DNA of 59,183 nt from Chthoniobacteraceae bacterium (GCA_031409335.1 JANNWY010000230.1:1-59183), one strand, 5' to 3'; positions 1 through 59,183 are shown, counted from the first letter of the stretch. Notes: generated from the letters alone by a model not told the origin. A program made the numbers and translations.

Positions 1-1
1 G

Positions 2-673
2 GTGAAGTGGAACGCCGGAGCCTTCAACCACTGGCTGCGCGCGGGCGGCATCCTCTCGTGCGGAAAACATTTCCCCGGCTACTCCCGCGCGCCGCTCGAC
101 GCCCATCACGAACTCCCCACCATCGCCCTCAGCCGCGCCGAACTCGACGCGCACGAACTCGCCGTCTTCCGCCACTTCGCGACCGGCCCCGGTGCGGTCG
201 ATTCCATGATGATCGGCCACGCCTTTTATCCCGCGCTGGAGGAAACGCAGACGCCGTCTTCGCTCTCGCACCGCGTCATCACCGATCTGCTCCGCGGCGA
301 ACTCGGCTTTCGCGGCCTCATCATGACCGACGACCTCGACATGGGCGCGATCCTGAATCACTACGGCCTCGAAGAAACCATCCGCCTCGCGATCACCGCC
401 GGGAATGACATCGCGATGATCTGCCACCGCGTGAACGTCGTCGAAGAAGCGCTCGGCCATTTGGAAAAAGTCCCGCGGGCTGACCTTGATCGCGCGCTCG
501 CCAGCGTTGCCGCCTTCAAAAAGAAACTCGCGCCGCCCGATGCGTTTTCGGAGGCGGAATTCCGCCGCCGCGATGCGAAAGTGTACGACCTGCGAGTCGC
601 CACGCTCGGCCCCGAACTCGCCGCCCAGCGCAGCCCCGAAGACGGCAAACGCTCGCCGGTGGAGATCTACTGA
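2..673 (+). CDS. nagZ: Glycoside hydrolase family 3 beta-N-acetylhexosaminidase (NagZ-like), 5'-partial
   Basis: KHFPG...DAHHELP and MTDDLDMGAI motifs; ORF runs in from the window edge. Confidence 0.85.
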   Translation: MKWNAGAFNHWLRAGGILSCGKHFPGYSRAPLDAHHELPTIALSRAELDAHELAVFRHFATGPGAVDSMMIGHAFYPALEETQTPSSLSHRVITDLLRGELGFRGLIMTDDLDMGAILNHYGLEETIRLAITAGNDIAMICHRVNVVEEALGHLEKVPRADLDRALASVAAFKKKLAPPDAFSEAEFRRRDAKVYDLRVATLGPELAAQRSPEDGKRSPVEIY

Positions 674-832
674 CCACAGTTCCGCATCATCCTCACCAAC
701 GCGGTGAAACACGTGACCGATGTCGAGAGCTACTACGACCGGCGCATCCAGTCGGCCATCAACATCCAGGGAAAAAAGATACGGCAGCGGGCAGAGTTCC
801 TTTTGACACGCGCCCTCCGGCAAGCGGGCTGA
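674..832 (+). pseudogene. Start-less coding fragment (PQFRIILTNAVKHVTDVESYYDRRIQSAINIQGKKIRQRAEFLLTRALRQAG*), possibly the C-terminus of a phage-type protein
   Basis: Own translation; in frame directly after the nagZ TGA; protein-like codon usage; family assignment is only a resemblance. Confidence 0.3.
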
Positions 833-904
833 AAGTAACCGGCCCCGTAAACCGCAGCCTGCTTCGCCTTCGTGGCAGGCTTCGCCATCAACGCAAACTT
901 CACC

Positions 905-1090
905 CCTCGCGCGGTCGAGTTGCTCGTCGCGCACCCAATGAGCGGGATCCCGGTCTTCCAACTTGGCGGCAAGTTTGTCCCAATAGCCCGCCTCGCGCTC
1001 CCGGCCAAGCGCCACCAGATGGCTGATCAATTCACGGCGCTCTAAATCGGAAAGGACGGAGGCTTCGGATTTCAATTGTTGGAGGCTCAT
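905..1090 (-). pseudogene. Small antitoxin-like gene that has lost its stop codon
   Basis: ATG at 1090 reads MSLQQLKSEASVLSDLERRELISHLVALGREREAGYWDKLAAKLEDRDPAHWVRDEQLDRA, then continues without a stop into unrelated antisense sequence; absent from the ORF track. Confidence 0.5.
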
Positions 1091-1235
1091 GTTCGGATGA
1101 TTTTGAAAGTAATGCAGTCCCTCCGAATTAACGCAGTCGGTGGAATGAGGCAAGAGCCAGGCAATGATGGGCAATCGGTCGCGCCGTATCGGGCCCCACG
1201 CGGCAACGCTTCCAGGGCCGGAAGTCGTGTGCGAT

Positions 1236-1436
1236 TTAAGCATTCGGCCAGTCGCGACACTGCCCGGCGCTGGATTCACGCCCAGCTTCCTCCATCTTGC
1301 AGTCGAACTTTCCCTCGGTGGCCATTTGCCGGTCCCATTCGTCGTCGGGCCAGCTTTGCAGCATGGCGTTGAGTTCGCAGCGTTCCTGCCAGGTGAGCGC
1401 GTCAATCTGAGTTTTGATTTCCTCGACTTTCGACAT
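1236..1436 (-). CDS. Small acidic antitoxin-like protein (66 aa) of the type found upstream of RelE/HigB-like toxins
   Basis: MSKVEEIKTQIDAL...DDEWDRQM...GKFD pattern; ATG at 1436 preferred over the ORF-track start. Confidence 0.6.
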   Translation of the reverse strand: MSKVEEIKTQIDALTWQERCELNAMLQSWPDDEWDRQMATEGKFDCKMEEAGRESSAGQCRDWPNA

Positions 1437-1452
1437 GCGTTCAGGATATGAG

Positions 1453-1625
1453 GCACCGGCGGTGATGGCAACGGTGGCGTTGTCGCTTCTGACTTGCGTG
1501 GTGGCGGCTTTCATCTCGGTGCGGATGATTTTCAACCTCGATCCGGTGGTGGTCTTCCGGCAATGAGCCTGCGCTTCGACATCGGCAATTGCTTCGGTCT
1601 TGGGGCGGCCAGAATAGGTGCTCGC
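1453..1625 (+). pseudogene. Remnant of an ABC transporter permease C-terminus / ATPase N-terminus junction
   Basis: ...LSLLTCVVAAFISVRMIFNLDPVVVFRQ* (TGA 1564-1566) overlapped ATGA by MSLRFDIGNCFGLGAARIGA; DPxxVFR end is typical of DevC/FtsX-type permeases. Confidence 0.45.
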
Positions 1626-2066
1626 TCAGGGGCCGACCGGGATCGCTTTCCGGCACTCGCTTAAAAACTCCAACGGCTCGCAAATGGTGACCTCTTCGGC
1701 GTAGTAGGGTCGGAGCGAGATGAGGTGTGGATCGTAGCTAACGAGATGGGTGGCGTCGCCGTTGAGCGCGCAAAGGAGGAAGGCGATGTCGTCTGCATCC
1801 GCGGGATAGTGGCGCAGATGGAAGAACTCGATGCGCACGACTTCGCCGAGCTGGATCACGCGGGCGAGGAAGCGCGTCATCACCGCCGCGGGCACGCCGG
1901 TTTCGATGAGCTTTTCCGCGTATTCGAGCAGGACATCGGGCGTGTGCAGGAGGGTGAACTGGCCGGCTTCCCAACGATCCACGATCTCGGCGTTCGGGCT
2001 GCCGGGCTGGAGGGCATGGTGTGCGGCGAGGATGACGTTCGTATCCAGCACCGCGCGGACGGCCAT
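1626..2066 (-). CDS. PIN-domain toxin (putative TA system toxin)
   Basis: VLDTNVI N-terminus, DADD..FL..A and LVSYDPHL motifs. Confidence 0.85.
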   Translation of the reverse strand: MAVRAVLDTNVILAAHHALQPGSPNAEIVDRWEAGQFTLLHTPDVLLEYAEKLIETGVPAAVMTRFLARVIQLGEVVRIEFFHLRHYPADADDIAFLLCALNGDATHLVSYDPHLISLRPYYAEEVTICEPLEFLSECRKAIPVGP

Positions 2067-2069
2067 GCT

Positions 2070-2330
2070 TCAGAGGTGTTTGCCGATTTCCTCGCGCGCC
2101 TCGCGTAATTCCCGAAAGGTCTGCTCGCGGGAGAGGCCCTCTACGCGCAGCCGCGCGGCCTCGGCCGAGGCTCCGGCCAGGATGGTCTGCGCCTCGGGGC
2201 TGTAGCGCCGGCCACGCCATTCTTCGAGGGCAGCCTGGTTGCGAAGGAACTCCGCCACGCGCTGGCCGAGGTCGGGAATAGAGCGGACGCGATCTTCAAT
2301 GTCCGGTGGCAGATCAATCGTGATGCTCAT
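2070..2330 (-). CDS. Putative antitoxin paired with the PIN toxin
   Basis: 86 aa, MSITIDLPPDIE start, ends 3 nt before the toxin start. Confidence 0.7.
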   Translation of the reverse strand: MSITIDLPPDIEDRVRSIPDLGQRVAEFLRNQAALEEWRGRRYSPEAQTILAGASAEAARLRVEGLSREQTFRELREAREEIGKHL

Positions 2331-2339
2331 GGGCGGAGG

Positions 2340-3941
2340 CTACGAAATAAGACGGCGTTGTGCAACGCGGTCTTTGCGATGGGATAAGGTGCGTTTGACC
2401 GTGATGATCGCAGCGCCAAGTAAGATCATTGCGACGCTGCCTGGCTCCGGCACGGGCTGTATGGGCGCCGGGAGATTTGGAGTGGCAGATGAAAGAATGG
2501 CGGTCGCATTGGCGCCGATGTCGAGGGCGGCGAGGGCTTGGTTGACGGTGAAGACGACTTGGGCGCTGGCGTGGATGTTCACGGTCCCGGCGTCGAAGGG
2601 TGAACTGAGGATCACGGTGCCGGCATCTGCTACCAAGTTTTCATAATCCTGCGTGGCGGCGATGGTCAGGATTCCGGTCCCGATCTTTGTGAGGGTTGTT
2701 CCGGTGAGGACATTTTCCGGACCGATGCCGATGTCGAATCCGTTCGTATCGATAGCCAGGCTGCTTGCGCTAAAATCAATCGCGGAATGCGAGCCCACTC
2801 CGGTGAATCCGCGCAGGAATTGCGGTTCGGAACGATTGGCGCGCAACGTGCCGGTGGTGATGCTGAAGGCGGCGGAGCCACTGCTCGCTTCGAGATACGC
2901 GGTCTGAATGATGCCACTGCGCAAATTGACTACGCCGGTGCCGCCACCTTCGCCGATGACTACCCGTTCGTTACTGACTAGACTAGCCGTCTCGACATGG
3001 AGCGTCGCGCTTCCGCCATTCCGGCCAACATAGACGCTGGCGGCCTGGAATGAGCCCGCCGCGATCGTGGCGGTGCCAGTCGCATTCGCGACACCCAACA
3101 CGAACTCGCCGACTCCGCTCACCGTTCCACGGGAGACGAGATTGCCCGTGGCTCCGAGAAAATCACCGATGTGAACGTGGCCGCCTGCACTCACGAGCTG
3201 GCCGCCCGCTGCGATCGTCAGCACTCCGGTGCCGCCTGCTTCACCGACAAAGATTGTGCCTGTTCCCTGAATCAGTTTGCCGTCTGAATGGATGACGAGC
3301 GTGCCGTTTCCACCGGCGCTGCTGAGCGCGCTCGTGCCGATCCCGAGCCGCGCGCCCGTGGCTTGCCCACCGGCAGTGAGATCCAGCAGCGCGCTGGCGG
3401 CGGGCCCGAGGTTGTCGCCGAGGTGGAGCACGCCCATGTTTCCGTCCAAACCAACGCCGATGCCGCCGCCCAGGATGGTTGCACCAGGGCCAATCCGCAG
3501 AGTCCCATCGGCGATGACGGCCATTCCATCTCCAGACGTACTTCCGTTCACCGAGCCCCCAATGATGAGGCCAAACGCTGCGCCGGTATCGAAGAGCCCG
3601 CCATCTTGAATGCGCAAAGTTCCGGACGGCATCGCTCCCGCGCCGTCGCCGATGATGATTGGCGTGGAAAGGCCGGACTGAGTGAGGCTGCCGGGGCCGA
3701 TGGTGATCGAGTGCTTGTTCGCCGCGGCGAGATAGCCGGAAGAGCTGCCCCCGTCGTAGTCGATCACGTGATTCGCGACGGTAACATTATTTGCACCGAA
3801 GGGGTCCGGCACTCCTGACGGACTCCAATTGCCGGAGCTGCTCCAAGTTCCCGAACTGCCCGACTGAAAATCCATCGCGCTTGCGACAACAGGGAGCAAA
3901 ACACCAAGTAGAGCACGTGAGATACGTTGCGTGGGGGCCAT
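2340..3941 (-). CDS. Gly-rich beta-helical PEP-CTERM surface protein with an autotransporter-associated beta-strand repeat
   Basis: Signal peptide, LTKIGTGILTI repeat, C-terminal VPEP + hydrophobic helix + basic tail. Confidence 0.8.
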   Translation of the reverse strand: MAPTQRISRALLGVLLPVVASAMDFQSGSSGTWSSSGNWSPSGVPDPFGANNVTVANHVIDYDGGSSSGYLAAANKHSITIGPGSLTQSGLSTPIIIGDGAGAMPSGTLRIQDGGLFDTGAAFGLIIGGSVNGSTSGDGMAVIADGTLRIGPGATILGGGIGVGLDGNMGVLHLGDNLGPAASALLDLTAGGQATGARLGIGTSALSSAGGNGTLVIHSDGKLIQGTGTIFVGEAGGTGVLTIAAGGQLVSAGGHVHIGDFLGATGNLVSRGTVSGVGEFVLGVANATGTATIAAGSFQAASVYVGRNGGSATLHVETASLVSNERVVIGEGGGTGVVNLRSGIIQTAYLEASSGSAAFSITTGTLRANRSEPQFLRGFTGVGSHSAIDFSASSLAIDTNGFDIGIGPENVLTGTTLTKIGTGILTIAATQDYENLVADAGTVILSSPFDAGTVNIHASAQVVFTVNQALAALDIGANATAILSSATPNLPAPIQPVPEPGSVAMILLGAAIITVKRTLSHRKDRVAQRRLIS

Positions 3942-4098
3942 GTCGGAATCGTGTCAGATCGCGCGCCGATTGAGAACTTCAATCCGGGCATAGACATCAA
4001 CGCGCAGCGAGTTCCTCTGAGATGCAGGCAGAACTTGCGCGATGCCTTCCGCGTGCGGCACAGTCTTGCGCGGCTGACCGCATTTTAAAAATCACCTC

Positions 4099-4938
4099 AT
4101 GGGTATCTTCAACAAACCTCCTTTCTCCGGCGATGGTGGCAAACGCAATCTCCCCGAGGGGCTCTGGCAGAAGTGCCCGAGCTGCGGGGAGATCATTCAC
4201 AATCTGGAATTGCAGCAGAATTTTCGTGTGTGTCCAAAGTGCGATCACCACTTCACGCAGAGCGCGCTCGAGCGGATCGACATGCTGTGCGACGACGATA
4301 GCTTCACCGAGCACGACAAAAATATGGCGTCGGTCGATACGCTCAAATTCACCGGGATGGCGAGCTACACGGACCGGCTGAAGAGTTACCAAAAGAAGAC
4401 CGGGCTGAAGGATGCCGTGATCACGGGACTCGGCAAAATTGACGGTCAGCCGCTCGCGCTCGCAGTGATGGATTTCAATTTCATCGCGGCCACGATGGGC
4501 TCGGTGGTTGGGGAAAAACTCACGCGCATCATCGAGCGCGGGACGAAGGACAAGCTGCCGGTCGTCATCGTCTCCGCATCGGGCGGCGCGCGGATGTACG
4601 AGGGCGTGCTTTCGCTGATGCAGATGGCGAAAACATGCGGCGCGCTCGCGCTCCATGCGCAGGCAAAGCTGCCTTATATTTCCGTGATGACGCATCCGAC
4701 GACGGGCGGCGTCAGCGCGAGCTTCGCGACGATCGGCGATGTGAACATGGCGGAGCCAAAGGCGATGATCGGTTTCGCCGGACCGCGCGTGATCAAGGAG
4801 ACGACGCATCAGGATTTGCCGCCGAATTTTCAGACCGCAGAATTTCTCGAGGAGCACGGTCTCATCGACATCATCGTGCATCGGAAAAAAATGCGCGAGA
4901 CGTTGAGCCAGCTCATCCAGTATCTCGCGCCAAAGTAG
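4099..4938 (+). CDS. accD: Acetyl-CoA carboxylase carboxyltransferase beta subunit
   Basis: LWQKCPSC...CPKC zinc finger, MGSVVGEK, SGGARMYEG, PTTGGVSASFA, IGFAGPRVI. Confidence 0.97.
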   Translation: MGIFNKPPFSGDGGKRNLPEGLWQKCPSCGEIIHNLELQQNFRVCPKCDHHFTQSALERIDMLCDDDSFTEHDKNMASVDTLKFTGMASYTDRLKSYQKKTGLKDAVITGLGKIDGQPLALAVMDFNFIAATMGSVVGEKLTRIIERGTKDKLPVVIVSASGGARMYEGVLSLMQMAKTCGALALHAQAKLPYISVMTHPTTGGVSASFATIGDVNMAEPKAMIGFAGPRVIKETTHQDLPPNFQTAEFLEEHGLIDIIVHRKKMRETLSQLIQYLAPK

Positions 4939-5183
4939 GCGGGGTTTTCAACCCCGTGCAGCCTGCCAGGCAAAAGGCAACACCGCGCGGAAGCGTGGTT
5001 GGTCCCGAGGCAAATCCAAAACTCGACTGTCGAAATCCGAAATCAATCCGATCGAAGTGAATTCTTGAAACTGCTTTTTCAGCGCCTTGCAGCGCTATTT
5101 TTTTTTGCGCCAAACATTTTGAATTGCGGCTGCTGCTCTGCGCCGGGGCGGACCGACCGCGCGGGGTTGGAAACCCCGCCTAC
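4935..5183. repeat. Inverted GTAG-type REP doublet (REPIN-like)
   Basis: GTAGGCGGGGTTTTCAACCCCG (4935-4956) and CGGGGTTGGAAACCCCGCCTAC (5162-5183) are reverse complements with one mismatch; each arm is itself a hairpin. Confidence 0.8.
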
Positions 5184-5195
5184 TTTGGCTTTGCG

Positions 5196-6413
5196 ATGAA
5201 TTTTGCTGAAGCGGTCGAGTGGCTCTACGGCACACAGGTCCACGGAATCCGGCCGGGTCTCGATACCACATGGCGGCTCGTGGGCGCGCTCGGCGTCGAT
5301 CCGGCGCGGATGAAATTCATCCACGTCGCGGGCACGAACGGCAAGGGCTCGGTGTGCGCGATGCTCGATGCGATTTGCCGCGTGGCTGGTTTGAAGACGG
5401 GCCTTTTTACGTCGCCGCACCTCGTCACGTTTCGCGAGCGCATCCGCGTCGATGGCGAGATGATCGGCGAAGCCGAAGTCGCCGCGCGCCTGACCGCGAT
5501 TCACAAACTCTCCGCCGGGTGGAATCCCGCGCCGACCTTTTTTGAAATCACCACGGCACTGGCGCTGGCGCATTTTCAAAATGCGGGAGCGCAAATCGTC
5601 GTGCTCGAAACCGGCATGGGCGGGCGGCTCGATTCGACGAATATCGTGACGCCGCTCGTATCGGTGCTCACGCCGATCGAGTTCGATCACGAGCGCTGGC
5701 TCGGCGCGACGCTTGCCGAGATCGCCGCGGAGAAAGCGGGGATCATCAAGGCGTTCATCCCCGTCGTCTCCGCGCCGCAGCCGGAGGAAGTCGCCGCCGT
5801 CATCAAGCATACCGCCTCGGAGCGGAGATCGCTGCTGCACGAGGTTCGCGAGCCAATGGAAAATGTGCCGATCGGCCTCGCCGGTCGCTACCAGCGCTGG
5901 AACGCCGCGCTTGCCGTCCACGCGCTCGATCATGCGCGGCTCGATATTCCGCTCGATGCCATCACCCGCGGCCTCGCCGAAGTCACCTGGCCCGGCCGTT
6001 TCCAAAAGATCGGCGACCGCATGATCCTCGACGGCGCGCACAATCCCGCCGCTGCCCGGTGCCTCGTGGAAACGTGGCGCGAAGTTTTCGGCGACGAAAA
6101 GGCGACTCTCGTGCTTGGCATCTTGCAGGACAAAAATCTGCGCGGCATCTGCGAGACGCTCATGCCCATCGCCGCCCGCATCATCGCCGTCACCGTGCAA
6201 AATCCGCGAAGCGCCTCGGCGGAAAAACTCTGCGAAACGGCGCGCAGCATCGACTCGAATTTCCCCTGCCTCCCCGCTGCCTCGCTGTGCGGAGCCCTCG
6301 CCAGCGCGAACACGTATTCCGAACCGATCCTCGTCGCAGGCTCGCTCTTCCTCGTGGGAGCGATGCTCGCGTTTCTACACGACGAAAAACCGGGCGAAGT
6401 GAGCGCGCAGTAG
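5196..6413 (+). CDS. folC: Folylpolyglutamate/dihydrofolate synthase
   Basis: IHVAGTNGKGS, FTSPHL, ETGMGGRLDSTN, WPGRF, LDGAHN, GSLFLVG; ATG at 5196. Confidence 0.95.
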   Translation: MNFAEAVEWLYGTQVHGIRPGLDTTWRLVGALGVDPARMKFIHVAGTNGKGSVCAMLDAICRVAGLKTGLFTSPHLVTFRERIRVDGEMIGEAEVAARLTAIHKLSAGWNPAPTFFEITTALALAHFQNAGAQIVVLETGMGGRLDSTNIVTPLVSVLTPIEFDHERWLGATLAEIAAEKAGIIKAFIPVVSAPQPEEVAAVIKHTASERRSLLHEVREPMENVPIGLAGRYQRWNAALAVHALDHARLDIPLDAITRGLAEVTWPGRFQKIGDRMILDGAHNPAAARCLVETWREVFGDEKATLVLGILQDKNLRGICETLMPIAARIIAVTVQNPRSASAEKLCETARSIDSNFPCLPAASLCGALASANTYSEPILVAGSLFLVGAMLAFLHDEKPGEVSAQ

Positions 6414-6415
6414 AA

Positions 6416-7063
6416 TCACCCGCGCATCGCTTGAATCGCCGCCGCCATGTCCGCGGCGTGAAACGCGGATGTGCCGGCGACGAGGGTGTCGGCTCCGGCT
6501 TCGGTGGATAACGCGGCGGTCTTGAGGTTGATGCCGCCATCGACTTGGATGCGAAATTTCAGATTGTGCGCGGTGCGAAATGCGGCGGCGGCGCGGACTT
6601 TTTCGAGCATCGGTTCCATGAATGCCTGGCCGCCGAAACCGGGCTCGACCGTCATGACGAGGAAGAGATCGACGTGCGCGAGGAAGGGTTCGATTTCGGA
6701 AAAGGGCGTGCCGGGTTTGAGCGTGATGCCGCAGGTGCGCCCGGCGGCGCGGATGGCGGCGAGCGTTTTTGCGGTGTGATGTTTTGATTCGACGTGGACG
6801 GTGATGTTCGCGGCGCTGCCGAGGAAACGCGGGAGGTAGTGATCGGGGCGGTCGATCATCAGATGCACGTCGAGCGGTTTGGTGGCGACTTTGGCGACTG
6901 CATCCACGAATGCGGGACCGAAGGAAATGTTGTCCACGAAATGGCCGTCCATGACATCGAGGTGGTGCCAGTCGGCGCCGGCGTTTTCCGAGCGGCGGAC
7001 TTCTTCGTGAAGGCGTCCGAAATCGCAGGCGAGGATGGATGGGGTGATGAAGATGGGATGCAC
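6416..7063 (-). CDS. rpe: Ribulose-phosphate 3-epimerase
   Basis: PSILACDF, HLDVMDGHFVDNISFG, MTVEPGFGGQAF, VDGGIN; GTG start inferred at 7063. Confidence 0.95.
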   Translation of the reverse strand: MHPIFITPSILACDFGRLHEEVRRSENAGADWHHLDVMDGHFVDNISFGPAFVDAVAKVATKPLDVHLMIDRPDHYLPRFLGSAANITVHVESKHHTAKTLAAIRAAGRTCGITLKPGTPFSEIEPFLAHVDLFLVMTVEPGFGGQAFMEPMLEKVRAAAAFRTAHNLKFRIQVDGGINLKTAALSTEAGADTLVAGTSAFHAADMAAAIQAMRG

Positions 7064-7122
7064 GGGATTTGAGTGGTGGTGGTTGGGTGGCGCGTTTGCT
7101 GAGGGCAGGCGGTCGATATGAA

Positions 7123-8103
7123 TCAGAGTAACCAGGTCGCCAGCGAGAAGTAGAGCAAGAGGGTGAGGACATCGGCGATGGCGAGGGTGAGTGGACCGGC
7201 GGCGATTTTCGGGTCGAGATTTAGCGCGTGGAGTGCGGTGGGGACGAGGACGCCGGCGAAATTCGAGATGATGACGGCGCCGAGGATCGCTGCGCCGATC
7301 GCGGCCGCGGCGATGGGATTTCCGCGCCAGAGCCACACGATCGCCGCGACGACGCAGGCGCAGCCGATGCCGATGAGCGCGCCGGAACGCAGTTCGCGCC
7401 ACGCGGTTTTCCAAAACCACGCGAACGACGGCTGCGTGGTCCGCAGCGCCTGGAGCGTGAGCGTCATCGACTGAACGCTGACGGATTCCGCCATCGCCAG
7501 GACGAGCGCGAGGAAGAACGAAACGATGATCGCGCGGGCGAGCGTGGCCTCGAAAAATCCGGCGAGCAGCGCGCCCGCGGTGCCGCTCGCGATCGTGGCG
7601 AGGAGCCACGGGAAGCGGACGCGGAAGGCGCGAAAGGGTGAGGCGTCGCGGAGTTCGGAGAGGCGGAAGCCGAGCGCTTCGAAGACGTCGTCCGGTTTTT
7701 CCGGTTCGCCGAGATCGAGCATTTCCTGCGTGAAAACGCTGAGGTCCACCGTGCCCACGACGCAGCGCTTTTCGTCGATGACGGGCAGCGAGAGAAATTT
7801 GTGCATCACGAAAAGATCGCAGGCATCGAGCAGCGTCGCTGTCTTCGGGATCGCCACGACGCGGCGCACCATGATTTCGCAGAGCCGCGCATCGAGTGGG
7901 GCGGTCAGCAGCCGCCGCGTTGGCAGCACGCCGACAAGTCGCGCGTCGCCATCGACGACGTAAAAATAAATGACGCGCTCGCCGATGCCGTGTTCGCGGA
8001 TCAAGGCCAGCGCATCCGCCGCGGCCATGTCATCACGCAGCAGCGGAAAATCCGTGCGGGCGAATTCGACGACGGATTTTTGAAATCGCGACGCTTCCAC
8101 CAT
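7123..8103 (-). CDS. mgtE: MgtE-family magnesium transporter (CBS pair + membrane domain, no N-terminal domain)
   Basis: YFYVVD...LVGV CBS repeat, RFPWLL, LDPKIAAGPLTLAIAD. Confidence 0.85.
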   Translation of the reverse strand: MVEASRFQKSVVEFARTDFPLLRDDMAAADALALIREHGIGERVIYFYVVDGDARLVGVLPTRRLLTAPLDARLCEIMVRRVVAIPKTATLLDACDLFVMHKFLSLPVIDEKRCVVGTVDLSVFTQEMLDLGEPEKPDDVFEALGFRLSELRDASPFRAFRVRFPWLLATIASGTAGALLAGFFEATLARAIIVSFFLALVLAMAESVSVQSMTLTLQALRTTQPSFAWFWKTAWRELRSGALIGIGCACVVAAIVWLWRGNPIAAAAIGAAILGAVIISNFAGVLVPTALHALNLDPKIAAGPLTLAIADVLTLLLYFSLATWLL

Positions 8104-8109
8104 CGCCGC

Positions 8110-8232
8110 TTATACGCCGGGGATGGGCGGCGCGGACCGCCATTGAATGAACCACCAGACCGCCAGGACGATCAGCGCCGTCGCGAGCGCCGCGACGATT
8201 TTTCGCGCGAGCGTCGGTGCGGGCGCGGCCAT
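8110..8232 (-). CDS. 40-aa single-pass membrane small protein
   Basis: MAAPAPTLARKIVAALATALIVLAVWWFIQWRSAPPIPGV*; fills the gap with 6-nt spacers to both same-strand neighbours; below ORF-track cutoff. Confidence 0.6.
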   Translation of the reverse strand: MAAPAPTLARKIVAALATALIVLAVWWFIQWRSAPPIPGV

Positions 8233-8238
8233 CGGCGG

Positions 8239-8526
8239 CTACTCGTCCACGAGCGTGTCGATCTTTTCCGCCAGCTCGAAATCGAGATCCGTCAGCCCGC
8301 CCTCGCTGTGGGTGGAAAGGCGCAGGCGCACCTTGCTGTCGCGGATGTCGATCTCGGGATGATGCTCGTCCTCCTCGGCGATCTCGGCCACGCCGTTCAC
8401 AAACTCGATCGACTGCGAGAAATCATCGAACTCGTAAGTGCGTTCGATGTGTTTCTTTTCGAGATCCCATTCGGGGAGCTTTTTCATCCAGTCTTTGATG
8501 TCTTCGGATTTCAGTAGATCGGCCAT
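8239..8526 (-). CDS. Pterin-4-alpha-carbinolamine dehydratase
   Basis: [10 protein letters not shown] and [17 protein letters not shown] motifs. Confidence 0.9.
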
Positions 8527-8715
8527 GGCAGTGGTGAATTTTATTGGTTGGGTGTTGCAGACGTAGCACTCGCGATTCGAGTTTCAAACGTAAAGTCGGC
8601 GCGGAAGTCGCACGCGGCGCGCGCGGTGTCCAGCACGGAAACATCGACCTTGCGAGGCGGCGTGCGGCTGACTACGAATGCAGGACTTTCCACAAAACCA
8701 AATCATCAAAATCCC

Positions 8716-9699
8716 ATGGGCAATCTTTACAACAACATCGTCGAAACCGTCGGCAAAACGCCGCTCGTGAAACTCAACCGCGTCACTGCCGGGCTCGATG
8801 CCACGATTGCTTTGAAGCTCGAGTTTTTTAATCCGCTCGGCTCCGTGAAAGACCGCATCGGCATGGCCATGATCGAGGCGGCGGAGCGCGACGGGACTTT
8901 GAAAAAAGACACCACCATCGTCGAGCCGACGAGTGGGAACACGGGCATCGCGCTTGCCTTCGTCGCCGCCGCGAAAGGCTACAAACTCATCCTCACCATG
9001 CCCGAGACGATGTCGCTCGAGCGCCGCACTTTGCTCGCGATGCTCGGTGCGAAACTCGTGCTCACGCCCGGCGCGGAGGGAATGAAAGGCGCCATCGCGA
9101 AAGCCGAGGAGCTCGTGAAAAATACGCCTGGCGCGTGGATGCCGCAGCAGTTTAACAATCCCGCGAATCCCGAAATCCATCGCAAGACCACCGCGGAAGA
9201 AATCTGGAACGACACCGACGGGAAAGTGGACATATTCATCTCCGCCGTCGGCACGGGCGGGACGATTTCCGGCGTGGTCGAAGTCCTCAAACCGCGCAAA
9301 GCCGGCTTCCAAGCCATCGCGGTGGAACCGGCGGATTCGCCCGTCATCAATCAAACCCTCGCCGGCCAGCCCGTGAAACCCGGCCCGCACAAAATCCAGG
9401 GCACCGGCGCCGGATTCGTCCCGAATAATCTTCACCTCAAAGACGCCGCCGGAAATCCGCAAATCGTCGAGTGCATCAAAGTTTCAAACGACGACGCCTT
9501 CGCGATGGCGCGACGCCTTGCCAAAGAGGAAGGCATCCTCGCAGGCATCAGCACGGGTGCGAACGTGGTCGCCGCCATCGAGGTCGCCAAGCGGCCCGAG
9601 AACAAAGGCAAGCTGATCGTCACCATCGCCTGCTCGACCGGCGAGCGTTACCTCTCGACCGCCCTCGCCGCCGAAGCGCGCGCGGAAGTCGGCGGGTAG
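8716..9699 (+). CDS. cysK: Cysteine synthase A
   Basis: [10 protein letters not shown] (PLP lysine), [29 protein letters not shown] at 8716. Confidence 0.95.
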
Positions 9700-10271
9700 G
9701 CCAGCGCGAGAAAGAGCAATCCGCCGAGCACTCCGCCCGCGTGGCAGACTGCGATGGGCGTGCCGAGCAATCCGAAATGGAACGCGGCGAGCATGGCGTT
9801 TCCGGTCAGCGCTTCGAGGCAGGATTTGCAGAGCACCAATCCGAGACTGAGCGCTCCGTAAACGCGGTCGCGTTTGCTGGCGATCAGCTCGATGGCGGTG
9901 ATCGCGAGCAACCCATGGGCGATTCCTGACAGCCCGCAAAGGCCGATGTCGGCGACGAGCGGGCACGCGAGCCACGCCATGCCGACGCTCCCGAGCGCGC
10001 ACGCGGCGACGGCGCCAATCCGAAAGGAGCGCGTTCTGTTTTCGAATGAGCGATACAGGATTAGAAATGACACGCCATCGAGCAGCAGATGATACCACGA
10101 GACGTGCGCGAGTGGGTGCGTGAAGACACGCCACCATGCGCCCGCGGCGACGGCGCGCGGGAGAAACGCGAAGGTGCCCGTGGAGTGGCCAGGCAGCAGC
10201 GGTGCATTGCAAACGAGCAGCAGGATGGCAAAGACGCGCAGTTCGTCGCGGAGCTGATTTTGGTCGCGCAT
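9648..10271 (-). CDS. Rhombosortase-like rhomboid intramembrane serine protease
   Basis: [20 protein letters not shown], catalytic GLSG, C-terminal HAGG; next to a GlyGly-CTERM-like gene. Confidence 0.8.
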
Positions 10272-10273
10272 GG

Positions 10274-10558
10274 TTACGCTTGTTTGAATCCGTGCCGACC
10301 TGCCAGGGCGGCTCCGCCGAGCGCGAGGAATCCGGCGATCGCATAGCCGATGCGCCACGGTCTGCGTTGTACGACGGGCGGCTCAAAGCTGGCCGCAAAA
10401 CCGAAGGCGCAGAACGCGGCGAAGGCGAGCAGCCACAGGCAAAAGATCGCGCTGCCCAGTTTCCGAGTCGCCGAGCCCGCTGGGCAAAACAGTCCGATGG
10501 CCGAGGCGATGCCGATGGCGTTGAGGATGAAAATGATCGCGAGGAGCGTGTGGTTCAT
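10274..10558 (-). CDS. Small three-helix membrane protein (94 aa)
   Basis: MNHTLLAIIFIL... three hydrophobic segments; stop 2 nt before the rhombosortase ATG. Confidence 0.6.
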   Translation of the reverse strand: MNHTLLAIIFILNAIGIASAIGLFCPAGSATRKLGSAIFCLWLLAFAAFCAFGFAASFEPPVVQRRPWRIGYAIAGFLALGGAALAGRHGFKQA

Positions 10559-10635
10559 ATCGTTCGCCGGGTGGCCCGGCAGAAAGAGTGCGTGGTGCCG
10601 CCGCCCAGAGCATGTGGCGTTTTTTTCACGTTGAG

Positions 10636-12735
10636 TTACGCGTTGGCGGACGCCTTCTGCCTGCGCCGCGCGAGCCAGGCCGTGAGCGCGACGAAAAGGG
10701 GTCCGACCGGTCCCGAGCCTCCACCACCACTGCTGCTGGGTGCGGGCACTTGAAAGTCGCGGCTTTGGCTGCGGCTCGGCGCGGGCTGGGAAATCGGTGG
10801 GTGATTTGCGGCGACAGTCGTCGTCGGCAAAGTGGGAGTCGCGGCGGCGGCGAGGGCGGGTTGCGGGCCGAGTTCCTGGATCGCGCGGTCGCGGATCAGC
10901 GACAGTTGCTTCTCCCGCTCGGCCTGCGAGGTGCGGTCGCGACTCGTCCGATCGGCATTCCGGCGCGAGATTTTCCACCGCTGATATTCGCCGTCATTTT
11001 CCAGCACGAGAAAGGACGTGTATTCGCTCACGATCGAAAATTCCTCGCCGAGCCTCACGACATCCGGGATGACCGGTGCGCGCGAACCGTTGCGATCCGC
11101 CGTTTTGAGCAGGCCATCCATCCGCTTCCACGCCCACATGCGCTCGATCTCGGGATTGGTCGCGTCGTCCTGTGGAAAATCCAGTTCCGCACTTTGCTCC
11201 CACGCCTTTCCATTCAGGCTCGCGCGCAGGGCGATCGTTCCTTTTCCCGCGCCGCGGTAGCGACCGTACACGCGGACCGGCGCGCCGTGGTAGAGATTGG
11301 GAAGTTGCTGCGGTTCGAGCGCGGTGATTTCGATGCCACGCACGTCGAGCTTCAAATCGGTCGCGACCGGATTCAGCAGCTTGCGATGAAACGCTTTCGC
11401 CTGGCGGCTGAAGTCATCGCCACGCGAAAGGAACGCGGCCAGTCCGCCGGAATCGTTGGCGAGTTGTTCGAGCAGGGGACGGTTCACGTCGTTGCCGACG
11501 CCGATGCAGAAGACCTTCGCGTTGCGCGGGCGCTGCTGGATGAGCTGGAGGATCGCGTGGCGCTCGCTCTGCTCGGTGAGGCCGTCGCTGAGGATCACGA
11601 CGTTCAGCGGGCGATCGGCGTCCGCGTATTTGTAGGCCGTGGTGATCGCCGGATTCAGCACCGTGCCGCCCTGCGCCTGCACGGAAGCGAGGAAGCCAAG
11701 CGCGGCGGTTTTGTTCGTGTCATCGGCGGGGCGCTTTTCGTTGAACGCGAGCGCGGGCGCGATGTTGAACGCCATCACTTCAAAGCGATCGTGCGCGCCG
11801 AGTTCGGCGATGAATGCGCCGAGGCAATCCTTCGACAGGAGCAGCTTGCCGTCGTCGCGCATCGAGCCAGAGACATCGAGGACGAAAACATAGTCCGCGC
11901 CGGTGTTTTGCTGTTTCAGATCTTCGCCCCCAGTCAGGGTCAGCGTGAAAAAGCCATCCTCGCCCGCCCGCGCCGACGTCAGAATATCCACGCCCGTTTT
12001 CGGACGCGAGAACTGCTGCGCGATGACGACATCCTGCGCGAGCGAGCCGTCCTTCGCCTCGAAGCTCGCCTGCGCGTAATTCTCCGAGTGCTTTGCCACG
12101 ACGAACCCTGTGCGGTGGCTCGGGCTTTCCAGCGTGGTGATCGGCACGGCGGATTTCGCATCCACGCTGATCGCGAAACGTCCGCTCACACGACTGTCCG
12201 GGCGGCCGCGCGTGGTCGTCGCAAGCGGATAAACGTAGGTCGCCCAATCGTGATCGAACTCGAGTTCCTGGTAGTAGGTGACCTGCACCTTTTGATCCGC
12301 GCCCGCCGCGATCGGGAAGACGCGCATTTCAAAAGTCCGGTAGTCCGTCTGCTCCAGCAGCCCCGGATCGCGCTGCTTCTGTTTGTAGCTGCTGTAGATT
12401 TCGCGGGCGCGGGCTTTCTCGACGACTTCGCCGACCATTTCCCTGCCGCCGATCCACATGCTGAAGTTCGATACCGACGCGCCTTTCGGCACGGGAAACG
12501 TGTAGAGCGCCTCGACGGGCCGCCGCTCGGTATTGTGAAAAACCTGCGTGACGGTGGTGACGGCGATGCCGTTATTCAGCGCGACTTTCACATCGTGCTC
12601 CTTGATTTCGAGGATTCCGCCGAGCCCACCATCGGCGATGAGCAGGCCGGCGGCGTGGACGGTGGGCGGGCTGATGATGGCGAGGCCGGTGAGGCAAGTG
12701 CGGGCAAGGCGATGGGTGAGTGTGGTGAGTTTCAT
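10636..12735 (-). CDS. Secreted VIT + von Willebrand A domain protein with GlyGly-CTERM-like tail
   Basis: Signal peptide, VIT (EALYTFPVP..ASV, DPGLLEQ), MIDAS DVSGSM and LSDG, tail SSSGGGGSGPVGPLFVALTAWLARRRQK; ATG at 12735. Confidence 0.88.
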   Translation of the reverse strand: MKLTTLTHRLARTCLTGLAIISPPTVHAAGLLIADGGLGGILEIKEHDVKVALNNGIAVTTVTQVFHNTERRPVEALYTFPVPKGASVSNFSMWIGGREMVGEVVEKARAREIYSSYKQKQRDPGLLEQTDYRTFEMRVFPIAAGADQKVQVTYYQELEFDHDWATYVYPLATTTRGRPDSRVSGRFAISVDAKSAVPITTLESPSHRTGFVVAKHSENYAQASFEAKDGSLAQDVVIAQQFSRPKTGVDILTSARAGEDGFFTLTLTGGEDLKQQNTGADYVFVLDVSGSMRDDGKLLLSKDCLGAFIAELGAHDRFEVMAFNIAPALAFNEKRPADDTNKTAALGFLASVQAQGGTVLNPAITTAYKYADADRPLNVVILSDGLTEQSERHAILQLIQQRPRNAKVFCIGVGNDVNRPLLEQLANDSGGLAAFLSRGDDFSRQAKAFHRKLLNPVATDLKLDVRGIEITALEPQQLPNLYHGAPVRVYGRYRGAGKGTIALRASLNGKAWEQSAELDFPQDDATNPEIERMWAWKRMDGLLKTADRNGSRAPVIPDVVRLGEEFSIVSEYTSFLVLENDGEYQRWKISRRNADRTSRDRTSQAEREKQLSLIRDRAIQELGPQPALAAAATPTLPTTTVAANHPPISQPAPSRSQSRDFQVPAPSSSGGGGSGPVGPLFVALTAWLARRRQKASANA

Positions 12736-12786
12736 GTTTCGTAGTGGTGTGAATGACCAGCATTTTGCCGGACGGGAGAGGGCATT

Positions 12787-12802
12787 AACATGGGCCGTGC
12801 CA
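12787..12802 (-). promoter_or_regulatory. Putative sigma-54 -24/-12 promoter for the VIT/vWA operon
   Basis: Minus strand TGGCACGGCCCATGTT: perfect -24 TGGCACG, GT instead of GC at -12; IHF-like TAAGTATTGTTT at 12834-12845 lies upstream. Confidence 0.5.
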
Positions 12803-12927
12803 CCGTTTCCTGGCGTGAAGCTAAACCGCAGGCTAAGTATTGTTTGTGTCGCAAACTGGCCCTCCGCCCGGATTGATCCGAATCGTAGCACTCGACATAA
12901 AATGCCAGGTGGCTAGACGTTTTCTGC

Positions 12928-14397
12928 ATGACGAAACCGAAACGACTCTCCGCCGCGGATCGTGATTTCTGCGCGCTCGTCGCGCGCACCGCGTTCACCA
13001 ATCCGTTTGGCGACGAGTTCCCCGAGCTTTACCGAAAGATCGGCGGCTCCGCGACGGAACGCGATGCGCGCTTGAAAGTGCGCGCGGCGGTGAGTGCGCG
13101 ACTGGAAAAGGCGGCGCTCACGCGGCTCGATGTGTTGAATGGAGCAGAGCGGGAAATGGTCGGCGTGGTTTTCCTGTTCGACGTTTACCAGCGCTACTAC
13201 GAACCGCTCGAATCGCTCGTCGCCGCGCAAATCGCGGCGGGCGATGAACCGGTGCCCGTGCCGTTCGCGAGCGAGGCGATCGTGCTGCTTCGCAGCCGCG
13301 ATTTCTCCGCGGAGGAAGCGCACAGGTTCTTTGCGATCTTCTTCCAGATTCGCCGCGCCGCGCATTTCATCGGGCAAGGACTGATCGGACGGAGCGCTTC
13401 GATGAAGGAGTTGCGCCGGCATTTATGGCAGAACGTTTTCACGCACGACATGCGCGCGTATGAACGCCATTTGTGGAATCGCATGGAGGATTTTTCCACG
13501 ATGCTCCTCGGCGAAACTGGCACGGGGAAAGGGGCCGCCGCGGCGGCGATCGGCCGCTCCGGGTTCATTCCGTTCGATGAGCGCAAAGGCGCGTTCGCCG
13601 AAAGTTTCACGCGCGGTTTTGTGTCGCTGAATCTTTCGCAGTTTCCCGAGACGCTCATCGAGGCCGAGTTGTTCGGCCATCGGAAGGGCGCATTCACCGG
13701 CGCGGTCGAGGCGCACGAAGGCGTGTTCGCGCGATGCAGCCCGCACGGCGCCATTTTTCTCGATGAGATCGGCGATGTCGGCGTACCCGTGCAGATCAAG
13801 CTGCTGCAAGTTTTGCAGGAGCGCGTTTTCTCGCCGGTGGGAAGTCGCGAGCGGGTGCGCTTTCGCGGACGCGTGATCGCCGCGACGAATCGCCCACTGG
13901 AGGAATTGCGCCAGCGCGGGCTCTTTCGCGACGACTTCTACTACCGGCTCTGCTCGGACACGATCACGATGCCGTCGCTGCGCGAGCGTCTGCGCGAAGA
14001 CCCGCGCGAACTCGACGACCTGCTCGGATCGCTCATCACGCGGATGATCGGCACGCCGCAGCCCGAGCTGGTCGCGATCGTGCGCACTTCGCTCGCGGAG
14101 TCCGTCGGGCGCGATTTTCCGTGGCCGGGAAATGTGCGCGAACTCGAGCAAGCCGTCCGCCGCGTCCTGCTAAAACGCCGCTATGAAGTCGGTGTGCGCG
14201 CGACCGCGTCGAACCGCGGCGCTGCGTTTTTGGCGGCAGTGGAAGCGCGCTCGCTCGATGCGGATGCGCTCCTCGCCGGCTACTGCGCGCTGCACTATGC
14301 GCAGTGCAAAAACTACGAGGAAGTCGCCCGTCGCACCGGTCTCGATCGCCGCACCGTGCGGAAGTACCTGGCGCACGATGGCGGCAGTCGTCGCTGA
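12928..14397 (+). CDS. Sigma-54-dependent transcriptional activator (AAA+ enhancer-binding protein)
   Basis: GETGTGKG, ELFGHRKGAFTGA, FLDEIG, FRDDFYYRL, WPGNVRELE, C-terminal HTH. Confidence 0.93.
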   Translation: MTKPKRLSAADRDFCALVARTAFTNPFGDEFPELYRKIGGSATERDARLKVRAAVSARLEKAALTRLDVLNGAEREMVGVVFLFDVYQRYYEPLESLVAAQIAAGDEPVPVPFASEAIVLLRSRDFSAEEAHRFFAIFFQIRRAAHFIGQGLIGRSASMKELRRHLWQNVFTHDMRAYERHLWNRMEDFSTMLLGETGTGKGAAAAAIGRSGFIPFDERKGAFAESFTRGFVSLNLSQFPETLIEAELFGHRKGAFTGAVEAHEGVFARCSPHGAIFLDEIGDVGVPVQIKLLQVLQERVFSPVGSRERVRFRGRVIAATNRPLEELRQRGLFRDDFYYRLCSDTITMPSLRERLREDPRELDDLLGSLITRMIGTPQPELVAIVRTSLAESVGRDFPWPGNVRELEQAVRRVLLKRRYEVGVRATASNRGAAFLAAVEARSLDADALLAGYCALHYAQCKNYEEVARRTGLDRRTVRKYLAHDGGSRR

Positions 14398-14459
14398 AGC
14401 CTGCGACAAAGTCGCCGCGTGGAAAGTGCGACCGCTTCCCGTGGGCGCGGGAAATCGCG

Positions 14460-15488
14460 GGCGGCGCTGGTGAAGTGCCGGTTTGCGCAGGGCGAGCTTC
14501 CGCCGGGCCGCGCCGTCGCGGAAGAGGCGCAACTTTTCCTCGCGGGGCAGTGCGCCGTGTCCAATCGCTTTCGTGACTGACCAACTCTAGATCGCCGGTC
14601 GTTTGTCCAGGATTTCCCGATAAATATCCGGCAATTGCTGCGAATAGCGTTGCGCGATGATTTTGAGATGGGGCTCGTGTGGCAATTCCGCGTCGCGTGA
14701 GCGTGGAAGCACATGAATGCGGAGGTATTTTTCCTCCCCGATTTCTCGCGCTGTTTTCCACCACTTTTGGACGCGTTCCTTTTCGGGCGTCCGGCCGAGC
14801 TGGCGCTCCAGCCAGTCATCGTTTTCGGCGTCGGCGATGAGATTGGCCAATAGGTCGCTGGCGAGTTCTCCGGCTCATTGGGCCAGTAAGACCACGCGAC
14901 CCCGCCGAGCAGCACTCCGGCGTGGTCGCCGGGACGACCGATATACGAAACCGTTTCGCGATGTTTCATCCACGCTCCGCCGCTGCTCACTGCGATGGGT
15001 CCGCTGCCGCGGAGAATTTTCTTCGATGCAGCGAGAAGTTTTGCGGCGAGGTCCGCGTGTCCTCGCAGGAAACATTGCACCGCCAGGGCGGGGCCGGGAT
15101 TCAGCGGGAATGTGGTGTTCCATTCAAAAGTCAGGTCTTAGACTTTCACTTTTTCCGCCGGGACGATTTTCAACGGGCCATCGCTTTTTGATGGCTCGAA
15201 TTTGCCGCGACAGGGGCCGACCAAAATCTCGGCTGGCGCGTTCGGCGTCGCAGGGTTCAGGACGAAGCCAAGCGCGTAGAGGGGCTTGTCTTTGCCGATG
15301 CCCTGGACTTCTTGCCATCCCGCCGGAATCCGCGCGAGGGGCGCATCCGGTGGTGGCAGCGGGAGGCTAAATTCACGGTAGAGACTCGCGAGTTTGTGGA
15401 AGTCCGGCGCGGGTTCGGACGGGCTTTGCTTTTCCGCAAAAGCGATTGAAACGCAGACGAAAACTGAAAGCAGCCATGAACGTTTCAT
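14460..15488 (-). pseudogene. Disrupted secreted protein gene (left boundary approximate)
   Basis: Signal peptide MKRSWLLSV at 15488; in-frame TAA 15138-15140 followed by DLTFEWNTTFPLNPGPALAVQCFLRG; frame change near 14870; in-frame TAG 14587-14589 followed by SWSVTKAIGHGALPREEKLRLF. Confidence 0.6.
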
Positions 15489-15591
15489 CAAGCCAACGAT
15501 GCCCACAGTTGGCGCGGGGTCACGGATTTTCACGCCTGTTGAGCGCCATCATACTTTACATTTGGCATAACCATTTGCATAGTATGCCGAC

Positions 15592-16722
15592 ATGATTTTC
15601 AGGCCCTTTTGGCGGCAGCGAATTGACGATGCTTGGCGCGAGGCTCCCATCGTGTGGCTTTGCGGCGTGCGACGCAGCGGGAAGACCACTCTGGCGGAGA
15701 GCCTCGGCGCGGAGCGCGTCCTTTACCTGAATTGCGATCTGCCGACGGTCGAGGACATGGTCTTCGATCCGCAGCTCTTCTTTCGGGGATGCTCAAAGCC
15801 CGTGGTGGTGTTCGATGAGATTCACCAGCTTCGCGATCCGGCCCGCGTTTTGAAGATCGGCGCGGACGGGTTTCCGAACTTGAAAATTCTCGCCACGGGC
15901 TCGTCCACGCTGGCGGCGAGCAAGAAATTCCGCGACACCCTGACGGGGCGAAAGCGCGTGGTGCATCTGCCGCCGGTGTTGTGGGATGAATTGACGGCTT
16001 TTGGAGTGACTCTGCCGCAGCGTTTGTCGCACGGCGGTCTTCCGCCCGCGCTGATGGCGGAGTCCAAAAAGCCGGCGTTTTACCGCGAGTGGATGGATTC
16101 ATTTTTCGCACGCGACATTCAGCGGCTTTTCGGTTTCCGGGATATGAATCGGTTCAACGCGCTGTTCGAATACCTGCTGCGCCAAAGCGGCGGACAGTTC
16201 GAGGTGACGAAGACTGCCACGGCGCTCGGCATCACGCGGCCCACGGTCGAGAGTCATGTGGGCGCGCTCGAAATCACGCACGCGGTGACGCTGGTGCGGC
16301 CTTTTCACGGCGGTGGCCAGAATGAACTGGTGAAGCAGCCGAAGGTATATGCTTTTGACACGGGTTTTGTGAGTTTTGCGCGCGGATGGGATCCGCTGCG
16401 GCAGGAGGATCTCGGCGTGTTGTGGGAGCATCTCGTTTTGGAACATTTGCAGGCGCATTTTCCGAATACTCCGGCGCGGTACTGGCGCGACAAGCAGGGG
16501 CGCGAAGTGGATTTCATCCTGACCCGTGGCCGCGATGAAGTGGATGTGATCGAATGCAAATGGAACAGCGCCGCATTCGACAGTTCCACCATCGAGGTCT
16601 TCCGCGGCTACTATCCTAAAGGCCGAAACTACTTGGTCACTCCGTCTGCCACGCCGGGTTACGCGAAGCGATTTGGCTCGCTTGAAGTGCGCGTCTGCAC
16701 GCCGTCGGAACTGCATCCCTAG
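15592..16722 (+). CDS. AAA_14 ATPase with DUF4143 nuclease-like C-terminus
   Basis: GVRRSGKTT, FDEIH, ATGSS, PKVYAFDTG, YWRDKQGREVDF...IECK. Confidence 0.88.
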   Translation: MIFRPFWRQRIDDAWREAPIVWLCGVRRSGKTTLAESLGAERVLYLNCDLPTVEDMVFDPQLFFRGCSKPVVVFDEIHQLRDPARVLKIGADGFPNLKILATGSSTLAASKKFRDTLTGRKRVVHLPPVLWDELTAFGVTLPQRLSHGGLPPALMAESKKPAFYREWMDSFFARDIQRLFGFRDMNRFNALFEYLLRQSGGQFEVTKTATALGITRPTVESHVGALEITHAVTLVRPFHGGGQNELVKQPKVYAFDTGFVSFARGWDPLRQEDLGVLWEHLVLEHLQAHFPNTPARYWRDKQGREVDFILTRGRDEVDVIECKWNSAAFDSSTIEVFRGYYPKGRNYLVTPSATPGYAKRFGSLEVRVCTPSELHP

Positions 16723-16732
16723 TTGCCGGCCT

Positions 16733-16828
16733 TTATTTCGCGTCGAGGATTTTTCGCACCTGGCTGCCGGTGTTTTCGAGGGCATCGAGGGAGCGCAGTT
16801 TTCCTTCGCGGTCGATTTCGGACGGTGT
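16733..16828 (-). pseudogene. Short C-terminal remnant resembling a TlpA/thioredoxin-like protein
   Basis: Own translation ...IDREGKLRSLDALENTGSQVRKILDAK*; no start. Confidence 0.3.
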
Positions 16829-16842
16829 GTTGGCGCGCAAAG

Positions 16843-16932
16843 TCGATGCGGATGCGCTCCTCGCCGGCTACTGCGCGCTGCACGATGTGCAATGCAAAAA
16901 CTGCGACGCAGTCGCCGCGAGGGAAGTGCGGC
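16843..16932 (+). repeat. Partial duplicate of the 3' end of the sigma-54 activator gene
   Basis: 16843-16883 is identical to 14255-14295 (41 nt); similarity continues to about 16916/14328. Confidence 0.85.
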
Positions 16933-17039
16933 ACGAACTTTTTGACGATCTCGATCCGTATCTCTGCCTCGTGGATGAACTCGCGGGCCGCGGCTGGCTC
17001 GCGCCAGATGTGGCCGCGCACGCGCTCTCGCGGGCGGGA

Positions 17040-18377
17040 TTACTCGGGCGGGAGCGGCTCGGCGAGGTCGGTGTTTTCGGCTGGGATCGTGATCGTCTCG
17101 GCGGCGTAGATCACCGTCACGTGGGCGCCGTCCTGCGAGATGATTTTGAATTGTGTGCCCGCCGCGATTTTTGCGCTGCCAAAGCGCAGCTTCACGTCGA
17201 AGGGCTTTGTGATGATCACGTGTGTCTTTGGCGTGGCGATCGTGGGCGCGGTTGGCGGGGAATCCATTGCCGCAGGCTCGGCGGTGGCCGTTTGGATCGG
17301 AATGCCGCTCGCCGCGCCGGGCTGGGGCACTTCCGCGCGTGGCGGTTCAGCGGGCGGATTCTCGGGTGCGCGGGCGGGTGCCTCGGGTTTTTTCGGCGGC
17401 TCCGGCGCGGGCGGCGTTTGCGCGCCGCTACCGGTGAAATCCGGCGCCTCCTGCACTGGCTCGGTGGTGAAAAACTGCACGCCGACGTACAACGCGAGCA
17501 ACAGGGCGAGCCCAAAAACCGCTCCGCGAATCAACGCGGCCAGCGGGGACGGCCCGGTGTAAGGCCGCGCGGCCGCGCCGCTCTGCAACTTCTCCGTGGC
17601 GATCTTCGGTCCGCGCGGATAGGTCAGCTTGCCGCGCCATTCCTTGCGCACGAGTTCCGGGAATTTTTCCGCGACCGCGGGAAAGAAATAGCTTCGCCCC
17701 GCGGTGGTTTCATTCGCGTCCCAGTTCGGATGATTCACATCGAGAAATCCGATGAGCACCTGGCAGTGCGCCTTCGTCACGCCATCCAAACACTCCGCGC
17801 CCTCGCGCTGGCACGCGTCGAAAAAGCGGTTCGCGCGGTCCTCTTTTCTCGCCTGCACCTCGGCGGCAAAAATATCCGGGTGCAGCCGGAGCCGGTCGGT
17901 ATTCCACTGGACCACGCGCGGGCTCAGCTTTGGATCCTCCATCGCTTCGTTCACGAGCACTGCGGCGCGTTCCTTGGTCGTGTCGCTGGAAAATGCGATG
18001 CCGAGGTAAGTCAGAAACGCCTTCTGCTTCGCGGTCGCTGTGCCACCCGCCAGGATCTCAGTGGGAACGATTTCTTCCACGAGTAACTGTTCGATCGTCA
18101 CTTCCTCGACCTCCTCGAATTGCGGCTCTCCGACTGGCACCGTCTCACTGCGCAACTCTTCAATCTGAGTCTCCTCAATCTGAGTCTCCTCGACGAGCGC
18201 CTCCTCGACCGGCGCGCTTGCGGGGTAAAGCACCTGGACCAGCGGACTCCACGAGATCAGGCCCGGAGTCCACGCGAGATCATTGATCTCGATCGTGCCT
18301 TGTTTTAGAAATCCCTGAGTCATCTCCTCGTTAAAGGGGCCAAACTCTTTTCCATCTCGCAGGAGGTAAATGTCCAT
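17040..18377 (-). CDS. GYF_2/DUF4339-domain membrane protein with Pro-rich linker
   Basis: IYLLRDGKEFGPF...LAWTPGL..W.PL N-terminus, one TM helix, Pro-rich segment. Confidence 0.75.
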   Translation of the reverse strand: MDIYLLRDGKEFGPFNEEMTQGFLKQGTIEINDLAWTPGLISWSPLVQVLYPASAPVEEALVEETQIEETQIEELRSETVPVGEPQFEEVEEVTIEQLLVEEIVPTEILAGGTATAKQKAFLTYLGIAFSSDTTKERAAVLVNEAMEDPKLSPRVVQWNTDRLRLHPDIFAAEVQARKEDRANRFFDACQREGAECLDGVTKAHCQVLIGFLDVNHPNWDANETTAGRSYFFPAVAEKFPELVRKEWRGKLTYPRGPKIATEKLQSGAAARPYTGPSPLAALIRGAVFGLALLLALYVGVQFFTTEPVQEAPDFTGSGAQTPPAPEPPKKPEAPARAPENPPAEPPRAEVPQPGAASGIPIQTATAEPAAMDSPPTAPTIATPKTHVIITKPFDVKLRFGSAKIAAGTQFKIISQDGAHVTVIYAAETITIPAENTDLAEPLPPE

Positions 18378-18494
18378 GTTCACGTCAAATCCAGACGTTC
18401 TGACCGGCCGTTTATTAGACGAAACGCAGCCGCCTCGTCATGATGAACGCGTGGTTCCGTGGTGCCGACAATTCCTCCCGCCTGTTCGGCGGGA

Positions 18495-19871
18495 TCAGTC
18501 GATGTCGTTGTCGATGATGCGGAGCAGCGCCTGATCGAGCGGGCCGAGAGTGGCTCCGCCGCGCGCGCGATAGAGGAACAGATTCACCGTTTCATCCGGC
18601 TCGTTCAGGCGGCGGTCGTCGAGGATGCGGACGTTGAACGTCTTGACGCGCTGGCCGGGGGCGAACTGGAGCGTGCCGAACGCCGGGAGGTAATCGTGAA
18701 ACGGCTGCGCGGTGCCGCGCCACGTGATGTAGGAGACCGACGAGGCGGCGGATGCATCGCCGTAGCGCACCACGCCGATGCTGGCCGAGCCGGCATTTTC
18801 CAAGACGCGATAGGACGGCGTCTGGAAGACGAGAGTCGCTGGCACTGCGCCGTTTTGGAGCCGGACGAGATGCGGCGTGGGCAGCTCGAGGTAACCGGCG
18901 ACGATGGCCTTGCCGTCGTATTGCACGGCGATGCCGTTCACGTTGTCCTCGGGGCCGTTGATGGGGACATCGAAAGTGGTGTCGCGCGCGCCATCCGGGA
19001 GAAAACGCGCGACGTAATCCCCGTCGAAAATCCCGCCCGCGAGGATGCGCCCGTCCCACGGCTGGACGGCAAGGCAGACCGCGCCGCCGCTGGCGATTTC
19101 GGTGGTAAAGGTGAGATCGAGCTGGCCATCGGCGAGCAGGCGGACGAGGCCGCTGCGGCTATTGCTCTGGGCGTCGCTGACCACTCCGGCGCCGACGAGG
19201 ATGCGACCGTCGGGAAGCAGGACGATCTCTCTCGCCCCGAAGTCCACGGAAAGAACTGCGAAGCTCGGATCGACAACTCCATTTCCCAAAAACCGAGTGA
19301 TCCCGTGGCTCCACCCGACGATCACGCGCCCGTCGGGCTGCGCGGCGACGGAATGGACGACGCTGCTGGCGGTCACCTCGCCCGAGAAGCCCGCATCGAC
19401 CTGCCCATCCGGCAGCAGCATCGTGAGATTCGCGCGGCCATTCGCGTAAAAGAATCCGCCAGCGAGGATGCGTCCGTCGGGGAGGATGGTGACGCAGGTG
19501 ACGTTGCCGCCCGGATAGCTCGGCGTGAAAGTGGGATCGGGCGAGCCGTCCGGCAGGAAGCGCAGCACGTAGCCTTCGCCGACATTCGCACCGCCAGCGA
19601 CGACCACTTTTCCATCCGGCTGAAGCGCGAGCGCGGAGAAGAAACCGTCCGCCGGAGTGGCGCCGCCGAACACCGTGTCGATCGCGCCGCCGGGCAGGTA
19701 GCGGATGATGTTGAATCCAGACGCGATGATTTTTCCATCGGGCTGAATGACGACCGCGAAGCTCTGCGATGGCGGAGTCGGGATCGCAAAGGTGGGATCG
19801 AGATCGCCAGGTGCGGCGAACGCGGATTGGACGCACAAAGTAGCGCAGACGGTGAGAATGAGGGAGCGCAT
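18495..19871 (-). CDS. Secreted delta-60 repeat protein with C-terminal Calx-beta domain
   Basis: APGDLDPTF, repeated QPDGKI/LPDGRIL...DG..D.TF; GTLQFAPGQRVKTFNVRILDD...EPDET; ATG at 19871. Confidence 0.85.
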   Translation of the reverse strand: MRSLILTVCATLCVQSAFAAPGDLDPTFAIPTPPSQSFAVVIQPDGKIIASGFNIIRYLPGGAIDTVFGGATPADGFFSALALQPDGKVVVAGGANVGEGYVLRFLPDGSPDPTFTPSYPGGNVTCVTILPDGRILAGGFFYANGRANLTMLLPDGQVDAGFSGEVTASSVVHSVAAQPDGRVIVGWSHGITRFLGNGVVDPSFAVLSVDFGAREIVLLPDGRILVGAGVVSDAQSNSRSGLVRLLADGQLDLTFTTEIASGGAVCLAVQPWDGRILAGGIFDGDYVARFLPDGARDTTFDVPINGPEDNVNGIAVQYDGKAIVAGYLELPTPHLVRLQNGAVPATLVFQTPSYRVLENAGSASIGVVRYGDASAASSVSYITWRGTAQPFHDYLPAFGTLQFAPGQRVKTFNVRILDDRRLNEPDETVNLFLYRARGGATLGPLDQALLRIIDNDID

Positions 19872-19963
19872 GGGAGGAAAGGCGCGGCGGGGAAAATCGC
19901 TGCGTGATGACGATTTACACGGAAACCCCCGGCCGTGCCAGCGGAGTTTGCGCGTCCGCACCG

Positions 19964-21055
19964 CTACAACCTGAGGTACCAGCCGCGACGATTCAGCCGC
20001 CAGACGACGAGCGCATTTGCGGCGATGAAGGCGAGCGTGATGAGCGCTGCCTGCCACAGCGGCGCAGCGCGCGGGAGCAGGAGCGAAAATGGCGCGTCGA
20101 GCAACGAATGGAGCAGGTAGGCAGCGAGGGCGTTCGCGCCGAACACGCTGAACAGCGACCACTGCCAGCGCCGCCGGTCGCACAGCCAGACGAACAGCGC
20201 GTACGCGGCCAGCGAGAAGCCAGTCGCAAACGTCAGGTACGACAGGCTGCCGGCGCGCTGGCTCATCGTCCACAGATCGACCGATCCGCGCGGCGGAAAA
20301 AACGGTGGCGCGGCCCAATGCCCGCCCGCGCCCAAACACGAGAGCGCGTAACCTCCGATCATCAGCACCGCGCCCCACGCGAGCAACGGCGTCTCCACCG
20401 ATCGCGCGGTCGTTTTTTCCCGCACCCAATCATGCGCGATCGAACCCGCGATCAGCGGCAGCGTCCATGTGAGAAAACCGAGCAGACCGCCGTCGATGAC
20501 GCGCTTTTCGTGCAGGAGACCGTACCAGAACCACGCTGAGAGCCCGAGATGAAGCAGCCCCGATCCGGCGGCGAAAAACACGCGCGTCCGGACGCGACAG
20601 AGGATCACCGGCAGCACCCACAGACTCGTGACGCCGATGTGGACGAGGGTTTGAAATGAATCCCGCCAGAAGCTTTTTTCGAGGAGCGCGAGCAGTCTCG
20701 GCCCGGCGAGATCATCCCATGTCAGCGTGACCAGATCGAGATCGTAAACCAGCAGCCCGATCCCGATCAGCAGCACGATGCGCCGCAGCACGCGGTGAAA
20801 TGCCGCGCTCGTCCCCCACTTTTCCCGATTCCGCAGCATCACCAGACGCAGCGCAAACCCGACCGCGAAAAAGAACTGCGGCATGATCGTGTCCGCGTAG
20901 CTGCACCAGGTGTTGTGATGTTTGAAGATTGGGGGAATCGCCGCAAAGCTGCCCGCGAAATTTACCAGCAGCATCCCGGCGACCGTGTAGCCGCGGAATT
21001 GATCCAGCGAAAGCAAGCGACCGGCAGCGGGAGAGTTGGCGGCGGGATCATGCAC
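19964..21055 (-). CDS. HGSNAT-like membrane acyltransferase (COG4299-type)
   Basis: RLLSLDQFRGYTV..MLLVN, YADTIMPQFFFAVG, FGANALAAY; GTG start inferred. Confidence 0.8.
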   Translation of the reverse strand: MHDPAANSPAAGRLLSLDQFRGYTVAGMLLVNFAGSFAAIPPIFKHHNTWCSYADTIMPQFFFAVGFALRLVMLRNREKWGTSAAFHRVLRRIVLLIGIGLLVYDLDLVTLTWDDLAGPRLLALLEKSFWRDSFQTLVHIGVTSLWVLPVILCRVRTRVFFAAGSGLLHLGLSAWFWYGLLHEKRVIDGGLLGFLTWTLPLIAGSIAHDWVREKTTARSVETPLLAWGAVLMIGGYALSCLGAGGHWAAPPFFPPRGSVDLWTMSQRAGSLSYLTFATGFSLAAYALFVWLCDRRRWQWSLFSVFGANALAAYLLHSLLDAPFSLLLPRAAPLWQAALITLAFIAANALVVWRLNRRGWYLRL

Positions 21056-21160
21056 GGAGCGGGTGCTTATCGGTCTCGCGCGAACGCGACAAGCCGGGAA
21101 CGGCGTGGATCGCCAGTTGCGCAACGCGCCGATGCGGGCACATTGCAGAAGTCCCCGTCT

Positions 21161-24100
21161 ATGCTCCGCAAAACCCTTCCCCTTGTGGCTTTGTGCCTCG
21201 CGCTCACCCTCTCATCTGCCTCGGCTCAAAACGTCGTCATCCACGAAGTTAGCTCCGTGCAGAGCGACCGGCGGCTGCAATTTCCGCCCGGCGCGCTGCC
21301 GAAACTGGGGGCGCTGCCGCGCTGGCACGAACTCGATTTCACGCTGCCCTCGTGGTGGCAGAGCGGCGCGGGGCCGTTTGGATTTGGCTACACTCAGACG
21401 GCGAATTTGCAGACGCCGATGGTCGGGAAAACGCCAGCCGTGTATTTGCGGAAAGAGTTCACGCTTTCCGCCGCCACGGCGGCGAGCGCGCTGCCGCTGC
21501 AATTGCTGATCGATTACGACGATGGCTTCGTCGCGTTCCTAAATGGGCAGGAAATCGCGCGACGGAACACGGGCGCGGCGGGGACTTTCGCGTGGCACTA
21601 TCAGGAGGCTTTTAATGTGAAGACGGCGGCTGGCACGGAGACGATCGCGCTCGGCGCGGGGAGCACGCGGCTGCGCGAGGGACTGAACGTGCTCGCGATC
21701 CAGGTCCACAACAGCGACCGCGCGAACACGCAACTGCGCTGCGCCGCGACGCTCGCGTTCAGCGGTGGAGCCACGCTCGTGGCCGCGGCGGATTCGTGGA
21801 GTTACTTCGTGGGCACGCACGAGCCGGCGGGCGGACTTTACGACGGCACGGATTTCACCGCTGCCCTCGCGCCCGGCCCGGACTGGACGCAAAACAACTA
21901 TGCCGATGCGACGTGGACGCTCGCCAACGGCGCGCTCGGCTACGACGCCGCCGCCGACTACGTGCCGCAGCTCGGCACGAATCTCACCGCGCTCATGCGC
22001 AACATCGCGATGAGCGTTTACATGCGGCGCGAATTCACGCTCACGCAGTCGCAGTTCGACCAGCTTTCCGCGACGACGCTCACGGTCGATTGGGACGATG
22101 GTTACGTGCTCTATCTCAATGGCTATGAGCTTTCGCGGAGCAGTCTCCCCGGCGCTTCGGGGAGTTTCGTCGCGTTTAATCAGGCGGCGACCGGCCACGG
22201 CGCGCAGTTCGACGGCGGGGCGAACAATCCCGCGCTCGTCGCGTCCATCCCGGTCGCAAAAAATCTGCTGCGCGTCGGGCGCAACGTGATTTCCGCGCAG
22301 TTGCACAACGAGACAATCGGCAGCTCGGACCTGCTGCTCGACGTGCGTTTCAGCGGCGTCAGCAGTGGCAATACACTGACGTGGGTGACGCTCAGTTCGC
22401 CGTGGCGCTACCGGATCGCGACGAGCGAATTCGCCACGCCCGCGGTGCCGGCCGCGGGGCTCATCGCGCCGGAGTTTTTGGATTGGATCGAGCTGAAAAA
22501 CAACGGCGTCACCGATGCGGACATCAGCGGGTGGCTGCTCACCGATGAGCTGGACACACCGGCGAAATGGGCGTTCCCGGCGGGGACGACGATTCCGGCG
22601 GGCGGTTTTTTGGTCGTCGCGTGCAGCGGGCGAAATGTGGTCGCGCCCGCGCCGGGCGGGATGTTGCACACCAGTTTTTCGCTCGGCGCGAAAGGCGAAT
22701 ATCTCGCGCTGCGCGATGCCGCGAACGTGATCCAGAGCGTGCTCCCGGAAGTGCCGGATCAGGATGCGTTTCATTCGTGGGGCGTCGATGCGGGCAGCGG
22801 TCAATACCGCTATCTCGACGCCGCGACGCCGGGCGCGGCGAACGTCGCGGGCACACTCACCGACATCACGAGCGAGGTTAATTTTGACAAGCCGACCGGC
22901 TTTCACACCACGCCGCTGACCGTCGCGCTCTCGACGCTCACGCCCGGCGCGAGCATCCGCTACACGCTCGATGGCAGCGATCCGGTGAGCACGAGCACGC
23001 TCTACTCCGCGCCGTTCGATCCCACCGTGCAACCCGCCGTCGGCCCCGGCGCGGGCACGATTTTGCGCGAGATGTTCCAGTGGAACTCGGGCACTTTCGT
23101 GCCGCCCGCGAGCCTGCCGCCGGGCGCGGTGCCGACGGTTTCGCAACTGCTCACGCAACTCGAAACACCGAGCAACACCAGCGACTATTACACCCATCGC
23201 GTGCGCGGTTTCCTGCATCCGCCAGCGACTGGCAGCTATCAGTTTTGGCTCGCGACGGACGACGATGGCGAGCTGTGGCTGAGCACGACGAATCTTCCCG
23301 TCAACAAAGCCCGCATCGCCCACATCACCGGCAACTGGGCATCGCCGCGCGAGTGGACGAAGCATCCCACGCAGCAGTCCGTGCCGGTGGCACTGACGGC
23401 GGGGCAATCGTATTACATTGAGGCGCTCCAGAGCGAGGGCTCGGGCGGCGACAATCTCGCCGTCGGCTGGAGCGGCCCCGGTCTGCCCGCGGGCATCAAT
23501 GTCATCGAAGGCCGCTACCTTTCCCCGCCCTCGACGCTGCCGCCGGGCACCACCTCGCCGCCATCGCAGGGCACCGTGCGCGCGCGCGCATTCGCGGCAG
23601 ATCGGCTGCCGAGTGAAGTGCGGACGCGCAATTATGTCACCGGCATGGACGCGCGGCTGGCGACCGTGCCCGCGTTCTTTTTCAGCGGCCCGGCAGCGGA
23701 GACTTTTTACAATGGCAACGGCATCTTCGCGCAGTCCGGCGGGAGCTGGCCGTCGGGCTCGTGGGTGCCGGGCGACGCGCGCTTCGACTACAATTTCTGC
23801 CTCGCGAACGGCGATGCTTTCGAGCGGCCCGCGTCGCTCGAAATCGTGAATCCCGGCAACGTCATCCTCGAACGGACGACGGTCGGGATGCGCTTCGCCG
23901 GATCGCCGTGGTCGCGCCCGCAGTATCAGCTCCAAAATGTGGCGACGAGCCAGTGGAATTCCGGCGCGCACAACAAGCCGCAGGTGAACCTCTGCTTCCG
24001 CGGCGACTTCGGAGTTTCCACTTTGAAGATCAACAATTTTTTCCCGACGAGCACGCTCGACGAGTGGGACACGATCCGGCTGCGCGCGGGAAAAAACGAT

Positions 24101-25963
24101 CCCTACAACCCATTCAATGTCGATGAGTGGATGCGCGAAAGTTTCGCCGGAATGGGCGCGCCGTCGCCGCAGGGCACGATCGCGACGCTGTTCATCAACG
24201 GGCAGTTCAAGAGTTACTTCAATCCGTGCGAGCGCCCGCGCGAATCGTTTTTCCAGAGCTTCTACGGCAGCGGAAACGCGTGGGACGTGAACTACATTTG
24301 GGAGTGGGAAAACGGCGACGGCACGGCCTACGCGGTGATGGACACGTTCTTCCGCAACAATGATTTCGCGACGCTCGCGAACTACCAAACTGGCGCGACG
24401 CATTGGGACATGGCGAACGTCGCCGACTACGTGATCATCAACGGCTGGGGCGCGACGCAGGACTGGCCGCACAATAATTTCACCTTCTGCCGCGAACGCG
24501 CACCGGGCGCGAAATGGCGCTGGTCGATGTGGGACGCGGAGGGCGCGCTCGGGATGTTCGGGCAGGCGAATACGCACAACTCTTTCGAGAGCGAGCTGCA
24601 CGTTTCCAGCGCGAGCGCCATCAACTCGGAGGGCACCACGGCGGCGCTCGTCTTTCGCCGTGCGCATCAAAACGCGGAGTTCAAAATGCTCTTCGCCGAC
24701 CGGCTGCAAAAACACTTTTTCAACGGCGGCTGCATGACGCCCGCGAACCGCGATGCGCGCTGGAATGCGCTGCGCGCGAAAGTCGAGCCGCTCGTGAATG
24801 CGGTCTTCGGCGGCGGCTTTTACAACGGGCATTGGGACAACTGGCTGGGCCGCGACGCGACCTTCCTCGCGCAGGCGCGCGCCATTGGCCTGTGGCCCGT
24901 CACGCAGGCTCCGACGCTGACGCCCTTCGGTGGCGCGGTGGCCGCGGCGACGCTGGTGAACCCGAACGCGGGCGGCGTGATTTATTTCACTACAAACGGC
25001 GCGGACCCGCGCGCGGTCGGCGGTGCGATCCAGGGCACGAGCTACACCGCTGCGATTCCGGTGACCGGCCCCTTTACCGTGAAAGCGCGCGTGCGCAGCG
25101 TGGGCGGCGAGTGGTCGCCGCTCGTCGAGGCGGACTTCGCGCCATCGCAAATCCCGCGCGTGATCATCAGCGAAATGCACTACAACCCGCCCGGCTCCAC
25201 TGACGCGACCGAGTTCGTCGAGCTGCTCAACGCTGGCACCACTCCGGCGCAATTGAACGGCGCGCATTTCACCTCGGGTATCGACTACACCTTCGGAAAC
25301 GTGACGCTCGCGCCCGGCCAGACTTTCGTGCTCGTGAAAGACGCGGTCGCTTTCGCCGCCGCGTATCCCGCCGTGACGATCGGCGGCGTCTTCACCGGCG
25401 CGTTGGATAACAACGGCGAAACGATCACCTTCCGCGATATCGCCGAGCAGATTATTTTCAACGTGACGTACGGCGACAGCAACATCCCCGGCTGGCCGAT
25501 CGCCGCCGATGGCGACGGTTCGACGCTCGTGTTGCGCCGTCCCTTTCACACCAACACCAACCCAATGCTCGCCGCAAACTGGCGCGCGAGCACGACCGCG
25601 GGCGGCAAGCCCGGCACGGTCGATTCCACCGTCTTCACCGGCACCGCGACCGCCGACCTCGACAAGGACGGCCACACCGCGCTGGCGGAATACGCGTTCG
25701 GAACCAGCGACGCAAATCCCGCCTCATGCCCGCAATTCGCGATGAGCCGCGACCTCGCCGGCCATCTTGTCATCACGTTCGATCATCCCGAGGCTGCGGA
25801 CGACGTGGTGCTCGAAGGCATCGAAAGCACAAATCTCAGCGCGTGGTCCGACGCGGTTTTTGAAAGCGAAACCGTGGCCTCGCCTGGCTGGCTGCGCGCG
25901 ACATGGCGCTCGAATGCGACCGGCTCACCCGCGTTCCTAAAAGTGCGCGTGCGGCTGGAGTAA
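21161..25963 (+). CDS. Large secreted lamin-tail / PA14 / chitobiase-like / CotH-kinase multidomain protein
   Basis: Signal peptide; DWIELKN and ISEMHYNP..EFVEL (LTD); IRYTLDGSDP; GFLHPPATGSYQFWLATDD (PA14); DWPHNN...WSMWDAE (CotH); ATG at 21161. Confidence 0.85.
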   Translation: MLRKTLPLVALCLALTLSSASAQNVVIHEVSSVQSDRRLQFPPGALPKLGALPRWHELDFTLPSWWQSGAGPFGFGYTQTANLQTPMVGKTPAVYLRKEFTLSAATAASALPLQLLIDYDDGFVAFLNGQEIARRNTGAAGTFAWHYQEAFNVKTAAGTETIALGAGSTRLREGLNVLAIQVHNSDRANTQLRCAATLAFSGGATLVAAADSWSYFVGTHEPAGGLYDGTDFTAALAPGPDWTQNNYADATWTLANGALGYDAAADYVPQLGTNLTALMRNIAMSVYMRREFTLTQSQFDQLSATTLTVDWDDGYVLYLNGYELSRSSLPGASGSFVAFNQAATGHGAQFDGGANNPALVASIPVAKNLLRVGRNVISAQLHNETIGSSDLLLDVRFSGVSSGNTLTWVTLSSPWRYRIATSEFATPAVPAAGLIAPEFLDWIELKNNGVTDADISGWLLTDELDTPAKWAFPAGTTIPAGGFLVVACSGRNVVAPAPGGMLHTSFSLGAKGEYLALRDAANVIQSVLPEVPDQDAFHSWGVDAGSGQYRYLDAATPGAANVAGTLTDITSEVNFDKPTGFHTTPLTVALSTLTPGASIRYTLDGSDPVSTSTLYSAPFDPTVQPAVGPGAGTILREMFQWNSGTFVPPASLPPGAVPTVSQLLTQLETPSNTSDYYTHRVRGFLHPPATGSYQFWLATDDDGELWLSTTNLPVNKARIAHITGNWASPREWTKHPTQQSVPVALTAGQSYYIEALQSEGSGGDNLAVGWSGPGLPAGINVIEGRYLSPPSTLPPGTTSPPSQGTVRARAFAADRLPSEVRTRNYVTGMDARLATVPAFFFSGPAAETFYNGNGIFAQSGGSWPSGSWVPGDARFDYNFCLANGDAFERPASLEIVNPGNVILERTTVGMRFAGSPWSRPQYQLQNVATSQWNSGAHNKPQVNLCFRGDFGVSTLKINNFFPTSTLDEWDTIRLRAGKNDPYNPFNVDEWMRESFAGMGAPSPQGTIATLFINGQFKSYFNPCERPRESFFQSFYGSGNAWDVNYIWEWENGDGTAYAVMDTFFRNNDFATLANYQTGATHWDMANVADYVIINGWGATQDWPHNNFTFCRERAPGAKWRWSMWDAEGALGMFGQANTHNSFESELHVSSASAINSEGTTAALVFRRAHQNAEFKMLFADRLQKHFFNGGCMTPANRDARWNALRAKVEPLVNAVFGGGFYNGHWDNWLGRDATFLAQARAIGLWPVTQAPTLTPFGGAVAAATLVNPNAGGVIYFTTNGADPRAVGGAIQGTSYTAAIPVTGPFTVKARVRSVGGEWSPLVEADFAPSQIPRVIISEMHYNPPGSTDATEFVELLNAGTTPAQLNGAHFTSGIDYTFGNVTLAPGQTFVLVKDAVAFAAAYPAVTIGGVFTGALDNNGETITFRDIAEQIIFNVTYGDSNIPGWPIAADGDGSTLVLRRPFHTNTNPMLAANWRASTTAGGKPGTVDSTVFTGTATADLDKDGHTALAEYAFGTSDANPASCPQFAMSRDLAGHLVITFDHPEAADDVVLEGIESTNLSAWSDAVFESETVASPGWLRATWRSNATGSPAFLKVRVRLE

Positions 25964-25977
25964 AAGTAGCGCAGCGT

Positions 25978-27897
25978 TCACGCGAGTCGCGCGAGGATCG
26001 CCTCGACATCATAGACGCAGCCGCCCCACGTTCCGCCGCTCGCGTTTTGCATCGCGGCCCAGAGGCGCGTGTCGGCGGGCAGCGCGGGATGCGGCGCGAG
26101 GTCTTCGCGCGACGCGCGTTCGGCCAGGATTTGCGCGGCATTTTCTGCGATGAAATTCACGCTGCCGGCCATCTGCACGCGGTCGATTTCGATGCGGATG
26201 AGGTCGCCATCGAGCAGCTTTCCGAGCGGACCGCCAGCCAGCGCTTCCGGCCCGATGTGGCCGATGCACGCGCCCGTACTGACGCCGGAAAACCGCGCGT
26301 CGGTGAGCAGCGCGACGTGTTTGCCGAGTGGCAGCGCCTTGAGCGCGGAAGTGATTTGGTAAGTCTCCTCCATGCCCGTGCCGAGCGGCCCGATGCCCGC
26401 GAGCACGAGCGTGTCGCCCGCCTGCACGCGGCCTTCGCGGAGCGCGGCGATGGCGGCAGCTTCGCTGGTGAAAACGCGCGCGGGGCCGGTGTGGCGATAG
26501 ACGCCATCGGCATCGACCACGCTCGCGTCGATCGCCGTCGCTTTGATGACGCTGCCCTCGGGCGCGAGATTTCCGACGGGGAAAACGAGCGTGCCCGTGA
26601 GCCCGCGCTCCTTCGCGCGATCCGGCGACATGATGACTTCGTCGGGATCGACGCCGTCCTTTTCCAAAAGCAATGCGCGGAATTTTTCTCGGCGCGGGCT
26701 GCATTCCCAGGCGTCGAGATTTTCGCCGAGCGTCGCGCCCGTGGCAGTGAGGACGCCGAGATCGAGCAGGCCGAGCGCGCGCAGATGCAGCATCACTTCC
26801 GGCACGCCGCCCGCGAGAAAGACGCGCACGGTCGGGTGATATTGCGGACCGTTTGGCAGCACATCGACGAGCCGCGGCGTGCTGCGATTTACTTCGATCC
26901 AATCCTCCACGCGCGGCCGTGGAAGCCCCGCGGCGTGGGCGATCGCGGGGATGTGCAGCAGCAGATTCGTCGAGCCGCCGAACGCCGCGTGGACGACCAT
27001 CGCATTGCGAATACTCGCGGGCGTGAGCAAGTCGCGACTCGCGATTTTTCGCTCTTCCAAAGCCACGAGCGCCCGCGCGCTGCGCGTCGCGAGTTCCGTC
27101 CAAACCGGCTGCCCGCTCGGCGCGAGCGCGCTGTGCGGAAGCGCCATCCCGAGTGCTTCGGCGACCACTTGCGCCGTCGCCGCAGTGCCGAGGAACTGAC
27201 AGCCGCCGCCCGCCGAAGCGCACGCGCGGCAACCGAGTTCCGACGCTTCTTTCAACGAAATCAGCCCGCGCGAATACCGCGCGCCGATCGTCTGCACCGC
27301 GCCCGCGTCCTCGCCATTCGTGGGCGGCAGCGTCACGCCGCCCGGCACGAGCACGCTCGGTAAATCACGCATCGCCGCGAGCGCCATCATCATCGCGGGC
27401 AGACCCTTGTCGCACGTCGCCACGCCGAGCACCCCGGCGCGGCGCGGCAGCGAGCGGATGAGGCGGCGGAAGACGACCGCGGCGTCGTTGCGATACGGCA
27501 GCGAGTCAAACATCCCGGTCGTGCCCTGCGTCCGCCCATCGCACGGATCGCTGCACATCGCCGCGAAAGGCACCGTGCCCAGCCGTCGGAATTCCCGCGC
27601 CGCTGCCTCGACCAGCAGCCCGATTTCCCAATGCCCCGTGTGATAACCCAGCGCGATCGGCGCACCATCCGGCGCGCGCAATCCGCCCTGCGTGGAAAGG
27701 ATGAGAAACTGCCGTCCATTTGCCAGAGCCGCTTCCCAGCCCATCCCGACATTTTGCGTCAGCCCAAACAGATCGCCGCTCGGACTGCCGCGCAGCAACT
27801 CATCCGTCAGCGGAAGCGCGCCCGCCGGCCCTGGCTGGCGCGTCGTAATTTTGAAAATGGCATCGTCATCGGGGAAAATCGCGTCTGGCATGGCCAC
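25978..27897 (-). CDS. YjhG/YagF-family D-xylonate dehydratase (IlvD/Edd family)
   Basis: [49 protein letters not shown]. Confidence 0.9.
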
Positions 27898-27978
27898 GAC
27901 TCTGGCAGAGCGCGCGCCTGAAATTCCACTGGCAAGTTCCCGCCCCCCGCATATTCTCGCGTCCCGATTTCGGAAAAC

Positions 27979-28053
27979 GCGCGCTTAGCTCAGTGGTAGA
28001 GCGCTTGCTTCACACGCAAGAAGTCACAGGTTCGAACCCTGTAGCGCGCACCA
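27979..28053 (+). tRNA. tRNA-Val (anticodon CAC)
   Basis: GCGCGCT/AGCGCGC acceptor stem, D arm, CTTGC-TTCACAC-GCAAG anticodon arm, GGTTCGAACC T arm, encoded CCA. Confidence 0.97.
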
Positions 28054-28119
28054 TCCTTGTCATTCCGAGGATTTGACCCGCGCGTCCGCCGCTGGCATTC
28101 TTGCGCGCACGAGCAACGC

Positions 28120-28524
28120 ATGAAAATTTTGACTCAGTTCGCCGCGACCCTTCTTGCATTCGGACAAATCGCGCTGCGTGCCGACGACGAAAAAGCCCTC
28201 ATTGGGATTTGGAAAGGCGGGATGCCCGGTGAGCCTCCGGGAAGCATCGAGTTGACGATCACTCCCACCAAGATCACCGGGCGCAATTCGCGCACTGGCG
28301 AAAGTCTCGGCGAGGGCAGCTATGAATTGGATTCCGCCAGGAAGACCATTGATGCTCTCCGCAGCAAAAAAGGTCAACGTGGAGTGAAGTATTGGGGCCT
28401 CTACTCGTTGGAAGGCAAAACCCTGAAATGGGTTTCTACGAGCCGTGGAAAAAAGCGCCCCGTAGACCTCGTCCACCGACCTGAGCGTGATCAATTCCTG
28501 ATGATTTTAGAGCGGCAGCGTTAG
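28120..28524 (+). CDS. Secreted TIGR03067-like protein
   Basis: Signal peptide, LIGIW, YELD...KTID, GLYSLEGKTLK. Confidence 0.7.
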   Translation: MKILTQFAATLLAFGQIALRADDEKALIGIWKGGMPGEPPGSIELTITPTKITGRNSRTGESLGEGSYELDSARKTIDALRSKKGQRGVKYWGLYSLEGKTLKWVSTSRGKKRPVDLVHRPERDQFLMILERQR

Positions 28525-28696
28525 CGACAAACGCGCCTGGCACTGCTGCCAAAGGATCGCGCGGGGCAAACCACGGCAGGCACTTCTTTCCAAGACAATG
28601 TCGCGGCCCATGCAAGAAGAGCGGGAAACACGGATCGAGTATTTCCACGCGCACGTGAACTTCGCGATTTGTCACGCCCGGATCGGCCTTTCCCGT

Positions 28697-29056
28697 TCAA
28701 TGCATCAATTCAGACCCAAACATCCACACAAACCCGAGGCAGCCCGCGCTGCCGAGGATGAGGCAGATGATCTTTGGGAGATTGAGCGTGCGCCAGTTGC
28801 AGACGGCGATGAGGCCGATGAGCAGACCGATGAGCGCGGGGGCCATGCCCAGGACATTGAGGATGTGGACGGCGGTGCGCGAGAGGCCTGCTGCTGAGGT
28901 TTGGTTCGCCATCACGACGACAATGAACATGAATGTCCACGGTAGCTCGAAAATGGCGGCGAAGAACGGCACATACGCGGTGTGGGCGATGGTCCATTTT
29001 CGGCGGGACGGGATCGGTGGCAGTGAGGCGGGGCTTTCCGCCGGTGGTTTTGGCAT
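28697..29056 (-). CDS. Hypothetical membrane protein
   Basis: MPKPPAESP start and three hydrophobic segments. Confidence 0.55.
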   Translation of the reverse strand: MPKPPAESPASLPPIPSRRKWTIAHTAYVPFFAAIFELPWTFMFIVVVMANQTSAAGLSRTAVHILNVLGMAPALIGLLIGLIAVCNWRTLNLPKIICLILGSAGCLGFVWMFGSELMH

Positions 29057-29284
29057 GTGCGTTTGGAGGCATTTCACGGCGGCAGTGGCGAGCGCCCCAA
29101 TGGTGAGGCTCTGACCGCGTTCGTGTGGAAGGATACTTGTGAAAGTCGCCCGTTCGCAAGTAACTCGCTTTTGGCGGAGTCCCAAGTGCGGGCCTGGAGG
29201 TGGAACGCGTTGTGCGTCCACGACTTTCCAATTAAGAAACCACAGTGCCGCCGGTTGACTCGGCAGCGCAGCCTAGAACCGACC

Positions 29285-30634
<1,350 letters not shown>

Positions 30635-30813
30635 AATGGGGCGCGCGGAATGCGCGGCTGCGGATTAGCGACGGACGGGCTGCGCCACTCCGCAGAGCCA
30701 TGGTTCTTTTTTTCGAGACAGACATCATTGAGGATGAGGGGTAAGAGCTTTTGCTAGACAAAACGCGGGGGTTTCGCTGGGACGGGCTGGGATGAACAAT
30801 TTGTGGACCCTTG

Positions 30814-31488
30814 TCATGCCGACGGCGTTTTACGAAAGCGTGTCCTGGTGCCGAAGCAGAGTCCGCCGAGCATCAGCAGGCCAGCGGTGGCCGGTTCTGG
30901 AACGGAGGGAGTCGAGACGGTGTAGGAAAACCGCTGGACCTGAGTATCGGGGAAGCCCGGGCCCGCGCCTGCGGCAACAGTGTTCGGCGTCAGCTCGATG
31001 GTGTAGATGCCATTTGGCGTCGTTGGCAGCACCAGCAGCATGAGATTGGCAATATGAAAAGTCCCTGCGCCCAGTGGAACGTTGATGTCCGCAAGGCTGC
31101 CGCCTAAGTCGTGATTATTATCGGGATCGAGCGTTGCACTCGCCGCGCCGAGCGCCACGCCATTGGTTGTGATTAAGTCGCTGAAAGGAGAGCCCGTGAT
31201 ATCGCGACCGATGAGCCGGAAATGTTCATTGCCAATACTCGCGGTGGGATCGGTTAGAAAATAGGTCAAACCCGTGGTTTGATCACCACCGGATATAAGC
31301 GTCACATTGATCGAAAACGGCTGCCCGGCATCTCCAGAACCGACGCTCGGGGTTCCATCATTGTCCGTGAGTGTGACCATGACTGCTGAATGGCCGATGC
31401 CTGCCGCAAGGAGCAGCGCGGCAATGCTGCCAGTTAGAGTTAGTATCCGTTTGGTGTGTCCGGCTTGGTAGGTGTTTGTGTTGTTCAT
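30814..31488 (-). CDS. PEP-CTERM protein with a single beta-sandwich domain, possibly cohesin-like
   Basis: Signal peptide; about 160-aa beta-rich domain (FSINVTL, GTFHIANLMLLV, GIYTIEL); VPEP + hydrophobic helix + basic tail. Confidence 0.75.
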   Translation of the reverse strand: MNNTNTYQAGHTKRILTLTGSIAALLLAAGIGHSAVMVTLTDNDGTPSVGSGDAGQPFSINVTLISGGDQTTGLTYFLTDPTASIGNEHFRLIGRDITGSPFSDLITTNGVALGAASATLDPDNNHDLGGSLADINVPLGAGTFHIANLMLLVLPTTPNGIYTIELTPNTVAAGAGPGFPDTQVQRFSYTVSTPSVPEPATAGLLMLGGLCFGTRTRFRKTPSA

Positions 31489-31528
31489 ATGTTTTGGGTG
31501 GAGTTGCGGATGAGTTCTGAGTCTGAAA

Positions 31529-34507
31529 CTAGGGAAGGGAATTGCCGGATTTAGATTTGGCTATGTTCACATCGGAGATATTGATCGTGCCAGAGGCGTT
31601 CAAATCCCGCCGGAAATTCGTCCCATCCACCGTGCCGGGCGATGCGCCCGCCTTGACGAGGTTGATGTCGGAAACGTTGACGCTGCTGCCCGCGTTGACA
31701 TCACCGTGAAGGACCTTGAAGCGGAGCACGGGAATCAACGTCGCACCATTCACGTCCGTCACTCCATTCAGCGTGACTTCGAGTGGTTGCACGTCATTCA
31801 CGCCTGCGAGGCTGACTGCGATTTCGTTGCCGCTGATACTTGAGATGTTTGCTGTCGGGACCCCGGATGCACCAGTAACAGTCACTCCACTTGCGCTTGC
31901 GATATTACTGCTGAACGCAAACACAAGGCTGTAGGCGGGGCCAGTGCGGCATTCGATGCCTCCGCCAGCGAGCGGCAGCGCAATATCGAATGTGCCGGCT
32001 CCGCCGTGGGGTTTCCTGGAAACGACACCAGTTACTTGCAGCAAAGGAGCGGTGCAGCACGCGGGCAACGCTGTCGTAATGCCCAGCGTGAATCCGCCGG
32101 CGACCGTGCCGAGATCACCGGCGGCGGTGTCGTTGATAAATAGTGACCAAGTGCCGTTCGGATTCAGACCATTGTAAGCGGATAGCAATGAACCATACGG
32201 GCCGATGGGCGCGGGCGCAGGGAGCGTGTTGCTGGAAAAGCTGCTGGGTGTGTAGGTTCCAGTCGTGATCGTCGAACCCGAAGGCAGCCCTGAGCCGGCT
32301 GAGTCATCGAAAGTGAGGGTGACATTGCTCACAGGGAATCCACCGCCAGCGGCTGACATCAGCATCACTTTCTGCCCAGCAGGTCCGGTCAGCAGGACAT
32401 CGAAATCCGCTGGGAAGGTGTGAGTCAGGCTATTAAGTCGCGCTGTGACCTTGGTGACTGTGCCGGTTACGCCGGATACGACTCGTGGAGAGGGATACGG
32501 GGACGCCGTGCCAGAGTCGGGGATGCTGATTGCGCCGGCATTGGTAAATGAGGTAGTTGTGGCGGATGTGGTGCCCAAGACGAATGGGAAGCTGACAGTC
32601 CCCAAATTACTCGCACCATCCTGCAGTTGCAGAGTGGCAGTCAAAGTGGCACCACAGATCCCGGTGGCTGTGAATGTGAACGCACGGGTAGCTGAGGCAC
32701 CGCCGACCAGCGCACCATAGTTCTTTGGGGAACTCGGTGCTGCAACCCCACCTGAAACCTGCAAAGTTGCGACTAGATTGGTCGAGGGAAGCGCGCCGAT
32801 ATTTCTCAGTGCAAAGTTAAATGTCACGGTTTCGCCCGGATCGACAGCGCTGTTCGCTGGCGGGCAGTTCTCCGCGAGCAGCGTGGAACTGAATGCCTGA
32901 ATGACCGTGGTGTTCGGCGTGTTGGAAAGCGTCAGGCCCACGGAATAAAGTTGTGCGTTATCAACGCCGTTTCCAAATACTCGGACATAATATGGACCCG
33001 ATCCGCTCGGTAGAGGGGTGGTGGGAATTACTTCGGCCACGCCGGCTGCATTGAGGTTCGCGGTTCCCAAAACGGTGACTCCATTGGTATCGAGCAATTG
33101 GACGCCAAGGTTTGTGATGATTAGTGAATTGAACAGCGTCCCCGCCGAGCAACTCCCGTCGTTGTTTTGGGGTCCTTCGAGGTAAGTGAATCCGACTGGT
33201 GTGATGGTGACCGCGGCGCTCTTGTTTCCCGGAGCCACGGTGAACGAGAAGAAGTCAACGTCGAGGTTGTCATCAATGCTGACATCCTGGACTGAATAGG
33301 TGCCATTCGCCAGCGTGAGTCCCAGGCTGGTGGCGGTTGGCGCGGTATTGTTGTTCTCGGCGCTGTCGCCATAGCCTCGCATACCGCCGAGTCGGTCATC
33401 ATGCTGGGGTCCATCGAAATTAAGGTTGATGAATGGTTCCATCAGTTTGGTATTGTTGGTGGGACAGGTGTGAAACAGGCCGATCCCATGCCCATGTTCG
33501 TGCGAGAGCACATTGCGCAACCTGAGCGAGCTATTGGAGGTATCGCTATAAAAATTGTCGGCCGTGTCGATGACCATGTCGCCCGTATTCGGGAAAAAAT
33601 TATACGCAAGGATGCCGCTGTTCCCGTCGATGAAATGCCCGCCAATGCGAACATCTCCGCGAACTCCCAGCGCACCCCCGCTTCCCGGAAAGGCTGCGCC
33701 GTCGTCGGTGGGTTGATAGACGTAGGTGAGCCCGGTCAGATCGCTCCAGCGATCGAACATCTGCTGATACAACGCCTGCCAGACGGCCTGACTGCCGTAG
33801 ATGCCATTGAGAAACGCGATGAGATTGCTGGGAGCGGACGGTTCGCCCGCGCCATTCGCACCGCCGGGGATGATCGTCCCGTCGGGAATGAAGCTCCACG
33901 TGATCACGGTTGGATCGCCCTGCTGCAATCCGCCTCCGCTCGTCGCCGTTGCTCCCCAACGCGTGCCCAGACGGTAGAGATCAAGGTCGGGCCGCTGATG
34001 CGCCGCATAGAACGCCGCCATGGTGGCTTTCGGAGTTCCGGGCGCAAAACACACCGCGGGAAACACGGCGCTCGTATCGATGCGGCGCGCGTTTGCCGCG
34101 AAATTCTTTCGACGGATCGGAGCGACCGTTACCGATGCGTGATTGAAGGAGGAAACCTCAAGTTTGAGCGACAACAGTTCTGATTCGCCGAGTGAAATGA
34201 CATCCGCCGCATCATCGAGAGTGGAAAATAGACGGAACGGTGCCTCGCCGCCAAAGGGCGCAGAAGTGTCCCCGATTTTGTGCGTTCGCTGGACGAGTTG
34301 CGGTGAATTGCAGCAATTCGCAGCGGATCGATCCACATTGTCAGGCAGCGCACTCTCCGCTATCGCGCCACTGTTGAGCCGCCCGCTGCCTGGGTTTTCT
34401 GCCTGCCGCGTGACCCGCACGGAGCCCGCATCGGAGCAGGCACAGAGCGAGATGAATGCCGCCAACATTGAGATACTCTGCCGTTTGCCAAGTTTGCTTA
34501 TGTTCAT
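31529..34507 (-). CDS. Secreted matrixin (M10-like) zinc metalloprotease with P-domain and C-terminal dockerin-like module
   Basis: HEHGHGIGLFH zinc motif and LMEP Met-turn; P-domain (LTHTFPADFDVLL, NGTWSLFIND); paired GDVN...VNVSD / DLNASGTINISD repeats; AGGAG RBS before ATG 34507. Confidence 0.85.
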   Translation of the reverse strand: MNISKLGKRQSISMLAAFISLCACSDAGSVRVTRQAENPGSGRLNSGAIAESALPDNVDRSAANCCNSPQLVQRTHKIGDTSAPFGGEAPFRLFSTLDDAADVISLGESELLSLKLEVSSFNHASVTVAPIRRKNFAANARRIDTSAVFPAVCFAPGTPKATMAAFYAAHQRPDLDLYRLGTRWGATATSGGGLQQGDPTVITWSFIPDGTIIPGGANGAGEPSAPSNLIAFLNGIYGSQAVWQALYQQMFDRWSDLTGLTYVYQPTDDGAAFPGSGGALGVRGDVRIGGHFIDGNSGILAYNFFPNTGDMVIDTADNFYSDTSNSSLRLRNVLSHEHGHGIGLFHTCPTNNTKLMEPFINLNFDGPQHDDRLGGMRGYGDSAENNNTAPTATSLGLTLANGTYSVQDVSIDDNLDVDFFSFTVAPGNKSAAVTITPVGFTYLEGPQNNDGSCSAGTLFNSLIITNLGVQLLDTNGVTVLGTANLNAAGVAEVIPTTPLPSGSGPYYVRVFGNGVDNAQLYSVGLTLSNTPNTTVIQAFSSTLLAENCPPANSAVDPGETVTFNFALRNIGALPSTNLVATLQVSGGVAAPSSPKNYGALVGGASATRAFTFTATGICGATLTATLQLQDGASNLGTVSFPFVLGTTSATTTSFTNAGAISIPDSGTASPYPSPRVVSGVTGTVTKVTARLNSLTHTFPADFDVLLTGPAGQKVMLMSAAGGGFPVSNVTLTFDDSAGSGLPSGSTITTGTYTPSSFSSNTLPAPAPIGPYGSLLSAYNGLNPNGTWSLFINDTAAGDLGTVAGGFTLGITTALPACCTAPLLQVTGVVSRKPHGGAGTFDIALPLAGGGIECRTGPAYSLVFAFSSNIASASGVTVTGASGVPTANISSISGNEIAVSLAGVNDVQPLEVTLNGVTDVNGATLIPVLRFKVLHGDVNAGSSVNVSDINLVKAGASPGTVDGTNFRRDLNASGTINISDVNIAKSKSGNSLP

Positions 34508-34715
34508 AATCGACTCCTGTTGTTTTAACATTCCTGAATCCCAACCGATATTGATCCAAACCACCCACTTACCCAGCAAGTGTCTGCGGTGGGGAACTGA
34601 AGACAGTGAATGCGGGCGAGCACCTGTTCGTCAATCAGTTTCGCACCGAATTCTGATAAACGAATTACCACGCGGGGTGGATTCGTCTCACGGGCAAAAG
34701 CCCAGGTCTGCAGGT

Positions 34716-36476
34716 TCAGCTTGGAACCGTCACTATCGCACCCTGGCTCTGATTCAGGTAGGAGCCGCTCGCCGTCCATTCCAGCTTCACCGCGCGAACC
34801 ATGAATGTCCTCGTGCGTGTCGATTTTAATACGCTGAAACGCCTTGCGACAACCGGCACCGTGGTGAGTCTGCGAAATGGGCCGCCCGGCGCAAGCGATA
34901 CATAGATGTGATAGCCAGCGATTGTATCAGGCGATGGGTCCCAACGTAGCAGGCTGGTCGTCGGACTATCCTTCAGAGTGTGAAGACTCCGCGGTGGCGC
35001 GATTGGGTGCAGCCTCAACGTAGGATCACCCATCAGCGAAACGTGCATTTCGTTGACGCCGATATTGAAAGTTCCCAACATGTTGCTGTTTTGTGTTAGT
35101 CGCGTGCAATAGCCAATGGTTTCTCCGAGACCCATCGGGTAAAGGTGCCAGTGCGGGCGGCCCGCCCACACGGCTGCGAGGCTGGTGCCCCGTCCGGCAA
35201 GCGGCGCGCGAAGCAAATTGTCGGTGGTATCCCAGTCTCCGAAATAGCTGCCGAAAAGGAGGACGAAGACAGCATTCAAATCTTGGGTGGCGAAATCGCC
35301 GGTCGAAACGAGGCCGTGGATCGAAGAGTAGTCGGCGGTCCCACATCCGTAGGCCCACAGCCAGTTTTGCGATTGCAACGCGCTGAGCCAGGTGCCGGTG
35401 AAGGTGTTTTGCAGGGAGATGAGCGGGGTGAAATTGCGCCAGCCATCCACGGCAAATGCTTCGTTCACAAACGCGCCGAAGCGGTCGTCGATGAGTCCGC
35501 GCGGCGGGATGGAAACCAGCTTGTGGCGATAGGCGTGGTTCTTGTCGAGATAGCGGCGCAGCAGCTCCGTCTCGGATTCCGGGAAAGCCGGCAGATTCGA
35601 CAAATCCACGCGGCCGACCTGCAGCTCCACATTTGCCAAGCCATTGACCGATGGGATCAGCGTGGCGTCATATTTTCCGTCGCCGGGAACGTTGTGGTTT
35701 TCGGGTCGCGTGGCGATCGTGCGATTTACAGTTTCATCCGTATATGTGCCGTCCATATCTCCATAAAAAGCATCCGCGGGCCAGGCACCCAGGTGATCGC
35801 GATGACCGTCGGGATTAAGATCGCCGGAGTATGGGACGGGGACATGGCCGAAAAGAAAGACTGCCGTAACCCGCGAAGGGTCGGCGTCGTAGTCGGCCTT
35901 GATCAGCGCCTTGATCTCCGGAACCGGCGCGGTGCGGCTCACATCGTGGCGCAACACTTCCCAGCCATCGCCCACTAGATCCTGCACGAGACGCGCCAAC
36001 TCATCTTCGAGACCGGGCGCAATCGTCTCATCCACCAGCAGCACGAGCTTTCCGCGATCGCCAACTGGACGCACTGCCATCCCCGCCTGAATGAAGCCAT
36101 AACCCGTATAGGAAGTCGTAACTTCACGGGCGCTCTTTTGAATGCGGTATTCGTAGGCAATGCCTCTTACCACATTTCGATCGAGATAACTCGTCGCCGT
36201 GCCGCTCAGGGCAGGCATGGCTGTCCACGCTTGCTGGCGCGCCAGCCGCCGCGACACGATATACTCGATCGCATTGGGATCGAGCGGCCAGCTTAACAGG
36301 ATATACGTGCCGGTTCTCGAAACCCGCGCGGTGACGGGCACCGCGTAGTCCAATGGCTCAATCGCCCCAGCGCTGGTGCTGAAAAGGATCGCGCCTAGGA
36401 TGGCGACCCATCTGCTGGCGACGCGGAAGCGGACTGCCGATATGGAGGAAAGTTGGCCCACAGGCAGCAATCGCAC
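34716..36476 (-). CDS. Secreted protein with Fn3-like ends and a central gingipain/peptidase C25-like region (start uncertain)
   Basis: LFGHVPVPY, AD.FYGDMDG, VGRV, LMGDPTLR motifs; LSW/LRW...GYHIY Fn3-like flanks. Confidence 0.6.
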   Translation of the reverse strand: MRLLPVGQLSSISAVRFRVASRWVAILGAILFSTSAGAIEPLDYAVPVTARVSRTGTYILLSWPLDPNAIEYIVSRRLARQQAWTAMPALSGTATSYLDRNVVRGIAYEYRIQKSAREVTTSYTGYGFIQAGMAVRPVGDRGKLVLLVDETIAPGLEDELARLVQDLVGDGWEVLRHDVSRTAPVPEIKALIKADYDADPSRVTAVFLFGHVPVPYSGDLNPDGHRDHLGAWPADAFYGDMDGTYTDETVNRTIATRPENHNVPGDGKYDATLIPSVNGLANVELQVGRVDLSNLPAFPESETELLRRYLDKNHAYRHKLVSIPPRGLIDDRFGAFVNEAFAVDGWRNFTPLISLQNTFTGTWLSALQSQNWLWAYGCGTADYSSIHGLVSTGDFATQDLNAVFVLLFGSYFGDWDTTDNLLRAPLAGRGTSLAAVWAGRPHWHLYPMGLGETIGYCTRLTQNSNMLGTFNIGVNEMHVSLMGDPTLRLHPIAPPRSLHTLKDSPTTSLLRWDPSPDTIAGYHIYVSLAPGGPFRRLTTVPVVARRFSVLKSTRTRTFMVRAVKLEWTASGSYLNQSQGAIVTVPS

Positions 36477-36516
36477 TGGCCTGCGATGGTGGTCAAGCTG
36501 CTTTCCGAAGGCGCGG

Positions 36517-36996
36517 CTACACGATCGCCGCTGCCTTTTCCGCGTCGAAAAATGGCGCGTAAAGCTCGCGATGGCGCTGCAACGTTCGACGGAAAACGGG
36601 GCGGAGCGTCATGACATCGGGCAGGCCGATGACGAGATCGACGCTTGCCGCGAAGGACTGCATCGCGTCGCCAGTCGCGAATTGCGAGCCGATCAGGACG
36701 ATGAACTGTCGGCGGCGCTGCGCCGGTGGAACGCCGGTGGCGGTGAGGTAAATCGGGCAGGTCTCGTAGTGGACGGCGTTGAAATTCGCCGAAAGCACGA
36801 TGACGTCGTAGTGATGCGTGCGCATCTTCAGCAGGATGTCATCGGGGTAAAGGCCGGTGTGGATTTTGTAATTCAGCTCGCTGAATTGCGCAACGATGAG
36901 GTCGCGAACTTCGGGCACGTCGTGGCAGACGAGCAGGGTAAGATCGCCGGGTTCAAACAGGTCCAGCCGGTTGCCGCTTTCCATCGTCGTGATCAT
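36517..36996 (-). CDS. Hypothetical receiver-like protein coupled to the pilT operon
   Basis: ATGA overlap with the upstream gene; alternating beta/alpha pattern (LLVC, YDVIVL, FIVLIG). Confidence 0.65.
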   Translation of the reverse strand: MITTMESGNRLDLFEPGDLTLLVCHDVPEVRDLIVAQFSELNYKIHTGLYPDDILLKMRTHHYDVIVLSANFNAVHYETCPIYLTATGVPPAQRRRQFIVLIGSQFATGDAMQSFAASVDLVIGLPDVMTLRPVFRRTLQRHRELYAPFFDAEKAAAIV

Positions 36997-38195
36997 TTGG
37001 CGTTGATGCGAAGGTTCGAGTTTGATTCCGACTTCGTCGCGGAGGCGTCGAGATCGAGGCGCAGGCCGAGCGGCTTTTCATCCACGAGGCCGCGCGCCTT
37101 GTTGATGTCGTCGATGTAGCGCGTCATGCGCGCCTTGTTGGTCGCGTAGAGATCGGCGACTTCGGCGTTGATGCTTCCGTCGGCGTAGCTGCGTCCGAGT
37201 GATTGATCGAAGGTCGTCCATCCGAACGTCGCGTTTGCCTCGACGATGTCGTAAAAGCTGCGCGCCTCGCCTTCGCCGAGATTGATCGTCTCGCGAACCC
37301 GGAGATTCGAGCCGATGATTTCATTCACGAGCGCGCGTCCGCCGCTCACTTTCGGCACAAGCCGCTGGCTCACCACCCAGCGCAGCGTGTCCGCGAGCCG
37401 CGTGCGGAGCTGGCCTTCCTCTTCACGCGCAAACATCCCGAGGATGCGGTTGATCGCCTGGCCGGCGTTGATCGTGTGAATCGTGCTGAGCACGAGATGG
37501 CCGGTCTCTGCCGCGGTCAGCGCGATCTCGACCGTCTCGCGATCACGCATTTCGCCGACGAGAATCACCTTAGGCGCCTGTCGCAGCGCAGATCGCAGCC
37601 CACTCGGGAAGGAGTGAAAGTCGGTGCCCAGTTCGCGTTGGTTGAAGGTCGCCTTCTTGTGCTCGTGGACGAATTCGATCGGGTCTTCCAGCGTCACGAC
37701 ATGCACGGCCTGCTGGGCGTTAATCTCGTCGAGCATCGCGGAAAGCGTCGTCGTCTTGCCGCTGCCAGTCGCGCCGGTCACGAGGATGAGCCCGTTTTTC
37801 TCGCGGCACATTTCGTGGAAGATCGGCTGAAGCCCGAGCGATTCGATCGACGGCATTTCCTTCTGCATCTTGCGCATCACGATGGCGAAATTGCCGCGCT
37901 GTTTGAAAATGTTGACGCGAAACCGCGCGCGATCATCCAGCGCGTAACTGCAATCGCACGCCCCGCGCTGCAAGAGTTCGCGAAACAGCCGTGTGTCACC
38001 GCCGATCAATTGCATCGCGATCTGCTCGGTTTGATACGGCGAGAGTTGGGAAAGGCGCGGCTGGATGCTGGCGGGAACGAGCTGGCCGAAGGTTTCGACC
38101 TGAAAGGGTCGGCCTACGGTGAAATTGAGGTCTGAGATGCCATCATGCGTTTCGAGCATGTCGGCGAGGATGCAGTCTAGTTCAGTGCGGCGCAT
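36993..38195 (-). CDS. PilT/PilU-family type IV pilus retraction ATPase
   Basis: GATGSGKTT, EDPIE, ALRQAPKVILVGEMRD, ETGHLVLSTIHT. Confidence 0.92.
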   Translation of the reverse strand: MRRTELDCILADMLETHDGISDLNFTVGRPFQVETFGQLVPASIQPRLSQLSPYQTEQIAMQLIGGDTRLFRELLQRGACDCSYALDDRARFRVNIFKQRGNFAIVMRKMQKEMPSIESLGLQPIFHEMCREKNGLILVTGATGSGKTTTLSAMLDEINAQQAVHVVTLEDPIEFVHEHKKATFNQRELGTDFHSFPSGLRSALRQAPKVILVGEMRDRETVEIALTAAETGHLVLSTIHTINAGQAINRILGMFAREEEGQLRTRLADTLRWVVSQRLVPKVSGGRALVNEIIGSNLRVRETINLGEGEARSFYDIVEANATFGWTTFDQSLGRSYADGSINAEVADLYATNKARMTRYIDDINKARGLVDEKPLGLRLDLDASATKSESNSNLRINAK

Positions 38196-38197
38196 AA

Positions 38198-38240
38198 GTC
38201 ACATGGGTCACATGGGTCACATAGGTCATATAGGACTTAT
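38198..38240. repeat. 9-bp tandem repeat (GTCACATGG/GTCACATAG, about 4.7 copies)
   Basis: Fills almost the whole pilT intergenic gap. Confidence 0.85.
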
Positions 38241-39320
38241 CTAGTCTTCAAAGTCATCCGGCGGGCTCTTGAGGAAGACGCGGAATTTCTTCTTGTCGAT
38301 GGCTTTCTCGTAAGCCTCCTCGGGCGAGATCGTCGCCTTGCGCAGATGCTCCATGATGGCGTCGTCGAGCGGTTGGTTACCCTTCTTTTTACCGACCTGC
38401 ATCATGCCGGGAATCTGGTGGGTCTTGGCTTCGCGAATGAGGTTCGCGATGGGTGTATCGACGACCAGCACTTCGAGCGCGGCGACACGGCCGGGCTTGT
38501 CGATGCGTCGGAAGAGATTCTGCGCGACGACGCCTTTGAGTGATTCGGAAAGGCCGGCGCGCACCTGATTTTGCTGGTTCGCGGGAAAGACGTCGATGAC
38601 GCGGTCGATGGTTTTCGGCGCGCTCGGCGTGTGCAGCGTTCCGAAGACGAGATGGCCCGTCGCGGCGGCGGTGAGCGCGAGTTCGATGGTTTCCAAGTCG
38701 CGCATTTCACCAACGAGCACGATGTCCGGGTCTTCACGCAAGGCACCGCGCAGAGCTGAGGCGAACGATTTCGTATGCACGCCGACTTCGCGATGATTCA
38801 CGAGCGATTGCTGGCTGCGATGCACGAACTCGATCGGGTCCTCGACGGTGATGATGTGATCCTTCCGATGCAAATTCGCCCAATCGACCATCGCGGCGAG
38901 CGTGGTCGATTTGCCGGAGCCCGTTGGCCCCGTCACGAGTACGAGCCCCTTTTTCAACATCGAGAATTTTTTCAGCACCGGTGGCAGGCCGAGTTCATCC
39001 GCCGTCAGCACTTTGCTCGGGATGAGTCGGAACACGGCGGCGATGCCCGTGCGCTGGTTGAAGAAGTTCGCGCGGAAGCGGGCGAAGCCGGGATATTCGT
39101 AGCCGAAATCCACGTCGCCAGTTTCCTCGAACACTTTGATTTTCACCTCCGGCGCGATCTCATAGACGAGCGCCTTGAGGTCATCGTTTTCGAGCGGCGG
39201 CATATCCACGCGGACGAGTTCGCCGTGGATGCGGAGCATCGGTGGATTGCCGGTGGAAAGGTGAAGGTCAGAGGCGCTCTGCTCCTTCATGAACTTGAAG
39301 AATGAATCAATACGGGCCAT
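38241..39320 (-). CDS. pilT: Type IV pilus twitching motility ATPase PilT
   Basis: ASDLHL, GPTGSGKSTTLAAM, ALREDPD, GTLHT, NLIREAKTHQ. Confidence 0.95.
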   Translation of the reverse strand: MARIDSFFKFMKEQSASDLHLSTGNPPMLRIHGELVRVDMPPLENDDLKALVYEIAPEVKIKVFEETGDVDFGYEYPGFARFRANFFNQRTGIAAVFRLIPSKVLTADELGLPPVLKKFSMLKKGLVLVTGPTGSGKSTTLAAMVDWANLHRKDHIITVEDPIEFVHRSQQSLVNHREVGVHTKSFASALRGALREDPDIVLVGEMRDLETIELALTAAATGHLVFGTLHTPSAPKTIDRVIDVFPANQQNQVRAGLSESLKGVVAQNLFRRIDKPGRVAALEVLVVDTPIANLIREAKTHQIPGMMQVGKKKGNQPLDDAIMEHLRKATISPEEAYEKAIDKKKFRVFLKSPPDDFED

Positions 39321-39336
39321 ATCGCGGAGCTGACAT

Positions 39337-39352
39337 AGCTAGTGCGATGCCA
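39337..39352 (-). promoter_or_regulatory. Putative sigma-54 -24/-12 promoter for pilT
   Basis: Minus strand TGGCATCGCACTAGCT has GG-N10-GC spacing just upstream of the pilT ATG. Confidence 0.5.
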
Positions 39353-39407
39353 CGGGAGGGTCGGGAAAAATTTCAGCTTCCAAGAGCCGGATTAAAAACT
39401 CGAAGGG

Positions 39408-39483
39408 CCAAATTCCGAATCCCAGAGCCGCTCGCAGGCGCGCACTGGAATCTGGGATTTGGCCCTTGGAGATCGGAAATTTA
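39408..39483. repeat. Inverted degenerate heptamer arrays forming a possible stem-loop
   Basis: CCAAATTCCGAATCCCAGA opposite TGGAATCTGGGATTTGG...TTGGAGATCGGAAATTT. Confidence 0.55.
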
Positions 39484-39488
39484 AGCAC

Positions 39489-40202
39489 TTACGCCACGCG
39501 GCGGTTGGTGCGTTCGGTATTGATGGCGTCGAGGGTGGCGCGGATTTGCGCGAGCAGTTTTTGCTGCGTGTAGGGCTTTGGGATGAAGCCGCGCAGGCCT
39601 TTCGCGAGCATGGCGCGGAGGCGATCCTGCTCGGCGAAGCCGCTGCTGAGGACGACGGGCACCTTGGGATTGATCTCCAGCAGTTCGTGGAAAACGTCCG
39701 ATCCATCCATCACGGGCATGGTGAAATCGAGGATGACCAGCGAGATTTGGTCGCGCAGTTTGCGGTAGATTTCGATCGCTTGGAAACCATCGCGAGCCGT
39801 CACGACGCGGTAGCCTTCATCGGCCAGGACACGCTGCGCGAGCATCGTCACGAGGTCTTCGTCGTCCACGATCATCACGAGTTCGCGTTCGCCGACGGGG
39901 TTTGCGATTTTCACGTCTGTCGCGCCGTTCGTCACGGTGGAGAAGACTGGCGTTTTCGCGGTCGCCGGCGCGGCTGGCTCCGGCTCCTCGACGCTGTAGC
40001 CGCCGACGCGATCGACCATCATGCGTCCGACTCTGGTCGCGCGGTCGATGCCGTCGCGCAGGATTCCGAAATATTTTTCGCTGTCGGAACTGCTGACCTG
40101 GATCATCTCCAGAAACTGGCTCGATTCCGAAATCACCTGCAGGAGGTTATTCAGCTCGTTGGCCGTCGATTTCACCCACCGGATCTCTTCAGTATCCAGC
40201 AT
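39489..40202 (-). CDS. Response regulator receiver with N-terminal degenerate HisKA-like helices
   Basis: MIVDDE, LDFTMPVMDG, LSSG, FIPKPY; N-terminus STANELNNLLQVI. Confidence 0.85.
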   Translation of the reverse strand: MLDTEEIRWVKSTANELNNLLQVISESSQFLEMIQVSSSDSEKYFGILRDGIDRATRVGRMMVDRVGGYSVEEPEPAAPATAKTPVFSTVTNGATDVKIANPVGERELVMIVDDEDLVTMLAQRVLADEGYRVVTARDGFQAIEIYRKLRDQISLVILDFTMPVMDGSDVFHELLEINPKVPVVLSSGFAEQDRLRAMLAKGLRGFIPKPYTQQKLLAQIRATLDAINTERTNRRVA

Positions 40203-40363
40203 GGCAAGTGTTCGTTTCGTGTTTTACGCTCCTTCGTCCCGGCAAGCCCACCACACACAGCCGAGGAAGGCTGCGACGACGAAAGTAAACATCCCTAAAG
40301 TCAGCATATTGGCGCGAGTGTTGCCTCATAATGGGAACGAAGGTCAACAGTTTTCATGCCCGT

Positions 40364-40819
40364 TTAGAGCGTTATCTCGAAAAAATCTCGAAACACCGCG
40401 CGATAGACTTCGACCTTCATCTCCGGCAGCCACGCGATCTGAAATTCCGAAGGAACGATCCATTGCCACGCGCGAAATTCCGGGTGCTCCGTCGCCACGT
40501 TGATGCGCGAATCCGGCGCGAGGAATTCGCAGAGAAAGTAGTGCTGCTCCTTGCCGTGATAGCCCTTTTTGGTGCGTCCGCCGCCGAAAAGATAGCGGTA
40601 AGGCCCGCGCGTTTCCACGACCCGATAATCCTCGGGCACCACGCCGATTTCCTCCCAAAGTTCGCGCCGCAGCGCCTCGTCCAGCGTCTCGCCCTCGTCC
40701 ACGCCGCCCTGGGGAAATTGCCACGCGCCTTCCACCTGCGCTCTTTCACAAACGAGAATCTGGCCCAGCGCATTTCTCAAAATGCCCGCGACATTTGACC
40801 GGTAGTCGAATTCACTCAT
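40364..40819 (-). CDS. NUDIX hydrolase, RppH-like
   Basis: YRSNV, WQFPQGGVDEGE...ALRRELWEEIG, PEFRAWQW. Confidence 0.85.
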   Translation of the reverse strand: MSEFDYRSNVAGILRNALGQILVCERAQVEGAWQFPQGGVDEGETLDEALRRELWEEIGVVPEDYRVVETRGPYRYLFGGGRTKKGYHGKEQHYFLCEFLAPDSRINVATEHPEFRAWQWIVPSEFQIAWLPEMKVEVYRAVFRDFFEITL

Positions 40820-40824
40820 GCGCA

Positions 40825-41310
40825 ATGGATGCAAAAACTCTGCGCCTCGCGCTTGCCCTCGCCGCGGTCGCGCTCGTCATTTTCCTCGCGCTGCTCTGGC
40901 AGCCGGCGCGGCAGGTGCGGCTCCATCACGAGCATTTTTTGAAGGCGGTCGGAAAACGCAACTGGCAGGCCGTCGGGCGGTTCATCGGCGCGGATTATCA
41001 TGATCGCTGGGAGCATGACAAAGAGAATGTGATCGCGCAATGCACGCAGGTGTTCGGGCATTTTTTGTTCTGCGAAATCCAGTCGGAAGAACGCTCGCTC
41101 GTCCTCGCCGACGACTCCGCGACGCTCACCGCGCGCATCGCCCTCGGCGGATCGGGGAGCGCCGTCGCGGAGTACGCAAAGCAGACGGTGAATTCGCTGA
41201 CGGAGCCGTTCACGTTCAAATGGGTGCGCCGGAGTTGGAAACCGTGGGATTGGGAACTGACCGAGGTCGCGCAGCCGCAATTGGTAGTCAGCGGCACCAT
41301 GATGTTTTAG
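40825..41310 (+). CDS. Hypothetical protein with N-terminal membrane anchor (SnoaL/NTF2-like pattern)
   Basis: Hydrophobic N-terminus, FIGADYHDRW motif. Confidence 0.6.
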   Translation: MDAKTLRLALALAAVALVIFLALLWQPARQVRLHHEHFLKAVGKRNWQAVGRFIGADYHDRWEHDKENVIAQCTQVFGHFLFCEIQSEERSLVLADDSATLTARIALGGSGSAVAEYAKQTVNSLTEPFTFKWVRRSWKPWDWELTEVAQPQLVVSGTMMF

Positions 41311-41341
41311 CCGCAGCACTCGCGAAATTTTTCGATTCGTT

Positions 41342-42310
41342 TTGAATCCCGCCCCGCCCCGCTCCCGCGCCGTCCTCATGCTGTTCCTCGCCACGCTGGC
41401 GTGGGGTTACAGCTTTCCCGGCATGAAGGTGCTGCTCGCGGCGCTGGATGCGGCGCTGCCGGGGCGCAGCGAGTGGTTTTTCTCCGCGCTGCTGATCAGC
41501 GCGCGCTTTGCGCTGGCGGGATTGCTGTTGCTCGCGGTGCGGCCGCGGGCGCTTGCGGAAATGCGCGCGGGCGAATGGCGGCAGGGCATCGGCCTCGGGA
41601 TTTTCGCGGGGCTCGGGATGCTGTTTCAAGCCGATGGCTTGCAATACACCTCCGCGAGTTCGGTGGCTTTTCTCACGCAATTTTCCGCCGTGCTCGTGCC
41701 GCTTTACTGCATCTGGCGCGATCGGAAGCCACCTTCGGCACGGACGATTTTGTGCGTGGCGATGGTGCTCGCGGGCGTGGGTGTGCTCGGCCAGTTCGAT
41801 TGGCAGTCGATGCGTTTCGGGCGCGGCGAATTGGAAACTCTGATCGGCACGGGATTTTTCACGGCGCAGATTTTGTGGCTCGACCATCCCGGCTTCCGCG
41901 GGAACGACAGCGGGCGCATGTCGATCGCGATGTTCGGCGCGGTGGCGCTCGTGCTCGCGCCGGTGTGGATCGCGCATTCGCATTCGCTCTCAGACGCGGC
42001 AGTGATCTTCGCGACACCCACGATCGGGGCGATGTTCGTGAGCGTCATGCTCGTCTGTTCGATCGGCGCTTTTCTGCTGATGAATCACTGGCAGCCGCAC
42101 GTCGATGCGACCAGCGCGGGCATCATCTACTGCGCCGAACCGGTCTTCGCGACGGTGCTCGCGCTGTTCCTACCCGCCGTGCTCGGCCCCTGGCTCGGGG
42201 TCGGATACGCCAACGAAAAATTCACCACGCACCTGCTCATCGGCGGCGGCCTCATCACCGCGGCGAATATCCTCATCTCGCTCCAGCCCCGGCGGGAGAT
42301 TGGAAGTTGA
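41342..42310 (+). CDS. DMT/EamA-family transporter (start could be ATG 41378)
   Basis: LAWGYSF, RFALA, GLQYTSAS..AFLT, IYCAEPVFA; about 10 TM segments. Confidence 0.88.
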   Translation: MNPAPPRSRAVLMLFLATLAWGYSFPGMKVLLAALDAALPGRSEWFFSALLISARFALAGLLLLAVRPRALAEMRAGEWRQGIGLGIFAGLGMLFQADGLQYTSASSVAFLTQFSAVLVPLYCIWRDRKPPSARTILCVAMVLAGVGVLGQFDWQSMRFGRGELETLIGTGFFTAQILWLDHPGFRGNDSGRMSIAMFGAVALVLAPVWIAHSHSLSDAAVIFATPTIGAMFVSVMLVCSIGAFLLMNHWQPHVDATSAGIIYCAEPVFATVLALFLPAVLGPWLGVGYANEKFTTHLLIGGGLITAANILISLQPRREIGS

Positions 42311-42336
42311 AAGTTGGAAGTTGCACGTTGGATGTT
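42302..42336. repeat. Degenerate heptamer tandem array (NAAGTTG-like, about 5 copies)
   Basis: GGAAGTTGAAAGTTGGAAGTTGCACGTTGGATGTT; contains the EamA stop codon. Confidence 0.7.
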
Positions 42337-42348
42337 CATGCTCCGCCC

Positions 42349-42861
42349 ATGAAATCGCTCATCCTCCTCCTCGCGCTCCTCCCGCTCCCGCTCCTCGCCC
42401 AGACACCCAATCAGCCGCCGACCACGACGGAGACGACGTCGAACATCATGCTCTTCCGCGCAAAGCTGCCCGGCGGCACGTACGAAGTCGCCGTCCGCTC
42501 GATCGTCGCTGTCACGAGCCATGAGTATCTCGTCGATGGCATCGCGCGCGTCACCGAGGTGAACATCGACACCACCGGATCGCTGCTCGCGCGGTTCTAC
42601 TATCTCGAACCCGTCCAGCCAAATTCACCGCTCGGACTCGGCCAGGCCACGATCGACAAGGCGCAGGAGATTTTGAAACAAGCCGCCGAGAAAACCGGGC
42701 AGGACGTTTGGAAAAAGGTCGTCAAAAATTACCCCACGACGACGCATGCGCGGACCGTTGAATATCGTCTCGTCGAAAAAGCCGACCTCAACAAGATCTA
42801 CGAAGCCGCGGAAGAAGCGTTTCGTTTGCAGCGCAACAGAAGCATCACGATCGGCGGGTAG
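42349..42861 (+). CDS. Secreted hypothetical protein
   Basis: Signal peptide MKSLILLLALLPLPLLAQ; host-like codon usage. Confidence 0.75.
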   Translation: MKSLILLLALLPLPLLAQTPNQPPTTTETTSNIMLFRAKLPGGTYEVAVRSIVAVTSHEYLVDGIARVTEVNIDTTGSLLARFYYLEPVQPNSPLGLGQATIDKAQEILKQAAEKTGQDVWKKVVKNYPTTTHARTVEYRLVEKADLNKIYEAAEEAFRLQRNRSITIGG

Positions 42862-42933
42862 CGCCGCGGCTGTGGGAAAATCCGGCTCTTTCCCTTGCTC
42901 ACCCCCGTTCGTCCCATTACGCTCTCGACCCTC

Positions 42934-44760
42934 ATGATTTCAGAAATTCAAAAGGCAGTCGAATCGGGAACGCTCACCACCGCCGCTGGCGGCGCCCTCG
43001 AAAACCTCGGGCCCGGAGCTTTCGTCATGCACAAGAGCTGGGGCTTCGGGCAGATCGATGGATTCGATTTTCTGCTCAATCAAGTCACCATCAATTTCAA
43101 GGCGAAGAAGGGGCACACGATGCAGCTCCAGTACGCCGCGGAGTCGCTCACCGTCATCCCGTCCGAACACATCCTTGCCCAGAAAGCCGCCGATCTCGCC
43201 GGGGTGAAATCGCGTGCGAAGTCCGATCCCGCCGGGCTTTTGCGGACGATCCTCAACGGTTTTGGTGGCAAGGCGACGCACGATCAAATCGCCAGCACGC
43301 TCGTGCCTGAAGTCTTCTCGGAAACGGATTTCAAGAAGTGGCTCGAAGCGTCCAAGAAGGCGCTGAAGAACGACGGGCACTTCGCCATTCCCACGAAGAA
43401 AGGCCTGCCCTTCGAATTGCGCGAAGGCCCCGTCTCGCACGCCGACGAATACATCGCCGCGCTCAACAACGCCCGGCAGCTCAAGCATCAGATCACCGCG
43501 CTTGATTTGATCGTGAAAAACGTCGCGGAATTCAGTGATCCGATCCGGCAACTACAGCCGGTCATCGTCGCGATGGATAACACTGCGAAGAAAAGCGCGC
43601 GGCTGCACACCGCCGAGGCAATGAGCCTCTTGCTGTCGCGCGATGAACTCGTCGAGAAAGTGCCCGGCCTCAGCGTCGGCCAGGGCGCGCCAACCGTTGC
43701 CGGACTCCTCATGCAGGAAGAGCGCCGCCTTGCCACGCTGCTCGCGGAAGTGCCCGCGGCAAAAATGAAGCGCGCGCTGACCGAAGTGCCGACCGCATTC
43801 GGGGAGCAGTGGATCGCCAAGGCCATCACGCTCGTTTTCCAGGGCAACACCCGCGTCGCCACGGACGCCGCGCGGCTGCTTCAGGAAAAAGGCGCGAACA
43901 CCGAACTCCGCACCGCGCTGGAGCGCTCGATCAGCGAGCATTCGACGACGCCCGAGACGCTCGTCTGGATTTGCAAGGATCGCGCCGGCGAGTTCGCATC
44001 GCTCGCAAACGTGAAGCTGCTCCACGCCATCATCGCCGCGCTCGAACGCGAGATGATGAGCGAGAGCCGCGACAAGAAACTTCACGATCTCCTGCTCAAC
44101 GACAAAGAACTCTTCACCGATCTCGTTGACGGCGCGTCGCTGGAAGAATTGCGCGAGACCATGCGCAAGCTGCTGCTCACTCCCGTCTTCGACGAACTCA
44201 ACAAACGCTCGCTCCTCGGCCGCATCATCAAGATTTGCCCCGAGCTGCAATCCATGATCTCCGGCGACAGCGCCGAGCAGCAGGCGGCGCTCGTCGTTTC
44301 CTGGGAAAGCCTCGAACGGCGCAAGTCCGAATACGAGGAACTCGTCACGAAAAAAATCCCCGAAAACACCAAGGAAATCGCCATCGCCCGCAGCTACGGC
44401 GACTTGCGGGAAAACTTTGAATACAAGGCCGCGAAAGAAATGCAGCGCGTCCTCATGCGCCGCCAGGCCGAGACGCAGGGCGAACTCGCACGGGCACGCG
44501 GGACCGATTTCACCGTGGCCGATCTCAGCACCGTTTCCATCGGCACGATCGTCGCGGTGAAGGAAGTCGAGAGCGGCAAGGCGGACGTTTACACGATCCT
44601 TGGCGCGTGGGACAGCGAACCGGAAAAAGGCGTCGTCAGTTACCTCGCCGCCGTCTCACAAGCGCTCATCGGCCACAAAGTTGGCGAACAGCTTCCAGTG
44701 CCCACCGAGCACGGTGAGCGACTCACGGAAATCGTGAGCATCGCGGCTTACAAAAAATAG
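42934..44760 (+). CDS. greA: Long GreA/GreB-family transcription elongation factor
   Basis: C-terminal [33 protein letters not shown]...LIG; long N-terminal extension. Confidence 0.85.
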
Positions 44761-44830
44761 CGGCACCCCCGCGCAAGCGGCGCGGTTGATCCGCATCGGT
44801 CCACGCGCCACCTGCGCATTCATTTTTTCC

Positions 44831-45928
44831 ATGAGTCTCGATGTCAAAATTCCGTCGGTCGGCGAATCCATCACCAGCGGACTCCTTTCCACCTGGCACA
44901 AAAACGACGGCGACACCGTGGCCGTCGGCGATGCGCTGCTGACGCTCGAAACGGACAAGGTTTCGACGGAGATTCAGGCGGAGAAAGCGGGCACTCTGCG
45001 GATCAAAGTGGCGGCGGGTTCCGAGGTGAAAATCGACCAAGTCGTCGCGACGATCGAAGATGCTGGCGCTGCTGCACCGGCACCGACCGAGGAAACACCG
45101 AAGCCCGCGGAAAAGAAAAAACCTGCGTCAAAACAGAAACCGGAAACGGTGGCCCCCGAACCGCCCGCGCCCGTTCCCGCTGACGGAGATCAATCCGCAA
45201 TCCGCAATCCGCAATCCGCAATCCAGGAAGGCCGCGGCACGCGCAAAAAACTTTCCCCGCTCCGCCGCAAGATCGCCGCCCAACTCGTGATGGCGCAGCA
45301 AACCGCCGCGATCCTCACGACTTTCAACGAAGCCGACATGAGCGCCGTGATGCAGCTCCGCAGTGGAATGCAGGAAGCGTTCACCAAAGAGCACGGCGTG
45401 AAGCTCGGCTTCATGTCCTTCTTCATCAAAGCCACCGTCAGCGCGCTCAAATCCGTCCCCGCGGTCAATGGCCGCATGGAAGGCGACGACTTCATCCAAA
45501 ACAACTACTACGACATCGGCGTCGCCGTCGGCACCGAGCGCGGCCTCATCGTCCCCGTCATCCGCGATGCCGACCAAAAATCCTTCGCGCAAATCGAGCG
45601 CGATCTCGCCGACTACGCCGTCAAAGCGCGCGAGGGAAAAATCAAAATCGAAGACCTCAGCGGCGGCGTCTTCACCATCAGCAACGGCGGCATCTACGGC
45701 TCCCTCCTTTCCACCCCGATCCTGAATCCCCCGCAAAGCGGAATCCTCGGAATGCACAAAATCCAGGAACGCCCCATCGCCGAAAAAGGCCAAGTCGTCA
45801 TCCGCCCGATGATGTATCTCGCGCTCAGCTACGACCACCGCGTCGTCGATGGAAAAGAAGCCGTCACCTTCCTCGTCCGCATCAAGGACTGCCTGGAAAA
45901 TCCCGCGCGGCTGCTGCTGGATCTTTAG
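44831..45928 (+). CDS. sucB: 2-oxoglutarate dehydrogenase E2 (dihydrolipoyllysine succinyltransferase)
   Basis: VGESIT, LETDKV lipoyl lysine, [21 protein letters not shown]. Confidence 0.95.
45191..45224 (+). repeat. CAATCCG heptamer array inside sucB (4 full copies + 6 nt)
   Basis: CAATCCGCAATCCGCAATCCGCAATCCGCAATCC encodes [11 protein letters not shown]. Confidence 0.9.
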
Positions 45929-46387
45929 CCAAAGCGCGAACAGACGCTGCGATCTTTTCCAGCGTTTCCCCGGGAAAATCCGCTGAATAATAGCGGCGCA
46001 AAATGGCAATCTTCCGCTCAACGGCTGAAAGATCCCGCGGCAGGGAAGCGAGCACCGTCGCCCGCGCCATTTCGCAAAGACGAATCCCATAAAAAGCGCT
46101 CCTCTGGCGAACGGGCCATCAGCAGGCTTCGATAAACCTAAATCCGGTGATGGAATTACCGCGGAAGCCGCGGAGGACGCGGAGGACGCGGAAAACGCCG
46201 ATAAGCAGCGGTTTGGACCGCAACCTGAAACATATCCCATCTCACCGAATGGGTGAATGCGACCAAGGCCACCACCTGCCATCGAAGTCCCTCCTCCGCG
46301 TTTTCCGCGTCCTCCGCATCCTCCGCGGTAACTTCCATCGCCGCTTCTAGGATAAAGTGCGGCGGTTTGCGGATCGGTGTCGGTCAT
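45925..46387 (-). pseudogene. Antitoxin-like small gene interrupted by a MITE and frameshifted
   Basis: Removing the insertion restores MTDTDPQTAALY-RSLLMARSPEERF...IRLCEMARATVLASLPRDLSAVERKIAILRRYY. Confidence 0.7.
46137..46351. mobile_element. 215-bp non-autonomous element (MITE) with long imperfect inverted arms and 5-bp target duplication
   Basis: ATAAA at 46132-46136 and 46352-46356; ends CCTAAATCCGGTGATGGAA / TTCCATCGCCGCTTCTAGG; arms contain CGCGGAGGA-type 9-mers. Confidence 0.8.
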
Positions 46388-46580
46388 CTTTCGATGTCGG
46401 CTAGAAAATCGAGAACGCCGAGTTCCGCTGCCCATTTCATCACGTTGAACAAAATCGCGTGGCGCACGGCGCGCGCACCGCTTCCCGCTCAATGTCGTAG
46501 TCGGGCGAAAGGACGGAGATCACGCGCTCGATATCCGCCGGTCCAAGCTCGATCACCATATCCACATCGCGCGTCATCCG
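46384..46580 (-). pseudogene. Internally deleted nucleotidyltransferase-family gene remnant
   Basis: RMTRDVDMVIEL motif, then a frameshift and direct jump to KWAAELGVLDFLADIER*; ATGA overlap with the downstream small gene. Confidence 0.6.
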
Positions 46581-48788
46581 CTACGCTTGAGCGGCCATCT
46601 CTTTGCACTTCTGCAAATCCAGCTTGCCCGACGCCAGCACTGGGATCGCGTCGATTTTTCGGATCGTTTTCGGCACCCACAGATTTGGCACGCCGGCTTC
46701 GTTCAGCTTTTTGCGGAGGTCGCTGCTGTCGATTTCGCGCGTGGTCAGCAGCACCAGCGCTTCGCCTTTCGCTTCGTCGGGAACACCCATGATCGCGCAC
46801 GTGCGTTCGCCTTCGTTGGCGAGGTCGAGGGCTTCCACGACGCGGCTTTCGACGGTTTCGTGCGGGACCATTTCGCCGCCGATTTTGGAGAAGCGCGAGA
46901 GGCGGCCTTCGATGAAAAGGAATCCGTCTTCGTCGAAACGGGCGAGGTCGCCGGTCTTGAACCAGCCTTCCTGGATCACTTCGCCCGAGCGCTGCGGATC
47001 GTTCAGGTATCCCTCGAAAATGTTTGGCCCGCGCAGCCACAGCATTCCGGTCTCATGCAGCGAGAGTGCTTCGCCGGTGTCGGGGTTGCGGATTTGCGCG
47101 GCGATTCCGGGCGCGAGTTTTCCGCACGAACCTTCACGGGAAGAAGGCTGCACCGCGTCGCCGGGCCGGCTCGGAAGCGGCTCGGGCAGATTCACGCACG
47201 CGACCGGCGAAGTCTCGGTGAGTCCGTATCCTTGCAGCACGCGGATGCCGAATTTTTCCTGAAATGCCCTGGCCAAATCGCCGGGCAATTTCTCCGCGCC
47301 GGTGACGAGCAGCTTGATGCTCGCGAGTTGCTGCGGCTCCACGCGGCGCAGATACGTCCGCAGGAAAGTCGGCGTCGTGACGACCAGCGTGATCGCGTAG
47401 CGCGCGATCAGCGCGGCTTGTTTCACGACATCGAGCGGATTCGGATACGTGACCAGCCGCACGCCGTGGATCATCGGGAAAAGAATCGTCACCGTCGCGC
47501 CGAAGCTGTGGAAAAACGGGAGCGAACCGAGTACGGCGTCGCTGCGATCGAGGTTCAGCATCTCGGCGAATTGATGAACATTGCCGAGCAGATTGCGGTG
47601 CGTGAGCGCGACGCCTTTCGGCGCGCCGGAGCTGCCGCTGGTGAAAAGGAGAAACGCTTCCGCGCGATCGCCAACGCGCGGGATGCCGAGCACGCGCGCG
47701 AGGAGAAATGCCGGCACGAGCGCCACCACGATGCGCCACGCGATGATCTCGCGCTTCAGCCTCGGCAGCACTTCGTCGAGATACGTCACGTCTTTCGGCC
47801 ACGGGAAATCGTCGAGCTTCTTCTCGACGAGCCGCGCGGTGAGGCAGTGGCGCAGCTCCGCATTTTCGCACGACGCTTCGATCGCCGCGCGGCCCGCGGT
47901 GAAGTTCAAATTCGCGGGCACCTTGTCCGCGAGCAGCACTGCGAGATTTGCGATCATCCCGCCGATCCCCGGCGGCATCACGATCGCCACGCGATGCCGC
48001 GGGCACTCGCGTTTCACATGGCGGCTCAGCGCGATCCCCGCCGCGAGCAGCGTCCCGCCCGTCATCGTGCGGTGATCCATCCCATCCACCACCGCCACGC
48101 GGCGCGCGGCTTTTTTCAGCCCGCGCAAACACGCCTCGCCCAAATGCCCGCGCAGCATCGCGCGCTGCTGGTAGCAGAATTCCCCGAGCATCAAAAACCG
48201 CTCGCGCACCGTCGCGATGTCCGCCTTGTCGTGCGGGATCGCGTCGCCGAATGCGATCGTCACCGGATACGGAATCTGGCGCGGCCATTTCACGAAATAC
48301 TTTCCGCCTTCAAACGAAAAAATGGAGCCCCACAGTTGATCCATCCACACCGGCACCACCGGGCATGTCGCGGAACGCGCGATCAATTCGTAGCCGCGCT
48401 TCAGCCGCAGCAACATCCCCGTGCGCGAAAGTTCGCCCTCCGGGAAAATGCAGACGATTTCCCCTTTCGCGATCAGCGATGCCGCCTCCTTCATCGTGTC
48501 CTTCGCGCGCTTCGGTGAAATGGAAAGTGCCCCGATCGCGCGAAAGATCGGATTGAGCAAAGCCTGCTTGTAGATGTCCTCGAAAACGATGAAGCGGATC
48601 GCGCGCGGACACGCGAGCTGGAGCACGACCGCGTCCACCCAGGTCAGGTGATTCGGCAGCAGCAGAAAGCCGCCCGCTGGCAGCCGCTCCGCGAAATGCG
48701 GCGAGACCCGGTAAATCAACCGTGTCAGCGACGTGCCGGCAGCGCGGAGAATGCGTTCGGAAAAACTGGAATTCGATGCAGATGACAC
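46581..48788 (-). CDS. aas: Aas-like bifunctional acyltransferase / acyl-ACP synthetase
   Basis: NHLTWVD and IFPEG (PlsC), FTSGSSGAPKGV, GYGLTE, FKTGD, SRFSKIGGEMV. Confidence 0.88.
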   Translation of the reverse strand: MSSASNSSFSERILRAAGTSLTRLIYRVSPHFAERLPAGGFLLLPNHLTWVDAVVLQLACPRAIRFIVFEDIYKQALLNPIFRAIGALSISPKRAKDTMKEAASLIAKGEIVCIFPEGELSRTGMLLRLKRGYELIARSATCPVVPVWMDQLWGSIFSFEGGKYFVKWPRQIPYPVTIAFGDAIPHDKADIATVRERFLMLGEFCYQQRAMLRGHLGEACLRGLKKAARRVAVVDGMDHRTMTGGTLLAAGIALSRHVKRECPRHRVAIVMPPGIGGMIANLAVLLADKVPANLNFTAGRAAIEASCENAELRHCLTARLVEKKLDDFPWPKDVTYLDEVLPRLKREIIAWRIVVALVPAFLLARVLGIPRVGDRAEAFLLFTSGSSGAPKGVALTHRNLLGNVHQFAEMLNLDRSDAVLGSLPFFHSFGATVTILFPMIHGVRLVTYPNPLDVVKQAALIARYAITLVVTTPTFLRTYLRRVEPQQLASIKLLVTGAEKLPGDLARAFQEKFGIRVLQGYGLTETSPVACVNLPEPLPSRPGDAVQPSSREGSCGKLAPGIAAQIRNPDTGEALSLHETGMLWLRGPNIFEGYLNDPQRSGEVIQEGWFKTGDLARFDEDGFLFIEGRLSRFSKIGGEMVPHETVESRVVEALDLANEGERTCAIMGVPDEAKGEALVLLTTREIDSSDLRKKLNEAGVPNLWVPKTIRKIDAIPVLASGKLDLQKCKEMAAQA

Positions 48789-48880
48789 GCGCTGAGCTTA
48801 CAAACGCACGGGAAAATTACCGAACGGAATCTTGGAGGTTCGGGCGCGTATCGTTTCCTGCGCGTCAGCCGCCTGGAAAA

Positions 48881-49234
48881 TCAGGGCACGTTTGGCTGAA
48901 TCTCCTCCGCGAAAACCCGCTCGCACACTGCGTCCGCCGCGAGCGTGCGCATGTTGAGAATCTCCGCGGAGTCCGCCGCCAAATCCGCGCCCGCCTGGTG
49001 GAAAAGCCCTTTCACCGCGCGCGGAAAACATGCGGCGATCTTCACCGCGCCGCCGCTCGCGAGCCGCTTCAACGATGGGTCGCGGCGGGCGGCCATCTCG
49101 CACAAATCGGCCACGGCCTCGAACGCCACGCCGGATTCGCACAGCCGTTTCAGCACCGCATCCTTCACGTCTTTCGGCACGACCTGCGCATATTGGCAGT
49201 GGCAGTAGAGGATGCGCGGCGGGTCGGTGGTCAT
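48881..49234 (-). CDS. Small Cys-containing protein, possibly Fe-S binding
   Basis: LYCHC, DLC, IAAC.PR, ILNMR pattern resembling the HdrA N-terminal domain. Confidence 0.6.
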   Translation of the reverse strand: MTTDPPRILYCHCQYAQVVPKDVKDAVLKRLCESGVAFEAVADLCEMAARRDPSLKRLASGGAVKIAACFPRAVKGLFHQAGADLAADSAEILNMRTLAADAVCERVFAEEIQPNVP

Positions 49235-49287
49235 GGTGAAAGGCGGCGGACTTTAGCGAATACCGGACGCAGCGGAAACTGTTTGTG

Positions 49288-51327
49288 CTACTCCTGCCGC
49301 GGTTCGACGCCGAGCAGGTGGCGCACGAAAAAATCCCGCCGCCGCCGGATGCCGTATGGATTTTCGGCGGAGCCGTGGCCGGTGCCGGTCATCACGATGA
49401 GATCGAAATCCTTGTCCGCTTTTTCGAGCGCGTTCACGACTTGCATCGTCGAGGCGGGATCGACGTTGCGATCCAGCTCGCCGACGAAAAGCAGCAGCTT
49501 GCCCTGCGTCTTCGCGGCGTTCGTCATGTTCGATTGCTCCGCGTAATGCGGCCCGATCGGCCAGCCCATCCACTGCTCGTTCCACCAGATTTTATCCATG
49601 CGGTTGTCGTGGCAGCCGCAGTCGGCAACGGCCACTTTGTAGAAATCGCCATGCGCCTGCAGCGCCCGCAGCGCGCTCTGCCCGCCCGCGCTTCCACCGT
49701 AAATTCCAACCCGCGCGAGGTCCATCTCGGGATGCTTCGCTGCCGCCGCTTTCAACCACAGGATGCGATCGGGAAAGCCGGAGTCGCCGAGATTTTTCCA
49801 GCACACGTCGTGGAATTTCTTCGAGCGGTTCGACGTTCCCATCCCGTCGATCTGCACCACGATTAAGCCAATCTCCGCCATGCTCTGCGGGCCGTGCCAC
49901 TCGCGAAAGGCGACTGGCACAAACGAGTCGTGCGGCCCGGCGTAGATTTGCTCGATCACCGGATATTTTTTCGCCGGATCGAAATTTGCCGGGCGAAAAA
50001 TCGCGCCGCAAATATCCGTCGTGCCATCGCGCCCCTTCGCGGTGAAACGCTCCGGCAGTTGCCAGCCAGCGGGGGGCTGCGCGCGTTCGAGTTCGCAGAT
50101 GAGTTTGCCATCCGCATCGCGCAGTTCAGTTACATTCGCGAGATCCACGCGCGACCACGCATCGATGAAGAAGCGGCGATCCGGCGACCAGTCGATGCGA
50201 TGCGAGCCGTCGCCTTCCGTCAAAATCACGAGCCCCGTGCCGTCGAAATTCACGCTGCAGTAGTGGATGAAATACGGATCGTGCCCCGGACGAATCCCAC
50301 CCGCGCGAAACCAAATCTGCCGCTTCTCATCGTCCACGCGATCGACTGCACGCACGACCCACTCGCCACGCGTGATCTGATTTTTCACCTGCCCATTCGC
50401 CGCATCAAAGAGCCACAAATGATTCCACCCATCGCGCTCCGACATCCACACCACTTCATGCGCCGCGTCCGCGTAGTGCGCGAACTGCTTCCCCGAATAA
50501 CACACGAACGTCGCGCTATGCTCATCCACGATCGCGCGCGTCGCACCCGTCTCCGCCTCGACCGCGACGATGCGCAGCACCTGATGCCCGCGCTGATTAT
50601 AGACAAACGTGAAGCGCCGCGAATCCGGCTCCCAGCGCACATTTTCGATACTCCACGGATTCGGAAGAAGCGCATCCGCGAGGGGAAGCTCCGCGCGCGT
50701 CGCGATGTCGAAAAGGTGCGGTTTTTCCTGCGGGATGCGGTCGCCCGGCTTGAGATAGTCGTAGCTCTGGAGCTTGGGCTGGAGCTGATCTTTCGGCGAC
50801 GACTCGATCAGATAGACCTTCCGCTCGTCCCCCTTCAATTCGCGCATCGCCACCAGCCGGCGCGAATCGGGCGACCACGCAAAATCCACTTTGTAACCAT
50901 CCGCCGCGGTGCCCCCGGTCGAGAGATGAATCTCCTCGTTGCCCGGCACCGCCCGCACCCAAAGATTCGCCTCGCGCACGAACGCCTTCCATTTCCCATC
51001 GGGCGAAGTGGCGCGCGTTTCGTCTTCTTTCCGCCTGTCCCGTTTTTCCACCGCGTCCTGCTTTGGCACCGGCCACGGAGCGGCTGCGGATGTAGTGCGG
51101 GAGCCGCTCGCCGCCGCCACGGTCACAAATTCCTCCCCGCCATTCGCGAGCTGGCGTCGATACCAAAACTGATTTCCATCCGGCGACCAGTGCGGCTCGA
51201 TCTTGAGATTCAGCACCTTCCCGCGCGACTCATCACGCAATCGGTCCGCGCGTTCGTAGTCGGCTTTCCGGCCCTGGCCAAACGCGAGCGTCGTGATGAA
51301 AAGAAATAGGATCGGAAGAATCCGCAT
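49288..51327 (-). CDS. S9B dipeptidyl-peptidase IV-family protein
   Basis: Signal peptide, [20 protein letters not shown] nucleophile, DRNVD and GTGHG. Confidence 0.9.
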
Positions 51328-51473
51328 GGCGCGCATGATGCACGTCTGCCGCCGCACGGGGAGGCGAAAACATGCGGATGGCGGCATTCAATGGGAAGAG
51401 CGCGCCGGGCACTCCTGCTGCTGCCTACTTCTTACTTCTTCCTCGCCGCCCTTTGTGTAGAACGCCCATGCGC

Positions 51474-52199
51474 ATGTCCGAACCGACCGATTCCCTCCGC
51501 CTCACGCCGCACGACGAGTCGCCGCCGGTGCATCTCATTGCGCGTTCGCAATTCCGCATCGGACGCTCGCCGGATGACGCCGATTGGGTCGCGCGTTTTC
51601 AGCCCGAGACGCCGGAGAACGATGTCTTCACGAATGAAATCGGGCGCGTCCACATCGTCGGCGAAATCGTCCAGGGACGCCCCGCGTTGCGCGATGGCAA
51701 CGGCACCGAGCCGAGCATCAACGGCTCCACTTTCAACGGCCAGCCGCTCACGGCAACTGCCGGCGTGCCGGTGCGGCGGCGCGGCATTCTCACGCTCGGC
51801 GAATTGTACGCCATCGACCTCGTCCCGCTCTTTTCCGTGCCCGATGATTTTTTGGTCGCCGGACTTCCCGAGTGGCACAATCAGCCATCGGCTCTTCATG
51901 GCGCGATCGTTTTCGCGCCCCGCCTTTTCGAGGCGACGCTGCGCGATGCCGTGTGGATTTTCACGCGGCTCGACTTCGCCCTGCGCCCCACCGGCGGTCC
52001 CGCGTGGCTGCCGCCTGATCCGGAAAATGTCGCGACGTTTCTGCGCTGTAACGGTGAATTCTGGCTCGTGAACGCCAACCTCCCCAACGGCGAACTCATC
52101 GTGGACAGCCACGATTTGAGCGATGGCGACGCCGTCCCGCTCACGACCGCGCGCACGCTGCGGCTTGGCGCGCGCGAGTATTCGATCGCGCTCGCGTAA
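51474..52199 (+). CDS. FHA-like domain protein
   Basis: FRIGRS...IGRVH...SINGST pattern. Confidence 0.65.
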   Translation: MSEPTDSLRLTPHDESPPVHLIARSQFRIGRSPDDADWVARFQPETPENDVFTNEIGRVHIVGEIVQGRPALRDGNGTEPSINGSTFNGQPLTATAGVPVRRRGILTLGELYAIDLVPLFSVPDDFLVAGLPEWHNQPSALHGAIVFAPRLFEATLRDAVWIFTRLDFALRPTGGPAWLPPDPENVATFLRCNGEFWLVNANLPNGELIVDSHDLSDGDAVPLTTARTLRLGAREYSIALA

Positions 52200-52283
52200 A
52201 CCGCCGCGGCATCGGCAGGCGATGCGATTGCGTGAGAGCGGGATTGAATCGGCACCGCGCGAGGGCCATGACTTCCCGCGGTT

Positions 52284-53510
52284 TTGAATTCCCTGACGCT
52301 TATCGAAGTGCTCCGCCGCAGGAGTGCGCTGCCGGTCGAAGAGATCTGGCGGTTGCTCGATGGTTTGCCGGCGTTGCTGGATGAAGCGGAGCGGCAGGGC
52401 GACTCGCCGGCTGCGCAGTTGCTGCTCACGGTGCGGGTGGTTTTTGAAAACGACGCGCAGAAAGATTGCGCGAGTCGCTCGGTCAGCGAGTGGCCGCCGT
52501 TTCATCTGGATTTGATCGCGGATGCGGCGCAGGGCAAGAGGACGGGGATGCCTGATTCGCCCAGGGCAAATCCGCCGGCGCGATTCGCGGCGCTGCTTCA
52601 CGAAATGCTCGGCGGCCCGCATCGCGCCGACGGCGCGCGGCCTCCGCTGGCGGCGCTCGACGAGGCGGCAAATCGCACGTTGCAGCGGGCGCTGGCTGGC
52701 GGCGGTTTTGGGAGTTGCGCGGAGTTTTGGCGGGAATTCCTGCGCGAATCCGGGAGCCCGCAACGGGGGATGTGCATCGCGTCGCGGCTGCCGGGCAGTG
52801 GCACGCCGGGCCAGGTGCTGCGGCTGATTCCGCGCGATGCTTCGATGCCGATTCGCCTCTGCGCGCGCGCGCGATTCTGCATCGGGCGCTCGCTCGCGGA
52901 GGCGGATTTACCGACCCGCTTTCACCCGAAGACGCCGGACAACGAAACGCGCACGCATCAAATCGGACGGGTCCATGTGTGCGGCGAAATCATCGACGGC
53001 CAGCCGACGCTGCGGGATGGCAATGGCACGGCGGCGAGCGAGAACGGCTCGACGCTCGACGAGTGGCCGCTCGCGCACGATCGGGCGACGCCGATTCTGC
53101 AAAGCGGGGTGCTGACGCTCGCCGGTCATTTCGCATTGGCGGTCGTGCCGCACCTCGCGCCGATGGATGATTTCGCGATCGAAACACTCCCCACAATCGC
53201 CGGCGGCCGCGCGCCGGAACTTCGCGGTGCCATCATCTTCGCACGGTGCGATGGCGAGCCGCTCCTGCGCGAATCGGTGTGGCTGTTCACCCGCGTCGAT
53301 TTTACCCTCGGCCAAGACGACCGCGTGATCTGGCTGCCGCCGGGCAAAGGGAATCACGCGGCGTTCCTCCGCATCGGCGGATGCTTCTGGCTCGTGAATG
53401 CGAATCTGGGCGGCGAGACGGCGAGCCTCGGCGTCGGCGAGGCGGCTCCGCTGACTGCCGGCCAAACGCTGCGGCTCGGTGCGCGCGAGTATTCAGTCGA
53501 GATCGAGTGA
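52284..53510 (+). CDS. Paralog of the upstream FHA-like protein with an extra degenerate kinase-like N-terminus
   Basis: C-terminal part shares IGRS, IGRVH, LRDGNG, NGST, FTR.DF, FWLVNANL, LRLGAREYS; TTG start. Confidence 0.65.
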   Translation: MNSLTLIEVLRRRSALPVEEIWRLLDGLPALLDEAERQGDSPAAQLLLTVRVVFENDAQKDCASRSVSEWPPFHLDLIADAAQGKRTGMPDSPRANPPARFAALLHEMLGGPHRADGARPPLAALDEAANRTLQRALAGGGFGSCAEFWREFLRESGSPQRGMCIASRLPGSGTPGQVLRLIPRDASMPIRLCARARFCIGRSLAEADLPTRFHPKTPDNETRTHQIGRVHVCGEIIDGQPTLRDGNGTAASENGSTLDEWPLAHDRATPILQSGVLTLAGHFALAVVPHLAPMDDFAIETLPTIAGGRAPELRGAIIFARCDGEPLLRESVWLFTRVDFTLGQDDRVIWLPPGKGNHAAFLRIGGCFWLVNANLGGETASLGVGEAAPLTAGQTLRLGAREYSVEIE

Positions 53511-53513
53511 GCG

Positions 53514-54551
53514 TCACACCAGCCCCGTCGTCTCCGCCCAGCCGCACATCGCATTGAGCGATTGCACGGCCTGCCCCGCCGCGCCCTTCGTCAGATTATC
53601 CTCCGCGCTCAACAGCACGAAACGGCCAGTGCGCGGATCGTGCCGCCACGCGATATCGACGAAGTTCGTGAACGTCACGTGCTTCGTATCCGGCAGCGCA
53701 TTTCCGGTCAGCAGCCGGATGAACGGCTCGCGCCCATACGTTTCGCTGAAGGCATTCGCGATGTGCCACGGTTCCGTGCCATCCGCGGGCGCGCAATGGA
53801 TCGTCGTATGAATGCCGCGATTCACCGGGACGAGGTGCGGCGCAAAGTCGATCGTGACGCGCTCACCCGCCGCGAGCGAAAGCTCCTGCTCGATCTCCGC
53901 GAGATGGCGGTGTTTGGGAATGCTGTAGGCGCGCAGGCTTTCGTTGCACTCGGCGAAAAGAATATCCGTTTTCGCATTCCGCCCCGCTCCGCTCACGCCG
54001 CTCATCGAGCAGACGACGATGCTCTGCGGTTTGATGAGCCGCCGTTGCAGTAGCGGATGCAGCGGCAGGATGATGCTCGTCGGATAACACCCCGGCGACG
54101 CGACCAACTGCGCCGCTTTGATCTTCTCCCGATAAATCTCCGGCAACCCGTAAACGCTCATCGCCGCCAGCTCCGGCGCGTGATGGGCCTCGCCGTAAAA
54201 CTCTTCGTAAACCGCGACATCCTTGATCCGAAAATCCGCGCTCAGATCGATCACCCGCAAGCCCGCGGCGACGAGTGGCCGCGCAAATTCCGTCGCCACG
54301 CCGTGTGGCAGCGCGAGGAAAACGAAGCGCGCTCCAGTTGCGATGATCTTTTCCACGTCCGACTCGATGAACGCCACGTCCGCGAATCGCAGCCCCGCGA
54401 ATTTCGGAAACACCTGCGCGATCGTCTGCCCGGCGAGCTGGCGCGAAGTCAGCGCGACCAGATCCACGCCCGGATGCCGGATCAGCAGCCGCACGAGTTC
54501 CTCGCCCGAATAACCGCTGGCACCGACGACGACGACTTTTTCAAGATTCAT
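53514..54551 (-). CDS. argC: N-acetyl-gamma-glutamyl-phosphate reductase
   Basis: GASGYSG, ALPHG, IDLSADFR, PGCYPT, SGVSGAG, DNLTKGAAGQAVQ. Confidence 0.97.
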   Translation of the reverse strand: MNLEKVVVVGASGYSGEELVRLLIRHPGVDLVALTSRQLAGQTIAQVFPKFAGLRFADVAFIESDVEKIIATGARFVFLALPHGVATEFARPLVAAGLRVIDLSADFRIKDVAVYEEFYGEAHHAPELAAMSVYGLPEIYREKIKAAQLVASPGCYPTSIILPLHPLLQRRLIKPQSIVVCSMSGVSGAGRNAKTDILFAECNESLRAYSIPKHRHLAEIEQELSLAAGERVTIDFAPHLVPVNRGIHTTIHCAPADGTEPWHIANAFSETYGREPFIRLLTGNALPDTKHVTFTNFVDIAWRHDPRTGRFVLLSAEDNLTKGAAGQAVQSLNAMCGWAETTGLV

Positions 54552-54651
54552 GAAGCGGCGACGTTAGAAGCGCCCGCCTCGCTTGCAAAATCCAAATTCC
54601 TCCATGTCCCCGCAGCCTTGACGAAACGTTGCCGTCGGAAAACGCTCGCGC

Positions 54652-55527
54652 ATGACTCTGCCGGATGCCTCTTCCCCCGGTGCCCGCTTCCGCGCGGCGA
54701 TCGCTGCGGAGCGGCCATTGCAAATCCCCGGCGCGATCCATGCCTACAGCGCGATGCTCGCGGAGCGCGCGGGTTTTCGTTCGCTGTATCTCTCCGGCGC
54801 GGGCGTGGCAAATGCCTCGCGCGGCATTCCCGATCTCGGTTTCACCACGCTCGATGATGTGCTCACCGATGTCCGCCGGATTGTCGCGGCGACGAATTTG
54901 CCGCTGCTCGTGGACGCGGATACCGGCTGGGATGACCCGGCGCAAACCGTGCGCGCAATGATCGACGCGGGCGTGGCGGGCATTCACATCGAAGATCAGG
55001 TCGAGGCAAAACGCTGCGGTCACCGACCCGGCAAGCAGCTCGTGTCGTCGGAGGAAATGGCCGCGCGGATCGAGGCGGCGGTGGCGGGAAAGACGGACGC
55101 GGATTTCATCGTGATGGCGCGCACGGATGCGCTCGCCGTCGAGGGACTGGACGCCGCGCTCGCCCGGGCCGTTCGCTACCGCGACGCCGGAGCCGACATG
55201 ATCTTCGCGGAAGCCTGCACCGACCTCGCGCAGTTCGCCGCCTTCACCCGCGCGCTCGGCGTGCCCGTGCTCGCAAACATCACCGAGTTCGGCAAGACCC
55301 CGCTTTTCACGACGGACGAATTGCGTGATGCCGGAATCGCGATGGTGCTCTACCCGCTCTCCGCATTCCGCGCGATGAACGCCGCCGCGCTCGCCACCTA
55401 TAGCGCGATCCGCACCGACGGCACCCAGCGCGCCGTCATCGACCGGATGCAGACGCGCGACGAGCTTTACGAAGTCCTCAACTACCACGCGGCCGAGCAG
55501 CAACTCGACCGCGACTCCAAACCATGA
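54652..55527 (+). CDS. prpB: 2-methylisocitrate lyase
   Basis: [41 protein letters not shown]. Confidence 0.93.
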
Positions 55528-56693
55528 GCGAAGCCAAAAAGAAAATCGCCCTCTCCGGCGTCGTCGCCGGGGAAACCGCCATCTGCACCGTCGGCAAGGA
55601 AGGCGTCGGCCTCACCTACCGCGGCTACACCATCGAAGACCTCGCCGCCCACGCCACCTATGAGGAAACCGCATGGCTCGTCCTCCACGGCGAGCTTCCC
55701 ACCCGCGTGCAGCTCGACGCCTTCCGCGAACAGCTCATCGCACTCCGCGCACTCCCGCCGACGCTAAAGCAGGCGCTGGAGCCAATCCCCGCCGACGCGC
55801 ACCCGATGGACGTCCTCCGCACCGGCTGTTCCATCCTCGGCACGATCGAGCCCGAAGAAAGTAGCGCAGCCGCCCCGGCTGTGAAAAGTCCCGCGGGCGC
55901 CCCGCCCGCACGCGACGGCCTCGCCGTCGCGCTCCGCCTGCTCGCCGCCTTTCCCGGGATACTCCTCTACTGGCACCACTTCACACACGGCAGGCGGCGC
56001 ATCGAAACCGCCACAAACGAACCCGGCGTCGCCGCGCATTTTCTCCACCTGCTCCACGGCAGATCGCCCTCGCCCGAACTCGCGCGCGCGATGGACGTGT
56101 CGCTCATCCTTTATACGGAACACGAGTTCAACGCCTCGACCTTCGCCTGCCGCGTCGTCGCCGGCACCGGCTCCGACTTTTACTCCTGCGTCTGCGCGGG
56201 CATCGGCGCACTGCGCGGCCCGCTGCACGGCGGCGCGAATGAAGCCGCGATGGCCGTGATCGAAACGTATCCCAACGCTGATGCCGCCGAGGCGGGAGTG
56301 CTGGAGGCGCTTGCGAAAAAACAAGTCGTCATGGGCTTCGGCCACCCCGTCTATCGCAGCAGCGATCCGCGCTCGGACATCGTCAAATCGTGGTCGCGAA
56401 AACTCGCCGAGCACCACGCCGAAGCTCATCTTTACAGCGTCTCCGAACGCATAGAGGCGGTGATGAAACGCGAGAAAAACCTCTTCCCGAATCTCGATTT
56501 CTTCAGCGCCAGCGCCTTCCATTTCCTCGGCGTCCCGACCTCGATGTTCACGCCGATCTTCGTCTTCGCGCGCATCGCCGGCTGGGCCGCGCACATCCTC
56601 GAACAACGCGAAAACCGCCGCCTGATCCGCCCCACCGCCGAATACACCGGCCCGGAACCCCGCGCCTTCGTACCGCGCGCACAACGCGGCTGA
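55524..56693 (+). CDS. prpC: 2-methylcitrate synthase
   Basis: [51 protein letters not shown] overlap with prpB. Confidence 0.9.
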
Positions 56694-56756
56694 TGGCCGG
56701 TGCCTGCTGCCTGCCTTATGCCTGCGCCCGCGCGGGCGTCGCGTTCCCGAATCCGG

Positions 56757-57161
56757 TTACGGTTGCGTCCAGTCCTCGATTGTCAGGCCGGTGACGCGGG
56801 AGAATTCCCCTGTGTTATTCGTCACCAGGGTTGCCCCGTGCGCGAGCGCGGTCGCGGCGATCCAAAGATCGTTCCCTCCAATCACTGCGCCCCGCGCTTC
56901 GAGGTCGGCGCGAATGCGCGCGTAGTGTTCGGCCACTTCCTCGGTGAGTTCCACGATCTCGTGTGCTTCGAGCAGCCTTTCGATTTCTCGCAACACTCGC
57001 TCGGGCTGGCCGGATTTCTCCGCACCGACGAGCAACTCCGCATACACCGTCAGCGGGATTGCGAGATCCTCCGCGCGATGCTGCCCCCAGCGCTGGGTCA
57101 ACTGCGGATGCCGCCCACGCAGGTGCATGATGCATGCATTCGTGTCGAGGAACCAAGCCAT
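56757..57161 (-). CDS. vapC: VapC-family PIN toxin
   Basis: FLDTNACI, ELLVGA, IGGNDLWIAATAL, LVTNN..EF.RV.GL..EDW. Confidence 0.92.
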   Translation of the reverse strand: MAWFLDTNACIMHLRGRHPQLTQRWGQHRAEDLAIPLTVYAELLVGAEKSGQPERVLREIERLLEAHEIVELTEEVAEHYARIRADLEARGAVIGGNDLWIAATALAHGATLVTNNTGEFSRVTGLTIEDWTQP

Positions 57162-57170
57162 GCCCGCACC

Positions 57171-57431
57171 CTACAAATCCAGCGGCGCGATCACTCCTGG
57201 CAGCGGGTCCGCCGGCTCGCGAAAATCCTCCACATCCGCCAGCGCGCCACGCGTGCGCTCGAACCAGCCGCGCGGATAACCCATCTCATCGCGCTCACCC
57301 GCGCCATGCGCCCCCCGCCGCCCGGCGATACGCACGCCGATCCATTCTGCGAGACTCATATGCGCCCGCCGCGCCTTCTCCGAGGCGACGCGTGCCGCTT
57401 CGTCGGGCAGTTCGATGGTCAATGTTGTCAT
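57171..57431 (-). CDS. Putative VapB-type antitoxin
   Basis: MTTLTIELPDE start, GYPRGWFE..GAL...F.EP tail; 9 nt upstream of vapC. Confidence 0.75.
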   Translation of the reverse strand: MTTLTIELPDEAARVASEKARRAHMSLAEWIGVRIAGRRGAHGAGERDEMGYPRGWFERTRGALADVEDFREPADPLPGVIAPLDL

Positions 57432-57470
57432 GCCTTGCATCGTAGCACGCAGAGCGATACGCGCCAGCAC

Positions 57471-57496
57471 CCTCGTTCCCAAGTTTGGGAACGAGG
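57471..57496. repeat. Perfect palindrome, REP-like
   Basis: CCTCGTTCCCAA-GT-TTGGGAACGAGG, 12-bp arms. Confidence 0.7.
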
Positions 57497-57657
57497 AGCT
57501 ATTTGCATTGACGCCCCGCTCCCGTCTCCCTTCTCATCCCGACCAGTCAAAAGCATTGACGCACCGGGTTTCCTTTCCCTCCATGAGTTGCGGTGAAAGA
57601 CGGAGGAGGATCGAAGGCTGCCGCGTCACTCCCGCAGCCTCGAAAGGAATTACCCGA

Positions 57658-59076
57658 ATGAAAACACTCTCAGCGATGGCGTTCGCCCTGGCGGCGCTCC
57701 TCTTCACCGGCACTCTGCCCGCGCAGGTGCCGCAACTCATCAACTACCAGGGCCGCGTCGCCGTCGGCACGGTGAATTTCGACGGCTCCGGCCAGTTCAA
57801 ATTCGCCCTCGTAAATGCCGATGGCACCGCGACCTACTGGAGCAACGACGGCACCAGCGCCGCCGGGAGCCAGCCCGCGGATGCCGTCACGCTCTCCGTC
57901 ACCAAGGGCCTCTACTCCGTCCTCCTCGGCGATGCCACGCTGCCAAACATGACGGTCGTGCCCGCCGCGGTCTTCACGAATCCCGACGTGCGCCTGCGCG
58001 TGTGGTTCAGCGATGGCATGAACGGCTCCCAGCTTCTCACACCCGACCAGCGCATCGCGGCGGTAGGTTACGCCATGATGGCGGGTAACGTCCAGGACGG
58101 TGCGATCACCAGCGCGAAGATCGCCAGCTGCGCGGTGGGCAGCGTGCAGTTAGCTCCCAATCTGACGCTCGGCGGCACCACCACGGGCACGTTTGCGGGC
58201 GGCGGCACCACCGCTTTCCAGACCGTCGCCGGGACTTCGCAGAACGCGACGGCAAATTCCAACTACCTACTGACCAACGCCGCCTTGAGCACCGTCACCC
58301 TTCCGTCCGCGCCAGCCGTAGGCGATGTAGTGCGGATCAATGGCGTCGGCGCTGGTGGCTGGCAAGCCGCTCCGAACTCCGGCCAGTCCATCGTCGGTTT
58401 GGAAACGATGGGTGTTGCGGCGGGTGTGACTTGGACGCCGCGCGAAAGTAATCGCGCTTGGTTGGGCATCGCATCTTCGGCGGATGGCACCAAGCTGTTG
58501 GCGGCTGCGGATAATGGTCAGCTCTATACCTCCACGGATTCCGGCGTCACCTGGACCGCACGGGAAAGCAATCGGAATTGGCGCCACGTCGCCTCATCGT
58601 CCGATGGCATCAAGCTGGTGGCGGTGGCGAACATTGACCAGATTTACACCTCGGGCGATTCCGGCGTGACTCGGACTCCCCGGGAAAGCGTGCGCGGTTG
58701 GTGGAGCGTGGCCTCATCATCCGATGGCACCAAGCTCGTTGCGGGTGTGACCGGCGGCCGACTCTACACCTCGGCGGATTCCGGCGTGACATGGACTCCG
58801 CGGGAGAGCAATCGCTCGTGGGTGGACATCGCCTCCTCCTCCGATGGCGTCAAGCTCCTGGCCGCCGCAGGGCAAAGCGGCCAGCTTTACACCTCGACAG
58901 ATTCCGGCGCGGCTTGGACTGCTCGGGAGAGCAATCGTTTTTGGGTGAGCGTCGGGTCTTCCTCCGACGGCACCAAGCTGGTCGCCGGAGTGGACGGTGG
59001 CCAAATCTACACTTCGACAGATTCCGGCGTGACTTGGATAGCTAGGGCCTGTCCCACCGGTGACCGATTTCGTTAA
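57658..59076 (+). CDS. Secreted BNR/Asp-box repeat protein, 3'-truncated by an insertion
   Basis: Signal peptide, QVPQLINYQGR N-domain, about 39-aa repeats SSDGTKL...YTSTDSGVTWT.RES that break at WIAR|ACPT. Confidence 0.8.
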   Translation: MKTLSAMAFALAALLFTGTLPAQVPQLINYQGRVAVGTVNFDGSGQFKFALVNADGTATYWSNDGTSAAGSQPADAVTLSVTKGLYSVLLGDATLPNMTVVPAAVFTNPDVRLRVWFSDGMNGSQLLTPDQRIAAVGYAMMAGNVQDGAITSAKIASCAVGSVQLAPNLTLGGTTTGTFAGGGTTAFQTVAGTSQNATANSNYLLTNAALSTVTLPSAPAVGDVVRINGVGAGGWQAAPNSGQSIVGLETMGVAAGVTWTPRESNRAWLGIASSADGTKLLAAADNGQLYTSTDSGVTWTARESNRNWRHVASSSDGIKLVAVANIDQIYTSGDSGVTRTPRESVRGWWSVASSSDGTKLVAGVTGGRLYTSADSGVTWTPRESNRSWVDIASSSDGVKLLAAAGQSGQLYTSTDSGAAWTARESNRFWVSVGSSSDGTKLVAGVDGGQIYTSTDSGVTWIARACPTGDRFR

Positions 59077-59183
59077 GCCGGTTGGTGTTGGTGGGAGCGC
59101 GGGGCGTCGATTGGGCCTTCGATGGTTCGGTTTGGCTCGCCGGCGTTGGTTCTGGCTCCTCGGCAGCCGTTTTTTTAGCGACT
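59046..59183 (-). mobile_element. Probable end of an insertion sequence (IS5/IS1182-like), continuing beyond the window
   Basis: CTAG|GGCCTGTCCCACC junction exactly where the repeat breaks; open minus-strand frame ends ...GHRWDRP* on the TAG of CTAG. Confidence 0.55.

Follow-up and report, generated by a model that had tools for sequence, protein, structure and literature searches.

A PEP-CTERM protein encoded in a Chthoniobacteraceae genome probably acts as an exosortase-processed, envelope-attached cohesin that captures the dockerin of the metalloprotease encoded beside it, as well as other dockerin-tagged proteins. The genes for the PEP-CTERM protein (P0001) and the metalloprotease (P0002) lie in a 59,183-nucleotide stretch of DNA, here called the window, from a source genome of 7.9 Mb (62% GC, 98% complete). 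Its order is likely Chthoniobacterales, going by the names of homologs of the tagging module and by their clustering in that order; a 16S gene was not found. A sequence-only reading had cast P0001 as a one-cohesin mini-scaffoldin, and the predicted fold, dockerin homology, gene adjacency, and an exosortase support that idea. The system is not, however, specific to proteases, as the full tagging module occurs on only 1 of 119 homologs of the P0002 protease (in the closest of the rest, other domains form the C terminus), and the tag is a dyad of beta module plus dockerin rather than the bare dockerin first described. The recurrent gene order, tag and then anchor, likely marks an apparently undescribed route by which double-membraned bacteria would retain secreted proteins at the envelope.

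Table 1. Coordinates, counted from the first nucleotide of the window, of the features of P0001 and P0002
Feature	Position	Strand	Remark
P0001 gene, 224 aa	30814-31488	-	Single predicted cohesin-fold domain plus PEP-CTERM tail
P0001 PEP-CTERM sorting tail	30814-30906	-	VPEP, hydrophobic helix, basic end
P0001 cohesin-fold domain, aa 35-194 (160 aa)	30907-31386	-	Sequence family undetected by Pfam Cohesin
P0001 likely signal peptide, aa 1-34	31387-31488	-	Judged by eye
Intergenic spacer, 40 nt	31489-31528	.	Terminator-like site not found
P0002 gene, 992 aa	31529-34507	-	Likely secreted M10-type (matrixin-like) metalloprotease; C-terminal beta module plus dockerin
Dockerin, P0002 aa 934-992	31532-31708	-	Two F-hand-type repeats
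VSRKxHG beta module, P0002 aa 827-932 (VSRKPHG at 829-835)	31712-32029	-	About 105 aa; joined to dockerin in homologs
Proprotein convertase P-domain (P_proprotein), P0002 aa 686-802	32102-32452	-	Pfam 23.4 bits, cut-off 21
CARDB/DUF11-like beta domain, P0002 aa 553-622	32642-32851	-	Under cut-off
Peptidase_M10, P0002 aa 245-362	33422-33775	-	Pfam match, E 2.8e-10
VCFAPGT motif, P0002 pro-region	34034-34054	-	Candidate cysteine switch
P0002 likely signal peptide, aa ~1-28	34424-34507	-	Judged by eye

The basic layout proposed from sequence held up: both ORFs are read from the minus strand with 40 nt between them, and the absence of a terminator-like site between them is consistent with a single transcript. 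An AGGAG precedes the P0002 ATG at 34507 by 7 nt. P0002 is, as had been recognized, a metzincin of the M10 type, with the HExxHxxGxxH motif (HEHGHGIGLFH, residues 336 to 346, nt 33502 to 33470) and a Met-turn (LMEP, residues 355 to 358, nt 33445 to 33434). The protein matches MMPs, foremost stromelysin-3 (E 3.8e-7), and the zinc motif is kept in 118 of the 119 protease homologs. A CF..GT pattern is present in 68 of these 119, and the corresponding VCFAPGT of the P0002 pro-region is a candidate cysteine switch. P0002 likely has no membrane anchor, as the sequence-only reading had stated, but this falls short of proof because a weak lipobox-like LCAC, with a Cys pattern that is inconsistent among the closest homologs, lies in its signal peptide.

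The C-terminal tag of P0002 starts with the VSRKPHG beta domain that the first reading had noted. No Pfam family covers this beta module, which, going by its sequence, is likely an X-module like those of X-dockerin dyads. Both Ca-binding-like repeats claimed for the region that follows are present (GDVNAG at residue 935, nt 31705, and DLNASG at residue 968), but position 5 of the Ca loop in repeat 1 is Gly and thus supplies no ligand. With two repeats of ~22 residues, F-hand Ca loops, and Asp at positions 1 and 12, the domain resembles type I dockerins. Against Dockerin_1 (PF00404; cut-off, 22.9 bits), P0002 scored 17.2 bits as a whole protein, 19.8 as the module alone, and 22.5 to 23 in the genome search; two paralogs of the module exceed the cut-off (37.9 and 27.9 bits), and 45 of 46 members of the module family match at E ≤0.05. 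A profile built from the 46 modules retrieved the Xyn10B dockerin from the PDB (2ccl_B, E 2.5e-9), and its alignment continues onto the CipA X-dockerin chains 2b59_B and 4wi0_B. In the CipA X-module/type II dockerin dyad (PDB 2b59, 4wi0), as in P0002, a beta module directly precedes the dockerin, and the profile alignment spans both. The CipA dyad, however, sits on a scaffoldin, whereas the P0002-type dyad tags enzymes, with a beta module from outside Pfam.

The dockerin repeats are also symmetric in sequence at recognition positions, as expected for a dual binding mode. Among the 180 distinct dockerins that could be parsed by the pattern used, 165 and 166 of 180 repeats have ligand-type residues at Ca-loop positions 3, 5, and 9. 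Agreement between the two repeats exceeds chance at positions 3, 5, 9, 10, 11, 13, 14, and 17 (kappa 0.45 to 0.90) and is lower at positions 7 and 18 (kappa 0.26 and 0.32); across the same 180 dockerins, positions 2, 4, 6, 8, 15, and 16 show no agreement beyond chance. In 57 sister pairs from a tree based only on the beta module, each of the eight symmetric positions underwent 10 to 16 mirror changes, and positions 2, 4, 6, 8, 15, and 16 underwent none. Synonymous codon matches between repeats at 72 loci were near expectation (330 observed versus 320.8 expected), which counts against gene conversion as the source of the symmetry. The portion of PMC8063739 consulted gives positions 10 and 11 as the established determinants of specificity and attributes dual-mode binding to the symmetry of the repeats. 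We infer that selection has maintained a symmetric binding surface, for a partner that the test itself leaves unnamed.

The proposed partner, P0001, has the architecture first ascribed to it, a likely signal peptide, a 160-residue domain, and a VPEP tail, with the tail scoring above both relevant cut-offs (PF07589, 21 versus 20.7; TIGR02595, 19.4 versus 16). The domain is predicted to fold as an elongated jelly-roll beta-sandwich of the cohesin type, as the mini-scaffoldin proposal requires. Pfam Cohesin (PF00963) matched neither P0001 nor anything else in the source genome. PF00963 matches the P0001 family weakly in 2 of 141 members, a family-specific profile of the domain alone retrieved no cohesin from PDB sequences, and a profile including the tails reached a cohesin only at E 0.21. 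We therefore classify the domain as cohesin-fold, outside PF00963 membership. In the P0001 model, DSSP assigns short strands and two small helices to residues 63 to 105, so the docking sheet may depart from the canonical, regular 8-3-6-5 arrangement. G39, D93, and G95 are conserved at 90 to 99% across the family. The genome also encodes the exosortase that the proposal called for (TIGR02602 above cut-off on contig C160) and three weaker homologs. In 6 of 169 cohesin homologs, a Cys-Gly plus transmembrane tail replaces PEP-CTERM; these proteins (P0085, P0100, P0113, P0149, P0156, and P0168) end in a low-complexity linker, Cys-Gly, a transmembrane segment, and a basic tail, which is MYXO-CTERM-like and under every NCBIfam cut-off.

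Gene order connects the two domains. The source genome has four module genes and three cohesin-fold copies, the latter on contigs C230, C93, and C235; each copy is directly 3' of a module gene, and the three resulting pairs have three unrelated cargoes. Of its 165 PEP-CTERM-like ORFs, just three have one of the four module genes within 5 kb, and these three are the cohesin-fold copies; the remaining 162 are all farther away. This proximity exceeds chance. The fourth X-dockerin protein (L003:1261-3108, contig C15) has no Pfam match and no adjoining cohesin.

The pairing recurs in relatives, as had been anticipated. Among loci taken from the best-scoring matches, a subset of all, and after removal of partial domain matches, 50 of 73 distinct near-full-length cohesin-fold copies directly follow a module gene (gap ≤1.3 kb, with 100 to 350 nt separating the domains in most cases); 2 others form a fusion with a module, and the remaining 21 lack an upstream module. 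A later batch of loci added seven copies with an upstream module, one fusion, three without, and one truncated by a contig end. Beyond the order, in a Tepidisphaerales genome and in both of two metagenome loci, the cohesin gene stands head-to-head with a gene for a protein with an N-terminal module; one such locus is cut by a contig end. In one case (L087:1095-3992), the N-terminal X-dockerin is fused to CHRD and DUF1800; in another (L109:1572-4619), a similar protein adjoins a DUF1501-like gene. A DUF1501 gene (29288-30634) likewise adjoins the P0001/P0002 pair in the window.

In one sample, which comprised 401 genomes from the order and was searched with profiles built partly from the same genomes, the module was found in 70 and the cohesin-fold domain in 50, all of them among the 70; none of the 331 module-less genomes has the domain, although such counts overstate independence because the genomes are related. 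Outside the richest family, the domain occurs in 15 of 20 module genomes and in none of 310 module-less genomes. No cohesin was found at E 1e-6 in 20 of the 70 module genomes, and a second search of five of these yielded nothing in four and a weak partial match in one. Direct reading of two genomes that were cohesin negative by profile (G662 and G452) revealed a divergent copy directly after a module gene. In G339, another of the 20, which has 16 module matches, a cohesin-PEP-CTERM gene after a module gene is spread over two frames (L089:12702-13162), reflecting a pseudogene or an assembly error, and short cohesin fragments also occur in G659, G707, G580, and G470. Unpublished genome G495 adds one genome to each tally, two pairs to the later batch, and at most two dockerins to the symmetry tests; no conclusion hinges on it. 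These patterns make it improbable that the cohesin-fold protein is a structural, glycan-binding or floc-forming PEP-CTERM protein that is merely co-regulated with dockerin genes, with the dockerin binding another partner or only calcium. Such a reading leaves unexplained why the domain is missing from 331 of 331 module-less genomes, why adjacency extends over two gene layouts and two phyla, and why direct fusions and mirror changes at recognition positions exist; moreover, no other cohesin was found in the source genome.

Tight gene pairing, with several distinct pairs per genome, would also be expected if each cohesin privately anchored its own upstream enzyme and the remaining tagged proteins were released. 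Nevertheless, after control for the beta module, cohesin divergence does not track the recognition residues of the neighboring dockerin (45 pairs; partial r 0.02, permutation p 0.37), a null result compatible with shared sockets and also with no binding. This lack of specificity co-evolution between neighbors, the large excess of tags over sockets in some genomes, and the C15 tag without an adjoining socket make private anchoring unlikely; it is in any case a variant of the capture reading and no alternative to binding.

The cargo is diverse. The four module cargoes of the source genome are the M10 protease, a phosphodiesterase, a PA14/FGE/LamG protein, and an unannotated protein, and module-bearing homologs contain Kelch, S8, BNR/sialidase-like, LamG, cupredoxin, M36, metallophosphatase, and RHS domains. 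Fragments included, module matches outnumber cohesin matches 76 to 8 in G659 and 49 to 6 in G707. Each source-genome protein with a cohesin fold has one such domain, with no multi-cohesin scaffoldin found there, and 149 of 150 homologs among the matches listed have a single matched stretch; the other is an unrelated repeat protein. Identity as a cellulosome was rejected, given the lack of a several-cohesin scaffoldin and of a plant-wall glycoside hydrolase among the four cargoes. Two other C-terminal domains, one ending in RFYR and one starting with LANISTR, replace the X-dockerin or PEP-CTERM in some proteins (protease homologs P0293, P0294, P0296, and P0297; L043:1399-2202; P0164), and may likewise serve as tags for sorting or docking.

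Such interchangeable domains, in the very slot that the module takes on orthologous proteases, suit a different function, in which the cohesin acts in trafficking as a receptor or in the periplasm as a tether, the module is a C-terminal sorting tag, and the cargo stays in the periplasm or is passed on for export. Dozens of modules per few cohesins would suit a reusable receptor, and the location of PEP-CTERM proteins is unsettled: the part of PMC4960237 consulted reports that Akkermansia PEP-CTERM proteins are more abundant in the intracellular than in the outer-membrane fraction, so a surface location is not secured for P0001 either. We nevertheless judge this function quite unlikely. Solved cohesin-dockerin pairs are very tight (Ka >1e9 per M in the portion of PMC8063739 consulted), which suits stable tethering; one-to-one cassettes (three sockets and four tags in the source genome) suit stoichiometric capture; and the module is sometimes N terminal.

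Under the favored capture by P0001, N-terminal signal peptides, recognized by eye, would export both proteins. Exosortase would then trim the PEP-CTERM tail and join the cohesin to the envelope, a step for which tail and enzyme are both encoded and processing is extrapolated from the family. Ca2+ would fold the dockerin, probably assisted by the adjoining beta module, as in known X-dockerin dyads. Binding of the dockerin to the cohesin would follow, likely in two alternative orientations given the symmetry observed, with one enzyme per socket and, to judge from copy numbers, sockets probably common to many cargoes.

Extended to the lineage, the same logic suggests a two-tier display code in Chthoniobacterales and some planctomycetes, which we hold to be slightly favored by the data: shared sockets would be provided by a small number of monovalent, exosortase-anchored cohesins from an unannotated family, X-dockerins would tag up to dozens of secreted proteins, and cohesin-X-dockerin fusions would be adaptors. 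Fusions without a catalytic domain (L060:2512-3615, L108:1797-2951, and P0166) resemble a monovalent adaptor scaffoldin. In P0058 and P0143, a single ORF comprises cohesin, PEP-CTERM helix, esterase-like enzyme, and X-dockerin, so that socket and tagged enzyme belong to the same polypeptide and the sorting signal is internal.

By analogy, the P0001/P0002 arrangement is predicted to work like the monovalent anchors ScaE, which depends on sortase, and OlpA/OlpC. The latter two are anchored by SLH in a monoderm and, unlike the P0001 family, have no neighboring gene pairing with changing cargo. Database entries from Proteobacteria combine Pfam cohesin with PEP-CTERM. ScaE of Ruminococcus flavefaciens (PDB 2zf9) is a sortase-anchored single cohesin, and Clostridium thermocellum OlpA and OlpC (PDB 3ul4, 4dh2) are single type I cohesins (8 to 9% identity). 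For non-cellulosomal cohesin/dockerin proteins (Archaeoglobus 2xdh, Clostridium perfringens 2vo8, and ANME archaea), the portions of the sources consulted yielded no PEP-CTERM anchoring. P0001 resembles Zoogloea PepA-type PEP-CTERM/exosortase substrates in its signal peptide, PEP motif, transmembrane helix, and basic tail, with an exosortase in the genome. Known PEP-CTERM substrates are, in the source sections consulted, thought to be mostly structural and non-enzymatic; P0001, in contrast, would recruit enzymes that do not have the tail. Within a body of full-text literature that included few subscription papers, no paper was found that combines PEP-CTERM with cohesin and/or dockerin, exosortase with PEP-CTERM and dockerin, or Udaeobacter with dockerin. 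Domain-architecture lists in the supplements of PMC9012536 and PMC11557425, consulted in part, may bear on novelty, and 10.1101/2023.06.07.544157, also consulted in part, is further related literature.

The ~165 PEP-CTERM-like ORFs of the source genome illustrate how numerous such proteins are in these genomes, mostly without an ascribed molecular role. For one family of them, that of P0001, recruitment of secreted enzymes is a testable role, and this family is a candidate partner for the many Chthoniobacterales proteins annotated as "dockerin type I domain-containing," whose cohesin is invisible to Pfam. If the capture reading is true, uncultured Verrucomicrobiota retain dozens of proteases, sialidase-like proteins, phosphatases, and lectins at the envelope by a plug-and-socket system of the kind characterized so far mainly in monoderm anaerobes and archaea, and the pair represents a new cohesin-dockerin specificity class. 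If the two-tier code is true, cellulosome-like assembly occurs in diderms, and PEP-CTERM proteins directly recruit enzymes.

Upstream of P0002 on the same strand, the gene at 34716-36476 (-) has weak Peptidase_C25 and fn3 matches and is possibly a second secreted peptidase, without a dockerin. Two neighboring ORFs (36993-39320, -) resemble PilT/PilU ATPases by eye, and a big secreted CotH/LTD/PA14 protein is encoded at 21164-25963 (+).
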